A stretch of 64,000 bases of DNA from Mytilus edulis (lineage: Eukaryota), in assembly GCF_963676685.1 (NCBI RefSeq), contig NC_092348.1, positions 55,118,001 through 55,182,000 of the forward strand, given 5' to 3'. Shown one piece after another: positions 1 to 64,000 of the stretch. Positions within the stretch are counted from its first letter, which is position 1; the number at the start of each line of letters is the position of its first letter. The position numbers were made by a program, and so were the translations under genes. The notes below the pieces were generated by a model. That model ran no database searches. It was not told the DNA's origin and saw only the letters and a program-made list of their open reading frames with translations.

Positions 1-205
1 GAAAACAAATAACGAAATGAGGTAGCATTGCAGAAGAGAAAACTTTTCCCTCTAAATAATTTCTTCTTAAGATACTTATATCAAAACAAGAATATAAAAT
101 TCAAATCTGGTTGAAAAGGAGTAGGCAATTCCTTAATGAATTAAAACTTTGAATTGAAAATTGTCATTATTCTTAAGAAGAAAGGGTTAAGTTTGTTAAT
201 CTTAC

Positions 206-241
206 GTTTATAATCTAAACTCCGCAGCTGCATCCAACCAC
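206..241 (-). CDS. PIEZO: Candidate 36-nt Piezo microexon (SGWMQLRSLDYK)
   Basis: Bounded by ctcttag and gtaaga, symmetric phase 1-1, open frame after exon 10. A further pyrimidine-rich acceptor region runs off the left edge at positions 1-50. Confidence 0.5.
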
Positions 242-1070
242 CTAAGAGTTTGCATGTACAGATAAAATCTCTTGTAGTGTTTATTTTCAGTCTTTTATCA
301 AATAAATTAATGTGTGTATTCCATTTAAATATGTATACCCAAATGTATAATTTTTTGAAAGAAACAAAAACAAATCCTTACTAAACCCAATAGGGAGAGA
401 GTAACCCAAACATCCAACAAGTAAAACCAAAGTTGATAAGAATAAACATGAAAAGACAGATTGATTGTTGCTCATTTCACATCCAGTGGCAAAATATCAT
501 GCATAGTCGGGACAATAACAAATCAACACTAATACAATAAGAAATTGGGTCAACTGGGATGAAGGACAGGCAAATAGGTCAGGGCAACAACAAATCAAAA
601 TTTATACAATAAGAAATTGGGTAAACTGGGATGAAGGACTGGAAAATTGGACTACCACTGGAAAATAAAGGTACTGGTATGTTGGATAGAAATTTGACCT
701 TACAAAAGGCCAACTACAGACCCATCAAAGAGTTGTTACAACGAATCTTTACCTTGCTGAGAACCTGGTGCTCTCTCTAAATTGGTAATAAAGATAGAAA
801 AGTAACAAACTTCTATTTTAAACCTTAACAAACCAGGTTGACTATACTATATTGAAATAGGGAAAACATGATGTACCAGGTAACTCACAAGTTCAGATAC
901 TTCTAACCTTTGAAGGCTATTGTAGAAAACTTCTATGAACGGAAATGCATTAAAATCAAAAGTAATTTATGTAAATTATTTTACTTAAAATAGTTTTGGG
1001 AAACAAATAGCCAATCAGCTTCAAATATAGGACCAGCAAGGTCCTTATGTACAAAATTTTTTATTTATAC

Positions 1071-1382
1071 ACAAGAGTGCACACGCTGAAATGTCTCGCC
1101 TTCTTTACTAATCATTGATATCATATTGATAGTCCTTAATATAAAGCTTTATTACAACTGTCTCATAAACTTAACATTAACCAAGATAACTAAACATTGA
1201 CCAATGAACCATGAAAATGAGGTCAAGGTCAGATGAACCATGCCAGGCAGACATTTTAACAATTCTTACATAAAAAAAATATAGTTGACCTATTGCATAT
1301 AGTTTAAGAAAAACAGACCAAAACACAAAAACTTAACTATAACCACTGAACCATGAAAACAAAAGTTGCAGGCTCGACAAAA
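1071..1382 (+). mobile_element. HINE/Helentron-like non-autonomous element, family A, internally deleted copy
   Basis: Same 5' end (acaagagtgcacac) and 3' end (gttgcaggctcgacaaaa) as the copies at 4208 and 34889, with the centre missing. Confidence 0.75.
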
Positions 1383-2155
1383 ACTATCCAACAATGGCCG
1401 TTTACACTAATTGATAACTTTGTCAACGATTTCATCCTATTAAAGAAAATTGGTTTGCTATGTTTTCTGACTAATACTATTTGCATGCTGTAAATCATGA
1501 AAGATGCATGTTACATCCTATTCATTTTTCTACTATATATGTACTGGTATAATTATTCTTGTATACTACTAGTGTGCAAGTACCTGTCGATTCAGAGTCT
1601 AACAATTGTGAGTCTAATGATGTCATCAAAAAGAAAAAAAAATACTTCTTTACTGGTTATAATACAGAAGAACATATTTGAACATAGAAGTCAAATTTCA
1701 AGACTTGTTTAATTTGTTTTTTTTATGATTACAACACATAATTTCTAACATATATTACATGTTAAAAACTATGAATTCATTCATTTTATCCGTGTTCTAC
1801 CAATTTTTTAAATTGTGTTGGTCAAAGGAAGCCATCAAATTTCAATTTTTAACAAAAAATAGCACTGAAAATTGTATCAATTTGTTTCCTAGGGGTTTGG
1901 TAGCTGGATATATATATATATATATATATGTGATTATTTTTTCAGATGAAAATTGATATTCACAAAAATAAATGAATCCATAGTATTTTCAAGATTTGTA
2001 AGAATTATCTGAAGACATTCGTGCATAACAAACTTACAACAATGACTAGAAGTATATATCAGCATAAATGCATAATATTTCAACATGAAAAATAAAGTTT
2101 AATCAAATTTCCGATTAAAAAAAATATTTGAAGAGATGTTTGGGTTTGTACATAC

Positions 2156-2300
2156 TAAAGAATGACCGAGCAGACGGCGACTGGGGTGAATCACCATTAG
2201 GAGACACATCTTCCATTTGATATCCAAGATGGTACTTTCTTTCTTTTCTTTCTCTCATAAACTGTCTTAGTGTCAACCAAAACATAGCTGTAAACAGGAT
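2156..2300 (-). CDS. PIEZO: Piezo coding exon 10 (ILFTAMFWLTLRQFMRERKE...SPSARSFF)
   Basis: 145 nt, bounded by ttgtag and gtatgt, phase 0-1. Contains the FWL.LRQ motif. Confidence 0.93.
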
Positions 2301-3080
2301 CTACAAACCAAAATATTTACTTTAAACAGTAATTTTTCTCCTATACAAATGCTGTTCAACAAAAAATTGCAATTTACTCATTTAATATAGAGCAGTGTTC
2401 ATGGAAATTTGCAGTATGGTTTCAAAATAAGATGTGATATGGTTGCTTAAATATACTCACTAACATCAATAAATAAATGAAATTCCAAATAAATAACCCT
2501 ACAGATGCAAATCTTTAATTGTTTCACAATTTGTCATGTCTTCTATAGCAGATTACATGGTATCATTTTTGCTCATTGTTGAAGGCTGTAATCCCACAAA
2601 GGTGACCTTTAATTGCTTACATTTACATTATTTGGACTCATTTAGATTGGTGTCTAATTGCATTGGCAAGCACACCACATCTCCTAATCTTATATACATA
2701 TTGTAAGTTTGCTTAAATATCACATTTATGCACTTGATTTTAGTGCAATTTCCACCCCCCTGCTAGTAAAATACCACACCCCATTTTTTTTTTTTTTAAA
2801 TAAAGCAAAACACAAGAGACATTTTTTTTGTTTTGAATATTTAGAGATCAATGATCTTTCAAATCAATGAGAAAATTAAGAGTCCATGAAGTAAAGTGAA
2901 ACCTATTTTAGCCCAACCAATTTGAAACAAACTAATTTGTTTTGATAGGTAAGTTTCTAAAGACTATTCACTGTATGTCATAATATACAAAAGTTCATGT
3001 TACACAGTTTTTTCAGTTTAATGCAGATTTGATAAAGATTAGTTTTTCGGTAAATTTACAATATGAATCTATTTTTATAC

Positions 3081-3341
3081 CTGTACAGCTAGTTGTAAAC
3101 ATGGGTAAGGAAAGGTCTTCAGTCCAACCTCGTTCAATTTCACTCCATTTACTACTTCTGGTAGCTCGTTTTTCAAATTCATTCCAAAGACATACTGGAT
3201 TATCAGAAGACATTCCCCATAGACTACCAGCAATGGAGATATACACAAGGTCAGCTCGCGAGACTTTGGAACCATCCACACTATACAGGCTCCCAACAGT
3301 AATACAAAAGTCAACCAGCTATGGAAAGTGATACTCCAGGC
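3081..3341 (-). CDS. PIEZO: Piezo coding exon 9 (AWSITFHSWLTFVLLLGACIVWM...PCLQLAVQ)
   Basis: 261 nt, bounded by tttcag and gtataa. WSIT.HSWLTFVLL is a Piezo hallmark. Confidence 0.97.
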
Positions 3342-3838
3342 CTGAAAATAAAAAATTACATCATTTGAGTCTTCCAATGAAAATATGTCATGTTGTATCA
3401 AAAATGGCAGTGCTAATTATCTGTCACAACAGTTTAAATACTAGTTACAACACTGTCTCCTGTTAAGAGGATACAGCTCTAGAAAACATGTTTAACCTTA
3501 TCGTATTCTGTGTGTGCCTGTCCCAAGTCAACAGCCTCTAATTCAGTGTATACATTGGTTATTTATTTGTCTGTCATTGGTAGAAACATAAATCAGGGTG
3601 TTCTTTTTTTCAATTGTTTTATATTTTGTCATATCTGGACCTTTCTATAGCTTTTAAAATATGTGTGATGGAGTTTGCTAGTTGTTGAAAGCCGTACAGT
3701 AATCTATAGTTGATTATGTCTCATTTGGATAGATTTCTCATTGGGATTCATACCACATCTGCTTATTTTTATATCGATAGCTTTTTTCATCATGCTAATG
3801 AATTCTACATTACCCTGTTACTGTGATTGTTGACCTAC

Positions 3839-4060
3839 CATCATTGCAATCAGAGCTAAAACATAACTCTGTTTCATTGCATAAACAAAGATGGACACCA
3901 TATAGGGACGTTTGACATCTTCTTTTGGTTGTTTTTTCTTCTTGGCTGGTTTAGTGTCACCGTCAGCTTCATCTTCATCAGAATCAAAAGCTGCAGACAT
4001 GGCCGGGGAACCTTCCTTGTCAAAGGTGCTATACGATGCATTCTCATTTTCTACCAATCG
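3839..4060 (-). CDS. PIEZO: Piezo coding exon 8 (RLVENENASYSTF...MKQSYVLALIAMM)
   Basis: 222 nt, bounded by tttcag and gtaggt, phase 0-0. QSY..ALIAMM is a conserved Piezo motif. Confidence 0.95.
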
Positions 4061-4207
4061 CTGAAAAGTACAGCATATAAAATTACTGACCATGAATTGT
4101 TATGATATTAAGTGTCAAGTTTACTTTACTGTGTCTTGACTTTCACTTTTGAAGTACAAGAAGTTATAACCCCAAAATTGTCTATGTCATCAAAATCCTT
4201 ACTTTTT

Positions 4208-5082
4208 ACAAGAGTGCACACACTGAAATGTCTCGCCTTCTTTACTAATCATTGATATTATGTTGATAGTCCTAAGTATAAAGCTTTATTACAACTGTCA
4301 CATAAACTTAACATTAACCAAGATAGCTAAACAAAGACCAATGAACCATGAAAATGAGGTCAAGGTCAGATGAACCATGCCAGGCAGACAAGTACAGCTA
4401 ACAAAGCTTCCATACAACAAATATAGTTGACCTATTACTTATAGTTTAAGAAAAATAGACCAAAACACAAAAACTTAACACTGTGCAATGAACCTTGCAA
4501 TTGAGGTCAAATACAGTAGACCTATTGCATAAAGTATGAGAAAAACAGACCAAAACACAAAAACTTAACTATAACCACTGAACCATAAAAATGAGGTCAA
4601 GGTCAGATGACACCTGCCAGTTGGACATGTACACCTTCCAGTTCTTCCATACACCAAATCTACTAGCCCTATTGCTTATAGTATCTGAGATATGGAATTA
4701 ACCACCAAAACTTAACCTTGTTCACTGATCCATGAAATGAGGTCGAGGTCAAGTGAAAACTGTCTGACGTGCATGAGGACCGTGCAAGGTATGCACATAC
4801 CAAATATATTTATCCTATTACTTATAATAAGAGAGAATTCAACATTACAAAAATTCTGAACTTTTTTTTCAAGTGGTCACTGAACCATGAAAATGAGGTC
4901 AAGGACATTGGACATGTGACTGATGGAACTTCGTAACATGAGGCATTTATATACAAAGTATGAAGCATCCAGGTCTTTCACCTTCTAAAATATAAACCTT
5001 TTAAGAAGTTAGCTAACGCCGCCACCGGATCACTATCCCTATGTCGAGCTTTCTGCAACAAAAGTTGCAGGCTCGACAAAAA
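4208..5082 (+). mobile_element. HINE/Helentron-like element, family A
   Basis: Core repeats of about 147 bp (gaaccatgaaaatgaggtcaagg), a short gcc microsatellite and a terminal hairpin gtcgagc..ctgcaac-aaaa-gttgcag-gctcgac followed by an A-run. Confidence 0.8.
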
Positions 5083-5647
5083 CACATTTGCAATGAACCA
5101 ATAAGACAAATTATGAACTTCTTATAACAATTATTTATGTAGAAGTAAACCCAATCTACCGTATATATACCTCTCCCAAAATATTGAATTAGTTTTGAGT
5201 TATGGTTAAAATGTTAAATATGTGTATATCTTGTGCAATATTTTAAAGCTTAAAGCAATTGAATGCAAATAAATTATAATAAAAAACATAATGTAACAAG
5301 CAAAAACATATCTCGTACACAAGGTTAGTACATTAGTAAATATATAAAAATAAATAAAAATAAATAAAAATAATGAAGAAACAAATTAACGGATGCATGT
5401 CATTTCATACCTTAACCATTTTGTACCCAAAATCTGTTATTTCGTACCCTTGATCAAAAGATTTCGTACCATATAGACTTAAATCTTTTTCTTAACAAAT
5501 ATTATTAAATCATTGAAGTTTTGTCCATCAATTGGTATTATCAGATTTATAATTTAAAAAAGAAAAGATCCTTTATACTGCTTAATGTAAAAAAAATATA
5601 ATTAAAAGTTATATTTCTAATGTTTTATATGTACCATTTAAGAATGC

Positions 5648-5786
5648 AAAAATGTTATTAAACATTTTGAAAAGTAAAAATGTTATTAAACATTTTGAAA
5701 AGTAAAAATGTTATTAAACATTTTGAAAAGTAAAAATGTTATTTAACATTTTGAAAAGTAAAAATGTTATTAAACATTTTGAAAAT
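5648..5786. repeat. Tandem repeat of about 28 bp, about 5 copies, with a palindromic unit
   Basis: Unit aaaatgtt-atta-aacatttt-gaaaagta. Confidence 0.9.
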
Positions 5787-5985
5787 GGTTTTAATTTAAG
5801 AAAGTTTTTTTATTACAACATAAGCAGATAATGCTTCAAGGAGGAGAAAATTTCTAAAAAGACCTATAAATGATTCAAAACCAAATTTCATACTAAATAG
5901 GCCTGAACATATTGCCACTTGATGTTAAGCAAGCAACAATCGACCAATCAAAAGGGTATTTGATGATATAAAATTTAGATCAGCG

Positions 5986-6478
5986 CAGGGGTCGAAATTA
6001 GCCCTGGTCCAATGGTCTGGGACCAGTAGAATTTGCATCGGACTAGTAGATTTTGTAAGCTGGTGGTCCGGCGGACCAGTTGATTTTTTTCGATAAAATT
6101 CTCTGATTGCATCACAATCCCAGTTTGTTTACATAACAAATTACCAGTGATTACCTGAGAAATCAATTACGCGGTGCTGAAGGTATTAAAATTGATTAAG
6201 TTAATTAATATCTCGGGTTTCGTCCTTCACAATAAACAAAATATGGAAATTTTTGGAAGGGGTTAATACTTTATCAAAATCAGGATACAATAACTTCTTT
6301 GATTAATGTATTTAATATATGTTAAAGGCATGAAAATAGAAGTAAGCATCTTTAATTTATGTTGGAGTTTGTCAAATGTAAGTTTTTCAGGACCAGTAGA
6401 TTTTGTACAGGACCAGTAGAAATTTCAGTCCACTGGTCCGGCTGGCCATTACACAAAAAACCTTAAATTCGACCCCTG
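5986..6478. mobile_element. hAT-type MITE with 8-bp TSD
   Basis: TIRs CAGGGGTCGAA / TTCGACCCCTG, exact TSD GATCAGCG (5978-5985, 6479-6486), and subterminal GGACCAGT repeats. Confidence 0.85.
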
Positions 6479-7475
6479 GATCAGCGTAAACTATGGTCAT
6501 ATGGAGTATACATTATAATCTTTTATACAGGTTTTACCATGAAATGACACACTTATCTTCCTTATGGTATAAAATGGCATACATATAGATCCTTCGTATG
6601 GTACTAATGATCTTGCATGAGGTTCCAAATGGTCAAGGTACAAAGTGGTCAGGTAACCAAATGACAATAATTATTTTTTTCAAATTTACCATTTCCAAGA
6701 AACCACAAACAATGAATTCATTCTGCAAATTTAAAAGGGAAAAATTGTGGTTAAATGTAATGTAATGTTAATTTCAAATTATTTTTAAAATATGTTATTT
6801 TCTAATTTAATTTTTTTACATTCCTCAAAAAGCAGTTTATGTTTTAATTAAAATACCTCCTCCAAAATATCAATTGATTGAGACAACTGGTAAAATAGTG
6901 TTAAGTATCTGTTTTCTATCCAATTAAAGATTTGGTGGAATTTCCTTCCTTTCTTCCTTCCTTCAGCAATTTGTCTTCATTCCTAATCTATTTTGATTTA
7001 TTTTAATTTCTTGATTTTGCAACAACTTAACTATTTTTCTAATTCTATGTTCATATTTATCTACATTTCGAAAAGGAAAGGTAAATTTAAATCCAACCAA
7101 AAACACTTCTTTATTGTAAAAGCACTATACTGGATGCATGCTAAAGGACATACAAATCCCCTAGCTCTAAGTCTGCAATCAGAACCAGTTTATTCAACTA
7201 GCTACAGTTGTAGAATGAACATCAATAAAAGACCAATCAAAAGTTTACAAAAATAAAGTAACATACTCAGAAAGACTGCAAAAAAAGTAAAAATAGACAT
7301 CTAGATATCTGGATATATCAGTGTCTTAAGGATACATATTCTCATCTCTCAAGAATGCCTTTCATGTTCATATTGACTGCACTATAAATTTTCTGCAACA
7401 ACTAAAACTTATTTTCTTATCAAAATGACAGAAAAATTTGAACTTTCATATAATTTTGCGTTTTAAGAAATAGCT

Positions 7476-7598
7476 CCTGTACTAGTTTTTGTGCTGAGGT
7501 GGCGTAAAGCAATCCTGTATTAGTTTTTGTGCTGAGGTGGCGTAAAGCAATCCTGTACTAGTTTTTGTGCTGAGTTGGCGTAAAGCAATCCTGTACTA
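7476..7598. repeat. 38-bp tandem repeat, about 3.2 copies
   Basis: Unit cctgtactagtttttgtgctgaggtggcgtaaagcaat. Confidence 0.9.
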
Positions 7599-8368
7599 TT
7601 ATGAACTGATTCATTCAATGTGGATAAACAATGTAGCATGCCAAATATATATACTGGGGCCTAAGATACTAATTTCTATTTTTAACAAAATATCCTAAGA
7701 TTTATGTCAACTAGATAACCCATTCTCTGCTTTTATGGCCTTTTTTAACCCTACTAATCAGTGCACTCAAGCAAGCAGTTCATGCTTTTGTGTTTTATTC
7801 ACATATCAAAGTACTATCTCAAAATATTGCAGGTTTTTTTTCCAAAATGGTACTTACTGTCAGCAGGGTAGGTGCTTTTAAACAACAGAGTTTGAAAAAA
7901 AAGAGAACAAAAAATCAATAAAAGACTATTCTATCACCATAATTATAAAAAGACCCAAAAAAAATGATTTAACTGTTTTTGTCCAGGTAGCTTTATGATA
8001 ACGTTTAATACATTTAAACATATCATGTTTATATGCTGTTTCTATGATGGAGGTATTTTAAACTCTCATTAGTACTCAGGATAATGACATGTGGATGTGT
8101 TATGAATAAAGACCTTGCTTTGTACTAGACTGGTACATCGAGGCAAATCTTCAGCATGTTAACTCATTAGGTAATGTTTCACAAGGAGAGATGCTACCCC
8201 TCTCCTGTGCACATTATTATGTTTGATTTAAAAAAAAAAAATAGTAAGCACATCAAAACTAAAGGCTGAAAAAAGAAATTGTAACAAGGGGGTTGTTATA
8301 CAATAGAAAATAATAATATTTGTCAATGGATATAGTGTTGTTAGCTGGCACTAATATCGGTATCTAAA

Positions 8369-10280
8369 AACATGAGGCTCTCAAGAGCCTGAATCGCTCA
8401 CCTTAATTCTTTTGGTTAAATCTCTCATCAATGATTATTTTGGCTTTTCAATTATTTAAATGTTTTTTGGATCGTACTATTTTCTTCAAGCCAAAAGCCA
8501 AAAAAAATAATCATTTTCTCCTATGTTCTATTTTAGCCATAGGAGCTATGTTTCTTGACATACAAGGAAATAAAATATAAAATTTATACTAGATACTCTG
8601 AAACTCATTTAGCCTAAGTTTGGCTGAAATTGATACAGCAGTTTCAAAGGAGAAGATTTTTTAAAGTAAGTCAACATGATGAACAAATTGTGAAAAAAGT
8701 CTTTAAAGGGCAATAACTCCTTAAGGGGTCAATTGACAATTTTGGTCAAATTGACTTAATTGAAGATCTTACTTTGCTGAACATTATTGTTGTTTACAGT
8801 TTATTTCTATCTATAATTATATTCAAGATAATAAACAAAAACAGCAAAATTTCCTTAAAATTATCAATTCAGGGGCAGCAACCCAACAACAGGTTGTCTG
8901 ATTCATCTGAAAATTTCAGGGCAGATAGATCTTGACCTGATAAACAATATTACCCAACGTCAGATTTGCTCTAAATGCTTTGGTTTTTGAGTTATAAGCC
9001 AAAAACTGCATTTGACCCCTATGTTCTATTTTTAGCAATGGCGACCATGTTTGTTGATAGATCACAACTTCGGATACAATTTACAAACTAGATACCCTAA
9101 GGAACATTCAGTTAAAGTTTAGAAGTATTTGGCCCAGTAGTTTCAGAGGAGAAGATTTTTGTAAAAGATTACTAAGATTTACGAAAAATGGTTAAAAATT
9201 GACTATAAAGGGCAATAACTCCTAAAGGGGTCAACTGACCATTTCCGTCATGTTGACTTATTTGTAAATCTTACTTTGCTGAACATTATTCCTGTTTACA
9301 GTTTATCTCTATCTATAATAATATTCAAGATAATAACCAAAAACAGCAAAATTTCCTTAAAATTACCAATTCAGGGGCAGCAACCCAACAACGGGTTGTC
9401 TGATTCATCTGAAAATTTCAGGGCAGATAGATCTTGACCTGATAAACAATTTTACCCCATGTCAGATTTGCTCTAAATGCTTTGGTTTTTGAGTTATAAG
9501 CCAAAAACTGCATTTGACCCCTATGTTCTATTTTTAGCAATGGCGACCATGTTTGTTGATAGATCATAACTTCGGATACAATTTACAAACTAGATACCCT
9601 AAGGAACATTCAATTAAAGTTTGGAAGTATTTGGCCCAGTAGTTTCAGAGGAGAAGATTTTTGTAAAAGATTACTAAGATTTACGAAAAATGGTTAAAAA
9701 TTGACTATATAGGGCAATAACTCCTAAAGGGGTCAACTGACCATTTCCGTCATGTTGACTTATTTGTAAATCTTACTTTGCTGAACATTATTCCTGTTTA
9801 CAGTTTATCTCTATCTATAATAATATTCAAGATAATAACCAAAAACAACAAAATTTCCAAAAAATTACCAATTCAGGGGCAGCAACCCAACAACGGGTTG
9901 TCTGATTCATCTGAAAATTTCAGGGCAGATAGATCTTGACCTGATAAACAATATTACCACGTGTCAGATTTGCTCTAAATGCTTTGGTTTTTGAGTTATA
10001 AGCCAAAAACTGCATTTGACCCCTATGTTCTATTTTTAGCAATGGCGACCATGTTTGTTGATAGATCAAAACTTCGGATACAATTTATAAATTAGATACC
10101 CTAAGGAACATTCAGTTAAAGTTTGAAAATATTTGGCCCAGTAGTTTCAGAGGAGAAGATTCTTGAAATAGTTTACGACGACAGACGACAGACGACAGAC
10201 GACGACAGACGATGGACAACGACGGACGCCAAGTGATGGCATAAGCTCACTTGTCCCTTCGGGACAGGTGAGCTAAAAAA
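8369..10280 (+). mobile_element. HINE/Helentron-like element, family B, with about 3 internal repeats of about 501 bp
   Basis: 5' hairpin gaggctc-tcaa-gagcct. The repeat marker gggcaataactcc recurs near 8708, 9210 and 9712. A (gaca/gac)n microsatellite lies at about 10175-10226, followed by the 3' hairpin agctcacttgtccc-ttc-gggacaggtgagct. Confidence 0.8.
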
Positions 10281-10826
10281 ATTCAGTGGTGAGTAGGTTT
10301 GTATAGAAAAATAAAACTTGATCCTGCCAACATTTTGAGACAGTTTTTAACATTGTCAAATTAATTTTTACCCTTGTCTTTCCCTGTTTAAAAAAGAGTT
10401 AAATTTTTATTTTATAATTTGAATTAATATTAAACCGAATATTACTAGTATAAATTATAAAAAAAGTATTCATAGTTAAAAAAAAAAATGTTTTACAGAA
10501 ATTAGTAATTAAAGTAAATAACAGAAATATTTATTATTTATTTATTATTCTATATTCTGTAAGTTTCATTTCTATTCTCTTTATAAAACAATAACCCTGT
10601 TAAATTTTTTTTAAAACATATAACAATTTAAGCAGTCCCTCATTCCCCCAGAAACAAAAATGCAACAAAATCAAGAAATTAAAATGTTAAAACTATAATA
10701 CGATACAACAAAACATGCGCTTGTAATAAATACATGGAACTAAAGCAATATTGATAATAAAGGGTATTCCCCGTAAAATTGGAAATTCCACCCAACCTCT
10801 CTTTGGCTAAGATCCTGTAGGGCTAC

Positions 10827-10898
10827 CTGCCGTTCTGACGACTTTCTTGATTTTTTACTACGGGTTCTTGCTTTCGGTTCCTCTATGATTATGAGTTC
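10827..10898 (-). CDS. PIEZO: Piezo coding exon 7, charged cytoplasmic loop (ELIIIEEPKARTRSKKSRKSSERQ); an alternative in-frame donor would extend it to 10797
   Basis: ttttacag acceptor, phase 0-0, inside ORF 10740-10961. Bridges exon 6 to exon 8 in frame. Confidence 0.7.
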
Positions 10899-12014
10899 CT
10901 GTAAAACACGCCAACATGCAAAATGCAAAAAACATATAAAAAATTTAACTGGTTGAAACATTTCTGCATAGCATTTGTTTTTTCGCAGTCATGGTAAAGA
11001 CTCTCCGAAAAATTGCAGATGCCTTTCAAAGCCCCAATATTTAAACTGGATATTAAATTAAAACATCATCTATCACCATATATAAAAAATTGCCAGGATA
11101 TGATTTAAAATTAAATTTTTCAAAACTGCTAATTAAAATGCTACACAGACATGACAGAATAAACCAAATGCATTTATGAGAAAAATCACAAAATCAATTC
11201 TTAGGACAAACAACATGCTATTTCATTACAATAGACATCTAAAATTATTTATATAGTGTGCATATTAATTACAAAAGGAATAAGTCAAATTGTAAAAAAA
11301 CATAAAAAACTATAAATCAACAAATTGATACACTTTGGCATCTTCCCCTGTTATGTCATGGAAAGAACATGTTTTACAAACAAAAAAAAGAAAGTTAAAA
11401 TCCCTAAAATTAAACAATCCGAAAGCAGGCTTATAATGCCATTAATGGCATCAGAAACTCCATTCTGCAGTTAGGAATAATTTGAGGATACAAAATGACA
11501 TCTTCCTTTTGTAGATGTAGAAAAGTTCACATGGGAAACTATAAAAAAATATTGGGATTAATTAATGGTGCACAATGCAGTTAAAATAAAACAAAAATTT
11601 CAATCATGAAAATAGAATCATATCATTTATGAACATTTATGAGTAAAAGTTGTAGAGTGTGTCACTGAGACAGCATTTATAAGTGTCTATACCCCACTTA
11701 AGTGTATTAACTGATAGATGTATCCAATCCAAATTGTGAAAGCCAGCACCTCTTTACAGACAGTGCACAAAATCAACAAACTACCAACTAAAATCTTTTG
11801 AAAGTATGTAAAATAAAAAAATAAATCTTCTTTTCGCTTAAGTTCTGTAAGTGCAGAAAATAAAATAAAAAAGACTGCAATGGAGACTTTTAATAGTTCA
11901 TGCAATTTAATATAAAAAATGTTAATCATTATGGAATATTCTTACATTGCTTTTTATCTAGATAAATATTCAGAGTTAAAGGGAAGTAACTCACCAATGT
12001 AAACCATACATTAC

Positions 12015-12174
12015 CTTACGATGTAACCATTGCCTGCTTTCTATAGCCAGTGTGAAGTACAACAGCAATAAGATTCCAGGATTGACAAACCATGGCCACT
12101 GACTAGCATCATGGAAGTCAACATACCAAGTTCTTTCACAATCAGTCTTAATGATGCCTGTTAGTCCTATTATT
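12015..12174 (-). CDS. PIEZO: Piezo coding exon 6 (IIGLTGIIKTDCERTW...WPWFVNPGILLLLYFTLAIESRQWLHRK)
   Basis: 160 nt, bounded by tttcag and gtaatg, phase 2-0. Contains the WP...NP..LL.LY.TLA Piezo motif. Confidence 0.93.
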
Positions 12175-12264
12175 CTGAAATTTTACAAACAAGTGGTGAA
12201 AAAAAAAATTTGTCATGCAGCAAGAATAAACCTGATAAAACAGACATTTTTCGTTCATTTTTTT

Positions 12265-12465
12265 TATATAAATAAGGCCGTTAGTTTTCTTGTTTGAATT
12301 GTTTTACATTGTCTTATCGGGGCCTTTTATAGCTGACTATGCGGTATGGGCTTTGCTCATTGTTGAATGCCGTACGGTGACCTATAGTTGTTAATGTCTG
12401 TGTCATTTTGGTCTTTTGTGGATAGTTGTCTCATTGGCAATCATACTACATCTTCTTTTTTATAT
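12265..12465. repeat. Abundant interspersed repeat of about 200 bp (other copies near 2530, 3590, 24715, 33140, 53795, 63785)
   Basis: Shared sequence aagatgtggtatgattgccaatgagacaact...ccttcaacaatgagcaaa. Class not determined. Confidence 0.75.
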
Positions 12466-13267
12466 GAATAACTAATGTGAAAAATGCAAGAGAATTTTGG
12501 TCAAATTTTGAAGACCTTCAGTTCATTGATGAGATTATATGAATAACATAAGCTGAGAGGATGAAAGAGCAGATTATCATCCAGAGAAAAACATTGTCAG
12601 CTGAAGCAAGGTAACAATCTGCTCTACTATTCTCTCAGTTATAAATACAAATATGAATAATTAATTTTACTCAGCTAAGTCAGCTTTCTGTAAATATTGT
12701 CTTTAAAACTATGGATTTTGTTTTGTTATTTTAGGCATGCAACAATCAATTGATATGTTGTGCACACTGAATAAGCAAGATATATTTGTCCCTGGACATT
12801 ACATTCTATGATCAATTTCCTGCTCTTAGCCAGGAAACCCTGACAGTAATGATCTCTTGTTTTTGTTAAATCTTAACGCTTTTGTCCTTTAAGGTATTGG
12901 TAACTGATAGCAGATCTTTGATCTTCTCTTTTACATTCAATCATAACTTTTTCAAGTAAGAAACATATCATAAGGACATGTCTTTTGTTGACCCCTAGAT
13001 GTCTTGTGTTTTGTGTTGCGCTTTTTATATTGCTTTCTCAGTTTTGAATATGAACATTCTCTTTTATTTATATGTGTTTTTTCCCCTTCATTTCATGTAT
13101 AAAGTTTTGTTAAAATCTCATTTTACTTGCTCTTTTCGCTGTAATCAAGCAGGATACAACACTTCCCAGGTTCAAATCAATTTTAAGAGAAAAATATTTT
13201 CTTTGCAAGGTACAAATACGCCTCTTACTGAACATCAGGCTCGGTCTACATGACTTATGTTACATAC

Positions 13268-13705
13268 CTTGCTTCGAGAGATTTAGGATCAACCAAATCC
13301 TGGAAAAACGGGAACTGGTATAGATGTAAGACACAAAGGTGTAGACCACTCCACACAAGTACAACAAATCTATACACTGCAAATTTATATCCAAGAGCGT
13401 TATAAAAAGCCCACCATGTTGATATGTACAGGAATGATAGGAAGTAAAAAGCTCCCAAAATTGAAGGCACAATAATTCCGCTAGCTGCCAAAAATAATAA
13501 CACCAAGAATGTCCCAAAGAAATGTAAAAATCTTTCAGTTCGTTTTCTGCGGGTTCTGCTGACTGCGGTTGGTAATTCTGTGTCTTGACCTTCAGGAACC
13601 TTGAGAAGAACGTAACAGATCACAAAGACTAAGATGGCCGTAATAAGAACAGCAAGGTCAGGAACTATTAGACGGATTATATTAATCGCTGGTACACCAT
13701 CCAAT
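13268..13705 (-). CDS. PIEZO: Piezo coding exon 5 (LDGVPAINIIRLIVPDL...YQFPFFQDLVDPKSLEAR)
   Basis: Corresponds to ORF 13255-13704; 438 nt, bounded by tttcag and gtatgt, phase 2-2. Contains the IRL.VPD and LYQF.FFQ Piezo motifs and several TM helices. Confidence 0.95.
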
Positions 13706-16584
13706 CTGAAATAGAATTACCAAAACATTAACTGGGCTATTATACACATGATTTTTAAAAATTTCAGTAGAACACAAAACCCAAATATATTTGATATAAC
13801 TTTGTATCAAAATTTTAATATGGCCTACAGGAGACAACATTCTAATAAACTGCTAAGTTGTGCTGTTACACCACTGTTCAAAGTTTCTGGGAGGATTGGC
13901 ACATTTGCAAACATGTTCAACCATGCCTCCTTCTGTATGTGCCTGTCCAAAGTCAGGAGCCTGTAATTCAGAGGTTGTTGTTTGTTGCTTTATTTTTTTA
14001 CATAAAGCTTGCTGTTAGTTTTCTGGTTAAGTTTTACATTTGTCATTATGTCTATCTATGCTGTATGGATTTTGTTCATTGTTGAAGGCTTTACGGAAAT
14101 CAAATTCTTTAAAACATTTTTAAATGCAGTATCATTTGATGGTGGCTGCAACAGAATCTTCAGAGACGACAATCAAAGGTAAAAATTGCACAAGCAGTAA
14201 TATATATGTTTAAAATATTTCTACAATATCATTGCTTATTGGAATAAATTAATCAAAATCTGTATTACAGACATTTTATCAATAAAACCTCTGGGCATAA
14301 GACGTACATTTTGTAATTAAGACTTTTTATCTGGCAAGGTAAAATTTTATATAAATCAATGAATTTTCAAAAGATATAAATATCTAAACTATGGAAACAA
14401 AAATTTCTTCAGATTTCTGTGGATGCTTAATTTCAGGTATTGGGAATACCCATGTTGACAAAAGTATTGAAAATGATTTTTTTTCTAAGGACAAAAAATT
14501 CTCACAAATCAATTTAGTTATCAATATCAAAGACAACGAGTGTGTCAGCAGAGAATAAAATCACCCTCATACCTGGTACTCTAAAACGATTATATACAAA
14601 AAAGTTATGGCAAATTTCCTAACAATAACTGTCTGGGAAAGTAAGAGATTATGCAACACTTGATGTATGGGTGTGACAGAAGAAAATGTTTTTCTCTCTA
14701 AGTATACTACTATATTCTTTCTTCTTTGTCAACATTTCAAATTTTATTAATGTCAAGTGGATACACCAGTAGTGCAAAGATATATACTTTTTGCTGCATA
14801 GCAGTTAATAACAAAACATGTTAGGTGACACAAGAATTCTGCTAGTCTGGTTCAAATTAGTGGTATAATTACAAATCACAGCAGGGCTAAGAAGTTGCAC
14901 TAGAGATTTTATATTCTAACTAAAAATTGTATGTTTTTTATCAATCTTTATAACCTTCTTGCTTATTAATGTATTCTTAAAGATCAAGGTCACAAACTTC
15001 AATGCTTTATTAAAGAAAAAGCTTATCTTTAAAAAAAATAAAAAAGCTTGGTTGAATTCGTTTATTGAGTTCTAAAACAAATGGAAGCAAAGTCGTTCTT
15101 AAACATTTCTCTTCTTTTTCAGATGATTCAAACAATGCAAGTTTGCAAGAGGAAGTCAAGATGATTTCATGGATAATAAATTTAGCTATTAATTTGAAAT
15201 AAGTACTATAATGTACGATTATAAACTGTTTTCATTAAAATCAAGGTTAAAAGTCTCAAAAAGTACTTATTTTACAAATATCAAAGTAATCAACTCTTAT
15301 TATTGGTATTTAAATGACACCAAGCTTTGTATCACATTTATGAATAATAAATTTAATCAATTTTTAATGCACATTGGATGTTAATCACATATTTTTGATA
15401 TCCATTTAATTGCTTTTACCCTAAAATAATCAGAAAGTGTGTTTTATTATTGTACAGTTTGCCTGGAAACATATTTACTTGTTGAATAATTCATAGCAAT
15501 GTGTGGTAAGGTAATTATTGTATGAAATATCAATTTGTTGGCCTTGAAATAGACATTAACTCCACCTTAAAATGTAAATGTTCATTTCTAAAATTAGTTT
15601 CTATAATAGTGTACTATGGTGACCTTAAAATCATCACAGTAACAAATTTTCTAAAAGTGTTTTACAGCTAATTTCCTAATGCATGCAGATGAAGACTTTG
15701 GTTAATTTGGTTGCTTGGTTTGTATATCACGTACCGTATATTGTTCAATTATATTGGGAAAATGTCCAGTTGACTTTAAATATGATATATACAGGTGTAA
15801 ATATGTCATATAAATTGTTTGGAGATGTCAAACTGAATTACAAAGCTTGGATAAACAATTATACAAACAAAGCAAGCAAGCAAGCCAACCAAAGTTTTAC
15901 TGTACAAGCATTAGGGAATTAACTGTAAGCACCCTCTGTCTGCTAATTTACTTATCTTCAAGGGATGTGTGTTATATAGATAAACACGAGATTACACTCT
16001 TGTGAAATACTACAAAGAATTTATCAAAAGGATATAAATAATATTTTGACAAGTGCACTTATGTGAAGGTCTTTAATTATGATCTGAAGTCCAAGTACCT
16101 CACAGTGAGATCAAAAAGGCACTTTTTCATTGACATAAAAAAGGGACCAACTCCCTAACTTCACATCTAACAACATCATGAGGTCAGCATACAAGTATGC
16201 ATTGTGTAATAGATTAGCACAAAGTGTTCTATGTAACTTTGCAGCATACAAAAACAAATGATATATTCAGCAATTCTAGTTGGCAGTACAGAGACCTAGA
16301 CAGAGACAGCAAGTTTTGAATTACAGAAAGGAAGAGAAGTTTATATCTGACACATAATTTTTATATTAGTTTTGTGGGTGAGGTTCAAGCTGTCCATAGT
16401 CACTGTTTTTATTCTACTTATACAAACCATGCAGGCCATTTTTCTGTTAATGGATAGGATGTTAAAAATGTTATTTATTTGAATATTTGAATATGATCAG
16501 ATCAATCATATGATCAAGCACTATATTTTGTGCTTCTCAGAAGTAGTGATAAGGCCACCAATTGGTCTTATATGTTACAGAGTA

Positions 16585-16870
16585 GCAATTCCACTGGAAC
16601 TGCCCTGTTATTCCACTAGAGTTACATTCGCATTCCACTGGAAGAATTTGGCTGGAATACCAGTGAAATAACACTGTAATTTCCACTGGAATTCCAGTGA
16701 TTGCAGTGGAATAATTTGGCTGGAATACCAGTGAAATAACACTGAAATTTTCACTGTAATTCCACTGGAAAGCCAATGTAGTTCCAGTGGAATTCCAGCC
16801 AAATTATTACACTGAAAATCACTGGAATTCACAATGGAATATCATTGGTATTCCAGTGTAATTCCACTGA
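16585..16870. repeat. Scrambled cluster of TTCCACTGGAA / CCAGTG motifs in both orientations
   Basis: Many interspersed ttccactg / cagtggaa motifs. These account for the spurious ORFs 16537-16776 and 16608-16832. Confidence 0.7.
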
Positions 16871-17540
16871 TCTTTTTCTCTAAGGGTATCTAATTCACCC
16901 TGTATTCTCTAACCAAATTTAAACTAAAAGACGTGTCCTCTTATTTCAAATAGCATCCTATAAAAAAAGTGAAAAGCAGAGTTCTCAAAATCTTTTTTGC
17001 CTAGTGGTCCTTGAAGAAAATATGCAGGTCCTTACTAACATTTCTATTGCAAATTACCAAAATTGAATTGGGCCTTCCCAAAACTGTGCTGGTCAAATCC
17101 CTAGGACCCCAATTTATAGAGAACTCTGGAACAGGAAAGCATTGTCATGCCAGGCATATCCCCATTCTAAATTCAAAGTACAACGTCAACAGACATTTGA
17201 TGTCTTACACACACATGTTACAACTTACCAATGTTGCGAAGCTGACTATATATGAAGTCATTCTTTTCAGCACTTTTGAAGAAATGTGTGACAAAAATTT
17301 TAAAAGCATTCAAGGTATAGAAAATTCCTAAAATCTGCACACAGAAAGTAGGTTTCTGACCAGTCCAAGAAGTGCTCACATGTCACAACCCATCACATTC
17401 CAGCAGCTGATTAAATATGAAGTCATACTGTCTAGTAGTTTCTGAGAAAAGTGACAAAATATCTTTTGGACGAACAGACAGACAGACTAACAAAGTGATC
17501 TACAATATAGCTTCTTATCATACTAGACAATAAATGTTAC

Positions 17541-17583
17541 CTTTCTACAGCAATCTGTCTTGAAATATTATCATTTGTTGAAC
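17541..17583 (-). CDS. PIEZO: Piezo coding exon 4 (CSTNDNISRQIAVER)
   Basis: 43 nt, bounded by tctttag and gtaaca, phase 1-2. Matches the PIEZO CST...RQIG motif and restores the frame into exon 5. Confidence 0.9.
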
Positions 17584-18175
17584 CTAAAGAAAATAAGCAA
17601 TAAATATTTTATAAATATTATGACCATCAAAATGTTTGAATAAATTCATTTTCGGAGACAACAAAATGAAATGCAAGTTTCCCAGTTTCCTACTGTTTCC
17701 CCGTTTCCTACTGTTTCCCTGTTTCCTACTATCACTATGGTTTGAAATATATGTGATGCTTAGTATTTAAAATCTGAGTTTCATGACCTAAAGCAAACAA
17801 ATGGGTTTGATACAGTTGCAAAAATACTTTTATTAACCAAGTTAAGACTATAATTTAAAGATAAAATTTTGTAATATCCTATAAGGTCTATAGAAAGCAT
17901 ACAATAAAACAATATAAGTAAAGCACTTTACTGATAGGTTTTGCAAAAGTCCATCTAACCGTATGGACCATCTGAACTAAGATAATATGTGCCAAAATCA
18001 ACTTATAGCTTACAGGGTTATTACAGAAACCCATATTGCTTTGAGGATAAAAAGTGCACTTTCTAATTCTTGACCTCAAGGGAAAATATTTATTCATGTT
18101 CAGCAAATTAGTAGCTAACCATCATATGCTGTCACTATTTCAAGCACATGGTTTAAACACTATCAAATAATGCAC

Positions 18176-18582
18176 TAACTCGAATAATTCAAGCCCTTTC
18201 CGTGTCCGATTTTCTCCCACACGAGGGCTTGAACTCCTTGTGATCATTGGCCGCGTCGCCTGCTCTCTGTGAGAGAGAGCCAATCAGCGGCGATCAGGAT
18301 ATGAGTCTGCGCAACTCTCTTGAAATTGTCTTACTAAACACGTGTGTTCAATTAACACAAATCCGATAATAATTATTTAACATCAATTAACATCAGTTTA
18401 CATCATTTATCATCAATTAACATCCGGAACTCCTCCTTCTTTAGCTGCCAATTTAAATCAAAATTCCCATATTGCAAAGCGGTGTGAATTTTCCGGTTGA
18501 CGGTCTTGATCGAGGAAGACGTTCAGGCGTTAATGTAGCCTTCGTAGATCAGCGGAATATAACGACTGAATTATTCGGGTTA
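18176..18582. mobile_element. MITE with 9-bp TSD, possibly Academ-type
   Basis: TIRs TAACTCGAATAATTCA / TGAATTATTCGGGTTA and exact TSD ATAATGCAC (18167-18175, 18583-18591). Confidence 0.8.
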
Positions 18583-19042
18583 ATAATGCACAGGATATTT
18601 TTTTCATAATTTGCTTTAACATATAGAATAGATGACAACCATTTTTTCTCTTTAAGTGATTCCAAACAGTAATCTCTTAAAAGAAAACATTAAGAAAAGT
18701 ACTAGAGAAATTTTTTTTTTGAAAATAAGACCCTTGCAAACAACCAAAAAGCATGCTTTTAACACAATGCACTGTTCAATGTTAAACATCCCATGAATAA
18801 GTAATTTTATTTTTTGTTTCCATTCCAATATTTTGCATGGTTATATGACTTACAGACAAACAGAAAATACTTGTTTTAAAAAAAAATCAATTAAGCATAT
18901 GATTATTATTGCAAGTATTTAAAGACACATTCTTTGCAATATTTTTTTTTATGTACCTAGACACACATGGATATCTCAAGGTGCAGCATGGACAGTCAAG
19001 TAAATCTCAACTATACTCTGGATGAAACTTGTTTAACCAACT

Positions 19043-20242
19043 TTAATACTACCTGCAGATATGCTCCAGAACTAACCCTACTTCATACTACTTACAGATC
19101 TGCTCCAGAATTATTCCTGCTTCATACTACCTGCAGATATACTCTGGAATTAACCCTGCTTAATACTACCTGCAGATATGCTCCATAATTAACCCTACTT
19201 CATACTACCTGCAGATATGCTCCAGAATTAACCCTACTTCATACTACCTGCAGATATACTCTGGAATTAACCCTGCTTAATACTACCTGCAGATATGCTC
19301 CATAATTAACCCTACTTCATACTACCTGCAGATATGCTCCAGAATTAACCCTACTTCATACTACCTGCAGATATACTCTGGAATTAACCCTGCTTAATAC
19401 TACCTGCAGATATGCTCCAGAATTAACCCTACTTCATACTACCTGCAGATATGCTCCAGAATTAACCCTACTTCATACTACCTGCAGATATACTCTGGAA
19501 TTAACCCTGCTTAATACTACCTGCAGATATGCTCCAGAATTAACCCTACTTCATACTACCTGCAGATATGCTCCAGAATTAACCCTACTTCATACTACCT
19601 GCAGATATGCTCCAGAATTAACCCTACTTCATACTACCTGCAGATATACTCTGGAATTAACCCTGCTTAATACTACCTGCAGATATGCTCCAGAATTAAC
19701 CCTACTTCATACTACCTGCAGATATACTCTGGAATTAACCCTGCTTAATACTACCTGCAGATATGCTCCATAATTAACCCTACTTCATACTACCTGCAGA
19801 TATGCTCCAGAATTAACCCTACTTCATACTACCTGCAGATATACTCTGGAATTAACCCTGCTTAATACTACCTGCAGATATGCTCCAGAATTAACCCTAC
19901 TTCATACTACCTGCAGATATGCTCCAGAATTAACCCTACTTCATACTACCTGCAGATATGCTCCAGAATTAACCCTACTTCATACTACCTGCAGATATAC
20001 TCTGGAATTAACCCTGCTTAATACTACCTGCAGATATGCTCCAGAATTAACCCTACTTCATACTACCTGCAGATATACTCTGGAATTAACCCTACTTCAT
20101 ACTACTTACAGATCTGCTCCAGAATTATTCCTGATTCATACTACCTGCAGATATACTCTGGAATTAACCCTGCTTAATACTACCTGCAGATACCATGCTC
20201 CATAATTAACCCTGCTTCATACTACCTGCAGATATGCTCCAG
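19043..20242. repeat. 39-bp minisatellite, about 31 units, two main variants
   Basis: Unit A tatgctccagaattaaccctacttcatactacctgcaga; unit B tatactctggaattaaccctgcttaatactacctgcaga. Confidence 0.95.
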
Positions 20243-21468
20243 CAGAATTTGAATCCCCTAGTTTGTAATCAAGGAGTTATCTACTATGCATACATGCATT
20301 CAAAAACACTGCAACTATTCATGCCACAGATTATCATGCACCTTACCACTAATTGAAAAATTTCCTGAACTAGAGGAAATTCCTGATTTTGTAGAGACAC
20401 TTCCTTTCTGACAACTTATGGACGGCTTAGAAAAATGAAGATAACCAACATCTGGGGACATAAAGAATACTAACTATTTAAATACATCCTTATATGTTTC
20501 CTGTTATGTTCCTTGAAAAATAGGCTGAATTCAACTATTTCAAATGTTTGGCTTTTTTTAAGGACACTGATGTAAAATGAAGAAGTGAAATAAAAATGAC
20601 ACTATTCTATTTCAAAAATGCATATTTTGAGGGCCATTAGCCAACATGTAAGCACATTGACTAGGAAATAATAGCAGGAAGCCACAAATACTGGAAGAAT
20701 GTCTTCTGAAAGTCAGACTTCCAACCAATGCATTGAAATAAACATATTCTTTGGAAATTTAAAATGTCTACAGATTCAAATGGACAAAAAATCTTTTATA
20801 GGTTTCACTATTTTAATGTGCTTAATGTTATGCAAAAACAATGCTGTATTCTTTAAATAGTTTTTAATTCCACAGTTTGAAAAGGGAAGATCAATATCAT
20901 ATTGAATTAGATTGCTACAACAAGAAATAAGGCGCTCTCTTATAAAAAAAATTAATAGTAGAGGATTAAAAGTGATTCTTTTAAGACATCAGTTAGTCAT
21001 TCTACACTAATCCTTACTAATGTTCCAAATTGAGAAAAAGTGGAGTTTTCCCGATAATCTAGTTGTATGCATGAACTGCAATGCAAAATTTTAAAAAGAC
21101 AATTTTGGTTCACCTTTTGTTTGGGAACTTAAAAGAACAAGAAAACTTTTTCAATAATATATAAAATTGGGTACTAATCTTTCAAATTTGTGCACTTTCC
21201 ATGACATTTCCTCTGTCACAATGTGATTTCCTCTGTCACAATGCTAATGTTATTACGTCACAGTAAGAATGGATTGTTTATTGATGTCATTTACGCTGCT
21301 AGACTTTTGGTCAACAGATGTAACTAATTCATGAAGAAACTCGTAATTGATTAATTTCAGTATACTTTCATTATTTTTCACCAATTCAGAAACTAGAACT
21401 ATTTCTTCTATAAAATGGGTCCATAACCTGGATCCTTTAGTGACGAAACATCAAATGACTTTACTTAC

Positions 21469-21591
21469 AGTTTGCAAAATCAAATCCATATGGTTTATCC
21501 AGAGCTGCTAAAGTGATGTGGAAGATAATATGAGCTAGAGTACCAAGAGCTCCAAGGACTATCAGAAGCTTCAGATAGAGTCCTGTTCCCC
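21469..21591 (-). CDS. PIEZO: Piezo coding exon 3 (GTGLYLKLLIVLGALGTLAHIIFHITLAALDKPYGFDFAN)
   Basis: 123 nt, bounded by ttttcag and gtaagt, phase 1-1. The HIIFHITL motif is shared with PIEZO2. Confidence 0.95.
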
Positions 21592-21782
21592 CTGAAAATA
21601 AATTTCAATACAAGTTATATTACTACAATTAAATTAGGTTATATAATCATCTCATCTGATAGATTCTTGGAACAATCTGGAGCTTGTCTCACAAAGTTTT
21701 TGTGCTAAAAAAATGTTGATTCCAAATAGAAGTACGTGTACACTACATGCATACATGTGAGACAAATATACCAGCAACCCAA

Positions 21783-22900
21783 AGGACAAGGTATGATAAG
21801 GCCTGTCTTTGGCCCCCAAATTTTCTCATTTTTCAAATTCTGTTTTTGAAAGCTACTTATTACCGGTATGTTAAAACATTCCCTGATGCTTGAAGTTTTT
21901 TTTTATGAACTTCAAAACCACAAATTTTAGCAAGTTGGTGAGGTGAGGGGGTAAACTTTCTCTTATTATTCAAATATTGTAATTATCATTCACTTTTCAG
22001 CTGTTTTGTACAACATTTTTTTTAGTTTTTAAGTGCCTGGGCCAATGTGACCCAGGATTTTTTTATTCCAATGTCATTAGCACTGTTTTTGCTGTCTCAA
22101 TCGCCGTAATTTTCGCCTGGTCACGTAGGCGCACCCTTCATAATTTTTGCATCTTCGCTAGCCAAGGGTTACGATCCACTCCCGTTCTCTTCACCCTTGG
22201 CAGATTGAGCTAACATTTGTGGTATCAATGTTGCGCCATCTATCGGAAGATTAAAGTCACGCCCATTCCGAATACATTATTCTTGACCAATGGTAGCACT
22301 TGAACTCTTCAATTTGGAGGTATAAACACGGTAGCGTCTAGATTCTACACACTTGGTAAAGCCGGAAACGAAAATATACGTCAACATTCATGCATTTGTG
22401 CATGAAACATACACAGGAACTTCTATTAGTTGATTAAAAATATTCAAGTTGTCACTAAATATAGTCGTATGTTTAGTAATGTAAAGACATGTTGCACAAT
22501 AAACACGTGGCAATTGTTTACAAACACTTTCTACATTTACACGTGATCATGTTATAGGCGCTTTTTGATTGGATGCAGTGAGTTTCTACTGCAACCAATA
22601 AAAATCCCTTCCTTGTGTCTCTGAAATTTTATCTCGATCCGCCAAGGGTGAAGAGAACGGAAGTGGATCGTAACCCTTGGCTAGCGAAGATGGCGTTTTT
22701 GGTGCCCTTTTTACCCCCCTTACCTCACCCATTTTCTGAATTAATGGTTTTTAAGTTCATTCAAACAAGCTTCAAACCTAAGGGAATATTTTAACTTGAT
22801 TTTAGCTTTCAAAAACATAATTTAAAAAATGAGAAAATAGGGGGGGGGGGGGGGGGGGGGGGCAAAAAAACAAGCCTTATGGCTTATCGTTCCTTGTCCT
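21783..22900. mobile_element. Degenerate foldback DNA transposon with long imperfect TIRs
   Basis: aggacaagg..ataaggc..ggcccc..ttttctcattttt is mirrored by aaaaaatgagaaaa..(G)n..gccttat..ccttgtcct. Confidence 0.6.
22150..22692. mobile_element. MITE with near-perfect TIRs of about 52 bp, nested in the foldback element
   Basis: catcttcgctagccaagggttacgatccact.ccgttctcttcacccttggc, with its reverse complement at 22641-22692. Confidence 0.85.
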
Positions 22901-24936
22901 TTGTTACTAATTCTGCGACAGCCAGATTTTCTTGAAATGGAATCCCTTATAGGAAAACTTCAATACAAAAAGTTAAGGAACTGTACTGGTAATCGTACAT
23001 GATGGTTAAATAAAATGTCACCACAGAGCTATTTTATTTTGGTCGTAAAATGCAAATGTTGAAATTAAAATAGTAATTCTTTAATGTGTAAGTTATGAAA
23101 CCTATTGGAAGTCAAAAGACCATGACTGAGGGGGGTAGGGCCACATATTCTCCTTCAGATGTATAGATACTAATACAAATGATACCAAATATCATTGACC
23201 TATCAATAGTGGTTACTCACAAAATGACCTAATCAGAAACTAATATATTATTGATGCTGTCGCAGCCCCCACAACCAGGAAACAGCATACCTATGTCTCA
23301 CTTTTAGACTTCGTCAAAGGCTTTAGGCAATACAAAAAAAATTGTCATCAAAAGAAAATATTATGTTACACAAGCGCTTCATAAAAATAATCAATTTAAT
23401 TAAATCATTCATAACGATCACTTTTAAAGCTAACAATGAGTTACAAAAATAAGTTACAATCAATGGGTTAATTGCAGCGTCCTTCAATTTTATCCTAATA
23501 AAAAACTAATAATAAAATTATTATTCATCCTGTACTTGATTCATAGGAAATTATCTCTTTGATCTCTAAGTGTGGATCTAAACATATTTAATTCATCTAT
23601 TCATTTTGTAGAAATCAATATATTTCCTTTCAGTTAAAGTTAACATTTTCTGATCTTATTATTTATTGCAACATGACAGATATAAAAGTCCATAGGACAA
23701 AGAATACTGCTTTCAAACATGAACAAAGAAGATGTGAAGTTAACAACAATGCGAAAGCAAAACAAAATTATTTTCAAAGATTTTAAACCAGAAAAATGAT
23801 TTTAAATATTTTTTTTTTCATTTTCAATAAAATCGTATGATATAGATCTGATCACTATCGAACTTAATCCTATCTAACAATAAAAACTGACATAAAATAG
23901 CAGTCAATAATTGTCCTGTTATATAGTGTGTAAAATATTCCCAGATGTTACCCTTTCTTCCAATTATTAACATCATAAAACATATAAATACATAAATATT
24001 TTTCATGTGTCAAGAGAGCTAGAAAAGATATGCTGTTTTTCACATGAAAATATCTTGTATTGTAGACTTATTTACCTACTGAATTCTAGTGTAAAGGGTC
24101 ATAAATACAAGTAACTACTGGTATATGATAATAACCAAAGTAAATTATTAGCAGATATATTGGCGACACAAATGTTTAAGCAGTAGTTTAACTAAAATCC
24201 TATTATGCTTAATAATAGCCATAGAATTATTCTCATTAACATTATATTTGGATACTATAGAATGCACTACTACTAGACAATTTGCATTCTGACTGAAATA
24301 TTTTGCCACAATGTTGTTGTGAATTGGAATCAAGCTAATAGATCAGACCTGCCAACTCACATAATTGATTGAGGAATTTCCTCCATAAGAGGGGCTGGCA
24401 CTTATTTTGAAATTCTTTATTGCACAAACTAAACACCTTAAAACAGGGATTACAATGAGTTTACATACACAATTACTCATTCAAACTATATGTTTGAGGT
24501 ATAAAAACACTGATGAGAATATAAGAGGAGTATCAAGTTTTCTTGCATTGAAAGTCCCCCTTCCCCAAACCAATGGAGATTTTGAAAAGTTGGCAGGTAT
24601 GCTAAATGATAAATCTTCTTCTAGACCCATGTACTAGTCTAGCAGTGCAATTCTATTCGAGGACATACATGTACATGTATATGACCTGTAAAGGCTGTTT
24701 CTTATTTAAGGTCATGTATTTTTGGGCCCTTTATAGCTTACTGTTCAGTTTGAGCCAAGGCTCTGTGTGGAAGGACGTACTTTGACCTATAATTGTTTAT
24801 TTTTCACAAATTGGACTTGGATGGACAGTTGTCGCATTGGCACTCATACCACATTATACCAAATCTTCTTATATCTATATATGACATTTGATAGTAATCT
24901 TTGTTTGTGATCCTAGTATATGAGGTCAAACCTTAC

Positions 24937-25032
24937 CTTTTATGGTGAACTCTGTTGGCGACCTGAGCAGAGGACATATCAATAGAAATATCACATACAG
25001 GAAGGACAGTGCATTGTACCTCACCACACATG
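24937..25032 (-). CDS. PIEZO: Piezo coding exon 2 (ACVVRYNALSFLYVIFLLICPLLRSPTEFTIKG)
   Basis: 96 nt, bounded by ttttcag and gtaagg, phase 1-1. Matches PIEZO2 ACAFRYNGLSFVYLIYLLLIPLFSEPT. Confidence 0.95.
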
Positions 25033-25786
25033 CTGAAAATAAAGAATATATCATTATTACTTTATTATTTATTAAGAAACAAATCATTGCAATATATTGG
25101 CCTAGCAGGCATTACTGTATTTATATGGTGCAGGTAGCAAGGAATAAAATATTCAAGAAGTTTTCTAAATAATAACATCTCAGTCTTGCATCAGTTTCCT
25201 TTTAAAACGATATTCAGCATTAAGGGTAGTGATATATAAATGGTTATTTCAACAACAAATTGGAAAAGTTGTTCCTCTGGTATTTCCAGGATATCTTGGA
25301 AATGTTTTATCACTGATTTTTAGTTATTTCCAGAAAATCTTGGGAAAGTTGGTCTTCTGGAATAAGATCATAATATCTAGATGAAATATTTTATTTTTTA
25401 TTTTTTCCAAGAAATCTTGTCAACTCTTAATACATTGTAATATTGTTGCAATGTTTGAAATTATCAAATAAATGATGGTTATTTCCATGGTATCTTCAAT
25501 GGGGAAAAAACTTTTCAAAAATATCCTGGAAATAAGCTATATTTCAGAGGAACAATTCTATTTCTTGTTCGTCAGTAATGCGGCTGTCAACTCTTAATAT
25601 AGGTTCAATGTTTGAGGTCATAAAATAGATACTTAATTATAATCTACTTAAATATTGTACACAACTTAAAAAGCACTTTTGAAAAATAAAATCAATTTTA
25701 AAATTAAGAACCTTTTTCTTTAAATTTTTAGTCACTATGATTTAGGAGCCTGATTATCTGTTGTGACTGTAGGCAATTTTGATCCT

Positions 25787-26235
25787 AACAAGAATGTGTC
25801 CAAAGTACACGGATGCCCCACTCGCACTATCATTTTCCATGTTCAATGGACCGTGAAAATGGGTAAAAAATATAGATAGGCATGAAAATTAGAAAGATCA
25901 TATCATAGGGAACATGTGTACTAAGTTTCAAGTTGATTGGACTTCAACTTCATCAAAAACTAACTTGACCAAAAAGTTTAACCTGAAACTCGCACTTTCA
26001 TTTTCTATGTTCAGTGGACCGTGAAATTGGGGTCAAAAGTTTAATTTGTCTTTAAAATTAGAAAGATCATATCATAAGGAACATATGTACTAAGTTTCAA
26101 GTTGATTGGACTTCAGCTTCATCAAAAACTACCTTGACCAAAAACTTTAACCTGAAGCGGGACAGACAGACAGACGAATGGACGCACAGACCAGAAAACA
26201 TAATGCCCCTCTACTATCGTAGGTGGGCATAAAAA
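25787..26235 (+). mobile_element. HINE/Helentron-like element, family C
   Basis: Subterminal atgcccc, two core repeats of about 168 bp, (gaca)n, and a 3' hairpin atgccc...gggcat followed by an A-run. Confidence 0.75.
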
Positions 26236-27706
26236 TCCAGATGATATCACTCACAGAGAAGTATTAAATCATGTCCTTCCGTGAAATATATTTCCAAGCA
26301 ATTTAAAGCAGGTTTTTATAACAATGTCCATGCTTTAAGTTACTTTAAGACAGCACAGAGTTCTTGAAAAGTGGTGGTCTTAATAAACACCAAACTATTG
26401 CAAAAGACCTACAAAACTTTAGTATTTTGCAAGAGATATAGTAGTAAGGACCAGCAGATTTTCTTCAAGGACTACCATGGGAAAAAAAGATTTCAAGAAC
26501 GATTGAGATATTTTGTCTGAATATGGATCAATCCCCATCACTAAGCATAGACCTACAGGGTTCTCGTTAAGACATGTATACATGTCCTGGACGCATGAAA
26601 ATCTAACCCTACCCGAAAATGAAAAGGGTCCAATCTGTAAATTGGTGCATTTTACTCAGAACAATTTCTACGAGGATACTATAAGTACATGTACATGTAT
26701 AAAGGCCTAATACATGTAATTAAACCAAACAATGTCACAGTAATGTCCACCCTCTAAAATCATATTTACATACAATGTATATATGTACTGAATATTAGAT
26801 TTGTTATTAAATATCAGAAGCTTGGTTTCAAGACTGTGATAAATGTAACATTTCTTTGGTAAAGTTACGTTACATTACAGGGCGGCTATAATACTTTACT
26901 ACTGCATATTTTCCCTACACAACTTATTCAGTCATGCACATCAAACAGATGCTAGCTAGTACATTGCCCCTACAGCAAGTATGCAATTTTACACTGGCAT
27001 AGAAAAAATATTACTCCCACTCAATTCTGTTGACATTATTATAACATAGATGTTTTTTACACAAGAATTTTAATTTATATTGTAAATATACACACTTGAC
27101 ACCATAGGTAATAAAGTGAGAAATATTTGAATTTAAATAAGTTGAACATATTCATAACTGTCATTATCAAAAACAGCTATACAATCATTTTTCATTCATC
27201 TAGAATACATATGTTAGGCAACAACCATTCATCTTTTTGGGGGTTGGGGCACAGGGGTAAAAATGTTACGATCCATCATTTTTAACAGGGGGGATTCCAT
27301 GCAAGGAATAATGGGGTTTCAACCATATGTACCCATTCAAAAAAGCAATGATTGTCATAAGAAGGGGGTTCCATCCTCTTGATCCGCCACTTGAGTGATA
27401 CTTTCTCAAATATCAATATTTCAGCTTTAGTGTAAAAAAAATATCAATAACTTACAGGAGCAAGAAATATTTTTCTTCAGAAAAAATGATTTTTTTAATA
27501 TTTGTTTTCAATAGAAACTATTTTTCACTTCCCTTCCAAAACAAATACGGTACTGATTTTAAAATTTAAGTTTGTTGGAGTAATTTGAACAGGACAATGT
27601 TACATGATTTATTTCCCTCATTATCCAATTCCTGCTGAAACTAGTTTTTGTTAGACCAGCATGTCATACAACTTTTGTTTATATATTCACTAAATTTTAA
27701 CATACA

Positions 27707-28847
27707 GATAAGATAAGATAAGATAAGATATTTTATTTTCCAATTATGGGCCCCAAAGGGCATAAACATTACAACATCAATAATTTTTTCATAATACAAT
27801 ACAAACAATGAGATAAAAAAAAAAAAAAAAGTTAAACGAGAACTTTTTAAGTTCTTAAAGAATACGTAGATAAAGAATCTATAGTATGTTTTTTTTTTTT
27901 AATACTAATGCATTTTATTGCAAGTGTGGTTGATATAGATAACAAACAAGTAGCCCAAAAAGAAAAAAAGAAAAATAGATATCCACATATGTATAGTACA
28001 AAAAAAGTTGTATCAATTAAATATATAATAATTAGCCAAAAAGAAAGTAGAAATTAAACATGTCCATGACTCATCCTGTGTCAGCAGCAAATAGGAAAGC
28101 ATTATGGTTTCCTAAAGGCAGCTGACACCAGGGGGCGATACCTTATGGGCCATAGGCATGTAAAATGTGTGTAAATGTCTCTTTCCTACCTGTATCAAAA
28201 GCAAACAAGGAAGCATCATAGGTAACTTGAATGCAGTTGATACCAGGGGACGATGCCTCAAGGATATAAGAGAACATTTGAATAAATAATATATAGATCT
28301 TAACAATTATTTTTTTTTTAATCGGCTAGTATGTTTGTGATATTCAGATGAATATAATTTTCTATGTCCAATCAAATGTATATACACACATAGATTTCCT
28401 TTAACTAATCTTCACTAAGGGAGATGTTTGTATATAAAATTACATATTATTTTAAGTAACTCAACATTTTCTACACTAAATAACCAGATAATTTTGCTTT
28501 GACTGTTCATATGATTAAAATAAGAATTATATTGTGCAATACTAGCTAACATACAATTTCTATCATCCTCAAATTTGTTACAATCAAATAGAAAATGAGC
28601 CTCATCTTCGACAGTATTGGAAGAACATTTATTACATATTCTGTTAATTCGGGGAATACCCTGATATCTACCTAATTCTATTTGTAATCTATGAGAAGAT
28701 ACACGTAATTTAGTAAAACTTCTTCTAAGTTCAAAATTCTTGATCAATGTTAGATATTTTTCAAAACCAAAATTTGTTTTATATAAAAGGTAGGTTTTCA
28801 GTTTACTGTCTGAAAATTTATCTATTTGTTTTTTCCAACAGCTAATA
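27707..28847 (-). mobile_element. 5'-truncated non-LTR retrotransposon (C-terminal CCHC region, 3' UTR and (TATCT)n tail)
   Basis: ORF 28415-28852 contains KLR.SSH.L.IE.GRY and C..C...EDE.HFL..C motifs. (agata)n tail at 27706-27730; TSD AACATACA (27699-27706, 28848-28855). Confidence 0.85.
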
Positions 28848-29427
28848 AACATACAAGTAAAAATACACTGCCTTTAGCATACATATTGTACTTTTATTAG
28901 GTACTATTTACACAAGTGTTAATATCAAATAAATGTAATATATTATACAAACATTGAATAAAAACAACATTTGGTATTCAACATTTATTTATATAAAAAT
29001 AAGACTGTCTCTCATGTATATATAAACTTTTAAAAAAATCATTCTTAAAGCCCCCTGCAGAATACCTTGCTGGTGGTTAATATTAAATTACTTAATTTAA
29101 AATAAATCACATTGAAAATATTTTGAATTCCTTTTGTTGACTTTGTACATGTATAAAGAATCAATCCTACTAAGGAAAAATCAATTGAGATCAACCTTAT
29201 GAATCTGCTTGATAGTTGGATATAAATTAAACTCCAATATAAAGTTTTTCAATGACCACTGTTATAAACTGTTCATTCATAAATAAAATCCTAGTCTGCA
29301 TTATTTTCATTTGTAAAGTAGCAAATGATGGTAACATCTGGTCAAAGCCATGGTCTTAGGAGCCAATACATGCAATAGGAGGAACATTGGCATCTTAAAC
29401 AAAACATTTAAAATGATACACATATTT

Positions 29428-29651
29428 GAGGGCCCTCATGGGGTTTTTGATTATGTGATTACTTGGCCGTTTTTTTAATGATTATTTGATTATTAAGCCA
29501 AATATTTCATGATTATTTGATTACCTAGGACTGTATTTTTAGTTTATGATTATTTGATTACTAAAGATAAGCAAATATTTAATGATTATGTGATTATATT
29601 GGCAAAAAAATGGTGATTATGTGATTACTAGGACCCCCCATGAGGGGCCTC
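29428..29651. mobile_element. GAG..CTC MITE with 6-bp TSD ATATTT
   Basis: TIRs gagggccctcatgggg / ccccatgaggggcctc, with internal gattatttgatta repeats. Confidence 0.8.
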
Positions 29652-30318
29652 ATATTTAGAAGACAAGTTGGCATCTTAAACATAACATTTGAAATAATAT
29701 ACAAATTTTGGAATCACAGACTCCATAACAAACAAGGGTAAAATTTGATGCCCCTCCGCTACAGCGGGGGCATAAAAATTGGGTAACTACTCAAGATTTC
29801 AATATGAATTTAAGGTAGACAGACACATTTTTAAATTCTTTTGCATTTGTATAAACTAGAAGAATTCAAGCCAAGCAAGGTAAACCTAAGGACAAGAGAA
29901 ATTTTGTCATAACACATATGAAAATAATTTTTGTAATTAATACAAACTTCTTAAATCTACCACCTTCAAGAACAAACCTCCTTAATATGTATACCTAACT
30001 AAGTTATATGTTTGAACTTAAGAATCTAGTCTTACTAGTTCAGTGAATCACAACAACACCCCCTCCAATATGTGTAAGAATTTAATTATTAGAATGCTTA
30101 CAATTTAGTTTTTTGTCTTCTTCCAAGGGAAAACACTTATGACAATTATTGTGTAATACTTACTTCCAGATTTTGGTAAATGAAAATCAATTTACTCAAC
30201 AATTGTTAGCATCTGAAGGTTTATGAATGATAGATGTAAGGACTGAAGCTTGTAGTTCCATTTTGACCCTATTAATCTGCTTTGACAAACCAAAACCTGA
30301 GAATAAGATGCCTCAAAT

Positions 30319-32344
30319 AACTAGATGCTCCGCAGGGCGCAGCTTTATACGACCGCAGAGGTTGAACCCTGAACAGTTGGGGGAAGTATGGACACAACAT
30401 TCAAGCTGGATTCAGCTCTAAATTTGGATTGTGATTAAATAGTTGACACAGCATAGGTTTCTGACACAGAATGAATGTGGTCTAATGAACTTAAACATTT
30501 TTTTTTGCCTTTGAGCAATTCACTATGCTGTTGAATATTAATCCTCTCAAAAAAATGTTTGAAGACATTTTCTTTTTATTTATGAAATCTGAAATGAAAA
30601 AAATTGACCCCCAATTTTTTTTTTCACATCCCCCTTTCCCTTATTTCAAAACTGATCTCAATTCAAATTTCTAATGAAGTTTGCAACAATAACTACTCAT
30701 TTAAATACATCATAAAATATTAAAATGTAAAAAAAGTGCTTGTTATCACTGAATGGTAAAGATTGTTTTAATCTATCAGTTGGTAGTAAAAGTGAATATA
30801 CATTGTATATTGTATAAAACAATGATTTAAGTTGATTCAACTACTATTCTGGACAAAGAAAGATAACTCCAATTGAAATCCAATTGGAATTTCTTGCTAT
30901 TGCACAATATTGTGCAATTAGATATTTCTTGCTATTGTGCAATACTGTGCAATTGAAAATATTTGCTATTGCACAATACTGTGCAATTGAAGATTTCTTG
31001 CTATTGCACAATACTGTGCAATTGAAGATTTCTTGCTATTGCTGAATACTGTGCAATTGAAAATTTCTTGCTATTGCACAATACTTAATATAATAATTTT
31101 GGATCCTGATTTGGACCAACTTGAAAACTGGGCCCATAATAAAAAATCAAAGTACATGTTTAGATTCAGCATATCAAAGAAGCCCAAGAATTCAATTTTT
31201 GTTAAAATCAAACTTAGTTTAATTTTGGACCCTTTGGACTTTAATGTAGACCAATTTTAAAACGGGACCAAAAATTAAGAATCTACATACACAGTTAGAT
31301 TTGGCATATCAAAGAACCTCAATTATTTAATTTTTGATGAAACCAAACAAAGTTTAATTTTGGACCCCGATTTGGACCAACTTGAAAACTGGGCCAATAA
31401 TAAAAAATCTAAGTACATTTTTAGATTCAGCACATCAAAGAACCCCAAGGATTCAATTTTTGTTAAAATCAAACTAAGTTTAATTTTGGACCCTTTGGAC
31501 CTTAATGTAGACCAATTTGAAAACGGGACCAAAAATTTAGAATCTACATACACAGTTAGATTCGGCATATCAAAGAACCCCAATTATTCAATTTTTGATG
31601 AAATCAAACAAAGTTTAATTTTGGACCCTTTGGGCCCTTTATTCCTAAACTGTTGGGACCAAAACTCCCAAAATCAATACCAACCTTCCTTTTATGGTCA
31701 TAAACCTTGTGTTTAAATTTCATAGATTTCTATTTACTTATACATTTTTTTTGTACTAAAGTTATGGTGCGAAAACCAAGAAAAATGCTTATTTGGGTCC
31801 CTTTTTGGCCCCTAATTCCTAAACTGTTGGGACCTAAACTCCCAAAATCAATACCAACCTTCCTTTTGTGGTCATAAACATTGTGTTTAAATTTCATTGA
31901 TTTCTATTTACTTAAACTAAAGTTATTGTGCGAAAACCAAGAATAATGCTTATTTGGGCCCTTTTTTGGCCCCTAATTCCTAAACTGTTGGAACCAAAAC
32001 TCCCAAAATCAATCCCAACCTTTCTTTTGTGGTCATAAACCTTGTGTCAAAATTTCATAGATTTCTATTAACTAAAACTAAAGTTATAGTGCGAAAACCA
32101 AGAAAATGCTTATTTGGGCCCTTTTTGGCCCCTAATTCCTAAAATGTTGGGACCAAAACTCCCAAAATCAATCCCAACCTTTCTTTTGTGGTCATAAACC
32201 TTGTGTTTAAATTTCATAGATTTCTATTCACTTTTACTAAAGTTAGAGTGCGAAAACTAAAAGTATTCGGACGACGACGACGACGACGCCAACGTGATAG
32301 CAATATACGACGAAAAATTTTTCAAATTTTGCGGTCGTATAAAA
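30319..32344 (+). mobile_element. HINE/Helentron-like element, family D, with three different internal tandem arrays
   Basis: Subterminal inverted repeat tatacgaccgca (30346) / tgcggtcgtata (32330). Internal arrays of about 35, 261 and 160 bp; (gac)n before the 3' hairpin. Confidence 0.8.
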
Positions 32345-32660
32345 ACAAAAGAAACTAGAAAACTGGATGTCGTAAAAATAAAATGCTAACACTATTTGAA
32401 GGACTGATTGCGAAGCCCTGCATCTTTACATCCCTTGGGACAATAAATCTATAAATATGCTGTACAAATCAAATTTAGTAAGCTGAATGGACATGTCCTA
32501 TAGATTTTTGTTAATTTTGAAGTACATTTTTTTTTAAATAATCATCAATTAGGTCAGGACTGTAAATGCCAAACTTAATTTCTATGACTGTAAATTGTGA
32601 ATATAAATACTTATATCACTTTTTAATGTTGCTAAATACATAAGATTATTAAATAATTAC

Positions 32661-32733
32661 CTGCTAACAGGATCAGAGGTACTAGAACCCTGAATAATGA
32701 CCAGCATACCAAACTCTTCACTCGTGTTGTCAT
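32661..32733 (-). CDS. PIEZO: Piezo mechanosensitive ion channel, first coding exon (MTTRVKSLVCWSLFRVLVPLILLA)
   Basis: Manual translation resembles the PIEZO2 N-terminus (VVCGLIFRLLLPICLA). ATG at 32733-32731; phase-1 donor G|gtaatt. A polypyrimidine/AG acceptor near 32771-32790 implies an upstream non-coding exon. Confidence 0.9.
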
Positions 32734-34109
32734 TTTTTTTAAATCTTTTTCACCCACTCACACCATTTTTCTAACACTATATAAAAAAAATCAATACTAG
32801 ACAATCACAGGGGACTTCAAATTAAATCCTTTTTATAAACATCAATTTTACACAGATTTCATAACTGTATGTTGTATGTATTACTATAGGGAAATGTTTA
32901 ATCTGTTTACAATGTGTCAACCAATTCCAATGATCATTTGAATCTGATTAAACAATAACAACAATGAATTGCATAGAGATGGGATACATGTATGAGAAAA
33001 AAAAGATACTGTGTGATATACATTTGTATATACAGAACAATTATCTGGTCTTTAAAGAACTAAATAATTTCCAATAAGAACATGATGAAATACAAAACAT
33101 TGATATCACCTAAAATACATGTGATGTACATAAATTGGGCAATTTGTTTTCCTCTTTTGAATTGTTTTACTTTGTCATCTTGGGGCCTTTCATGGCTGAC
33201 TATGTGGTATGGGCTTTGCCCATTGTTGAAGGCCATATTCATACAGTGAACTATAGTTGTTAATTTCTATGTCATTTGATCTCTTGTGGAGAGTTTTCTT
33301 ATTGGCAATCGTACCACATCTTTTTATATGTTCATTGTATATAAGAAGTAGAGCAATTATATTCTTGTAATTTTTAACAGGTACAACTGTAGCTGTCTGT
33401 CAGGAATGATGAACACCAAAATATTTAAAATTTTTGGTTTATATCCCATTTACAACTACATCAAAAACATTCATGAATATCACCTTTCAATAATTTGATA
33501 CTAAAATCCAAAGATTTAAAGCTTTTAAACTAGAATTAAATTGATTGCTGCTAGTGGCAAATATTTTATGCATATTAAGAACAAGAACAAATTAACAATT
33601 AATAAGAAATTCCTGGCACGCCATCATGAGCTGTATTGTGATGATCTTTATGGATTAATAGTAGATGCAGATTTTTTAGTGGAGAACAATTTTGTTTATG
33701 CATTGACATGAAAACTAAATTCTGCTGACAACTTATATCAAATGAAGGAAAAAAGGTACATGTATTGTTGCCTTGACCTATAAATTACTGTCAGACCAAA
33801 AAAATTACAGTTTTTATCTTTCCAAGGGTTATCCTCAAGATAATGCTGAATTTGAGTTTAAGCTTGATAAATGTAGGCTATACATGTTCAATTTAAAAAA
33901 TATAACCAGGAAACTAATATTTTTATCTAATTTAATAAAAACAATATCAGTTGTGACATATATATACATTTGCCAAATTACTTCAAAATTAATAGAAGTC
34001 TTCTTCGTCCCAAGCGACATTATTACACATGTTGGTAAAAGTTGCACAAATGGTTCAAAGGATAACAGCAAGAAACAAAAATGTTTGCTACCTAGAGTGA
34101 CCTTAACAC

Positions 34110-34253
34110 CAGTGGCGGATCCAGAACTTTCCCTAAGGGAGGGCCCGCTGACTGACCGACGGGGGGCCCGCTCCAGTCATGCTTCAATGATTCCCTATAT
34201 AATCATTCAAATTTTTTTCACGAAAGGGGGGCCCCCCCCTGGATCCGCCTATG
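34110..34253. mobile_element. Small MITE (CAGTGGCGGATCCAG-type TIR)
   Basis: TIRs cagtggcggatccag / ctggatccgcctatg, flanked by the direct repeat AACAC. A related truncated copy lies at about 59704-59835. Confidence 0.7.
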
Positions 34254-34888
34254 AACACCAAAATTAATAGGGTTCTTCCACAGGTTTCTTTTAAGTTATA
34301 ATATTGTTTAATGATAAGTATTATATAAACGGAATTGTTGAGGTTTGAACACACAGAAGTCCTGAAAGCTAACATCTTATTAGTAAATGTGAATATTGTT
34401 TATGCTCAAAAAGCCAGGTCCACACTGAATAATTTCAATAAATAATTTCGGGATATTTAGATCCTTTTTAAAATTAATTCCAAATTTAAATTGTACAAAT
34501 AATCATCTGTACATGTAGTTCGTAAAATGGACATGTATCAGCAAATTTTAACATAACATGTACAAGTCCTTTGAGTGATTACATGCTGGATCATCAGAAA
34601 AAGGCACAAGTTTGACTATTTTGAAAAGTGAGGGAGTAGTACTGTGTTACTGAGATGACAAATTGGTTACATGTATATAACATGGTAGGAATCCATCAAG
34701 AAACTGCAATAAAGGATCATTTTACAAGCATTAATAGATTTATTAGAGTCCTGTCTTATTTTAAGTGCAATATGCTGGTACCCATATATATATATAATAT
34801 TAATTATCCAAGTCAGTGATATTGTTTGCCTTAAATTAGTGGAGAATAAAGGCTTTTTCCCCTGGAGAAGAATCCCATGAATTTGAAA

Positions 34889-35984
34889 ACAAGAGTGCAC
34901 ACACTGAAATGTCTCGCCTTCTTTACTAATCATTGATATTATGTTGATAGTCCGAAGTATAAAGCTTTATTACAACTTTCACATAAACTTAACATTAACC
35001 AAGATAGCTAAACAAAGACCAATGAACCATGAAAATGAGGTCAAGGTCAGATGAACCATGCCAGGCAGACATGTACAGCTAACAAAAGTTCCATACAACA
35101 AATATAGTTGACCTATTACTTATAGTTTAAGAAAAATAGACCAAAACACAAAAACTTAACACTGTGCAATGAACCGTGCAATTGAGGTCATGGTCTAATA
35201 AACCTGCGGGACTGACATATAGATCATAATATATTTCCATACACCAAATATAGCTGACCTTTGGCATATAAAATTAGATAAAAAGACCAAAACTTAAAAA
35301 CTTAACTTTGACCACTGAACCATGAAAATGAGGTCAAGGTCAGATGACATCTGCCCGCTAGACATGTACACCTTACAATCATTCCATACAACAAACATAG
35401 TAGACCTATTGCATAAAGTATGAGAAAAACAGACCAAAACACAAAAACTTAACTATAACCACTGAACCATGAAAATGAGGTCAAGGTCAGATGACACCTG
35501 CCAGTTGGACATGTACACCTTCCAGTCCTTCCATACACCAAATATACTAACCCTGTTGCTTATAGTATCTGAGATATGGACTTGACCACCAAAACTTAAC
35601 CTTGTTCACTGATCCATGAAATGAGGTCGAGGTCAAGTGAAAACTGTCTGACGGGCATGAGGACCTTGCAAGGTACGCACATACCAAATATAGTTATCCT
35701 ATTACTTATAATAAAAGAGAATTCAACATTACAAAAATTCTGAACTTTTTTTTCAAGTGGTCACTGAACCATGAAAATGAGGTCAAGGACATTGGACATG
35801 TGACTGACGGAAACTTCGTAACATGAGGCATCTATATACAAAGTATGAAGCATCCAGGTCTTTCACCTTCTAAAATATAAACCTTTTAAGAAGTTAGCTA
35901 ACGCCGCCGCCGTAGCCGCCGCCGCCGGATCACTATCCCTATGTCGACCTTTCTGCAACAAAAGTTGCAGGCTCGACAAAAAAA
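34889..35984 (+). mobile_element. HINE/Helentron-like element, family A, longest copy
   Basis: Near-identical to 4208-5082 with extra core repeats, (gcc)n and the same 3' hairpin. Confidence 0.8.
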
Positions 35985-37652
35985 TGGCTTAAAATTATTC
36001 CCAAAAAGACAACTTTTTTACGAAACAGTGCACTCTCAGTAGTACAATGTAATTGTGCATGAATACAAACTAAAAAACTCTCATTTAAACATATTACATG
36101 CCTAAAATAACTATATGTGCAGATTTGAGGGTCTATTTATGTATAATCACTGACAAAAAGGTGTCTTATTTCAAAGCAGGAGTTGACTCTTGAAAGGGGG
36201 TCTGTAAATTGAAGTTTCAGTCAAATTTGTGGTTTATTTTAGATTTCCCAATTTGATGAAAATGATTCATATTTTCCCAATAAAAAAGGGTAGATGTAGT
36301 TTTGAATCAAAGTGATGGAAATCACTCATGGAAAGATTAGAAGAGTAGTTTGAATTGTTTCATATTAAGGTATGGTGGGGGAAAATGAACATTTATAAAG
36401 CACTATTGCTGAAAATTCCATTTACAGCAGGTCTTTAGAAGGAAACTTGCTTTTCCAGTACATGCAGGATGAGGATAAAATGAGCTCAAATTAAATAATA
36501 TGGGTCTCTTAATTTGCACAATTTTATTTAAACTGCAGTTTATATCTTATCAAAATTATGTTGCCGGTTCTGAACATGTTTCAAAAAAACAAAAAACAAA
36601 AAATTTCTTCTAGTAAATGTTACCAACTATCCTTGTAAGACATAAATCTGGACAACAGCTTAAAACTTAAAGTGTCAACAAAAAGTTTTGTAAGTTGAAA
36701 CAGAGGTTATAGGGCATTGAAGATTAAAAGTTTTAGAGTGCCTATTGATCAATTTTTAAAGTATTTTTCAACACAGGGCATTGAAAATGTACTTTTTCAA
36801 CGTAAAGCAATTAAAAAACTTATCTTATTGAAATGTGGATTCTTTCTTGATTGCAAAAATATATATTCACTTCTAATAAAAATTCAAATGACTAAAATAG
36901 ACATAATGATTGATGGGAAATAAACTAATAAACAATGGTTTGTTATAATTAAAAGTTTTAAAATTTTTTAAACTGTTTCAAGCCAATTCCTGATAAAAAA
37001 AAAAGTGTACTAAATTAATTGTTAATTAATTACAGATGATTATTGGAAATTTATCAAGTAAATTATAGGCCTTACTTGAATACCTTTTATTTATTCATAT
37101 TTATATTCATATTTCATTTTTTTTTAAGATCTTCTTAATCCATTAATCATTTATCTTTCAGATATAATTTACAGAATCACTTTATGTAATGTAGATCAAA
37201 AGTAATTGGCAATAAATAAATCTATCATCCTTATAAATATCAAACATCTAATATACACATTTTTGTATTCAATTATGAGGTCAAATACTTGTGTATTAAG
37301 AATTATATTGAGTGGTCTGAATAATTATGTAAGACTGAGGTTGATAGGTAATGTGGTCAATTTGATTGGCAGTTTAGGAGGTGGGGCATTGTAATTAAAG
37401 GTTCACCTTGTCTCTGATTGTTTAGTGATAATGAAAGTTGTCAATCATACTAGTTGAATCAATACCCAGTTACCTAATCAAAATGTTTTTTAAAAGCCTG
37501 CACATCAACACACCTTAATGACATACATTCTTGAATGAACTGCTCCAATAATATACCCAGTTTTTTTCAGTTTATATGTGTATTATGTGCACATACATCA
37601 AAACCATAAGGAACTATATTTCAGTGTGAATACATTTAGTAACAGTAGCTAA

Positions 37653-39831
37653 CGGGTCCGTAGAAATACCGCAAAGGACCTCCTTAGTGCACTAAGAAGA
37701 AAAATGTGCACTAGGAACCTGATGGAATGATACAACTGTCACAAAGGACATGACATATAGAAATAGACTTTGTAAAAATACATAATTTCAAATTTTATGA
37801 TCATATCTTTTGTAATTAGAAAGTTATTTTATGTTTTATCGACACGCGCCTCAATCAGATGACTGTCACCTGTGTAATCGATAGAAATTCATGTTTGCTC
37901 AACCATGACCGAATCCACTTTGTATACTGATTACACATGTAAAAGTGAAGATGCGAAACATGTTATATTAGACTGTCCTTTATGTGCAGATTTACGTGAA
38001 AGTTTATTTTATGAAGTTAAAAGAAGTAATGGTGATTTTAGTATTTTATCTAATGATGATAAGTTTATAGATCTTTTTAAAAGTACTGCTTTGGTGTGGT
38101 TGACAAGACCTGATGAAATATTCTAAGTAGAAGAAATTGTTTTTTATATGCTTGATTGATAGTGATGATTTAACAGACCTGAAATATTTTTATAGACATG
38201 ATCAATGCAGTTATATGGTGTTTTTTGTATTTCTGGCGGATATATTTTTTACTTCTATGTATTTGCGTATTTTCTATTCTTATTGTAACTCACTTTTCGT
38301 CCGTCGTCGTTAGCTCTTACAAAAATCTTCTCCTCTGAAATCTGAAATCTGGGCCAAATTTTAGTTAGGTATAGAACAGTAATTTTGTTCAACCGAAATA
38401 CTAATAAAAGGGTATTATCAGGGACATATATGTCTCTGGTATTATTTGGATCTCAAAACAAAAGAAAGAAAATCAAGAATCGAAGACCTTTCATGAGCTA
38501 TTAAGTCTCATATGAAAAAAATAAATGGTTGTTATGGGGCAAATTGTTTTACCTTGTATTGTATGGAAAAACACCAAGGAGTCCGAACATTTGACACGAT
38601 TGATTGATTGTCGGTTGCTTAACGTCCAGTGGCAAATATTTCATGCATTTTCAACGAGAGCAAGTTAACAATACATATAACAGGAAGGCCTTGTTATGAT
38701 AGAGGCCACCCGGGATGATGGGCGGGGAAATTTGGACTGCCACTGGAAAACGACGGTATATTGGATAGGGGCAGACATTTTGCCTTGCAACAGGCTACCT
38801 ACGGACCCCTCAAATAGTTGTTGCAAGGGTTCTTAACGTGCAAAGAGCGTGGCACTCTCTTTACGTCTTTACTCGAGGCATCGGATTTAACGTCCTTATT
38901 CTGACCGGACGGGATTGCGAACTTGATACATCCCGCACAGCCAAACGGACGCCCCCCCCCCCCTAAGCCATCGTTTTACTTCCGATCGGGAGACATCCAA
39001 GTGATCATGTTTCGTTTCCCCAGTCACTCTTGGGGTCATTTGACACAAATTCTAAACCTCACCCAAGTAGATCCTTAAAGAATATACGGTTGATATTATT
39101 TTTAAAACGCATCAGTGTTACATTAATAACATAATTGAATTTTATAATTATACAAAATACACATATGGCGGAGAATGACAATAAAAACCAATGACATCCG
39201 TAATAGAGGTAGCTTTTATAGAAGACAGATTAATATGATTATTCTCTTTTTGGTATTTACCTCTTGAAGTCTTTCTTTATCACTTCTATCATCGGGTTTT
39301 GAAGAACAGGTTTTACTCTCAAATGTCTTTCAAGGTATCTCAGAAGCATTTTTTTCTCAATTTATATCTCAAAACTGGCTTCTTAAAATAAGTTTACTTA
39401 GCAATTTCCTTCAAAGCAAAATAAAACAAAAGGCAAAGTAAACACAAAATTCATTTTTTTATTTTTCTTTCATCAGCTTGAAATTAATACACCCTAATCC
39501 GTTATGTTTATTCAACAAATATCATTAACTATAATCAATTAGTATCGATCAGAAGACGATTGTTATTTGGATATGGTTGATTGATGATTGATGATTGGGA
39601 ATTTGCAATAAGCCGTTGGTCACGTGCCGAGTGGCACGCGCTGATTGAAAAAGTAATTTTACTTCAAAATTATAATATCTATTGATACCAAACTTTTTAT
39701 TTCTTAGTTATATACTCATATCCTCTTATATCCATGTTCTTTGTGGTCTTAAAACATCGTTTTAGTGTCCTTAGTGCAAAAACTTTCTTCTTAGTGCACT
39801 AAGAAGTCCTTTGCGGTACTTCTACACACCG
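37653..39831. mobile_element. 2.2-kb non-autonomous TIR transposon with 8(-9)-bp TSD and nested repeat cargo
   Basis: TIRs of about 50 bp (gtagaa.taccgcaaaggac.tc.ttagtgcactaagaagaaa) and TSD GTAGCTAA (37645-37652, 39832-39839). Confidence 0.85.
38598..39036 (-). mobile_element. SINE-like retroposon with (CAAT)n tail and 10-bp TSD
   Basis: Exact TSD CATTTGACAC (38588-38597, 39037-39046); 3' end cactggacgttaagcaaccgacaatcaatcaatc. A degenerate relative lies at about 459-778. Confidence 0.8.
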
Positions 39832-40253
39832 GTAGCTAACCTGTCCTGTTGTTAGGGAGGCTGGTGCCTAAGTAAAGATTTAGAACAAGTTCTAATCTTT
39901 CCAAAAAAAGCTAACAATATTGCTGCAAGTCTACCTACAAATTTATTCTATATTAACATGATTCATGTCAGAACTGCAGGAAACTTTTAGCTGGATGAAA
40001 GTGACTAAATGTCTTTAGTGTGACGACTGATTTTTTTTTTAAATTATTTAAAAAATATATAAATTGAAACCGTTCATCACACACACTTTTTTTGAATTGT
40101 CAAGAAAATTATTCAAATGTTCAATTTAATTTCATTCAATTTTGTAAGTTTTATTCCAAACATATTTTTTAATCAACATGATTTGGGACCAATAGAATAA
40201 TGTACAAGTCCCATATAAAATGCATACAATTGTTTACATCTACAAATTAAAAA

Positions 40254-40570
40254 AACAAGAGGCTCTCAAGAGCCTGAATCTCTCATCTGTAATTTTTGGC
40301 TTAAATCTTTCATCAATGATTATGTTTTGCTTTTCAATATATACTTAAATGAATGGCTTAAAACTTCCATTGAAATGTTCCTTGTATCTGTCATATTTTC
40401 TCCAAAATCATTTTACCCCTAGATTTTCTATTTTAGCCATCATTGACCATAATGGCTATGTTTCTTGACATACAAGAAAATTAAATACAAAATTTATACA
40501 AGATACTCTGAAACTCATTCAGCCCAAGTTTGGCTAACATTGACTCTGCTGAACATTTTTGCTGTTAACA
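40254..40570 (+). mobile_element. 5' fragment of a family B HINE-like element next to the LINE 3' end
   Basis: The sequence gaggctctcaagagcctgaatc and what follows aligns to 8374-8640. Confidence 0.65.
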
Positions 40571-40847
40571 AATGGTAGTTTAATATTGGTCTTCTTTTAA
40601 CTATAAAACTGATTATATTTCAGCATCATCTTAAGTAATACTGTTTATTTCAATAATTTTGCATTTGTGATCATTCATACCTGTAAGATACCTGTAAGAT
40701 CGTTGTGGGGCTCATATGGAAGGATCCTATCCTTTTTAGCCCACCCTATTTTGGTACACTTTCAAAACTGATACAATCATCAATCCTGCATGATTTGGTG
40801 CAATATTTCACACAATTAAAAAGTTATATAGAAAACTATTTGTGTCC

Positions 40848-43745
40848 TCATAAATTTCTTAACTGATACATGACTGACTCCCAATGACGGTCTATACTAA
40901 TTTTAAAGGCTTCCACAGTTTTTGATGAAATAACTTCAACTGGTAGGTTATTCCAATCATTAATAATTCGTTGTGAGAAATGTCTTAATCGAAAAGAAGT
41001 GTTACATCTAGGTTTTGCTAATTTCCAATTATGCCCACGGGTATTTGTACTGATGACAGTAAAAAATCTTTCGTAAGATATATCTTCGAATCCTTTTAAT
41101 ATTTTGAAAGCTTGTATCATATCACCTCTTCGCCTTCTGTGAGTTAGGGAAGGTAGTTTAAGTACTTTTAATCTGTCTTCATAGCTTAAATGTCGTATAT
41201 CAGGAATTAATTTAGTTGCTCTCATCTGCACTTTTTCTACAGCATTAATATCTTTCTTTAAATGCGGATACCATATTGTATTTCCATATTCCACGTGTGG
41301 TCGTACCAACGCAACGTATAGTCTTAAAAATGTATATTGATCTTTAAAGATAAAAGTTCGGTTAATTAGCCCAAGTATACTATTGGCTTTATTTATTTTA
41401 CTTGATATATGTTGAGAAAATTTAAGATCATTTTGAAAAATAATTCCAAGATCCTTTTCTTGTTCATCTTTAATGATATCAATATTGTTCATGGTATAAA
41501 CATTTTCAGGATTATTTCTTCCATAATGGATTTGTTTACATTTGTTCACATTAAATTTCATGTCCCATAACTTGGACCAATCGTAGAGGGCATCTAGATC
41601 ATTCTGTAAGACATCAGATTTAGAAGTAGGTGCATAAATTTTAGTATCGTCTGCGAAAATTTTTACTATAGACTCCACAACATCTGGTAAATCATTTATG
41701 AATATAATGAAAAGAACAGGTCCAAGTACACTGCCTTGGGGCACTCCACTAATTACATTTTGCCATTCAGATTTTTCCCCTTTCACCGCAACTTGTTGTC
41801 GACGTCCAGTTAAAAAGTCAGTTATCCATTCTAATATAGATCCACGAATACCGTATGAATACAGTTTCTTTAGTAATCTTTTATGTGGCACTTTATCGAA
41901 AGCTTTGGCAAAATCGAGATATAATGTGTCCCAGGATATATTATTATCCATATATAATGACCAGTCTTCCATGACATCAAGTAATTGTAATATACATGAT
42001 CTTCCAGAGCGAAAACCAAACTGTGAGTCTGATAACAAATTATTGGTTATTAAATGATCAATCATTTCCTTCCGTATAACCTTTTCCAAAGTTTTACAAA
42101 CAATTGAAGTTAGACTGACCGGTCTGTAATTTCCCGCATCCAGTTTACTACCTTTATTCTTAAAAAGTGGGGTAACTCTAGCATCTTTCCATTCTTTTGG
42201 AATTTTTCCAGTGTCAATGGACTTTTGAAATATCAAAGTCAAAGGTTTAGAAAATGTATTTGCCATACTCTTTACTATTAACGGATGAATATTATCTGGA
42301 CCCATAGACTTGCTTCCATTTAATAAAAGTAGATATTTTTCAACTGTATCTTGATTGATCCCAAAGTGGTCTAAAGATGATTCAAAATTTCTCTCTTCAA
42401 TATTAGGTATATTATTTGGATTTTCAGCAGTAAATACACTGGTAAAAAAGTCATTTAATACAGTCGCTTTTTCCTTGTCGGAAGTAGTTAAGTTCCCATT
42501 TGGTTTCATGAGGTTTGATACTGCTGATTTTGATTTCACTTTACTTTTGACATATGTCCAAAAATGTTTTGGCTCAGTTTTAGCTTTTGATGCCACCAAC
42601 TTCTCATATTCCTTTTTTGCTTTTCGAACGTTCTCATTTGCCCTGTTTCTAGCAACTTTATAAAAATCAAAATCTACTGCTCGTCTAGTAGCCAAGTATC
42701 TTGACCAGGCCTTTTGTTTGCGTTTTATATTGCTCAGACAATCAAATGTTAGCCATAATGGTTTAGGTTGACAACCCGGTTTAGGATTAGTTTTCGGTAT
42801 ATACGTTTCGACACATTTTTTATATTTTTCATAAAATATTTTCCACATCTTGCTTATGTCTTTATCTTCAAAAGAACTATCCCAATCAAAATTGCTAAAG
42901 TCTTCAGAAAATTTTTCGAAGTCACATTTGGAATATTTATATTTCGATTTACCAGTTTCATATTCATTGAAAGAGTACAAAAAGTCAAATGTAATGGTAG
43001 CATGATCACTAAGTCCCAGTGGAGCATCAATATTAATATTGTCAATATTGCTTTCATCTTTTGTAATAACTAAATCTAGAGTTCTACACATCTGATTTTC
43101 CCTAAATCTTGTAGGTTTATCTATATGTTGATATAGAAAATTGTCGCGTAAAGCTTCAATAAAAGTATGTTCGTAATGGTCCTCAGAGTGAGGCGTAGTC
43201 CAAAAGTTCCAATCAATATCACGCATATTAAAGTCTCCCGTTATTAAAATATTGTTATACAATCGAGCTGCTTCATTCAAAAGTCCAATAATATTTAAAC
43301 ATGAGTTTTGATTTGATGGGCTTCTGTATATTGAGCCTATCAATACAGTCTTATTGTCTTTTACCCAATTACACCATGAGGCATCATCATAAAGCGAATT
43401 CATATATTCATTTGGTGAGACACAGAAATTACTTTTTGCATAAATAATAACTCCCCGTCCTGTATTTTTACTCAGATAAGCTATATAGCCTTCAATGTTA
43501 AATAATGGAGAAATGCAATCTATATCAATATTTGTTTTTGGCAAAACTTCTGTTATAAAAATAAAATCTGGTTTCACGACCTGTATTTGTGCTTCAAGTT
43601 CATCAATTTTATTACGTAATTGATCAGCATTGGTGTACATACACTTTACTTTGTTTACAATTAAAGGGTTAATATTTCGATCTAAATCATCAATATTATT
43701 TTGCCTGTTATTTTCTGTACTTTCGGAAGTACTATCACTTATCAC
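40848..43745 (-). CDS. LINE ORF2p: apurinic-like endonuclease and reverse transcriptase, uninterrupted (reading frame is open up to 44075)
   Basis: APE motifs YTNA..L.NK, FITE, IYRSP, GDFN, SDH. RT motifs NYRPVSLTS, QFGFR, YLDFAKAFDKVPH, GVPQGSVLGP, FADD, KDLG. Confidence 0.97.
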   Translation of the reverse strand: MISDSTSESTENNRQNNIDDLDRNINPLIVNKVKCMYTNADQLRNKIDELEAQIQVVKPDFIFITEVLPKTNIDIDCISPLFNIEGYIAYLSKNTGRGVIIYAKSNFCVSPNEYMNSLYDDASWCNWVKDNKTVLIGSIYRSPSNQNSCLNIIGLLNEAARLYNNILITGDFNMRDIDWNFWTTPHSEDHYEHTFIEALRDNFLYQHIDKPTRFRENQMCRTLDLVITKDESNIDNINIDAPLGLSDHATITFDFLYSFNEYETGKSKYKYSKCDFEKFSEDFSNFDWDSSFEDKDISKMWKIFYEKYKKCVETYIPKTNPKPGCQPKPLWLTFDCLSNIKRKQKAWSRYLATRRAVDFDFYKVARNRANENVRKAKKEYEKLVASKAKTEPKHFWTYVKSKVKSKSAVSNLMKPNGNLTTSDKEKATVLNDFFTSVFTAENPNNIPNIEERNFESSLDHFGINQDTVEKYLLLLNGSKSMGPDNIHPLIVKSMANTFSKPLTLIFQKSIDTGKIPKEWKDARVTPLFKNKGSKLDAGNYRPVSLTSIVCKTLEKVIRKEMIDHLITNNLLSDSQFGFRSGRSCILQLLDVMEDWSLYMDNNISWDTLYLDFAKAFDKVPHKRLLKKLYSYGIRGSILEWITDFLTGRRQQVAVKGEKSEWQNVISGVPQGSVLGPVLFIIFINDLPDVVESIVKIFADDTKIYAPTSKSDVLQNDLDALYDWSKLWDMKFNVNKCKQIHYGRNNPENVYTMNNIDIIKDEQEKDLGIIFQNDLKFSQHISSKINKANSILGLINRTFIFKDQYTFLRLYVALVRPHVEYGNTIWYPHLKKDINAVEKVQMRATKLIPDIRHLSYEDRLKVLKLPSLTHRRRRGDMIQAFKILKGFEDISYERFFTVISTNTRGHNWKLAKPRCNTSFRLRHFSQRIINDWNNLPVEVISSKTVEAFKISIDRHWESVMYQLRNL

Positions 43746-44049
43746 ACTACCATCATTGCTTATATAATCAGATTCACTTGCATTGTCATTTTCTGCATTA
43801 TCAAAGTTATTAAAAAATGCATTATCTTGCGTACTATCTTTAGCACTCTCAGATGTACTGTATCTTATTTCACCACCCTTTTCGCATATATCATCAGATT
43901 CACTTGCTGAATCAACATTTGATGTACTTGCATTGTCATTTTCTGCATTATCAAAGTTATTAAAAAAATTAACTGTAACATTTGAACTGTAACAAAAACC
44001 AACTGGAATTAACGTATTTACATGTTGTTTGATCTTTTCTATAGAAAGT

Positions 44050-44940
44050 CTACGGTCGAAAATTGGCAGTCTGACCTAAACCGCCACTTTCAACACTACT
44101 AGCTGTATTTGTCATACTAGACTGACCAGAAATGTCTTTTCTTTCAATGATTTTCCCCCGGAAAATTACCAAGTTTGCATTGTTTGTTGCTTTTTTCTTC
44201 CTCTCTAGCTCTTTTCTCAGCTCAGTGTTAATATCTCTCTCTTCTTTTGTCAAGTCAGGGGTAATATAACTATTGTTCCATTTATGTACAGTATACCCAT
44301 CACTGTTTTTCCTTCTTAACAATTTAGAGTTCCCTAGAACTTTATGCTTATTTACAACGGAGCCAACAGTTACTTTCATCAGTCTTGGTTTACTCTCATT
44401 TGGTTTACCCAATCTTATAAATGATTTAATTTCAACTTCATCACTCTGAACAGTGTGCAATATATCTTTTAATGAAATTTCATCATCTCTTTTCTTATTA
44501 TCAGTACTACAATCTGGTTCTGGGACATTGTGAATTATTAAGTTACATTTTCTTTCTTCTCTGTCCCTAAACGACTCAAAGGCTCTTTCAACTCTTTGGT
44601 CAATTTTAACATCCATGCTGGATTCAACTACTTTCAATTTAGTATCAAGTTCTTCAAAAAGTACCCTTTGTCTCTCAATGTGTAACCCTAACTCATTTAA
44701 TTTTGGTAATACGCGGACACATCCATCACAGTTAAATGGCAAATTAGGGGTCGACTCGGTTTTCAGTAACTCATATAATTTTGCTGAAACGTGGCTACAC
44801 TCTATGCAGAACCAATATCGGCATATATTACAGTTCATACATTTTTGATTTTTCTTAAATGTTTCTTCACATTGGGCACAAGATTTGTTGTTAATTGAGG
44901 TCGGCATGGTGCCTGTCTTTGGAGTTGCTGTTTTACTCAT
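44050..44940 (-). CDS. LINE ORF1p: PHD-type zinc finger, coiled coil and RRM-like domain (296 aa)
   Basis: Cys pattern CAQC...CNIC...FCIEC...CDGC, followed by RKCNLIIHNVPE, RLGK, PRLMKV and ITPDLTKEER motifs typical of CR1/L2 ORF1. Confidence 0.9.
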   Translation of the reverse strand: MSKTATPKTGTMPTSINNKSCAQCEETFKKNQKCMNCNICRYWFCIECSHVSAKLYELLKTESTPNLPFNCDGCVRVLPKLNELGLHIERQRVLFEELDTKLKVVESSMDVKIDQRVERAFESFRDREERKCNLIIHNVPEPDCSTDNKKRDDEISLKDILHTVQSDEVEIKSFIRLGKPNESKPRLMKVTVGSVVNKHKVLGNSKLLRRKNSDGYTVHKWNNSYITPDLTKEERDINTELRKELERKKKATNNANLVIFRGKIIERKDISGQSSMTNTASSVESGGLGQTANFRP

Positions 44941-45629
44941 TATGTTTTTTTCTGAATGAAATGTTAGTTAAAAAGATATGTCAATGTTGTGTTGAAGCTT
45001 TCATGGAGAAAATGTTAATAGGGACACCAAATTTATGCAGGATTGATTCAGATTTTTAAAAAAAATTAGGGGCACCAAAAAAAAACCTTTTGCTGTCTTC
45101 GCCGGAACCGGAAGTTTATAATATAGAAGAACATTAAACAGGCTATTATTTGAACTTGGAATTATTTTTAATTATGGAATTTGCTTGAAATTATAAACAG
45201 GTACTGTTTATTTTTATCTAGTATGTTTTTAAGGGCCCTACATTATCTGTGCCAGTGGGCTCTTAATCGATGTCATTTGATATAAAGTCGGCTTACTGAA
45301 CATTGGGTTCTAAGTTCAATATCCCTAATGGCACATTAGAAAATATGTTATTTTTAAAAGGATAATCATGTTTTTTTATTATTTATACAGTAGTGCATCT
45401 ACGCGTTCATTTACTGGGATCTGTTCAGAACTGTAAATATTAAATAAAAATTGTACGTAAAGGTCGAAAATATTACTATATATTTGAGATATTAAAGAAA
45501 ATATAGTAACTGTGATTCATATGAAAATGAATCTGTGCACTGTTGACATAGAATTACAAATATAGTATACGTTGACAGTATTATTCATTGAACACAAAGA
45601 ATTAATATGAAAATAAGCATTTAGAATTT

Positions 45630-45860
45630 ACCTTTTTCACCTGGTTTGCTATCTTTTTGTCATGAATATGAAGCGTCTGTTTTAACGCCACAATGCTCAC
45701 AGCATCTACAGCATGACAGATGCTCACGTGAGCGCCCTCTGTTATCATCAAGACACTTATTCCACCGGAAGCGAATGAATGTTTACATTTCCGGATATTC
45801 CAAACTGCAAATCCTGTTGAACATTAAACTTTAGGTTCAAATTTCCACATTTAAAGGTAA
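45630..45860. promoter_or_regulatory. Putative bidirectional promoter and divergent non-coding first exons of Piezo (-) and TMEM276 (+)
   Basis: Palindromic E-box GCTCACGTGAGC (45722-45733), CTCF-like AGCGCCCTCTG (45731-45741) and ETS sites CCGGAAG (45765) and TTTCCGG (45788). Flanked by outward-facing donors AAG|gtaaat (minus, 45632) and AAG|gtaatg (plus, 45856). Confidence 0.55.
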
Positions 45861-46703
45861 TGACACCTTAAATAAATCCACCTGTTAAGAAGATTCAAGT
45901 CCAACAATTTATGGTCGCACTAGCACAAATACTGAAACCTATTACTTATTTCATAAAAACTCTCATATTATTCATTTATTGCAAGATCAACAATTTGTTG
46001 TAAGCAAGAAACAGAATTAGACTATGCATGCTTATTCAGTCACAGTAGTAAATCTCTAAACAAATTATACAACAGCAAAAAAAAGTTCCTAAAGAAGTGA
46101 TCAGCTTGATCAAAAAAAATCATAGATACATGATTTTTCTTATTTGATGACTTGTTTAAAATATTGATTTTCTTATTCTTGTTTAAAATACAATCCAATC
46201 TATTCTGTTATCCGAACATACAGGCATTTTTAAAATCAGTTTTCTCCCTTTCTTAGTAACGCTGATTTCCGTTGATAAGGTGGTAAAACATTGTTAGCAT
46301 GCTTATCGTTTTTACTTTTAGAGAACAGGCCGGATTGCCAACTTTTAATAAAGTTTCTAGTGAATGAATATGTATGGTTTTTTTGTGTAGATATGGTCAA
46401 GCCTTGTTGTAATGTAGGTTGTAAAAATCCGCGTAACTTGAAAAGTTGAAATAATTATTAATCCTTAACACTAAAAATGCAGCTACAAATTGTCAATCTT
46501 TAATTACTCTCTTTGTATATATATATACATTGTAATTTAATTATAATCTGCAGGAAAATAAATTAAAACCATTCTTATTATTTCATTTTTTTTTCTTTCT
46601 ACTGTAGTAGAAATGAAGACGACTTACCGTGTGAGAAATCTGAGAATAAAAAAATCTAAAAAAAAACCAGAATATCAGCTAGATGGGAAATTGGGATATA
46701 TAT

Positions 46704-46872
46704 GAGGGGGATAGGACCTTTATCGGGACTCCAGGATCGGGTGTTTTTAAGCTCGGGATTTTAGGATTGACCCTTTCGGGATCCGGGAATTCTTTTTTCG
46801 AATTTCGGGACCTCAGGATTTCGGGTTTTTAAGCCCGGGATTTCGGGAACAGGACCCCTCCTACCCCTTCTC
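46704..46872. mobile_element. GAG..CTC MITE with 6-bp TSD ATATAT
   Basis: Imperfect TIRs gagggggatagga / tcctaccccttctc, with internal ttcgggat repeats. Confidence 0.75.
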
Positions 46873-48793
46873 ATATATTTGATCTAGTTTTGTGAATATT
46901 CCTGTTCAACAAAAATATGCTGCCAGTGAAAACAAAGCCATGAGTGATCTTATGCCTTGTTTAATTTTCCCTAATCGAGGTCATGTGCAAATTAAGTTGG
47001 GTAATAAAAATGTTAACATCAAAGAAACGTTAAGAAAGATAAATTAACCTGGTCATCTGGTCATACTCACGGGTTATTACAAGGTATATACATGCGAAGT
47101 TAAGGATAACAGTGATAATTAAGACTACTAGAATTTGTCCTAAACGAATCAATTAACAACAAATGTTATTTTGTTAATTCAGAAATGCGAACGAAGACAT
47201 TACTCAAGGTGTATGAATATTTATTGATTGAGGTGATTTTAGGACATCAATAAAAAATAAAATGCATGTTAAAAAAAATGTTATATATAGTACATATTAA
47301 TAAAAGATCTGAAAACATTAATTCACAGAAAAACTTTTTTTCACATATTTTTGAATAATTTGGCTAATGTCAAAAGAAAAACACATATAACACTCAAACA
47401 GAGAAATAAGATAGTTTTTCACGCGGGTTGGTGATTTTTAGATTATAAAATCATTCTACATGGCATATATATCATATACATCTTATTATTCATTCTACTA
47501 ATATATCTACATAATGTACATGCATGTCACTAGCAAAAGCATCCTTCCTTCGTTTTTCTTCATTTCTTAGCATCTCCGTCAAAGAGGACAAAAGGGGAAA
47601 AAATGCAAAATGAATGTGAAGAAGGAAAAAAAATCAACTTCGCATCACCAGATCTAGCAGTACAAAGTTTGAAATTGGTGTTGAATCAGGATGTAGTGAA
47701 GGAACAAAGAAAAATAAATATAAAGCAACTTTTCCTGTGTCACCTATGCCTGTAACAACACCCATTTCTCCATTGCAATGGGCATCTGAACAAGATATGA
47801 GCTTGCTATACTGTTTGGGATTTTTTGGTTGTCAGTAAATTTTATTTTTTTCTGTGCATAATTTGAAGATAACTGTAAAGTTTATTTTAAGCTTTGCTTA
47901 CGAACAAAGGTGTTTAGTTTACCTTAAAAGCGACTTGTAGAACAATCACACCTCTTGCATTTTCATAATCAGCTATTCGTGACATTGACAATATAGGATG
48001 AAAAATGTTGTCCTGCATTTTTTTTAGCTGTAATCTCTGTCCTGCCTTTTTATTTTTCTGTCTGTTCAGTCCTGCCTTTTTTTTTTTTTAGTTTATCCTG
48101 ACTTTTTTTTACCTAAATTGTCATCCTGACTTTTTTTTTTTGCAAGTGTCTCATCCTGCCTTTTTTTTTACTCAAAACTCCTGTCCTGCCTATTTTTTTC
48201 AAATTTCATCCTAGCCCCCCTATACAAATCAAATGGTAGCTCCCTAAGAAATGTTTATTGCTAATAATTAACAGGTTCTATTATATAAAGTACCCCTCAG
48301 ATATATAGGGTGATCAGCGTATCGATGGAAAAATGTCACCTACAGTGATGCCCGGATGCTGTATCTAAGTAGCTGCTATGTCACGCCGGATAAGAGAATA
48401 TCTAAATTATTATAGATTTGAAAAATTCAAGAGTGGTAGTGAAGCCAAAAAGATGAATATTACAAACTTAGATCATATGTGTCTTCTGTTATCATATAAG
48501 CAAATACCACTTCTTATTGTCTGTGTGGCTTATTGCATGCCATGCTGTCTTGAAATGAAAGCCATAAGTCCATTGCCGAACAAGATTAGTGCAGAAACGT
48601 TAAAAAAACCTGATAAGTCCCTCATCATTCTACATAGTGTGTCATGTTTATTTATTTCTTACCGGTAGATGTTATTTCTCATATAAAATATTCTTCTGTA
48701 TACACCCCTGTAATTGTAATGAGATGGTCATGAAATAAACAAATTAATTAAATGTAAATAATGAGTTTACACTTTTCTTTTGTAGATTTGATA

Positions 48794-49408
48794 ATGCCTC
48801 GGCAACTGAGTACCTCACTCAGTGATCTCATCCTAGCTATTTCAGCATTTTATGTTGCAAACCAGTTATATAATCACCATCTTAAGCCATCTATTGGACT
48901 AATTATCCAAGGAATAGCAGCGTCTGTTGGCATCATTAGATTTAGCATGGAAAACCCAGAAGGATCTCTGATTTTCAAAGGCCATAAATTCTTTTCATGG
49001 TTAGCAGCCACATTTGGTGTTCCGACAATAGCTTTAGGATTTTGTGGCATTTATGGTTCAGCTGTCTTAGCAAACAAGATAATAATATTTGTTGGCATTG
49101 TTGCTGTATCTTCCTTCTTTTTACCAACAAATATGAGACAGCTGACAACTCAAGCTGTCAGTGGATTTGCAATGTTGACAATCCTTCTGCTGTGCTTTAT
49201 GAACAGAAATTGGTATGGTCTTGGTGCTGCAGTACTGTATGTTGTTTCTGGATTGATTGGAGGGTCAGATGGACAGATAGGACCATTTTACAAAGTAGAC
49301 ATCCTTCATTATGGTCTTGTTATTGGAAATTTAATGTTTTGGTACTCATTTCCAACGGTGGACCCACCACCTAATAGCAATACAAAACATTATTTGCAAA
49401 ATTTTTGA
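48794..49408 (+). CDS. TMEM276: TMEM276-like multi-pass membrane protein (204 aa, single coding exon)
   Basis: The acceptor ttttgtag at 48785 precedes ATG 48794, so the ORF-track start at 48761 is intronic. Colinear similarity to human TMEM276 as recalled: STSLSDLIL~STALSHLVL, GLIIQGIAA~GFLLQVLAA, WLAATFGVP~WVATVIGLP, TILL...NWYG~TILI...NTYG, KVDI~KEDV. Confidence 0.8.
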   Translation: MPRQLSTSLSDLILAISAFYVANQLYNHHLKPSIGLIIQGIAASVGIIRFSMENPEGSLIFKGHKFFSWLAATFGVPTIALGFCGIYGSAVLANKIIIFVGIVAVSSFFLPTNMRQLTTQAVSGFAMLTILLLCFMNRNWYGLGAAVLYVVSGLIGGSDGQIGPFYKVDILHYGLVIGNLMFWYSFPTVDPPPNSNTKHYLQNF

Positions 49409-52400
49409 AGTACATACTTTAATTGTACAGCCTTATTTTCAATTGTTTTTGATTATTTTACCATTATTTTTGTAACTCAAGCTTTTATATACTAATTGAG
49501 AATGGTATGCATTGTATTTATACCTAATCTAATGAAAAGTATACTGGGTAATATTTTTTTACCAGATATAACATGGATATTGAGTTCAGTTTTAAGATTT
49601 AGATTTGATTTTATATAAACTTTTTTTTTCTAAATTTGGCAATTCGGGAAGTGACCTTTATATACTTCATACTTTTTCAATAAGATTTGCATGTGATTGA
49701 AAAAAAGACTAATTAGAATGTGTTTTATTCAGTATTTTTGTAAAAGTGAGACATAATGATCCTTCATTCAGTCATTGGCTGCTTTAAAATCAACACATTT
49801 AGGACTTTTAGGTTCAATCTGTGGTTAATGTTTTTGAAGACAACAACAATTTTGTCAAAACCAAAACCAAAAATCAGATTTGTGTATAGTTATACAAATC
49901 CTTGTCAAAGCTGAAAGAAGTTACAAAATGTTGACGAATTTATTTTTTATCACAAGACCATATTTCACTGATGAAAGAACTTAATAGTTTGCAGTTTACA
50001 TTTTAAAGATGTATGTGTGGAGTTAAGTATTTTAGACATTAATTAGTTTGTAAACCATGATAGAATTTAAAAGAAATTTGGTAGAAGCTTTTTCATGACT
50101 TACACAAATCATGTCTGAATCTAAATTTTGTGATTTTTGATATTTTAGTACATGTATTTTAATACTGATAGATAGACTTCATAAATTGCAATTACTGTTT
50201 GGATGACGTATTTTTTTACATCAAGAACAATATTATGAAACTTGGTCAGAAGTTTCTTCAAGATCTAGTATACTTTTTTTTTCTTCCATACTGTATTTAC
50301 AAATGAATTTAGTTTTTTGCATGCAACATTACACCTTTACACTGACAGCATCGATTACAGGCAAGACACATGGTTCTGTTGAACTTGAGCCCTTTATGAA
50401 TTGTTTTAGAACCAATATTTGCAAGTTCATAATAGAGGTATCTAAAATTCTCAGCCTTAGATTTTATAACATTAAACTAAAGCAGTTTCTATTTTTACAA
50501 ATATTTAGAAAAACTTTATAAAGAAGAGAAAATTCTCAGCTTCTAATGTTTTGTTCTTGTAAAGTTAAAACTTGTCTTTGACAATCAGGTTGGTGATGTG
50601 AAACTTTATAAATTACTTGTACATGTATGTATATAAGTAAAGTTTCTGTCCAAATAAGACGTATATATGAGATTTATTCTAGTCATCAAATTTGCAATAA
50701 CATTTTCAACTCATTGGAATCATAAAAAATCATGTTTGTGTTATTCACGTTTAACCTCATCAAAGGTTTATCATAAATATGAAGACATCTTTTTATTTTG
50801 CTCAACTTTAAAAAGTTATCAATTGAATTAATTCTTGTCTGTGTTATTATAATTTTTCAAAAATGCTAATTTAAACCTAGTTCTCATTTGAATAATCCAA
50901 AGACTTTGTTAGTTATATCCGTCAGTTTCCCAGATACTATAAACAGAAGGTCATGGATGTTTGGTATATAGTAAACATGTAATTTTAAAGTGTAAATGAC
51001 TGTCTAGTAGGGTTCATATAACCATGATTGCATACTTCATTGGTCAATGTTATATTTTTGGGGTGTGGTAAATTTCTCATATGCTACAAGCATTAGGTTA
51101 TCTGACTTTCTTCTACCATCTTTATTTCGGCAATGTTTGCAAAAAATTGAAAAGTTACAAATATTTCAGAAAAATTACTATTATAAACTTTTTTCTGCAT
51201 GATCAAATTTCACTGCAATAATACCTAGAACAATTGTTCACAAACAGTCTGCCTAGAAAATATTACAAAATTATGAATTTACTGACCATCAAATTATATG
51301 GGGGATAACTTTTACCTACATGATCTACGCAACTAAATGCACTGACAGTGAATGCTTAAAATATTAATATCCTGTTTTGTACATCCTTGGCTTGAAAATT
51401 TTTGACTTTGAGCATTCTAGATGAAAATCAATCCAGAAAAACACTTCAGATGTAAAAAATATATTATAAAGTGTCATTTTCATTCATAGATTGTGCCTCA
51501 TATCATTCTTTTTTATAATTTGTAAAATGGCATTTGTGGCACTCATCATTTTGATATATATAAAATGTTGATATTTTGTTATGTTTGAATGTAGTGAACA
51601 AATTGAAGGGATATGGTTGTGTCAGGTCTACAGAATATACAATGTTTTCATTCACCTCTCAGATCTCAGAGTCTGTTCTTGACACAACCAAATCCAATTA
51701 TTGTGGCAAATAAATATAGTGAGAGACATTTTGTGCTTATTTTTTATTTCAATCATTAGTTGAACATGTAAACTTTGTAGATTTGGCATAGGTTTATATC
51801 AGCAATGTTTTGAACAAGTTCAAAAATCAGTGATGATCAATTATTTTTAAAGAGTTATGTCCCTTGCCAAACTAATTAGACTTATTAAAAGGGGATATAG
51901 TTACGATACTGTTGTCAGGTCATTAAAGATTGCATATTTTGGCTTTAACATTGATTCACTGATAGGGTCTTTGCATCGGAACTAAACACATTTATTTCTA
52001 AAAAAACAGTTGTTGGCATGACACGGGTTATGTTCTTCTCATATATTTTATGATAGTATGATACTAAACCCCTAACGGGAGGGATTGTACCTGATATTCA
52101 TATGATGAAGACATAATCTTTCAATCAGTTTAATAGAGGTCTGGAGCTGGCATGTCAGTTAACTGCTAGTAGTCTGTTGTTATTTATGTATTATTGTCAT
52201 TTTATTTATTTTCTTTTGTTACATCTTTTGACATCAGACTCGGACTTCTCTTGAACTGAATTTTAATGTGCGTATTGTTATTCTTTTACTTTTCTACATT
52301 GGCTAGAGGTATAGGGGGAGGGTTGAGATCTCATAAACATGTTTAACCCCGCCGCAATTTTGCGCCTGTCCCAAGTCAGGAGCCTCTGGCCTTTGTTAGT

Positions 52401-53869
52401 CTTGTATGATTTTAAATTTTAGTTTTTTGTGTATAATTCGGAGTTTAGTATGACGTCCATTATCACTGTACTATTATGCATATTTTAGGGGCCATCTGAA
52501 GGACACCTACGGGTGCGGGAATTCTCGCTACATTGAAGACCCATTGGTTGCCTTCGGCTGTTGTTTGCTCTGTGGTCGGGTGGTTGTCGCTTTGACATAT
52601 TCACCATTTCCTTTCTCAATTTTATTAATTACATGTATATGGAAAATTGAATTGTTAAAGCTCTCATGTGTACAATTCTTGCTAGATTTTTATCAAACTA
52701 ATATTGTAGCTGATTATATCAGCAATATCTTGAACGAGTTTAAAAATAGTTATTGCCCTTGATACTTGGATAGATAAATTATGTCAAAGGCGTGGGACAT
52801 TGGAACTCTGTTCATTTATTGAAGCAAGAAAAATATAAGGGTTTTACAAATTTTCCTTCAGTTTCATGTAGGATTGTTGAGAAATTTTGCTGAATTTACA
52901 ACCGTTTATCAGGAAATTGATAAAACACAATTATGGAATGAAACTATTTATATATTTATTAACCTATGAAGTTCAGTATTGAATTCTAATACCTGCTTCT
53001 ATAGAAGTTTAATAACCACTCCAATCCATCACTACATCAGTCATTCCAATGCAAAAGTTGTGTTATTCCAAACAGTTTCCTAAATAGTATTCAAATTTTG
53101 CTCAATGATTAAATAAATATTGAAGATGTATTTATGCTATTGTGGGAAATCAAATTTCTTCAGGTTTAACAAGCAGTGAAAATATACCATGGAAAACAAA
53201 TCTATTGATAAAAGATCAACAATTTTAAAGCAGCTTGTGATTCTAGTCTGTTATTTATCAATTTTCTGTAATCTGTAATTTCATGAGAAATTTAATTTAA
53301 CAGAACATGTGTTATATAAAAACACTAAAGATTGAGAACATGAACCCCACCAAATCTTGTTTTCTTGCTATTTGCTGATTTTCAGTAATTTCCTTTTGAA
53401 TTATCTCCCCTCAATAATAAAGGATAAACTTTAGTGGGGCAACAGCAAATTGGATAAACGAAAGTGTGGATGGGGGCTAACAAAATAGAGAATAATGGGC
53501 ACAAAATATAAAGAATAGTGAACAACTAGGTGCTAAATTGTAAAGAGTAGAAATTTCAAAATATTGGCCTAAAAAATATAGAATACAGAAATGAATGACC
53601 TCCCATCCAGATCCTCATCAAAAATCTGTTTGAATGTTTACAATGGTTATTTTAAAACTTTGATATGATGAGCACAAACTTAAATTCTTTTACGAAATAA
53701 TGCCAATATCTAATGAATAAATAAAAATATAAAGCTATTTTTTTATAATTCAAGATGCTAAAGGAAATTATGATCAAATTAATGAAATCAATATAAAAAT
53801 AAGATGTGGTGTAATTGCCAATGAGACAACTCTCCCTCAGAGACCAAATTACATAGACATTTACTACTA

Positions 53870-54634
53870 GGGAGAGATCCGTTTGCGCCAAAAATGCGTC
53901 CTTTTGCGCCACAACTTTTTTTCTCAAATGCTATGTTTGCGCCACATGTTTTAAAATTACATGGTATCATTTGCGCCAAAAATAAAACATACGATTGCGC
54001 CAATTACAAGTAAAAATGACTTTCCTCCTTCTTTAATCGGACTTGGAATCGGCAGTTTACACGGCAAATGTTTCCTTTTCTGAAACATATTTTCTTCTGA
54101 CTGCTGCTGCATGGTTACTTCCCAATTTAATGTATTTAGTAGCTTGTAACTTCACTTTATTGTCAAAAAACACAAACATTGAAGGTTGAAATGCATAAAA
54201 CAGTTCATAATAATTCCTAATGATAACAAAGCCCATATGCATGGTGGGAACAAAGCACTGTGTCATCAACATATATGGCTAAAACATAATCAGCAAAATA
54301 ACGCTTCATTTTTCTTCTCTTTTGGCATATCTTTATCAAATATTCAGCAAAGCAATACGTTTTATTCTCTCTCTGTACATTGACTGTCTAATGAATTTTA
54401 AGTCATTTATCTCCAGATTGTCATCTTCATGGTGAAATATCTCCTAACATATGTTACTTTTAAGACAAAAATAACAATAAATATATTTTAACATTAACAT
54501 TATGATAGATATGTGTACAGGTAAATTGGCGCAAATGAGTTCCGAATATTGGCGCAATTGACACATTTGGAAAATAAAATTTGGCGCAAATGATACCCCT
54601 GAAAAACAGTAATTGGCGCAAAAGGACTGCTGCC
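53870..54634. mobile_element. GG..CC TIR element (Mutator-like) with 8-bp TSD, inserted in a short interspersed repeat
   Basis: TSD TACTACTA (53862-53869, 54635-54642) and inverted clusters of ttgcgcca / tggcgcaa. The host repeat resumes after the second TSD. Confidence 0.8.
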
Positions 54635-57600
54635 TACTACTATAGGTCACATTAAAGCCTTCAACAATGAGCAAAACCCATACAGCATAGTCTGCTATAA
54701 AAGGCCCTGAAATGACAAATGTATTTAAACAAGAAAACAATGAACAAAATACTAATATGATATACAGCAATAAATGACAATATGTATTGATTTTCTTAAC
54801 CACAAGGATATAGATATGTCCTTAATTATAAATAAATAATTATATGTCAAAACATGTCCTAAAAAATAAGTAACAATAGAAGATAATCCTTCAATTAATG
54901 AGCTTAAAAAAAACTGTTTTATCATTACAAAAATTTCTGATTTTTATGCTGTAGTGAAGAAAAATTATTAACTCTGACTGCAAAAACTGAACAAGTTCCT
55001 TTGTATGTGTCTATATAATATTTATAATATTTATACATAGATACCAATTTTGCTTTTAATACAAGGGTAGATGATAGAGCACTGTTGGTCTATTGACAAG
55101 TTTGAAGGTCATGTTTGCACACATTTTAATATAATAGAAGATAAAAATTATAAAGCATATGTTTAATATCTTGAAAACCACAATAGATAGAAAATCTACA
55201 TAAAAAATGCTGAGAAAGTCCAGATCTAACTTTTCCCTATATCTGTCAAAATGGTCTAATGGATCCTTACTCCTAGATGACAAATTTTCCAGTATTTGTC
55301 TTTTATCTCAAAAACGCTCATAGATAGGAAGAAACTGCAAACAGCAAAGAAAGAGGCAGAAGATACGGAAAAGGAATATTCAAAAAGTAAAAAAACAGCT
55401 GACAATGCTATGGTGAAAAAGCAAAAAATGATGAAAAAGACCACAGTACACAAAACACAACATAGAAAACTAAAGACTGAGCAACACGAACCCAGGGTAA
55501 GCAATTTATCATTGCTCCTATTGTGGTAACCGTTGTGTTACTCCTGCATGTACTTACAAACCCAGTAATAAATCTAATTCGGTAGGACACATTCACAGAA
55601 AAGAATTCGAAGAAAAGAGGCCAAAATACTTGCCAGTTACATTAATTGATCACAAATAGAATATTTCTGCTGGTCATCTTTAAAAATAGATATTCCTTAT
55701 GCATCAACCAACTGGTGATGGTGTCTAAAAGTTCGAAGGGGTGATTTCAACATCACCACTCGAAACCCTTGGTTCATTGGATTCCTTGTAAGCAACAACC
55801 CTCTTTAAACAGTGTTAAAGGAAATGCAAACCCTGGAATATCGTATCATTTAGGAGATATATATTCTATATGTAGGCACTGCTGGAATGTTGCTTCCTTG
55901 CAATAATTTCTAGATGCAATTCAAGGTAGAAGGTAAACTTGACTGTATCTGTTATATCCTCGATTTCAAATTTGATGGGTTTATAGATACGTTTAATCTA
56001 GTCCCCAAACTGAATTATTGAGTGAGAGGAAACCATCTACATACTAGTATATATGTATAAGCAAAAAAAGGTGAATTTACAGGATACTGCAATTTTCTTT
56101 TCATTCGTCCTTAAAAAGCCCAGTCTCTTATAAATCAAGAGGCAAGTCTACAAGATCATGAGCCCGATTGATTCCCATGGAAAAGTCTTGTTTTTTTAAA
56201 AAACGCGTCCTTTAAACGTAACAAATATGTTACCTATCAAGAAATCAAGTATCTTGATGTAGTCACTTTCAAAGATTTTCTTTTATCTCAGTTATATTTA
56301 AAAAGTACGACCTAAATGTATCCTTCAAAAGACAAAATACTTGTATCTACTTTGTCCTTTTTTATGAAACAAAACAGGGTCAATTCTTTCAATATGATTG
56401 CTGATACAATTAGAAAGACTTTTGAGGTTTCGTGAACGCCTGGCATTTGGAAAATAATTAATAGTGTTTCAGATGATAGGAAAACCTAGAATATCAGCCA
56501 AACGTTTAATTTAAAGTCAAAAGTTTAAACCGGCTCCTATAAGAAGTCCGCATCCAATAGTTTGAGTACCAATCACATTTTTTTATATTTCAATTTTAGA
56601 TATATGAAATATATTTTAAAAATAAACAAAAAGTCCCCAGTAATTCAGTCGACTGCTGTGCTTGGGGAATTTGATAGATTCACGTTATATTTTCTCAATT
56701 GTAATACTGTCAGATTGTAAAATATAAAGTTTGCAAATAATTTACTATATGAGGGCTATATACGTAACAAAGAAAAATTACCAAAAATTTAGAATGCTGG
56801 TATTTATTCACATATTATATCTTAAAAAAGCTGAATGATATTCAAAATTTCGATGTTAAGTAACTTTTTTTTTCTATCAAGTTAGCCATGCAAAAACTTT
56901 GAAAACAGGAAAAGTGATCAGCGATACAAGAACACCGGCGTGATAAAAAACAAAACGGTTATACAGCCAAAACTGTTTGAGGAATCCTTACAGGAATGTT
57001 AGCCATTTAATAGTGAATTATGAATTATTCGTATATTGTTTTATTATCTGGAAAACTATAATTGAAGAAACTGTAAACAGCCAAAAAAAAAATCTCACCA
57101 ATACAAGAACTACAGTGAATAATGACCTTAATTATTCTTCACTGACTTCATGATAAGCAAAGTATTACTTTTTGTTCAGAAATTAATATAAATTTCAACC
57201 AATGATTAGAATGTTAAAAAAAAATAGTTTTTATACCAGGGGAGGACACTGAAAAACAATAGAAGACGAAACTGATAAAAGAAGCATATGCTATACGTTT
57301 GACTATAATTTTTCTAACATTCACATCAACTTGCAAGAATATTCATCATGTTGAATGTTGGCGGTATTTGGAAGAAGAAAGAAGAAGAAGATTCTGATCT
57401 TTGATTGATAGGTTGTCTCATTTGCAGATTTGCAAAAATACCAAAATCTCCTTAGCTTTATAATTATAATTTAGATGACTCTGTGTCTTACAACACATTG
57501 TGTTTAAAAGAAGAAAAAAGTTTAATAATATACAGCAAAACATTATAGGTGAAAATTTAAATATGTTTGGCTATGCACTGTAAATGTAATATAATGGTAA

Positions 57601-58389
57601 TATGATTTTAATATGACCCAAACGATTGGATGACACCTTATCTGTCCTTACTGAATTGCAATTTTTGGCTAAATATCATTTGTTTGCCCTTTTTCTTGAA
57701 AACTATTAATGTTAATTAGAATCTGTACAGAAAAATGAACAGCGATACCATACAGGTAGAATAGCTGAAGACTGGTAGGTCAGGAACATACTATTAACTG
57801 TTAAATCCTATGTCTGAAAAGGAATTAAAATCTATTTGTATGTATATTGAAGAAGCTCTTGATTTGAGAGACCACCATACCGTTTCACCAGATAATAATC
57901 TTTTGCATTAGTTTGTGCATATGCATATATATATATATATAAATCTTATATTGTGTGTTTTAAGTAAATATATGAAAATCTAGAATAATACTGAAATATA
58001 AGTTTATGGTATCAATATCAGTTTATAATGTATTTGTATACATAGAATTGGCTCATGACTTGTTACATGAATCTTTATTTCATTTATGTGTTGTTTTAAT
58101 ATTATAATTGTCTGTATTTGGATCACGCCTCTATTGTGCTCTTTCCAATAAAATATTGAATTGAATTGTTAGATATACTGTTCCCAGAGTAGGTCTATAG
58201 TATACACATTCTTGGTCGCAAGTTTATGTTTGTTTGATATTGGATTTTTTCTATTTTTTTGTTTGTTTTTGTTGTTGTGAAACGCCAAGGATATGTATAG
58301 CACTAAACAAAATATCTTGTCACATAATATGTTGTGAAACCTTGAATGTATGTACCATGTATACAGTGCTTTCAAGTACTTTGATCCGA

Positions 58390-58554
58390 TACTGATAACC
58401 GGAAAGTTACGAAGTTACTCGATGAACAAGGTTCGTTTCATTGGTTATCGTTGACGTCATGTTTAGACAGATCACATGATCAAAACAGCAAAACGTCAAC
58501 ATCAACAAACCTCAATCGTAAACAAACCAGTGACCCAGTGACAGCTGAAACGAA
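58390..58554 (+). promoter_or_regulatory. Putative CYHR1/ZFTRAF1 proximal promoter
   Basis: ETS-like CCGGAA (near 58399), ATTGG CCAAT box (near 58440), perfect CRE TGACGTCA (58452-58459) and E/M-box TCACATGA (58472-58479), all within 160 bp of the ATG. Confidence 0.6.
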
Positions 58555-58755
58555 ATGTCTGACATACCAGGACCATCAGCCCTTGCTATAATGGATGAAA
58601 ATTCCAACAAGGAAAACATGGACATATTTTATGAACCTGAGAAGAAGAAAGTCAAAGTAGAGGAGAAAGAAAAAGAAAAAAATGCCCTCGAAAATCGCCT
58701 TTCCGGAATCTTGTGTTGCGCAGTTTGCTTGGACCTGCCCAAAACCTGTTACCAG
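58555..58755 (+). CDS. ZFTRAF1: CYHR1/ZFTRAF1 (RING and TRAF-type zinc finger protein), exon 1
   Basis: LENRLSGILCCAVCLDLPKTCYQ matches CYHR1 LEERLYSVLCCTVCLDLPK. Donor CAG|gtatgc, phase 0. Confidence 0.93.
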
Positions 58756-59414
58756 GTATGCATTTTTTGTTTCATTCGAATTATCTATTTTCATCTGAAT
58801 TTGCTAATTTTGGTTTCGAGTATATTAATCACCTCAATAAATATGTATTTCACTGATCGGATATTGCATCATAGCCATATATGGTCATGTCTGCCAACAA
58901 ATATGCAGAAAAATTTACTTGGAACGGAACTTTTATACCTTAGCAACAATATGGCATGAAACAGAAATTCTGATTTATTGAAATATAAATGTGGCGCGTA
59001 CGAATGCAATAGAATATGAGAGAATCAGCTCAGGGATTTGCCCAAACACATCTGTCAAAACCAGCTGTGACCTTCATGTTGACCCAAATTATCTCTGACA
59101 TTGACGGATAGCATGATCACATGATCAACATAATCAGTTGTCCACTTGGCAAACTGCCACCTCATTTAATATGCATATGTATCACATATGGTTTCCCATA
59201 ATATGAATGAAATATCATGGGAGCAAATCCATATGTAATTCATCGATGCATGAAGTTCACCCTCATAACATGACAGCAAAGTCAAGATAACACAAGATAC
59301 TACTGATATACACATGAAATATTACATACATGTACATAATTTGATAAATGTTCCCAGGTGTACATTTTGTACATGTATATCTGTGTGTTAAAAGTTATCA
59401 GGTACATAATTAAA

Positions 59415-59599
59415 GAGGGGTCTGGTGGGGTGGTGTCTAATCACGATTCACCAGTTGATTTTTTTGTCAATCACAATTCACAGGAAAACAAATTTCAATG
59501 ATCACGGATCACCAATTATAAATTTTTTTTTGTAGAAAAACGTATCACGATAGCGTAAATGTGCCAATCACAAAGAATGAAAACCCATCAGGCCCTCTC
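59415..59599. mobile_element. GAG..CTC MITE with 6-bp TSD ATTAAA
   Basis: TIRs gaggggtctggtggg / cccatcaggccctctc, with internal aatcac repeats. Confidence 0.7.
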
Positions 59600-60290
59600 A
59601 TTAAAAACATAGTAAAATTATATGTTTTTAATGACTTGCTAACTTTTTGTGTTCATGCAGGTTAGAAAAAAAATACCTTCCAAAAGATATAAGACATCAG
59701 ATTCAGTGGCCGATCCAGGAATTTTCATAAGTAGTTGCCAACTGACTGCCGTAGAGGGGGCACGCTCGAGTCATACTTCAGTAATTCTCTATACTGTATA
59801 AACAACCATTTTTTACAGAAAAGGGGGGCGAGGGCTGAGATTGATTCAAAAACAAATCTCTTAAATATTGGTACATTGCAATAGGAGGGTGATCATGGGG
59901 ATACCTTCATGAATAATAACGGTATTAAGTTTAACAATAATTTTTGGTGCAGGACAATAAAATGTACGCTTTGTTTTAGCAAAAAAATAGTCTATTTAAG
60001 ACAAATCACATTTAGTTTTATTCAAATATATCAGTAATGATAATTATTTGAGACCTCTGATGAATCACAATATATATATTTTGACAAATCACTGTAAAAT
60101 TTAAACCAATTTGACACTAAAGGTACCCAAAAAAGACTGTTTGAAACATGAGGGTAAAGGGCATTCCTACCATCACGTACATGTAGGTTGTACATTTCTA
60201 CCAACCAGTCGGCACTTCATTGTTTATTGCATTGGTTGTTTGTTTCACATTATCAGCTATAGTGTTTTCCATTAACATATAACATGTACA

Positions 60291-60893
60291 TTTTTAGCTC
60301 ACCTGGCCCGAAGGGCTTAAAAATAGAACATACATGTAGGGGTAAAATGTAGATTTTGGCTTATAACTCTGAAACCAAAGCATTTAGAGCAAATCTGACG
60401 TGGGTAAAATTGTTTATCAGGTAAAGATCTATCTGCCCTGAAATTTTCATATGAATCTGACAACCGGTTGTTGGGTTGCTGCCCCTGAATTGTCAATTTT
60501 AAGGAAATTATACCGTTTTTTGGCTAAAATCTTGAATATAATTATAGATAGAGATAAACTGCAAACAACAATAATGTTCAGCAAAGTAAGATCCACAAAT
60601 AAGTCAACATGACCAAAAAGGTCAGTAGACCCTGAGTTATTGCCCTTCATAGTCAATTTTTAATAATTTTGTAAATTTTGTAAATTTTAACAAAATTTTT
60701 TTCCTCTGTAACTAATGGGCCAAGTTCATTATTAATTGAGATAATTGTAAGAAGCAAGAATGTTCAGTTAAGTAAGATCTACAAACACATCACCATCACC
60801 AAAACACAATTTTATCATGAATCCATCTGTTTCCTTTGTTTAATATGCACATAGACCAAGGTGAGCGACACAGGCTCTTAAGAGCCTCTAGTT
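60291..60893 (-). mobile_element. Family B-related HINE-like element in reverse orientation, internally deleted, in ZFTRAF1 intron 1
   Basis: Ends tttttagctcacctgg and ggtgagcgacacaggctcttaagagcctctagtt. The interior is the reverse complement of the 501-bp core. Confidence 0.75.
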
Positions 60894-61029
60894 GTAAATC
60901 AGAGAAGTTTTATCTTAATAAGTTGTCCATTTATCAAGTTGTTTAAAATCAAGAGATTTTTCATGCATTAATGATTTAATTTATTACTATTTATAGCCAT
61001 AAATTGCATAAAGAATTATCTTATTTTAG

Positions 61030-61268
61030 TGTACCAATGGTCATTTGATGTGTGCTGGCTGTATCAATCACGTACTCGCTGATTCAAGACTCAAAGATGA
61101 GACAGCAACCTGTCCCAACTGCAGATGTGAAATCAGCAAAAACCTTTGTTCCAGAAACCTGGCTGTGGAGAAAGCAGTGTCAGAACTGCCAACAGAATGC
61201 CAGTACTGCTACTGCCATCTACCACGTAACCAGGTTGATTATCATGAACGAGAATTGTGTGAGGAGAG
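61030..61268 (+). CDS. ZFTRAF1: CYHR1/ZFTRAF1 exon 2
   Basis: Bounded by tttag and gtaaga. [11 protein letters not shown]...[27 protein letters not shown] is nearly identical to CYHR1. Confidence 0.97.
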
Positions 61269-62761
61269 GTAAGACGATGCATCGTCATCGTTAACTTAAT
61301 TAAGTTTATTAGTTAAGATACTATCACTTGCTCAAGGAGCAAGCACGCGCATGGATGCTGGATCATCCGTACGGGTGCTTCTCCGCTTTGTATTTATACT
61401 TGTTAATAATTGGAAACACACTTTTATCTTTTGTTCCTGACCAGGATTAAATGGAGACCCTCTGCCTATCATGTGACATGGACGTGCCAGATGTTTGTCA
61501 ACAGATCAACTTAAAATTAGGCGGCAAGTATTTTAAACATCTTTCAAAGATGAAATAACGGCAGCAACAAGCATGCTTTGGAATCGAAATGTCAACCCGG
61601 AGTTCTATTTTATTTTTCTTTCTTTTTTTATCAAAGTTTAAGATTTTGTTAGGAAAAGTATATACTTCACATGCCTGCATACATGCATCCGTTAATAGTA
61701 TATTTTGGTTAAAGTAAAATACATTTAGAGGTTTTCGAATGAAAATAAGTTTTTGTGCTGAACCAAAAATGTCAAGTGCTTAATTTCGATAAAATTTGAA
61801 TACTCCTAAAAATTTCATTTGGAAATTAGTAGATATACATGTAGCACAAATTTACTAAGGAGATTCAGGAGAATGAAACCGAAAGAGTGAAAAGGATTGT
61901 AATTTGACTCACCAGTATTATTTCCATATCAAAATTAAGTAATTCAATATAGCGGTAATATATAGTTTGTATTACGACTGATCTCTACCCAGCTGAATTA
62001 AAAAAGTTCATTGTTAATTAAATAAAAAGTCAATAAAACACACACAAACACACATTTAAGCTTTTTAAACTTTTTAAATGATTGCTTCTCAATGATAATT
62101 TAAAACTAAATTGCAATGTATATTCTCATATGTTGATTGCCTTGTTTATTTTTTCTAGTACTTTATTAATTTATCTTTCTTTTTTTTTAAATAACTTTTT
62201 CAATGTACAATTGTACCTTTATTGTCAGTATTGTGAAAATATAGGACTCCTGACATTGATTTTGTAAAAATAAATTGTGAAAAGTGGATGTGGATATCAC
62301 AGCAGACGACAGTTCATGGTGGATTTGACAATTCATAAAAGTTTGGAACTATGTGCAAAACTTTGTTATCTGATGGAATAACAATGGAAATTTTATGAAA
62401 TGTGGATGTATAGAGATACTGAGTGAATTAAAAAAAAGAGGATTAATGACAATGGATTACTCTTAATTACTTTCAGAAATATCAGCAGATAAACAGTGGA
62501 TTACAGAGATTTTAACATTTATATTTTATTTCTTACACTGTATAAATGGGAACATTTTGCTTTCAAAATTGGAGCCTACAAAAAAGAACGGAATTTCAAA
62601 AATTTTCCCATTTATTTTTGTTGTGGCATATGGCTAATTAACTTGCTTTGTAGCTTTCAAAGAAGAAGAAGGCAGGTAAGTGACCCCTTGACCTTTCAGG
62701 CAATCTCTGATATCTTATCATATATTTATTATTAGAATGTGTTTTGTTTTTCTATATTCAG

Positions 62762-62973
62762 GCCTTCTTTATGCAAGTATTCCCGCATTGGTTGCTGTTG
62801 GTGTGGACCATTTCACGAACTGGCTGAGCATGAGATTAGCTGTGGACATCTCATGAAGCCAGGAGCAGAAATAATGGAATCTCTGGCAGAGGTGGACAAG
62901 TACAATGAGACCCAACTCAAATTGTATAAAGACATTGTCTCACTTTTTTCATGTGAAAAAGTTACTTTTAATG
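62762..62973 (+). CDS. ZFTRAF1: CYHR1/ZFTRAF1 exon 3; the gene continues beyond the window
   Basis: Bounded by ttcag and gtaagt, phase 2-1. Contains CKYSRIGC.W.GPFHEL..HE..C.H. Confidence 0.95.
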
Positions 62974-64000
62974 GTAAGTACAAATTATATCTGATTTTCA
63001 TTCTTATAAAGTTTTTTTTGCCTTGGACTGTGTCCTCATCTTGTAGTCCTTAAAAATTTGGTAAAGCGGCAAAAATGGACTTAATTGGGACGCTACTCCA
63101 ATATTTAAGATCTTTGATAGCAGACTAGTAACTGTTACTGTTTTTTATTCACTCCTGTTGGACTTATTTTTCAACCAAACATTATGAATATTATCTACAA
63201 TGCTTATTACCACAAAACACAGATTTAGTTTGCATTTTTGTGACATCACTTTTTACAAATGGAAAAATTGCTGAATTTTTATTTCATGTTAAAAGTAGTT
63301 CTCTAAACATGAGTTGGCCTCAACAAATTGTTATGAAACTTATACACAAAGCTTATTACCACAAACCACATATCAAGTACGCATGTGAGTAGGGTCACCT
63401 TTACAGTTCTTGAGTCCCTTGATAAGGTTATATGCAAAGCAGGGGCATCATCTTTTTCCAATGGACATAGTATAGGAGCTATTAATGAAGTAGGCTGCAT
63501 GATACCACTATGAAGTTCCGCCAGACAGTCTGCACCCAAAACTTTTGAGACTACTAGTCCACTGGACTAATTTTCCATTAGTCCGACATTGTTGAGGGTC
63601 GTGAAGTGACCCGAACCAGCTAGGGGGTTTGGGGCATGCCCCCCCCATAAAAATTTTGAAATCTTAGATGCAAAATATCCTCCATTTTGAGCATACCTGA
63701 AAGTTCCTGCATTACTTGTCAATTTGAACTACAAATATGTTCAAATTTCAAATAACATAGAAAGGATGTTATATGTCTAACTATATAAAAAAGAAGATGT
63801 GGTATATGATTGCCAATGAATAAACTATCCACAAAAGACCAAAATGACACAGACATTAACAACTATAGGTCACTGTACTGCCTTCAACAATGAGCAAAGC
63901 CCAAACTGCATAGTCAGCCATAATAGGCCCTGATAAGACAATGTAAAACAATTCAAACGAGAAAACTAACGGTCCAGTTGGGCTAGCAATAAATAAAATT

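Follow-up and report, generated by a model that had tools for sequence, protein, structure and literature searches.

The two untranslated regions of a young CR1-type LINE from Mytilus edulis contain short sequences complementary to each other, and comparison with related elements suggests that they have probably been selected to pair end to end in the sense RNA. The element lies within the 64,000-nucleotide stretch of DNA analysed here (contig NC_092348.1, positions 55,118,001 to 55,182,000), referred to below as the window. Taken as a whole, the sequence comparisons and folding models somewhat favour a selected sense-RNA panhandle that would act as a switch from translation to copying. The features of the element are listed in the table.

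Table. Features of the window LINE and their coordinates in the window
Feature	Position	Strand	Basis
CR1-type LINE, full-length and young, 4,440 nt	40677..45116	-	ends from copy comparison
5′ terminus, doubled CTTCCGG at start	45102..45116	-	same start in families A/A′ and L239
5′ UTR core arm, +70..+92	45025..45047	-	reverse complement of 3′ arm; copy searches
Extended 5′ strand of predicted 42-bp panhandle	45024..45070	-	whole-element MFE fold; UTR cofold
ORF1, 296 aa, Cys-rich PHD-like N-terminus	44050..44940	-	homologue search
ORF2 frame of 1075 aa between stops, with APE endonuclease and reverse transcriptase	40848..44075	-	Pfam
3′ UTR core arm, 47 nt past ORF2 stop, 102-123 nt from 3′ end (40677)	40779..40800	-	reverse complement of 5′ arm
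Extended 3′ strand of predicted 42-bp panhandle	40745..40801	-	whole-element MFE fold
Predicted 3′-terminal stem-loop, kept intact beside panhandle	40705..40744	-	folding; same shape in L239
3′ tail without poly(A), about 2 copies of an 11-nt tandem repeat	40677..40700	-	copy comparison

Four near-complete copies of the window LINE are present in the genome, with identities of 98.9–99.6%. ORF2 gave Pfam matches above cut-offs to PF14529, PF03372 and PF00078, an APE endonuclease followed by a reverse transcriptase (RT), as in the CR1 group. CR1 elements end in short 3′ tandem repeats, are frequently 5′ truncated, and make short target-site duplications or none. The window LINE has the 11-nt repeat tail, and its 5′ arm was found in five copies against 49 for the 3′ arm; no target-site duplication was obvious when the flanks of three copies were compared by eye. 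In a tree containing only families of this genome it fell amid a group of about 40–45% identity, with the support open. ORF1 has 44 homologues, the closest 66–67% identical. Its domain matches were a sub-threshold IBR and a weak MLL PHD3 (E 0.05), and PHD was found above cut-off in one sister ORF1 and one homologue of the window ORF1. We take the doubled CTTCCGG at the 5′ terminus to be ETS-site-like. A TIR DNA transposon or DIRS-type element was rejected, as the arms lie inside the termini, by 70 and 102 nt, and only APE-RT is encoded. A search of 40500–45300 with Rfam covariance models gave no match at E ≤ 1. RNA reads over the element had a mean depth of mostly 0–7 on both strands, too thin for a discrete full-length transcript, and at this coverage neither a start site nor joints were seen. 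A separate host repeat lies at about 45130–45190, outside the LINE.

The initial annotation had described the two arms as reverse complements, and this was confirmed: 13 bp, a 2 × 1 internal loop and 8 bp are formed across a spacing of 4,225 nt. It had also named two findings that would tell against the pairing, a host-flank origin of the 5′ arm and absence of the pairing from the family, and the copies argued against both. Three independent copies share sequence from 45114–45116 onwards and have unrelated flanks beyond it. The 5′ arm therefore belongs to the 5′ UTR of the element, both arms lie within the element, and host flank is ruled out as its origin. Both arms are also family-wide. An exact-pattern search of the genome returned 54 matches, five of the 5′-arm type and 49 of the 3′-arm type, and none with a control pattern. 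Four near-full-length copies have the 5′ arm and 49 copies have the 3′ arm; L103, L104 and L105 are three other copies with both. An old 5′ copy, L091, has a C>T change at the base pairing with 40785, and on different copies, five of the 49 with the 3′ arm, 40785 itself is changed G>A (seven A-variant entries, which include duplicate loci). A second copy of the old L091-type 5′ UTR was searched for and not found. In the DNA contigs of four runs the family was near-identical, with no arm variants among the matches listed.

The significance of the pair was assessed with dinucleotide shuffles of both UTRs. The duplex energy, for which the annotation had proposed such a test, was –65.6 kcal/mol, compared with –45.0 ± 5.4 kcal/mol for the shuffles, none of which (0/300) was as low. 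The alignment score of 34 was reached in 0/1000 shuffles, and the 13-nt exact run was equalled in 3/1000. When segments along the element were scanned against its 3′ end, two in the 5′ UTR scored 42–43 and the other 79 scored 30 or less; the ORF1/ORF2 junction reached merely 24–26. Chance is excluded as the origin of the window pair.

A full-length metagenome relative, L239, is 54% identical to the window LINE in ORF1 and 55% in ORF2. It carries its own 21-nt complement between 5′ and 3′ UTR, in the same place and with letters unrelated to those of the window. The build is also the same, with a 13-bp helix containing one G-U pair, a small loop and a second helix, and the 3′ arm begins 44 nt past the stop codon, compared with 47 nt in the window LINE. 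The ends of L239 scored 30 with each other (0/1000 shuffles reached this score). Ends swapped between the two elements did not pair; their score was 20, which was reached in 70 and 105 of 1000 shuffles. Cofolding gained –23.4 kcal/mol for the window LINE and –23.2 kcal/mol for L239, each with 0/100 shuffles. The covariation check that had been suggested was thus borne out, in L239 and in sister families, by complete turnover of the letters with the pairing kept.

Across 21 elements, cognate end pairs scored 30.0 and non-cognate pairs 22.1 (0/100,000 permutations), although the families are related and the choice of a promoter-like motif as the 5′ start was in many cases made once the sequences had been viewed. 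The excess arose mostly through the extreme 5′ terminus. Individually, 11 of the 21 exceeded the non-cognate 95th percentile and 10 were not above background; the same-strand control scored 23.4 against 22.1 (p 0.049). Six single-copy elements with no recognisable 5′ end (L118, L119, L127, L143, L138 and L183) were left out, and four probable truncations with low scores (L097, L100, L123 and L238) were added back. In families A, B and C, whose 5′ ends are fixed by 2–5 copies, the 3–4 nt past the common CTTCCGG core are family-specific and match the family's own 3′ site 100–120 nt from the end. An unselected tally of G-U against A-C combinations in the survey gave 6 to 9, with no sense-strand asymmetry shown, whereas a post hoc count inside the tight core helices gave five sense-strand G-U and no A-C changes.

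Pairing was not universal. In a pre-specified blind test one of 20 loci qualified, with a score of 32, and one foreign pair scored 34; the other 19 were disqualified as truncated, rearranged, lacking the motif or non-LINE. Eight blind loci scanned without the motif gave no clear pairing signal. Five of seven further outside elements were negative for end pairing; the start of L352, one of the seven, was picked post hoc. Many loci with an esterase ORF and no endonuclease match or 3′ end in range were dropped as other element types. In sister loci, a broad comparison of the upstream 3 kb with the downstream 320 nt was too noisy, most matches being in flank. Nothing was found in the viral contigs searched or in a first scan of genome contigs.

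In the whole-element fold the predicted helix grows beyond 13 + 8 bp to 42 bp and leaves the 3′-terminal stem-loop intact. L239 has a stem-loop of the same shape, in which both bases of one pair are changed; the fold z-score of the window stem-loop taken alone was not significant (–0.28). The window stem-loop is likely to be the RT recognition element. Long-RNA folding programs tend to draw ends together. In all five elements folded as whole RNAs, which were the best cases, the helix adjoins an intact 3′ stem-loop.

Of the RNA circularisation proposed in the annotation, what stands is selected end pairing, as a prediction supported by family-wide arms and by turnover with the pairing kept. Selection would act on the sense RNA of the LINE, and the full-length sense RNA is predicted to form a panhandle beside the 3′ stem-loop. 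The panhandle would then move an intact, already translated transcript from translation into copying. ORF1 protein might anneal the ends, as Gag does for Ty1, and a helix at the capped end or close to it would be expected to reduce ribosome loading. Where a family has its 3′ arm within the final codons of ORF2, the helix would be opened by a ribosome completing that frame and so would form after translation. In the closed form the 5′ end would lie next to where the RT loads, and full-length RNA from the element's own promoter might for that reason be favoured over read-through RNA of truncated copies. We propose such a switch as the exact function only tentatively, by analogy; the model is drawn from flaviviruses, in which circularisation inhibits translation initiation, according to the title of the report (PMC6765113). 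Bivalve SINEs are reported to have just 35–61 bp of LINE 3′ ends in common (PMC11481361), which is less than the distance to the window's 3′ arm, so an obligatory role of the arm in RT recognition is doubtful. The RT can work without the 3′ arm, from SINE tails. Nor does the helix ensure complete copying, since most copies are 5′ truncated.

The complementarity might instead be a neutral by-product, if RT at insertion sometimes added an inverted copy of the 3′ region at the 5′ end, by a twin-priming or fold-back-like event, and this then decayed unselected. The extended window helix does resemble a decayed inverted duplicate of about 60 nt, and 5′ UTRs change fast between families. However, no fewer than 11 lineages would each need such an event, at comparable distances from the 3′ end, and it would have to become fixed in the active master. 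Furthermore, the matches are short (11–22 bp), have wobble-type changes and lie on promoter-like motifs or ORF2 codons, and copies within a family end the match at about the same 5′ base rather than with variable templated extensions. We consider this origin unlikely.

Pairing could also occur in the cDNA, where the 3′ end of the first strand would anneal, close to the target nick, to the beginning of that strand, tethering or priming the 5′ junction or second strand. This would suit the families, the majority, in which the 5′ arm is the first 3–30 nt of the element, and antisense-wobble and sense-wobble scoring separate cognate pairs about equally (33.4 vs 33.8). In the window LINE, L239 and L195, however, the main 5′ arm lies away from the terminus (+57 to +135), and the window pair scores 63 with sense wobble but 47 with antisense wobble. 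The core G-U pairs, counted post hoc, would become A-C mismatches in cDNA. Pairing at this step seems quite improbable.

A third explanation, raised in the annotation, is that both ends carry inverted DNA-binding sites of a host factor and the complementarity is a side effect. Many 5′ termini open with CTTCCGG or GCGCATGCGC-like motifs, which we take to be ETS- or NRF1-like sites, and some 3′ arms (families A and B, L140 and L292) hold most of the 5′-terminal motif. Neither motif is found in the window's arms, and the idea is weakened by the lack of common sequence between the window and L239 arms and by the chance-level scores of swapped ends. Elsewhere the matches continue past the motif into letters specific to the family, half a site is all that several 3′ arms contain, the family C 3′ arm has lost the GGAA core, and foreign pairs of the same motif class within the control set still score lower. 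Only a small probability attaches to this explanation. A chance match in an AT-rich element, for which the recurrence of the exact run in shuffles and the many other inverted repeats within the window could be cited, is extremely improbable and largely refuted by the full score, the independent appearance of a pair at the corresponding place in L239 and the cognate excess across families.

Selected pairing of the RNA ends has parallels elsewhere. As in genome cyclisation, the ends are complementary beyond chance and relatives retain complementarity with changed letters. CYC5 and CYC3 of the yeast LTR retrotransposon Ty1, reported among the cis elements for retromobility, are likewise short complements near both RNA ends, several kb apart (PMC7969010). 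Ty1, however, uses a tRNA primer inside particles and depends on strand transfer between its LTRs. In a LINE, priming takes place on target DNA at the element's 3′ end, and there is no strand transfer for pairing to help; the LINE arm letters also turn over fully between families, and here the pairing is predicted. Long-range end pairing that is kept despite divergence and adjoins a terminal hairpin is also reported for flavivirus cyclisation (PMC6765113) and HIV-1 gag-U3R circularisation (PMC1976439). Those are viruses with pairing shown by experiment, and the present case is a non-LTR retrotransposon with comparative evidence alone. Stringent-type LINEs (PMC3747384) and the R2Tg 3′ UTR pseudoknot (PMC12222951) resemble the window LINE, with its conserved terminal stem-loop, in having a structured 3′ end, there recognised by RT; as far as the available text of these reports goes, their structures are local to the 3′ UTR and no base pairing with the 5′ end is described. 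Bivalve CR1 and CR1-Zenon LINEs (PMC10294476) are the same element type in the same host group, and the Zenon-derived SIDE Persaeus is reported to retain both termini of its CR1 partner (PMC6740152). UTR complementarity is not mentioned in the main text of the former or in the available text of the latter. The literature found describes no end-to-end pairing of LINE RNA, but subscription papers, Repbase Reports and supplements were mostly outside its coverage, so absence from print is unproven.

LINE cis elements are commonly described as a promoter at the 5′ end and a stem-loop local to the 3′ end. An end-to-end helix specific to each family would allow a direct test of how LINE RNAs exit translation, pass into target-primed reverse transcription and have their 5′ ends copied, in an intact element with near-identical copies. 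End pairing could also be used to verify where CR1 consensus sequences truly begin, and it suggests a design for all-RNA insertion tools built on LINEs. It is conceivable, with somewhat less than even probability, that RNA cyclisation is general in CR1-group LINEs, through a private, co-evolving 5′-3′ zip code of each family, typically the first dozen bases and a site 40–130 nt before the tail, which would switch the RNA from message to template and let RT discriminate against truncated copies and sister families in favour of its own full-length transcript. If so, a major clade of animal retrotransposons would possess a cis element that has gone unrecognised.

The window LINE is intact (table below). 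Three copies begin with the same motif (45114-45116 in the window), each next to unrelated flanking sequence. A further four near-complete copies show 98.9–99.6% identity; the family is young and most copies are 5′-truncated. On anatomical grounds we class the element as CR1-type. The ORF2 frame, in −1, is already open over the last codons of ORF1 (44050-44075), and its first methionine lies 146 codons in. The overlap is a possible frameshift site, and no pairing between it and the 3′ end was found in a scan along the element. Many ORF1 homologues terminate in Phe-X-X-stop. Imperfect duplications of 126–150 nt at 43695-43967 yield an acidic low-complexity stretch preceding the endonuclease. 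Host repeat sequence flanks the element at 45130-45190 and 40200-40640; the repeat in the 5′ flank is present in high copy number (1169 candidates) and is frequent among RNA reads.

Features of the window LINE
Feature	Position	Strand	Remarks
Intact LINE	45116 to 40677	minus	4,440-nt RNA
ORF1	44940-44050	minus	296 aa
ORF2 frame	44075-40848	minus	1075 aa; APE endonuclease + RT
11-nt tandem tail	3′ end of the LINE	minus	

The complementarity between 40779-40800 (3′ UTR) and 45025-45047 (5′ UTR) claimed in the initial annotation is present, as 13 + 8 bp around a 2×1 loop. Its alignment score was reached by none of 1000 UTR shuffles, and its duplex energy, for which that annotation had put forward a shuffle test, by none of 300; a bare 13-mer match arose in 3 of 1000. 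Among 81 windows along the element, only two, both in the 5′ UTR, scored 42–43 against the 3′ end, the remainder scoring at most 30. In a predicted fold of the whole RNA, an interrupted 42-bp helix joins 45070-45024 with 40745-40801 and directly adjoins the terminal stem-loop (about 40705-40744), which stays intact. An exact-pattern search of the genome gave 54 matches to the arm pattern (49 of the 3′-arm and five of the 5′-arm type) and none to the reversed control pattern. Position 40785 is G>A in 5 of the 49 copies, and its partner base is C>T in one decayed 5′ copy; these changes lie on separate insertions and give only a hint of within-family compensation. A short duplicated 5′ UTR segment (45065-45085 versus 45015-45033), missing from the old 5′ copy L091, pairs in the fold with 3′ base 40746, which differs between old and young copies. 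Coverage in RNA runs was thin and on both strands, with neither start site nor joint seen, and Rfam gave no match to the region of the LINE.

A metagenome scan that used 26 aligned ORF1 proteins as query yielded three loci, two of which each lack one end. The third, L239, is a complete element, 54% (ORF1) and 55% (ORF2) identical to the window LINE. It begins with the motif that starts the window LINE, and the two tails are alike. An extension like that of the window LINE, non-duplicated, precedes its endonuclease. Its 5′ UTR (491-511) and 3′ UTR (4569-4589) are joined by an inverted repeat that ranks second in length among those listed and has the best match of any listed repeat of at least 20 nt. 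Its arm letters are unrelated to those of the window arms. The build of the pairing is similar, a 13-bp helix with one G-U, a small loop and a second helix, and the 3′ arm follows the stop by 44 nt, versus 47 in the window LINE. Own ends scored 34 (window) and 30 (L239), each reached by 0 of 1000 shuffles; ends swapped between the two elements scored 20 (70 and 105 of 1000). Cofolding gains of −23.4 and −23.2 kcal/mol compare with averages of −8.5 and −10.2 among shuffles (0 of 100 each). We conclude that the end complementarity is real and conserved by structure rather than by sequence.

A related pattern, mainly involving the extreme 5′ terminus, recurs in families of the window's own genome with 30–45% ORF2 identity. 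In families A, B and C, whose starts were fixed by 2–5 copies, a CTTCCGG core is common to all three; the preceding 3–4 bases are family-specific and match each family's own site 100–120 nt from the 3′ end, within the last ORF2 codons. End matches are 11–13 bp where families begin with a GCGCATGCGC-like motif, and the match in family L125 is 22/26. The starts assigned to L124, L125 and L115 are supported, because host repeats stop just upstream of the arms in L124 and L125, and because additional loci for L124 and L115 begin at the identical motif. L195 has an 8-bp terminal match and, in addition, 18 nt inside its 5′ UTR that match the final codons of ORF2 (about 2700-2716, oriented, with the ORF2 end); this second match resembles the internal arm of the window LINE. 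Across about 17 LINE families, almost every intact 5′ terminus starts with what we take to be an ETS-like or NRF1-like motif, and one with a presumed E-box; a presumably YY1-like motif often lies near the first ORF. Three-ORF CR1-type families (L108, L112, L137, L109, L134, L292, L352) encode, in order, a 236–267 aa ORF, a PHD-bearing ORF1 and ORF2. We take the first ORF to be esterase-like; it had no Pfam match.

For 21 elements, the first 152 nt were scored for Watson-Crick pairing with the last 200 nt; own ends averaged 30.0, foreign ends 22.1 (0 of 100,000 permutations, a figure that overstates independence because many starts were set at a motif post hoc, with sequences already known, and the families are related). 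With close kin removed (16 elements) the means were 32.2 and 22.3, and the same-strand control gave 23.4 versus 22.1 (p 0.049). In a test fixed in advance, one of 20 loci qualified; its own-end score of 32 beat all 17 foreign 3′ ends, but its 3′ end reached 34 with one foreign 5′ end. As a gauge of strand asymmetry, the pairings contain 6 G-U versus 9 A-C overall, and inside tight cores, counted post hoc, 5 versus 0. Whole-RNA folds of four more elements, picked as good cases, closed the ends and spared the 3′ stem-loop.

Seven outside elements, from LINE contigs of other organisms in bacterial genome bins, were also scored. L292 has a perfect 12-bp end match (1 of 23 foreign pairs was as high) and L352 an 11-bp match, its start picked post hoc. 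The covariation check on relatives proposed initially was borne out in part: pairing is kept with new letters in L239, and own ends exceed the foreign 95th percentile in 11 of the 21 elements, but five of the seven outside elements, at 30–37% identity, were negative for an own-end match. Animal LINE contigs occur in many bacterial and archaeal bins (L292-L369), and two ORF1 homologues, P0020 and P0021, are annotated as symbiont hypothetical proteins; both are likely to reflect host contamination.

Pairing retained despite turnover of its letters usually indicates selection for base pairing. Neutral capture of an inverted segment is unlikely as the origin of the arms, though it fares best among the alternatives; fold-back of cDNA is rather less probable, and inverted factor sites marginally less so again. 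Chance we consider very improbable. End pairing is already known in LTR retrotransposons, retroviruses and RNA viruses; a search of the accessible literature did not find it for LINE ends.

The 3′ arm lay upstream of the terminal stem-loop in the folds examined. RT binding probably does not depend on the panhandle helix, because bivalve SINEs share only 35–61 bp of LINE 3′ ends (PMC11481361). We infer a regulatory role in cis, as a switch from translation to retrotransposition. The proposed analogy is with flaviviruses, in which circularisation is reported to inhibit initiation (PMC6765113), and with Ty1 CYC5/CYC3 (PMC7969010). Lying at the cap end or close to it, the helix would dampen initiation, and an elongating ribosome would open it where the 3′ arm sits in ORF2 codons, so that the closed form would mark a full-length transcript that is done with translation, and would keep the 5′ end of the RNA beside the TPRT start site.

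Follow-up and report, generated by a model that had tools for sequence, protein, structure and literature searches.

A predicted PA-X-type +1 frameshift signal at the ORF1/ORF2 junction of a CR1-type LINE in Mytilus edulis and its relatives

Programmed +1 frameshifting on a UUU_C motif is known from two groups of viruses. In influenza A virus, PA-X arises from a P-site slip on UUU_C with CGN preferred as the next codon, at an efficiency of about 1%; the change to UUC_AGA abolishes the shift, and a UCC codon in the E site stimulates it without being required (PMC3498833). Amalgaviruses use a UUU_CGN +1 shift to make an ORF1+2 polymerase fusion (PMC5052127). Among retroelements, a frameshift has been described in HeT-A gag (PMC5009743), and ORF2 of Zorro3 is AUG-dependent (PMC1965478). 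The mechanism by which ORF2 of LINEs is translated has long been in question, with reinitiation as the usual answer, and a +1 slip would provide a precise alternative for a widespread clade. The accessible text of a survey of 448 elements (PMC4120745) mentions neither "frameshift" nor "overlap". Our literature search, which covered mainly the main text of open-access papers, found no report of a PA-X-type UUU_C signal in LINEs, and older frameshift proposals may exist. The junction described below would be a known type of recoding signal placed in elements for which that search found no report.

We analyzed a 64,000-nucleotide stretch of the Mytilus edulis genome (hereafter the window; NC_092348.1, positions 55,118,001 to 55,182,000). 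Its minus strand carries a full-length, ~4.44 kb CR1-type LINE (40677..45115) that is young and intact and whose ends are common to copies on C1 and C14 with >99% identity. The 5' UTR (44941..45115) has a CG-rich stretch at its start, and two other copies, L189 and L191, start at 45114-45128. ORF1 (44050..44940) encodes 296 aa, comprising a PHD finger (E 3e-9), a long helix that is likely a coiled coil, an RRM, a CTD, and a disordered tail ending ANFRP*. The structure model of ORF1 had a pLDDT of 85, with residues 275-296 below 50, and its best match by structure comparison was human L1 ORF1p. This is the composition of a type II ORF1 with an additional N-terminal PHD (types from PMC4120745). 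ORF2 contains endonuclease (APE, hereafter EN) and reverse transcriptase (RT) domains (40848..43658) matching Pfam Exo_endo_phos, Exo_endo_phos_2, and RVT_1 above cut-off, with no Pfam match to RNase H in the window ORF2, as in the CR1/L2 group (Jockey superfamily). LINEs of this group have a 3' end formed by a stem-loop and a short tandem repeat without poly(A). Both parts were found here: a stem-loop (40705..40745) with the arms GGGCT and AGCCC, identical by eye in L094, L095, L143, and L144, and a tail with two units of 11 nt (40677..40700), also present in copies. The choice of CR1 over L2 as a label is our assumption from sequence motifs, and the APE-RT comparison tree contained unnamed elements only. 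No target-site duplication was evident at the window copy, and no protease domain was found in it. Short high-copy repeats flank the element on both sides (45136-45184 and 40501-40543), seen as piles of loose-ended RNA reads. Elsewhere in the window, the 1-kb bin 19001-20000 has a strong GC skew (-0.46) and is probably a simple repeat.

ORF1 runs on the minus strand from an ATG at 44940 to a TAG at 44052-44050 and ends GCC AAT TTT CGA CCG TAG. The ORF2 frame is +1 relative to ORF1 and open from 44075 to 40848, or 1075 aa from stop to stop, with a TAG at 44078-44076 as its upstream bound and a 26-nt overlap with ORF1. The original prediction had given the same ORF1 end, phase, overlap, and upstream stop, and all of its coordinates were right. 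The predicted slip site, UUU_CGA (44056..44061), lies two codons 5' of the ORF1 stop. Downstream of it, the ORF2 frame contains an Asn/Ser/Asp-rich linker of about 140 codons without stop or AUG (43641..44058), which includes a 42-nt duplication (43776..43967; units at 43967-43926 and 43817-43776) whose offset of 150 nt keeps the frame. A GTG at 43745 is codon 111 of the frame. As had been claimed, no AUG occurs in the extension before the EN domain: the first in-frame ATG is codon 146 (43640), within KCMYTNAD and 410 nt 3' of the ORF1 stop. Between the Phe and the EN motif (141 codons), the ORF2 frame has 0 stops versus 11 and 32 in the other frames, and a stop-free stretch of this length has a chance of about 1e-6 at this base composition. 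The interval from the ORF1 stop to the EN Met also contains 15 out-of-frame AUGs, which would trap a scanning subunit, and no in-frame AUG overlaps or adjoins the ORF1 stop as in SART1-like UAAUG coupling.

Taken with the comparisons below, we consider it quite probable that a programmed +1 slip at UUU_C gives rise to a rare 1,363-aa ORF1-linker-EN-RT fusion (294 + 1069 residues), in agreement with the approximately 1360 aa originally predicted. By analogy with PA-X, most ribosomes would read UUU CGA CCG UAG and release the 296-aa ORF1p, and the fusion would result when the P-site tRNA-Phe slips from UUU to UUC with a CGN codon waiting in the A site. The product would contain, in order, the PHD, coiled coil, RRM, CTD, a flexible linker of ~160 residues, EN, and RT, and its junction tryptic peptide would be DISGQSSMTNTASSVESGGLGQTANFDR. 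Such a fusion could enter ORF1p trimers via the coiled coil, and in a Gag-Pol-like manner the joined trimers could bring a few RT molecules to their own RNA.

Several additional features of the junction were considered and rejected. A 3' stimulatory structure was discarded because folds of the 80 nt after the site were weak and differed among elements; that no strong structure follows the site counts against the slip. The TGTAA of the window can pair with TTACA in the tail, but we saw no covariation by inspection, as TGTAAATA is constant despite differing tails in L094, L102, L143, and L144. A -2 slip or polymerase stuttering was set aside given U runs only 3-4 long and no indel in reads at a depth of 1-2.

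Searching the genome revealed 6 junction-spanning copies including that of the window, with 98-100% identity, plus degraded fragments. The original prediction named stops or frame changes in other family copies as grounds for abandoning it. None were present: TTTCGACCGTAG, the +1 phase, and a stop-free linker are kept in 6/6 copies, and the ORF2 frame is 1074-1086 aa long in four. The family is young, and therefore these copies prove only that the layout is not an accident of one copy. An old and heavily decayed fragment, L009, has TTTTTCACC at the position of the slip site. Among the other five copies, two have ACG>ATG changes in the linker, at codon 82 in both and at codon 21 in one, and both have lost the upstream TAG. 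Linker substitutions among copies (8 replacement and 3 silent) look neutral, which counts against the fusion.

These linker ATGs bear on whether ORF2 is instead expressed from a spliced RNA, via a TTTCAG or YAG acceptor, or from an internal promoter, with translation starting at the Met of CMYTNAD or at a linker Met. Such a start codon is available in some copies, and the ATG at linker codon 82 occurs in most RNA reads there (5/5 in X21 and 3/5 in X22), another point against the fusion. A gene model from Mya arenaria, P0045, also fuses an RFQ-ending ORF1 to ORF2. It was the one candidate for a natural single-ORF fusion among at most 8000 longer proteins considered, a limit that makes this result weak, and we rejected it as such because it is probably joined by predicted introns. 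However, most sites have TTTCG rather than TTTCAG, and the EN Met is missing in L096 and L102. At least half of the sampled words were contained in 20 runs from 14 studies, one recorded as RNA and most guessed to be RNA, and the element was thinly covered by three raw-read RNA runs and one contig run. No splice joints appeared in these four runs, and one contig spans 43848-44077 without a gap. With a depth of 1-2 at the junction, these data argue weakly against splicing and are silent on translation. Altogether, we regard splicing or an internal start as very improbable.

To place the junction in a broader context, we drew on 19 metagenome loci, 46 animal-derived loci in GTDB bins (21 inspected at the junction), and the Mytilus genome itself. 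A search of viral contigs returned no matches, nor did the ORF1 query against GTDB genomes. The animal LINE contigs in GTDB bins (L144, L145, L149, L162, L168, L169, L177, L181, and others) are most likely host contamination of bacterial and archaeal bins assigned to Sedimenticola, Thiodiazotropha, Poribacteria, and Nitrososphaeraceae. We scored 37 junctions, intended as one per family: 13 from metagenomes, 16 from GTDB, and 8 from the own genome. Excluded were L099 and L103 (L101 family), L157 and L161 (from the families of L152 and L155), L148 (broken), redundant own-genome copies, L151 and L184 (without ORF1), and L108, L110, L111, and L112 (the GPPW group described below). Within the latter, L110 seems to be in +1 phase but lacks TTT-C, and L108 is in phase 0; both phases probably result from indels.

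In-frame TTT-C within the last 25 codons of ORF1 was present in 9/14 +1 junctions, 0/17 -1 junctions, and 0/6 in-frame junctions (0/23 for the last two combined, Fisher p 1.6e-5), and all 10 TTTC strings in the +1 group were in the ORF1 frame. The codon following TTT was CGA (window, L098, and L100), CAA (L094), CGT (L095 and L106), CGC (L096), CGG (L102), or CCC (L144). A tenth UUU-class element, L149, reads TTT TAG G and also has in-frame ATGs 35-38 nt upstream. It is one of the 5/14 +1 junctions without TTT-C, together with L145, L155, L093, and L136, which have other ends; these five count against the slip. Codon choice at the site differed from that in pooled ORF1s: Phe was TTT in 10/10 cases against a background of 30/48 (p about 0.009), and the following Arg was CGN in 7/7 against 56/198 (p 1.5e-4). 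The site thus shows the marks of the PA-X type: a zero-frame UUU, a next codon that begins with C and is preferably CGN, an open +1 frame, and conserved synonymous positions. The E-site codon is AAT in the window and TCC in 1/10 DNA sites, and L106 has exactly UCC_UUU_CGU. The sequence-based checks proposed with the original prediction all came out in its favor, with two refinements. Across relatives of ~36% identity, Phe followed by a C-starting codon is kept at ORF1 ends, and in DNA it is tied to the +1 phase. The conserved core is UUU_C with CGN preferred, as CAA and CCC also occur, and the signal marks one of several junction types in CR1-like elements.

The slip site lies 19 and 13 codons before the ORF1 stop in L098 and L106, respectively, implying that the signal is independent of the stop. 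For L098 and L100, which do not reach the EN domain, the +1 phase was taken from a long open frame; L106 is broken, and in L144 a second shift occurs where EN begins. Seven elements have EN on the contig with no intervening break. In 7/7 of them, 23-281 open codons of the +1 frame connect the site with the EN motif, and 5/7 have no Met in between. Repeat offsets in the +1 linkers were multiples of 3 in 16/16 cases, although these counts are not independent. The open linkers of seven elements and their frame-keeping repeats fit frameshifting or reinitiation at the ORF1 stop and argue against a start at EN. Hence, the linker is probably translated. In the EN tree, UUU-class elements fell into four separate groups with poorly resolved deep branches, which establishes neither a single origin nor repeated gain. 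The most distant EN matches of the own genome were PHD-EN-RT ORFs with their own Met and are thus uninformative on the junction. The own genome also holds many intact LINE ORFs (L054-L089), 1100-1300 aa long, that have a Met of their own as well as a hydrophobic N-terminus, (D/E)xExNPGP, and a PHD before EN; their NPGP motif resembles a 2A/StopGo sequence.

Other CR1-like elements join ORF1 and ORF2 differently. Some -1 junctions have slippery-type ORF1 ends, namely A_AAT_TTA then TAG (L177), T_TTT_TTA (L147), and TTT directly before TAA (L168). In L152, L157, L174, L186, L188, and L162, the two ORFs share one frame that a single stop interrupts. This stop is mostly TGA with a C after it (TGA CAA, TGA CTA, or TGA CTC), a readthrough-like context, and L162 has TAG GAC. 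In the own genome, L139 and L141 have ORF1 and the EN frame in register with one TAG between them (CAA TAG GTT in both copies). The divergent own-genome families L093/L119 and L092/L136 are in +1 phase and have in common GGG ATT CCT CC (G-I-P-P) rather than TTT-C near the ORF1 end, possibly a second +1 signal. A further set of families has GPPW tails (L090, L091, L025, L123, L105, L107-L112, and L135). Here the Trp codon provides a -1-frame start 31-43 nt before the ORF1 stop, namely ATG in 7/12 and otherwise CTG, TTG, or GTG. These junctions may represent backward reinitiation with non-AUG starts.

The same process deserves consideration at UUU_C junctions, where termination followed by reinitiation at a near-cognate +1-frame codon would produce ORF2 as a protein of its own, with its N-terminus much extended. 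Reinitiation is reported for SART1 and proposed for L1 (PMC5972666, PMC5009743), it would also account for an open linker and in-frame duplications, and the GPPW sister families seem built for it. Near-cognate codons in the ORF2 frame lie ≤45 nt from the stop in 9/10 UUU-class elements, including a CTG 20 nt upstream in the window. However, these codons differ in identity and position, and L102 has none. Reinitiation also leaves unexplained why TTT-C is in the ORF1 frame, why TTT and CGN are the codons chosen, and why the motif is restricted to +1 elements. For these reasons we judge reinitiation unlikely at UUU_C junctions and continue to favor the +1 slip.

We next considered ORF1 proteins, for which many more relatives were available. 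A first search gave 44 homologues. Of the closest 39, 25 had a scorable tail, 17 ending in F[RHQP] and 8 without Phe. A profile search of 50%-identity representatives gave 23,262 matches, of which we took the best 150, with 141 having a complete conserved C-terminal block. Only 43/141 tails contained F[RHQ], which counts against the fusion; 14 had another Phe pair only and 84 had no Phe. The 66 residues found after a tail Phe in this set were R (33), Q (8), H (4), E (4), P (3), S (3), K (2), and others. R, H, or Q made up 45/66 versus 18.7% expected (p 2e-18, nominal and ignoring kinship). There was no enrichment of F-R in the protein bodies (49/700), and none of the other 19 residues had a comparable next-residue bias in tails. 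The residue before Phe was P, S, T, or A, which have NCN codons, in 26/44 versus 36% expected. What R, H, Q, and P have in common is codons beginning with C, and Lys, a conservative swap for Arg, is avoided, suggesting a constraint on nucleotides. When mapped onto an RRM-CTD core tree, the motif required 20 changes compared to a mean of 37 with shuffled labels and was present in 22 separate groups with a median identity of 36%. Being clustered yet widely spread, the motif appears old and inherited, which also means that nominal p-values are too small and independence is overstated. Among proteins alone, a subgroup of close relatives (P0005, P0007, P0014, P0020, P0021, P0024, and P0029) ends in PVQPV, PVLTA, or PVMTV instead of F-R. 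Another protein, P0016, appears to run from ORF1 into a linker-like GFFLQIN..., matching the +1 reading of the LFPPK end of P0023.

The tail might instead be conserved as a protein motif of ORF1p, such as a binding site or degron, with ORF2 expressed in an unrelated way. Its frequent position at the very C-terminus, with 0-1 residues after it in 20/43 tails, is compatible with that idea. Yet a protein motif would allow TTC, AGR, and Lys, which were seen in 0/10, 0/7, and 2/66 cases, respectively, and would not track the phase of ORF2. We give this explanation scarcely any credence, and a slip on UUU_C remains our preferred account of the tail.

A second conserved sequence lies behind the ORF1 stop. 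In the window, TGTAAATA (44015..44022, 27 nt 3' of the stop) matches on the sense strand the Pumilio-binding consensus UGUA(A/C/U)AUA (PMC8595405). TGTA[ACT]ATA occurred within 100 nt 3' of the ORF1 stop in 18/37 elements versus 0.72 expected from shuffles, with 11 occurrences in 80 kb of remaining element sequence and 3/37 on the reverse strand. We picked the pattern after seeing five of the elements; 13/32 others carry it too. By class, it was present in 7/10 UUU-class, 3/4 other +1, 7/17 -1, and 1/6 in-frame junctions. Because it accompanies all junction types, it favors neither frameshifting nor reinitiation, although its spacing, often 16-19 nt, is set by the stop and not by the slip site, which is a point for reinitiation. 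The window and L102 have 15 identical bases here in different reading frames, implying constraint on the RNA or DNA rather than the protein. GTAAATA also matches a forkhead DNA site, as an internal start of the RNA would have it, but the variant TGTACATA fits Pumilio and not forkhead. A Pumilio-type UGUAHAUA just after a LINE ORF1 stop is new here. The UGUAAAUA element is a likely Pumilio-binding site that could modulate how well the RNA is translated or how stable it is, with this role being the weakest step of the proposed mechanism; ACAAAAUA-type sequences would be its mutant control form.

The layout of the junction, its open and AUG-free linker, and the joint conservation of in-frame TTT-C with the +1 phase were all directly observed. 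From these, we lean slightly toward a wider conclusion: that a large and old branch of animal CR1-type LINEs makes its RT through a +1 ORF1-ORF2 fusion on the UUU_C signal of PA-X and amalgaviruses, and that sister lineages swap in -1 slips, stop readthrough, or reinitiation, many of them keeping a Pumilio site behind the ORF1 stop. If true, LINEs would use a strategy like the Gag-Pol of retroviruses, and a host RNA-binding protein would be stationed where the switch occurs. The PA-X-type signal would extend to chromosomal elements, a non-viral use left open by the 2012 paper, and dozens of natural variants (CGN, CAN, CCN, and stop distance) of a poorly understood +1 slip would become available. 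A covalent fusion would offer a simple route to both cis-preference and RT stoichiometry. It would also mean that ORF2 annotations beginning at the first Met or GTG miss the ORF1 moiety and the linker.

Ty1 and Ty3 are LTR elements that slip on other sites, CUU_AGG_C and GCG_AGU_U, and cut their fusion with a protease, a domain not found in the window LINE. Like these two, the window element would make its RT by a +1 shift that joins it to the structural protein (PMC5911963). Dictyostelium TRE5-A and TRE3-A are, like the window element, APE-type non-LTR elements, and their ORF2 is stated to need a frameshift; they differ in the -1 direction, in belonging to another clade, and in that the accessible text names no UUU_C signal (PMC5911963). 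SART1 and human L1 share a bicistronic LINE RNA with a rare ORF2 product, and L1 ORF1p has the same coiled coil-RRM-CTD fold, but there a separate ORF2 begins at an AUG near the stop (UAAUG in SART1, after a 63-nt spacer in L1), whereas the window element is AUG-free for 140 codons. In domain content, CR1 subgroup 5 and L2 subgroup 6 of Metcalfe and Casane 2014 are similar, having an N-terminal PHD on an L1-like ORF1 and an APE-RT ORF2 (PMC4120745). The likeness to PA-X and the amalgaviruses lies in the signal itself: an in-frame UUU with a C-starting codon, mostly CGN, a +1 direction, and no obvious 3' structure (PMC3498833, PMC5052127). In contrast to those viruses, the signal here, known from sequence, belongs to a chromosomal LINE, usually sits 1-2 codons before the ORF1 stop, allows CAN and CCN, and has a Pumilio-type element behind it.
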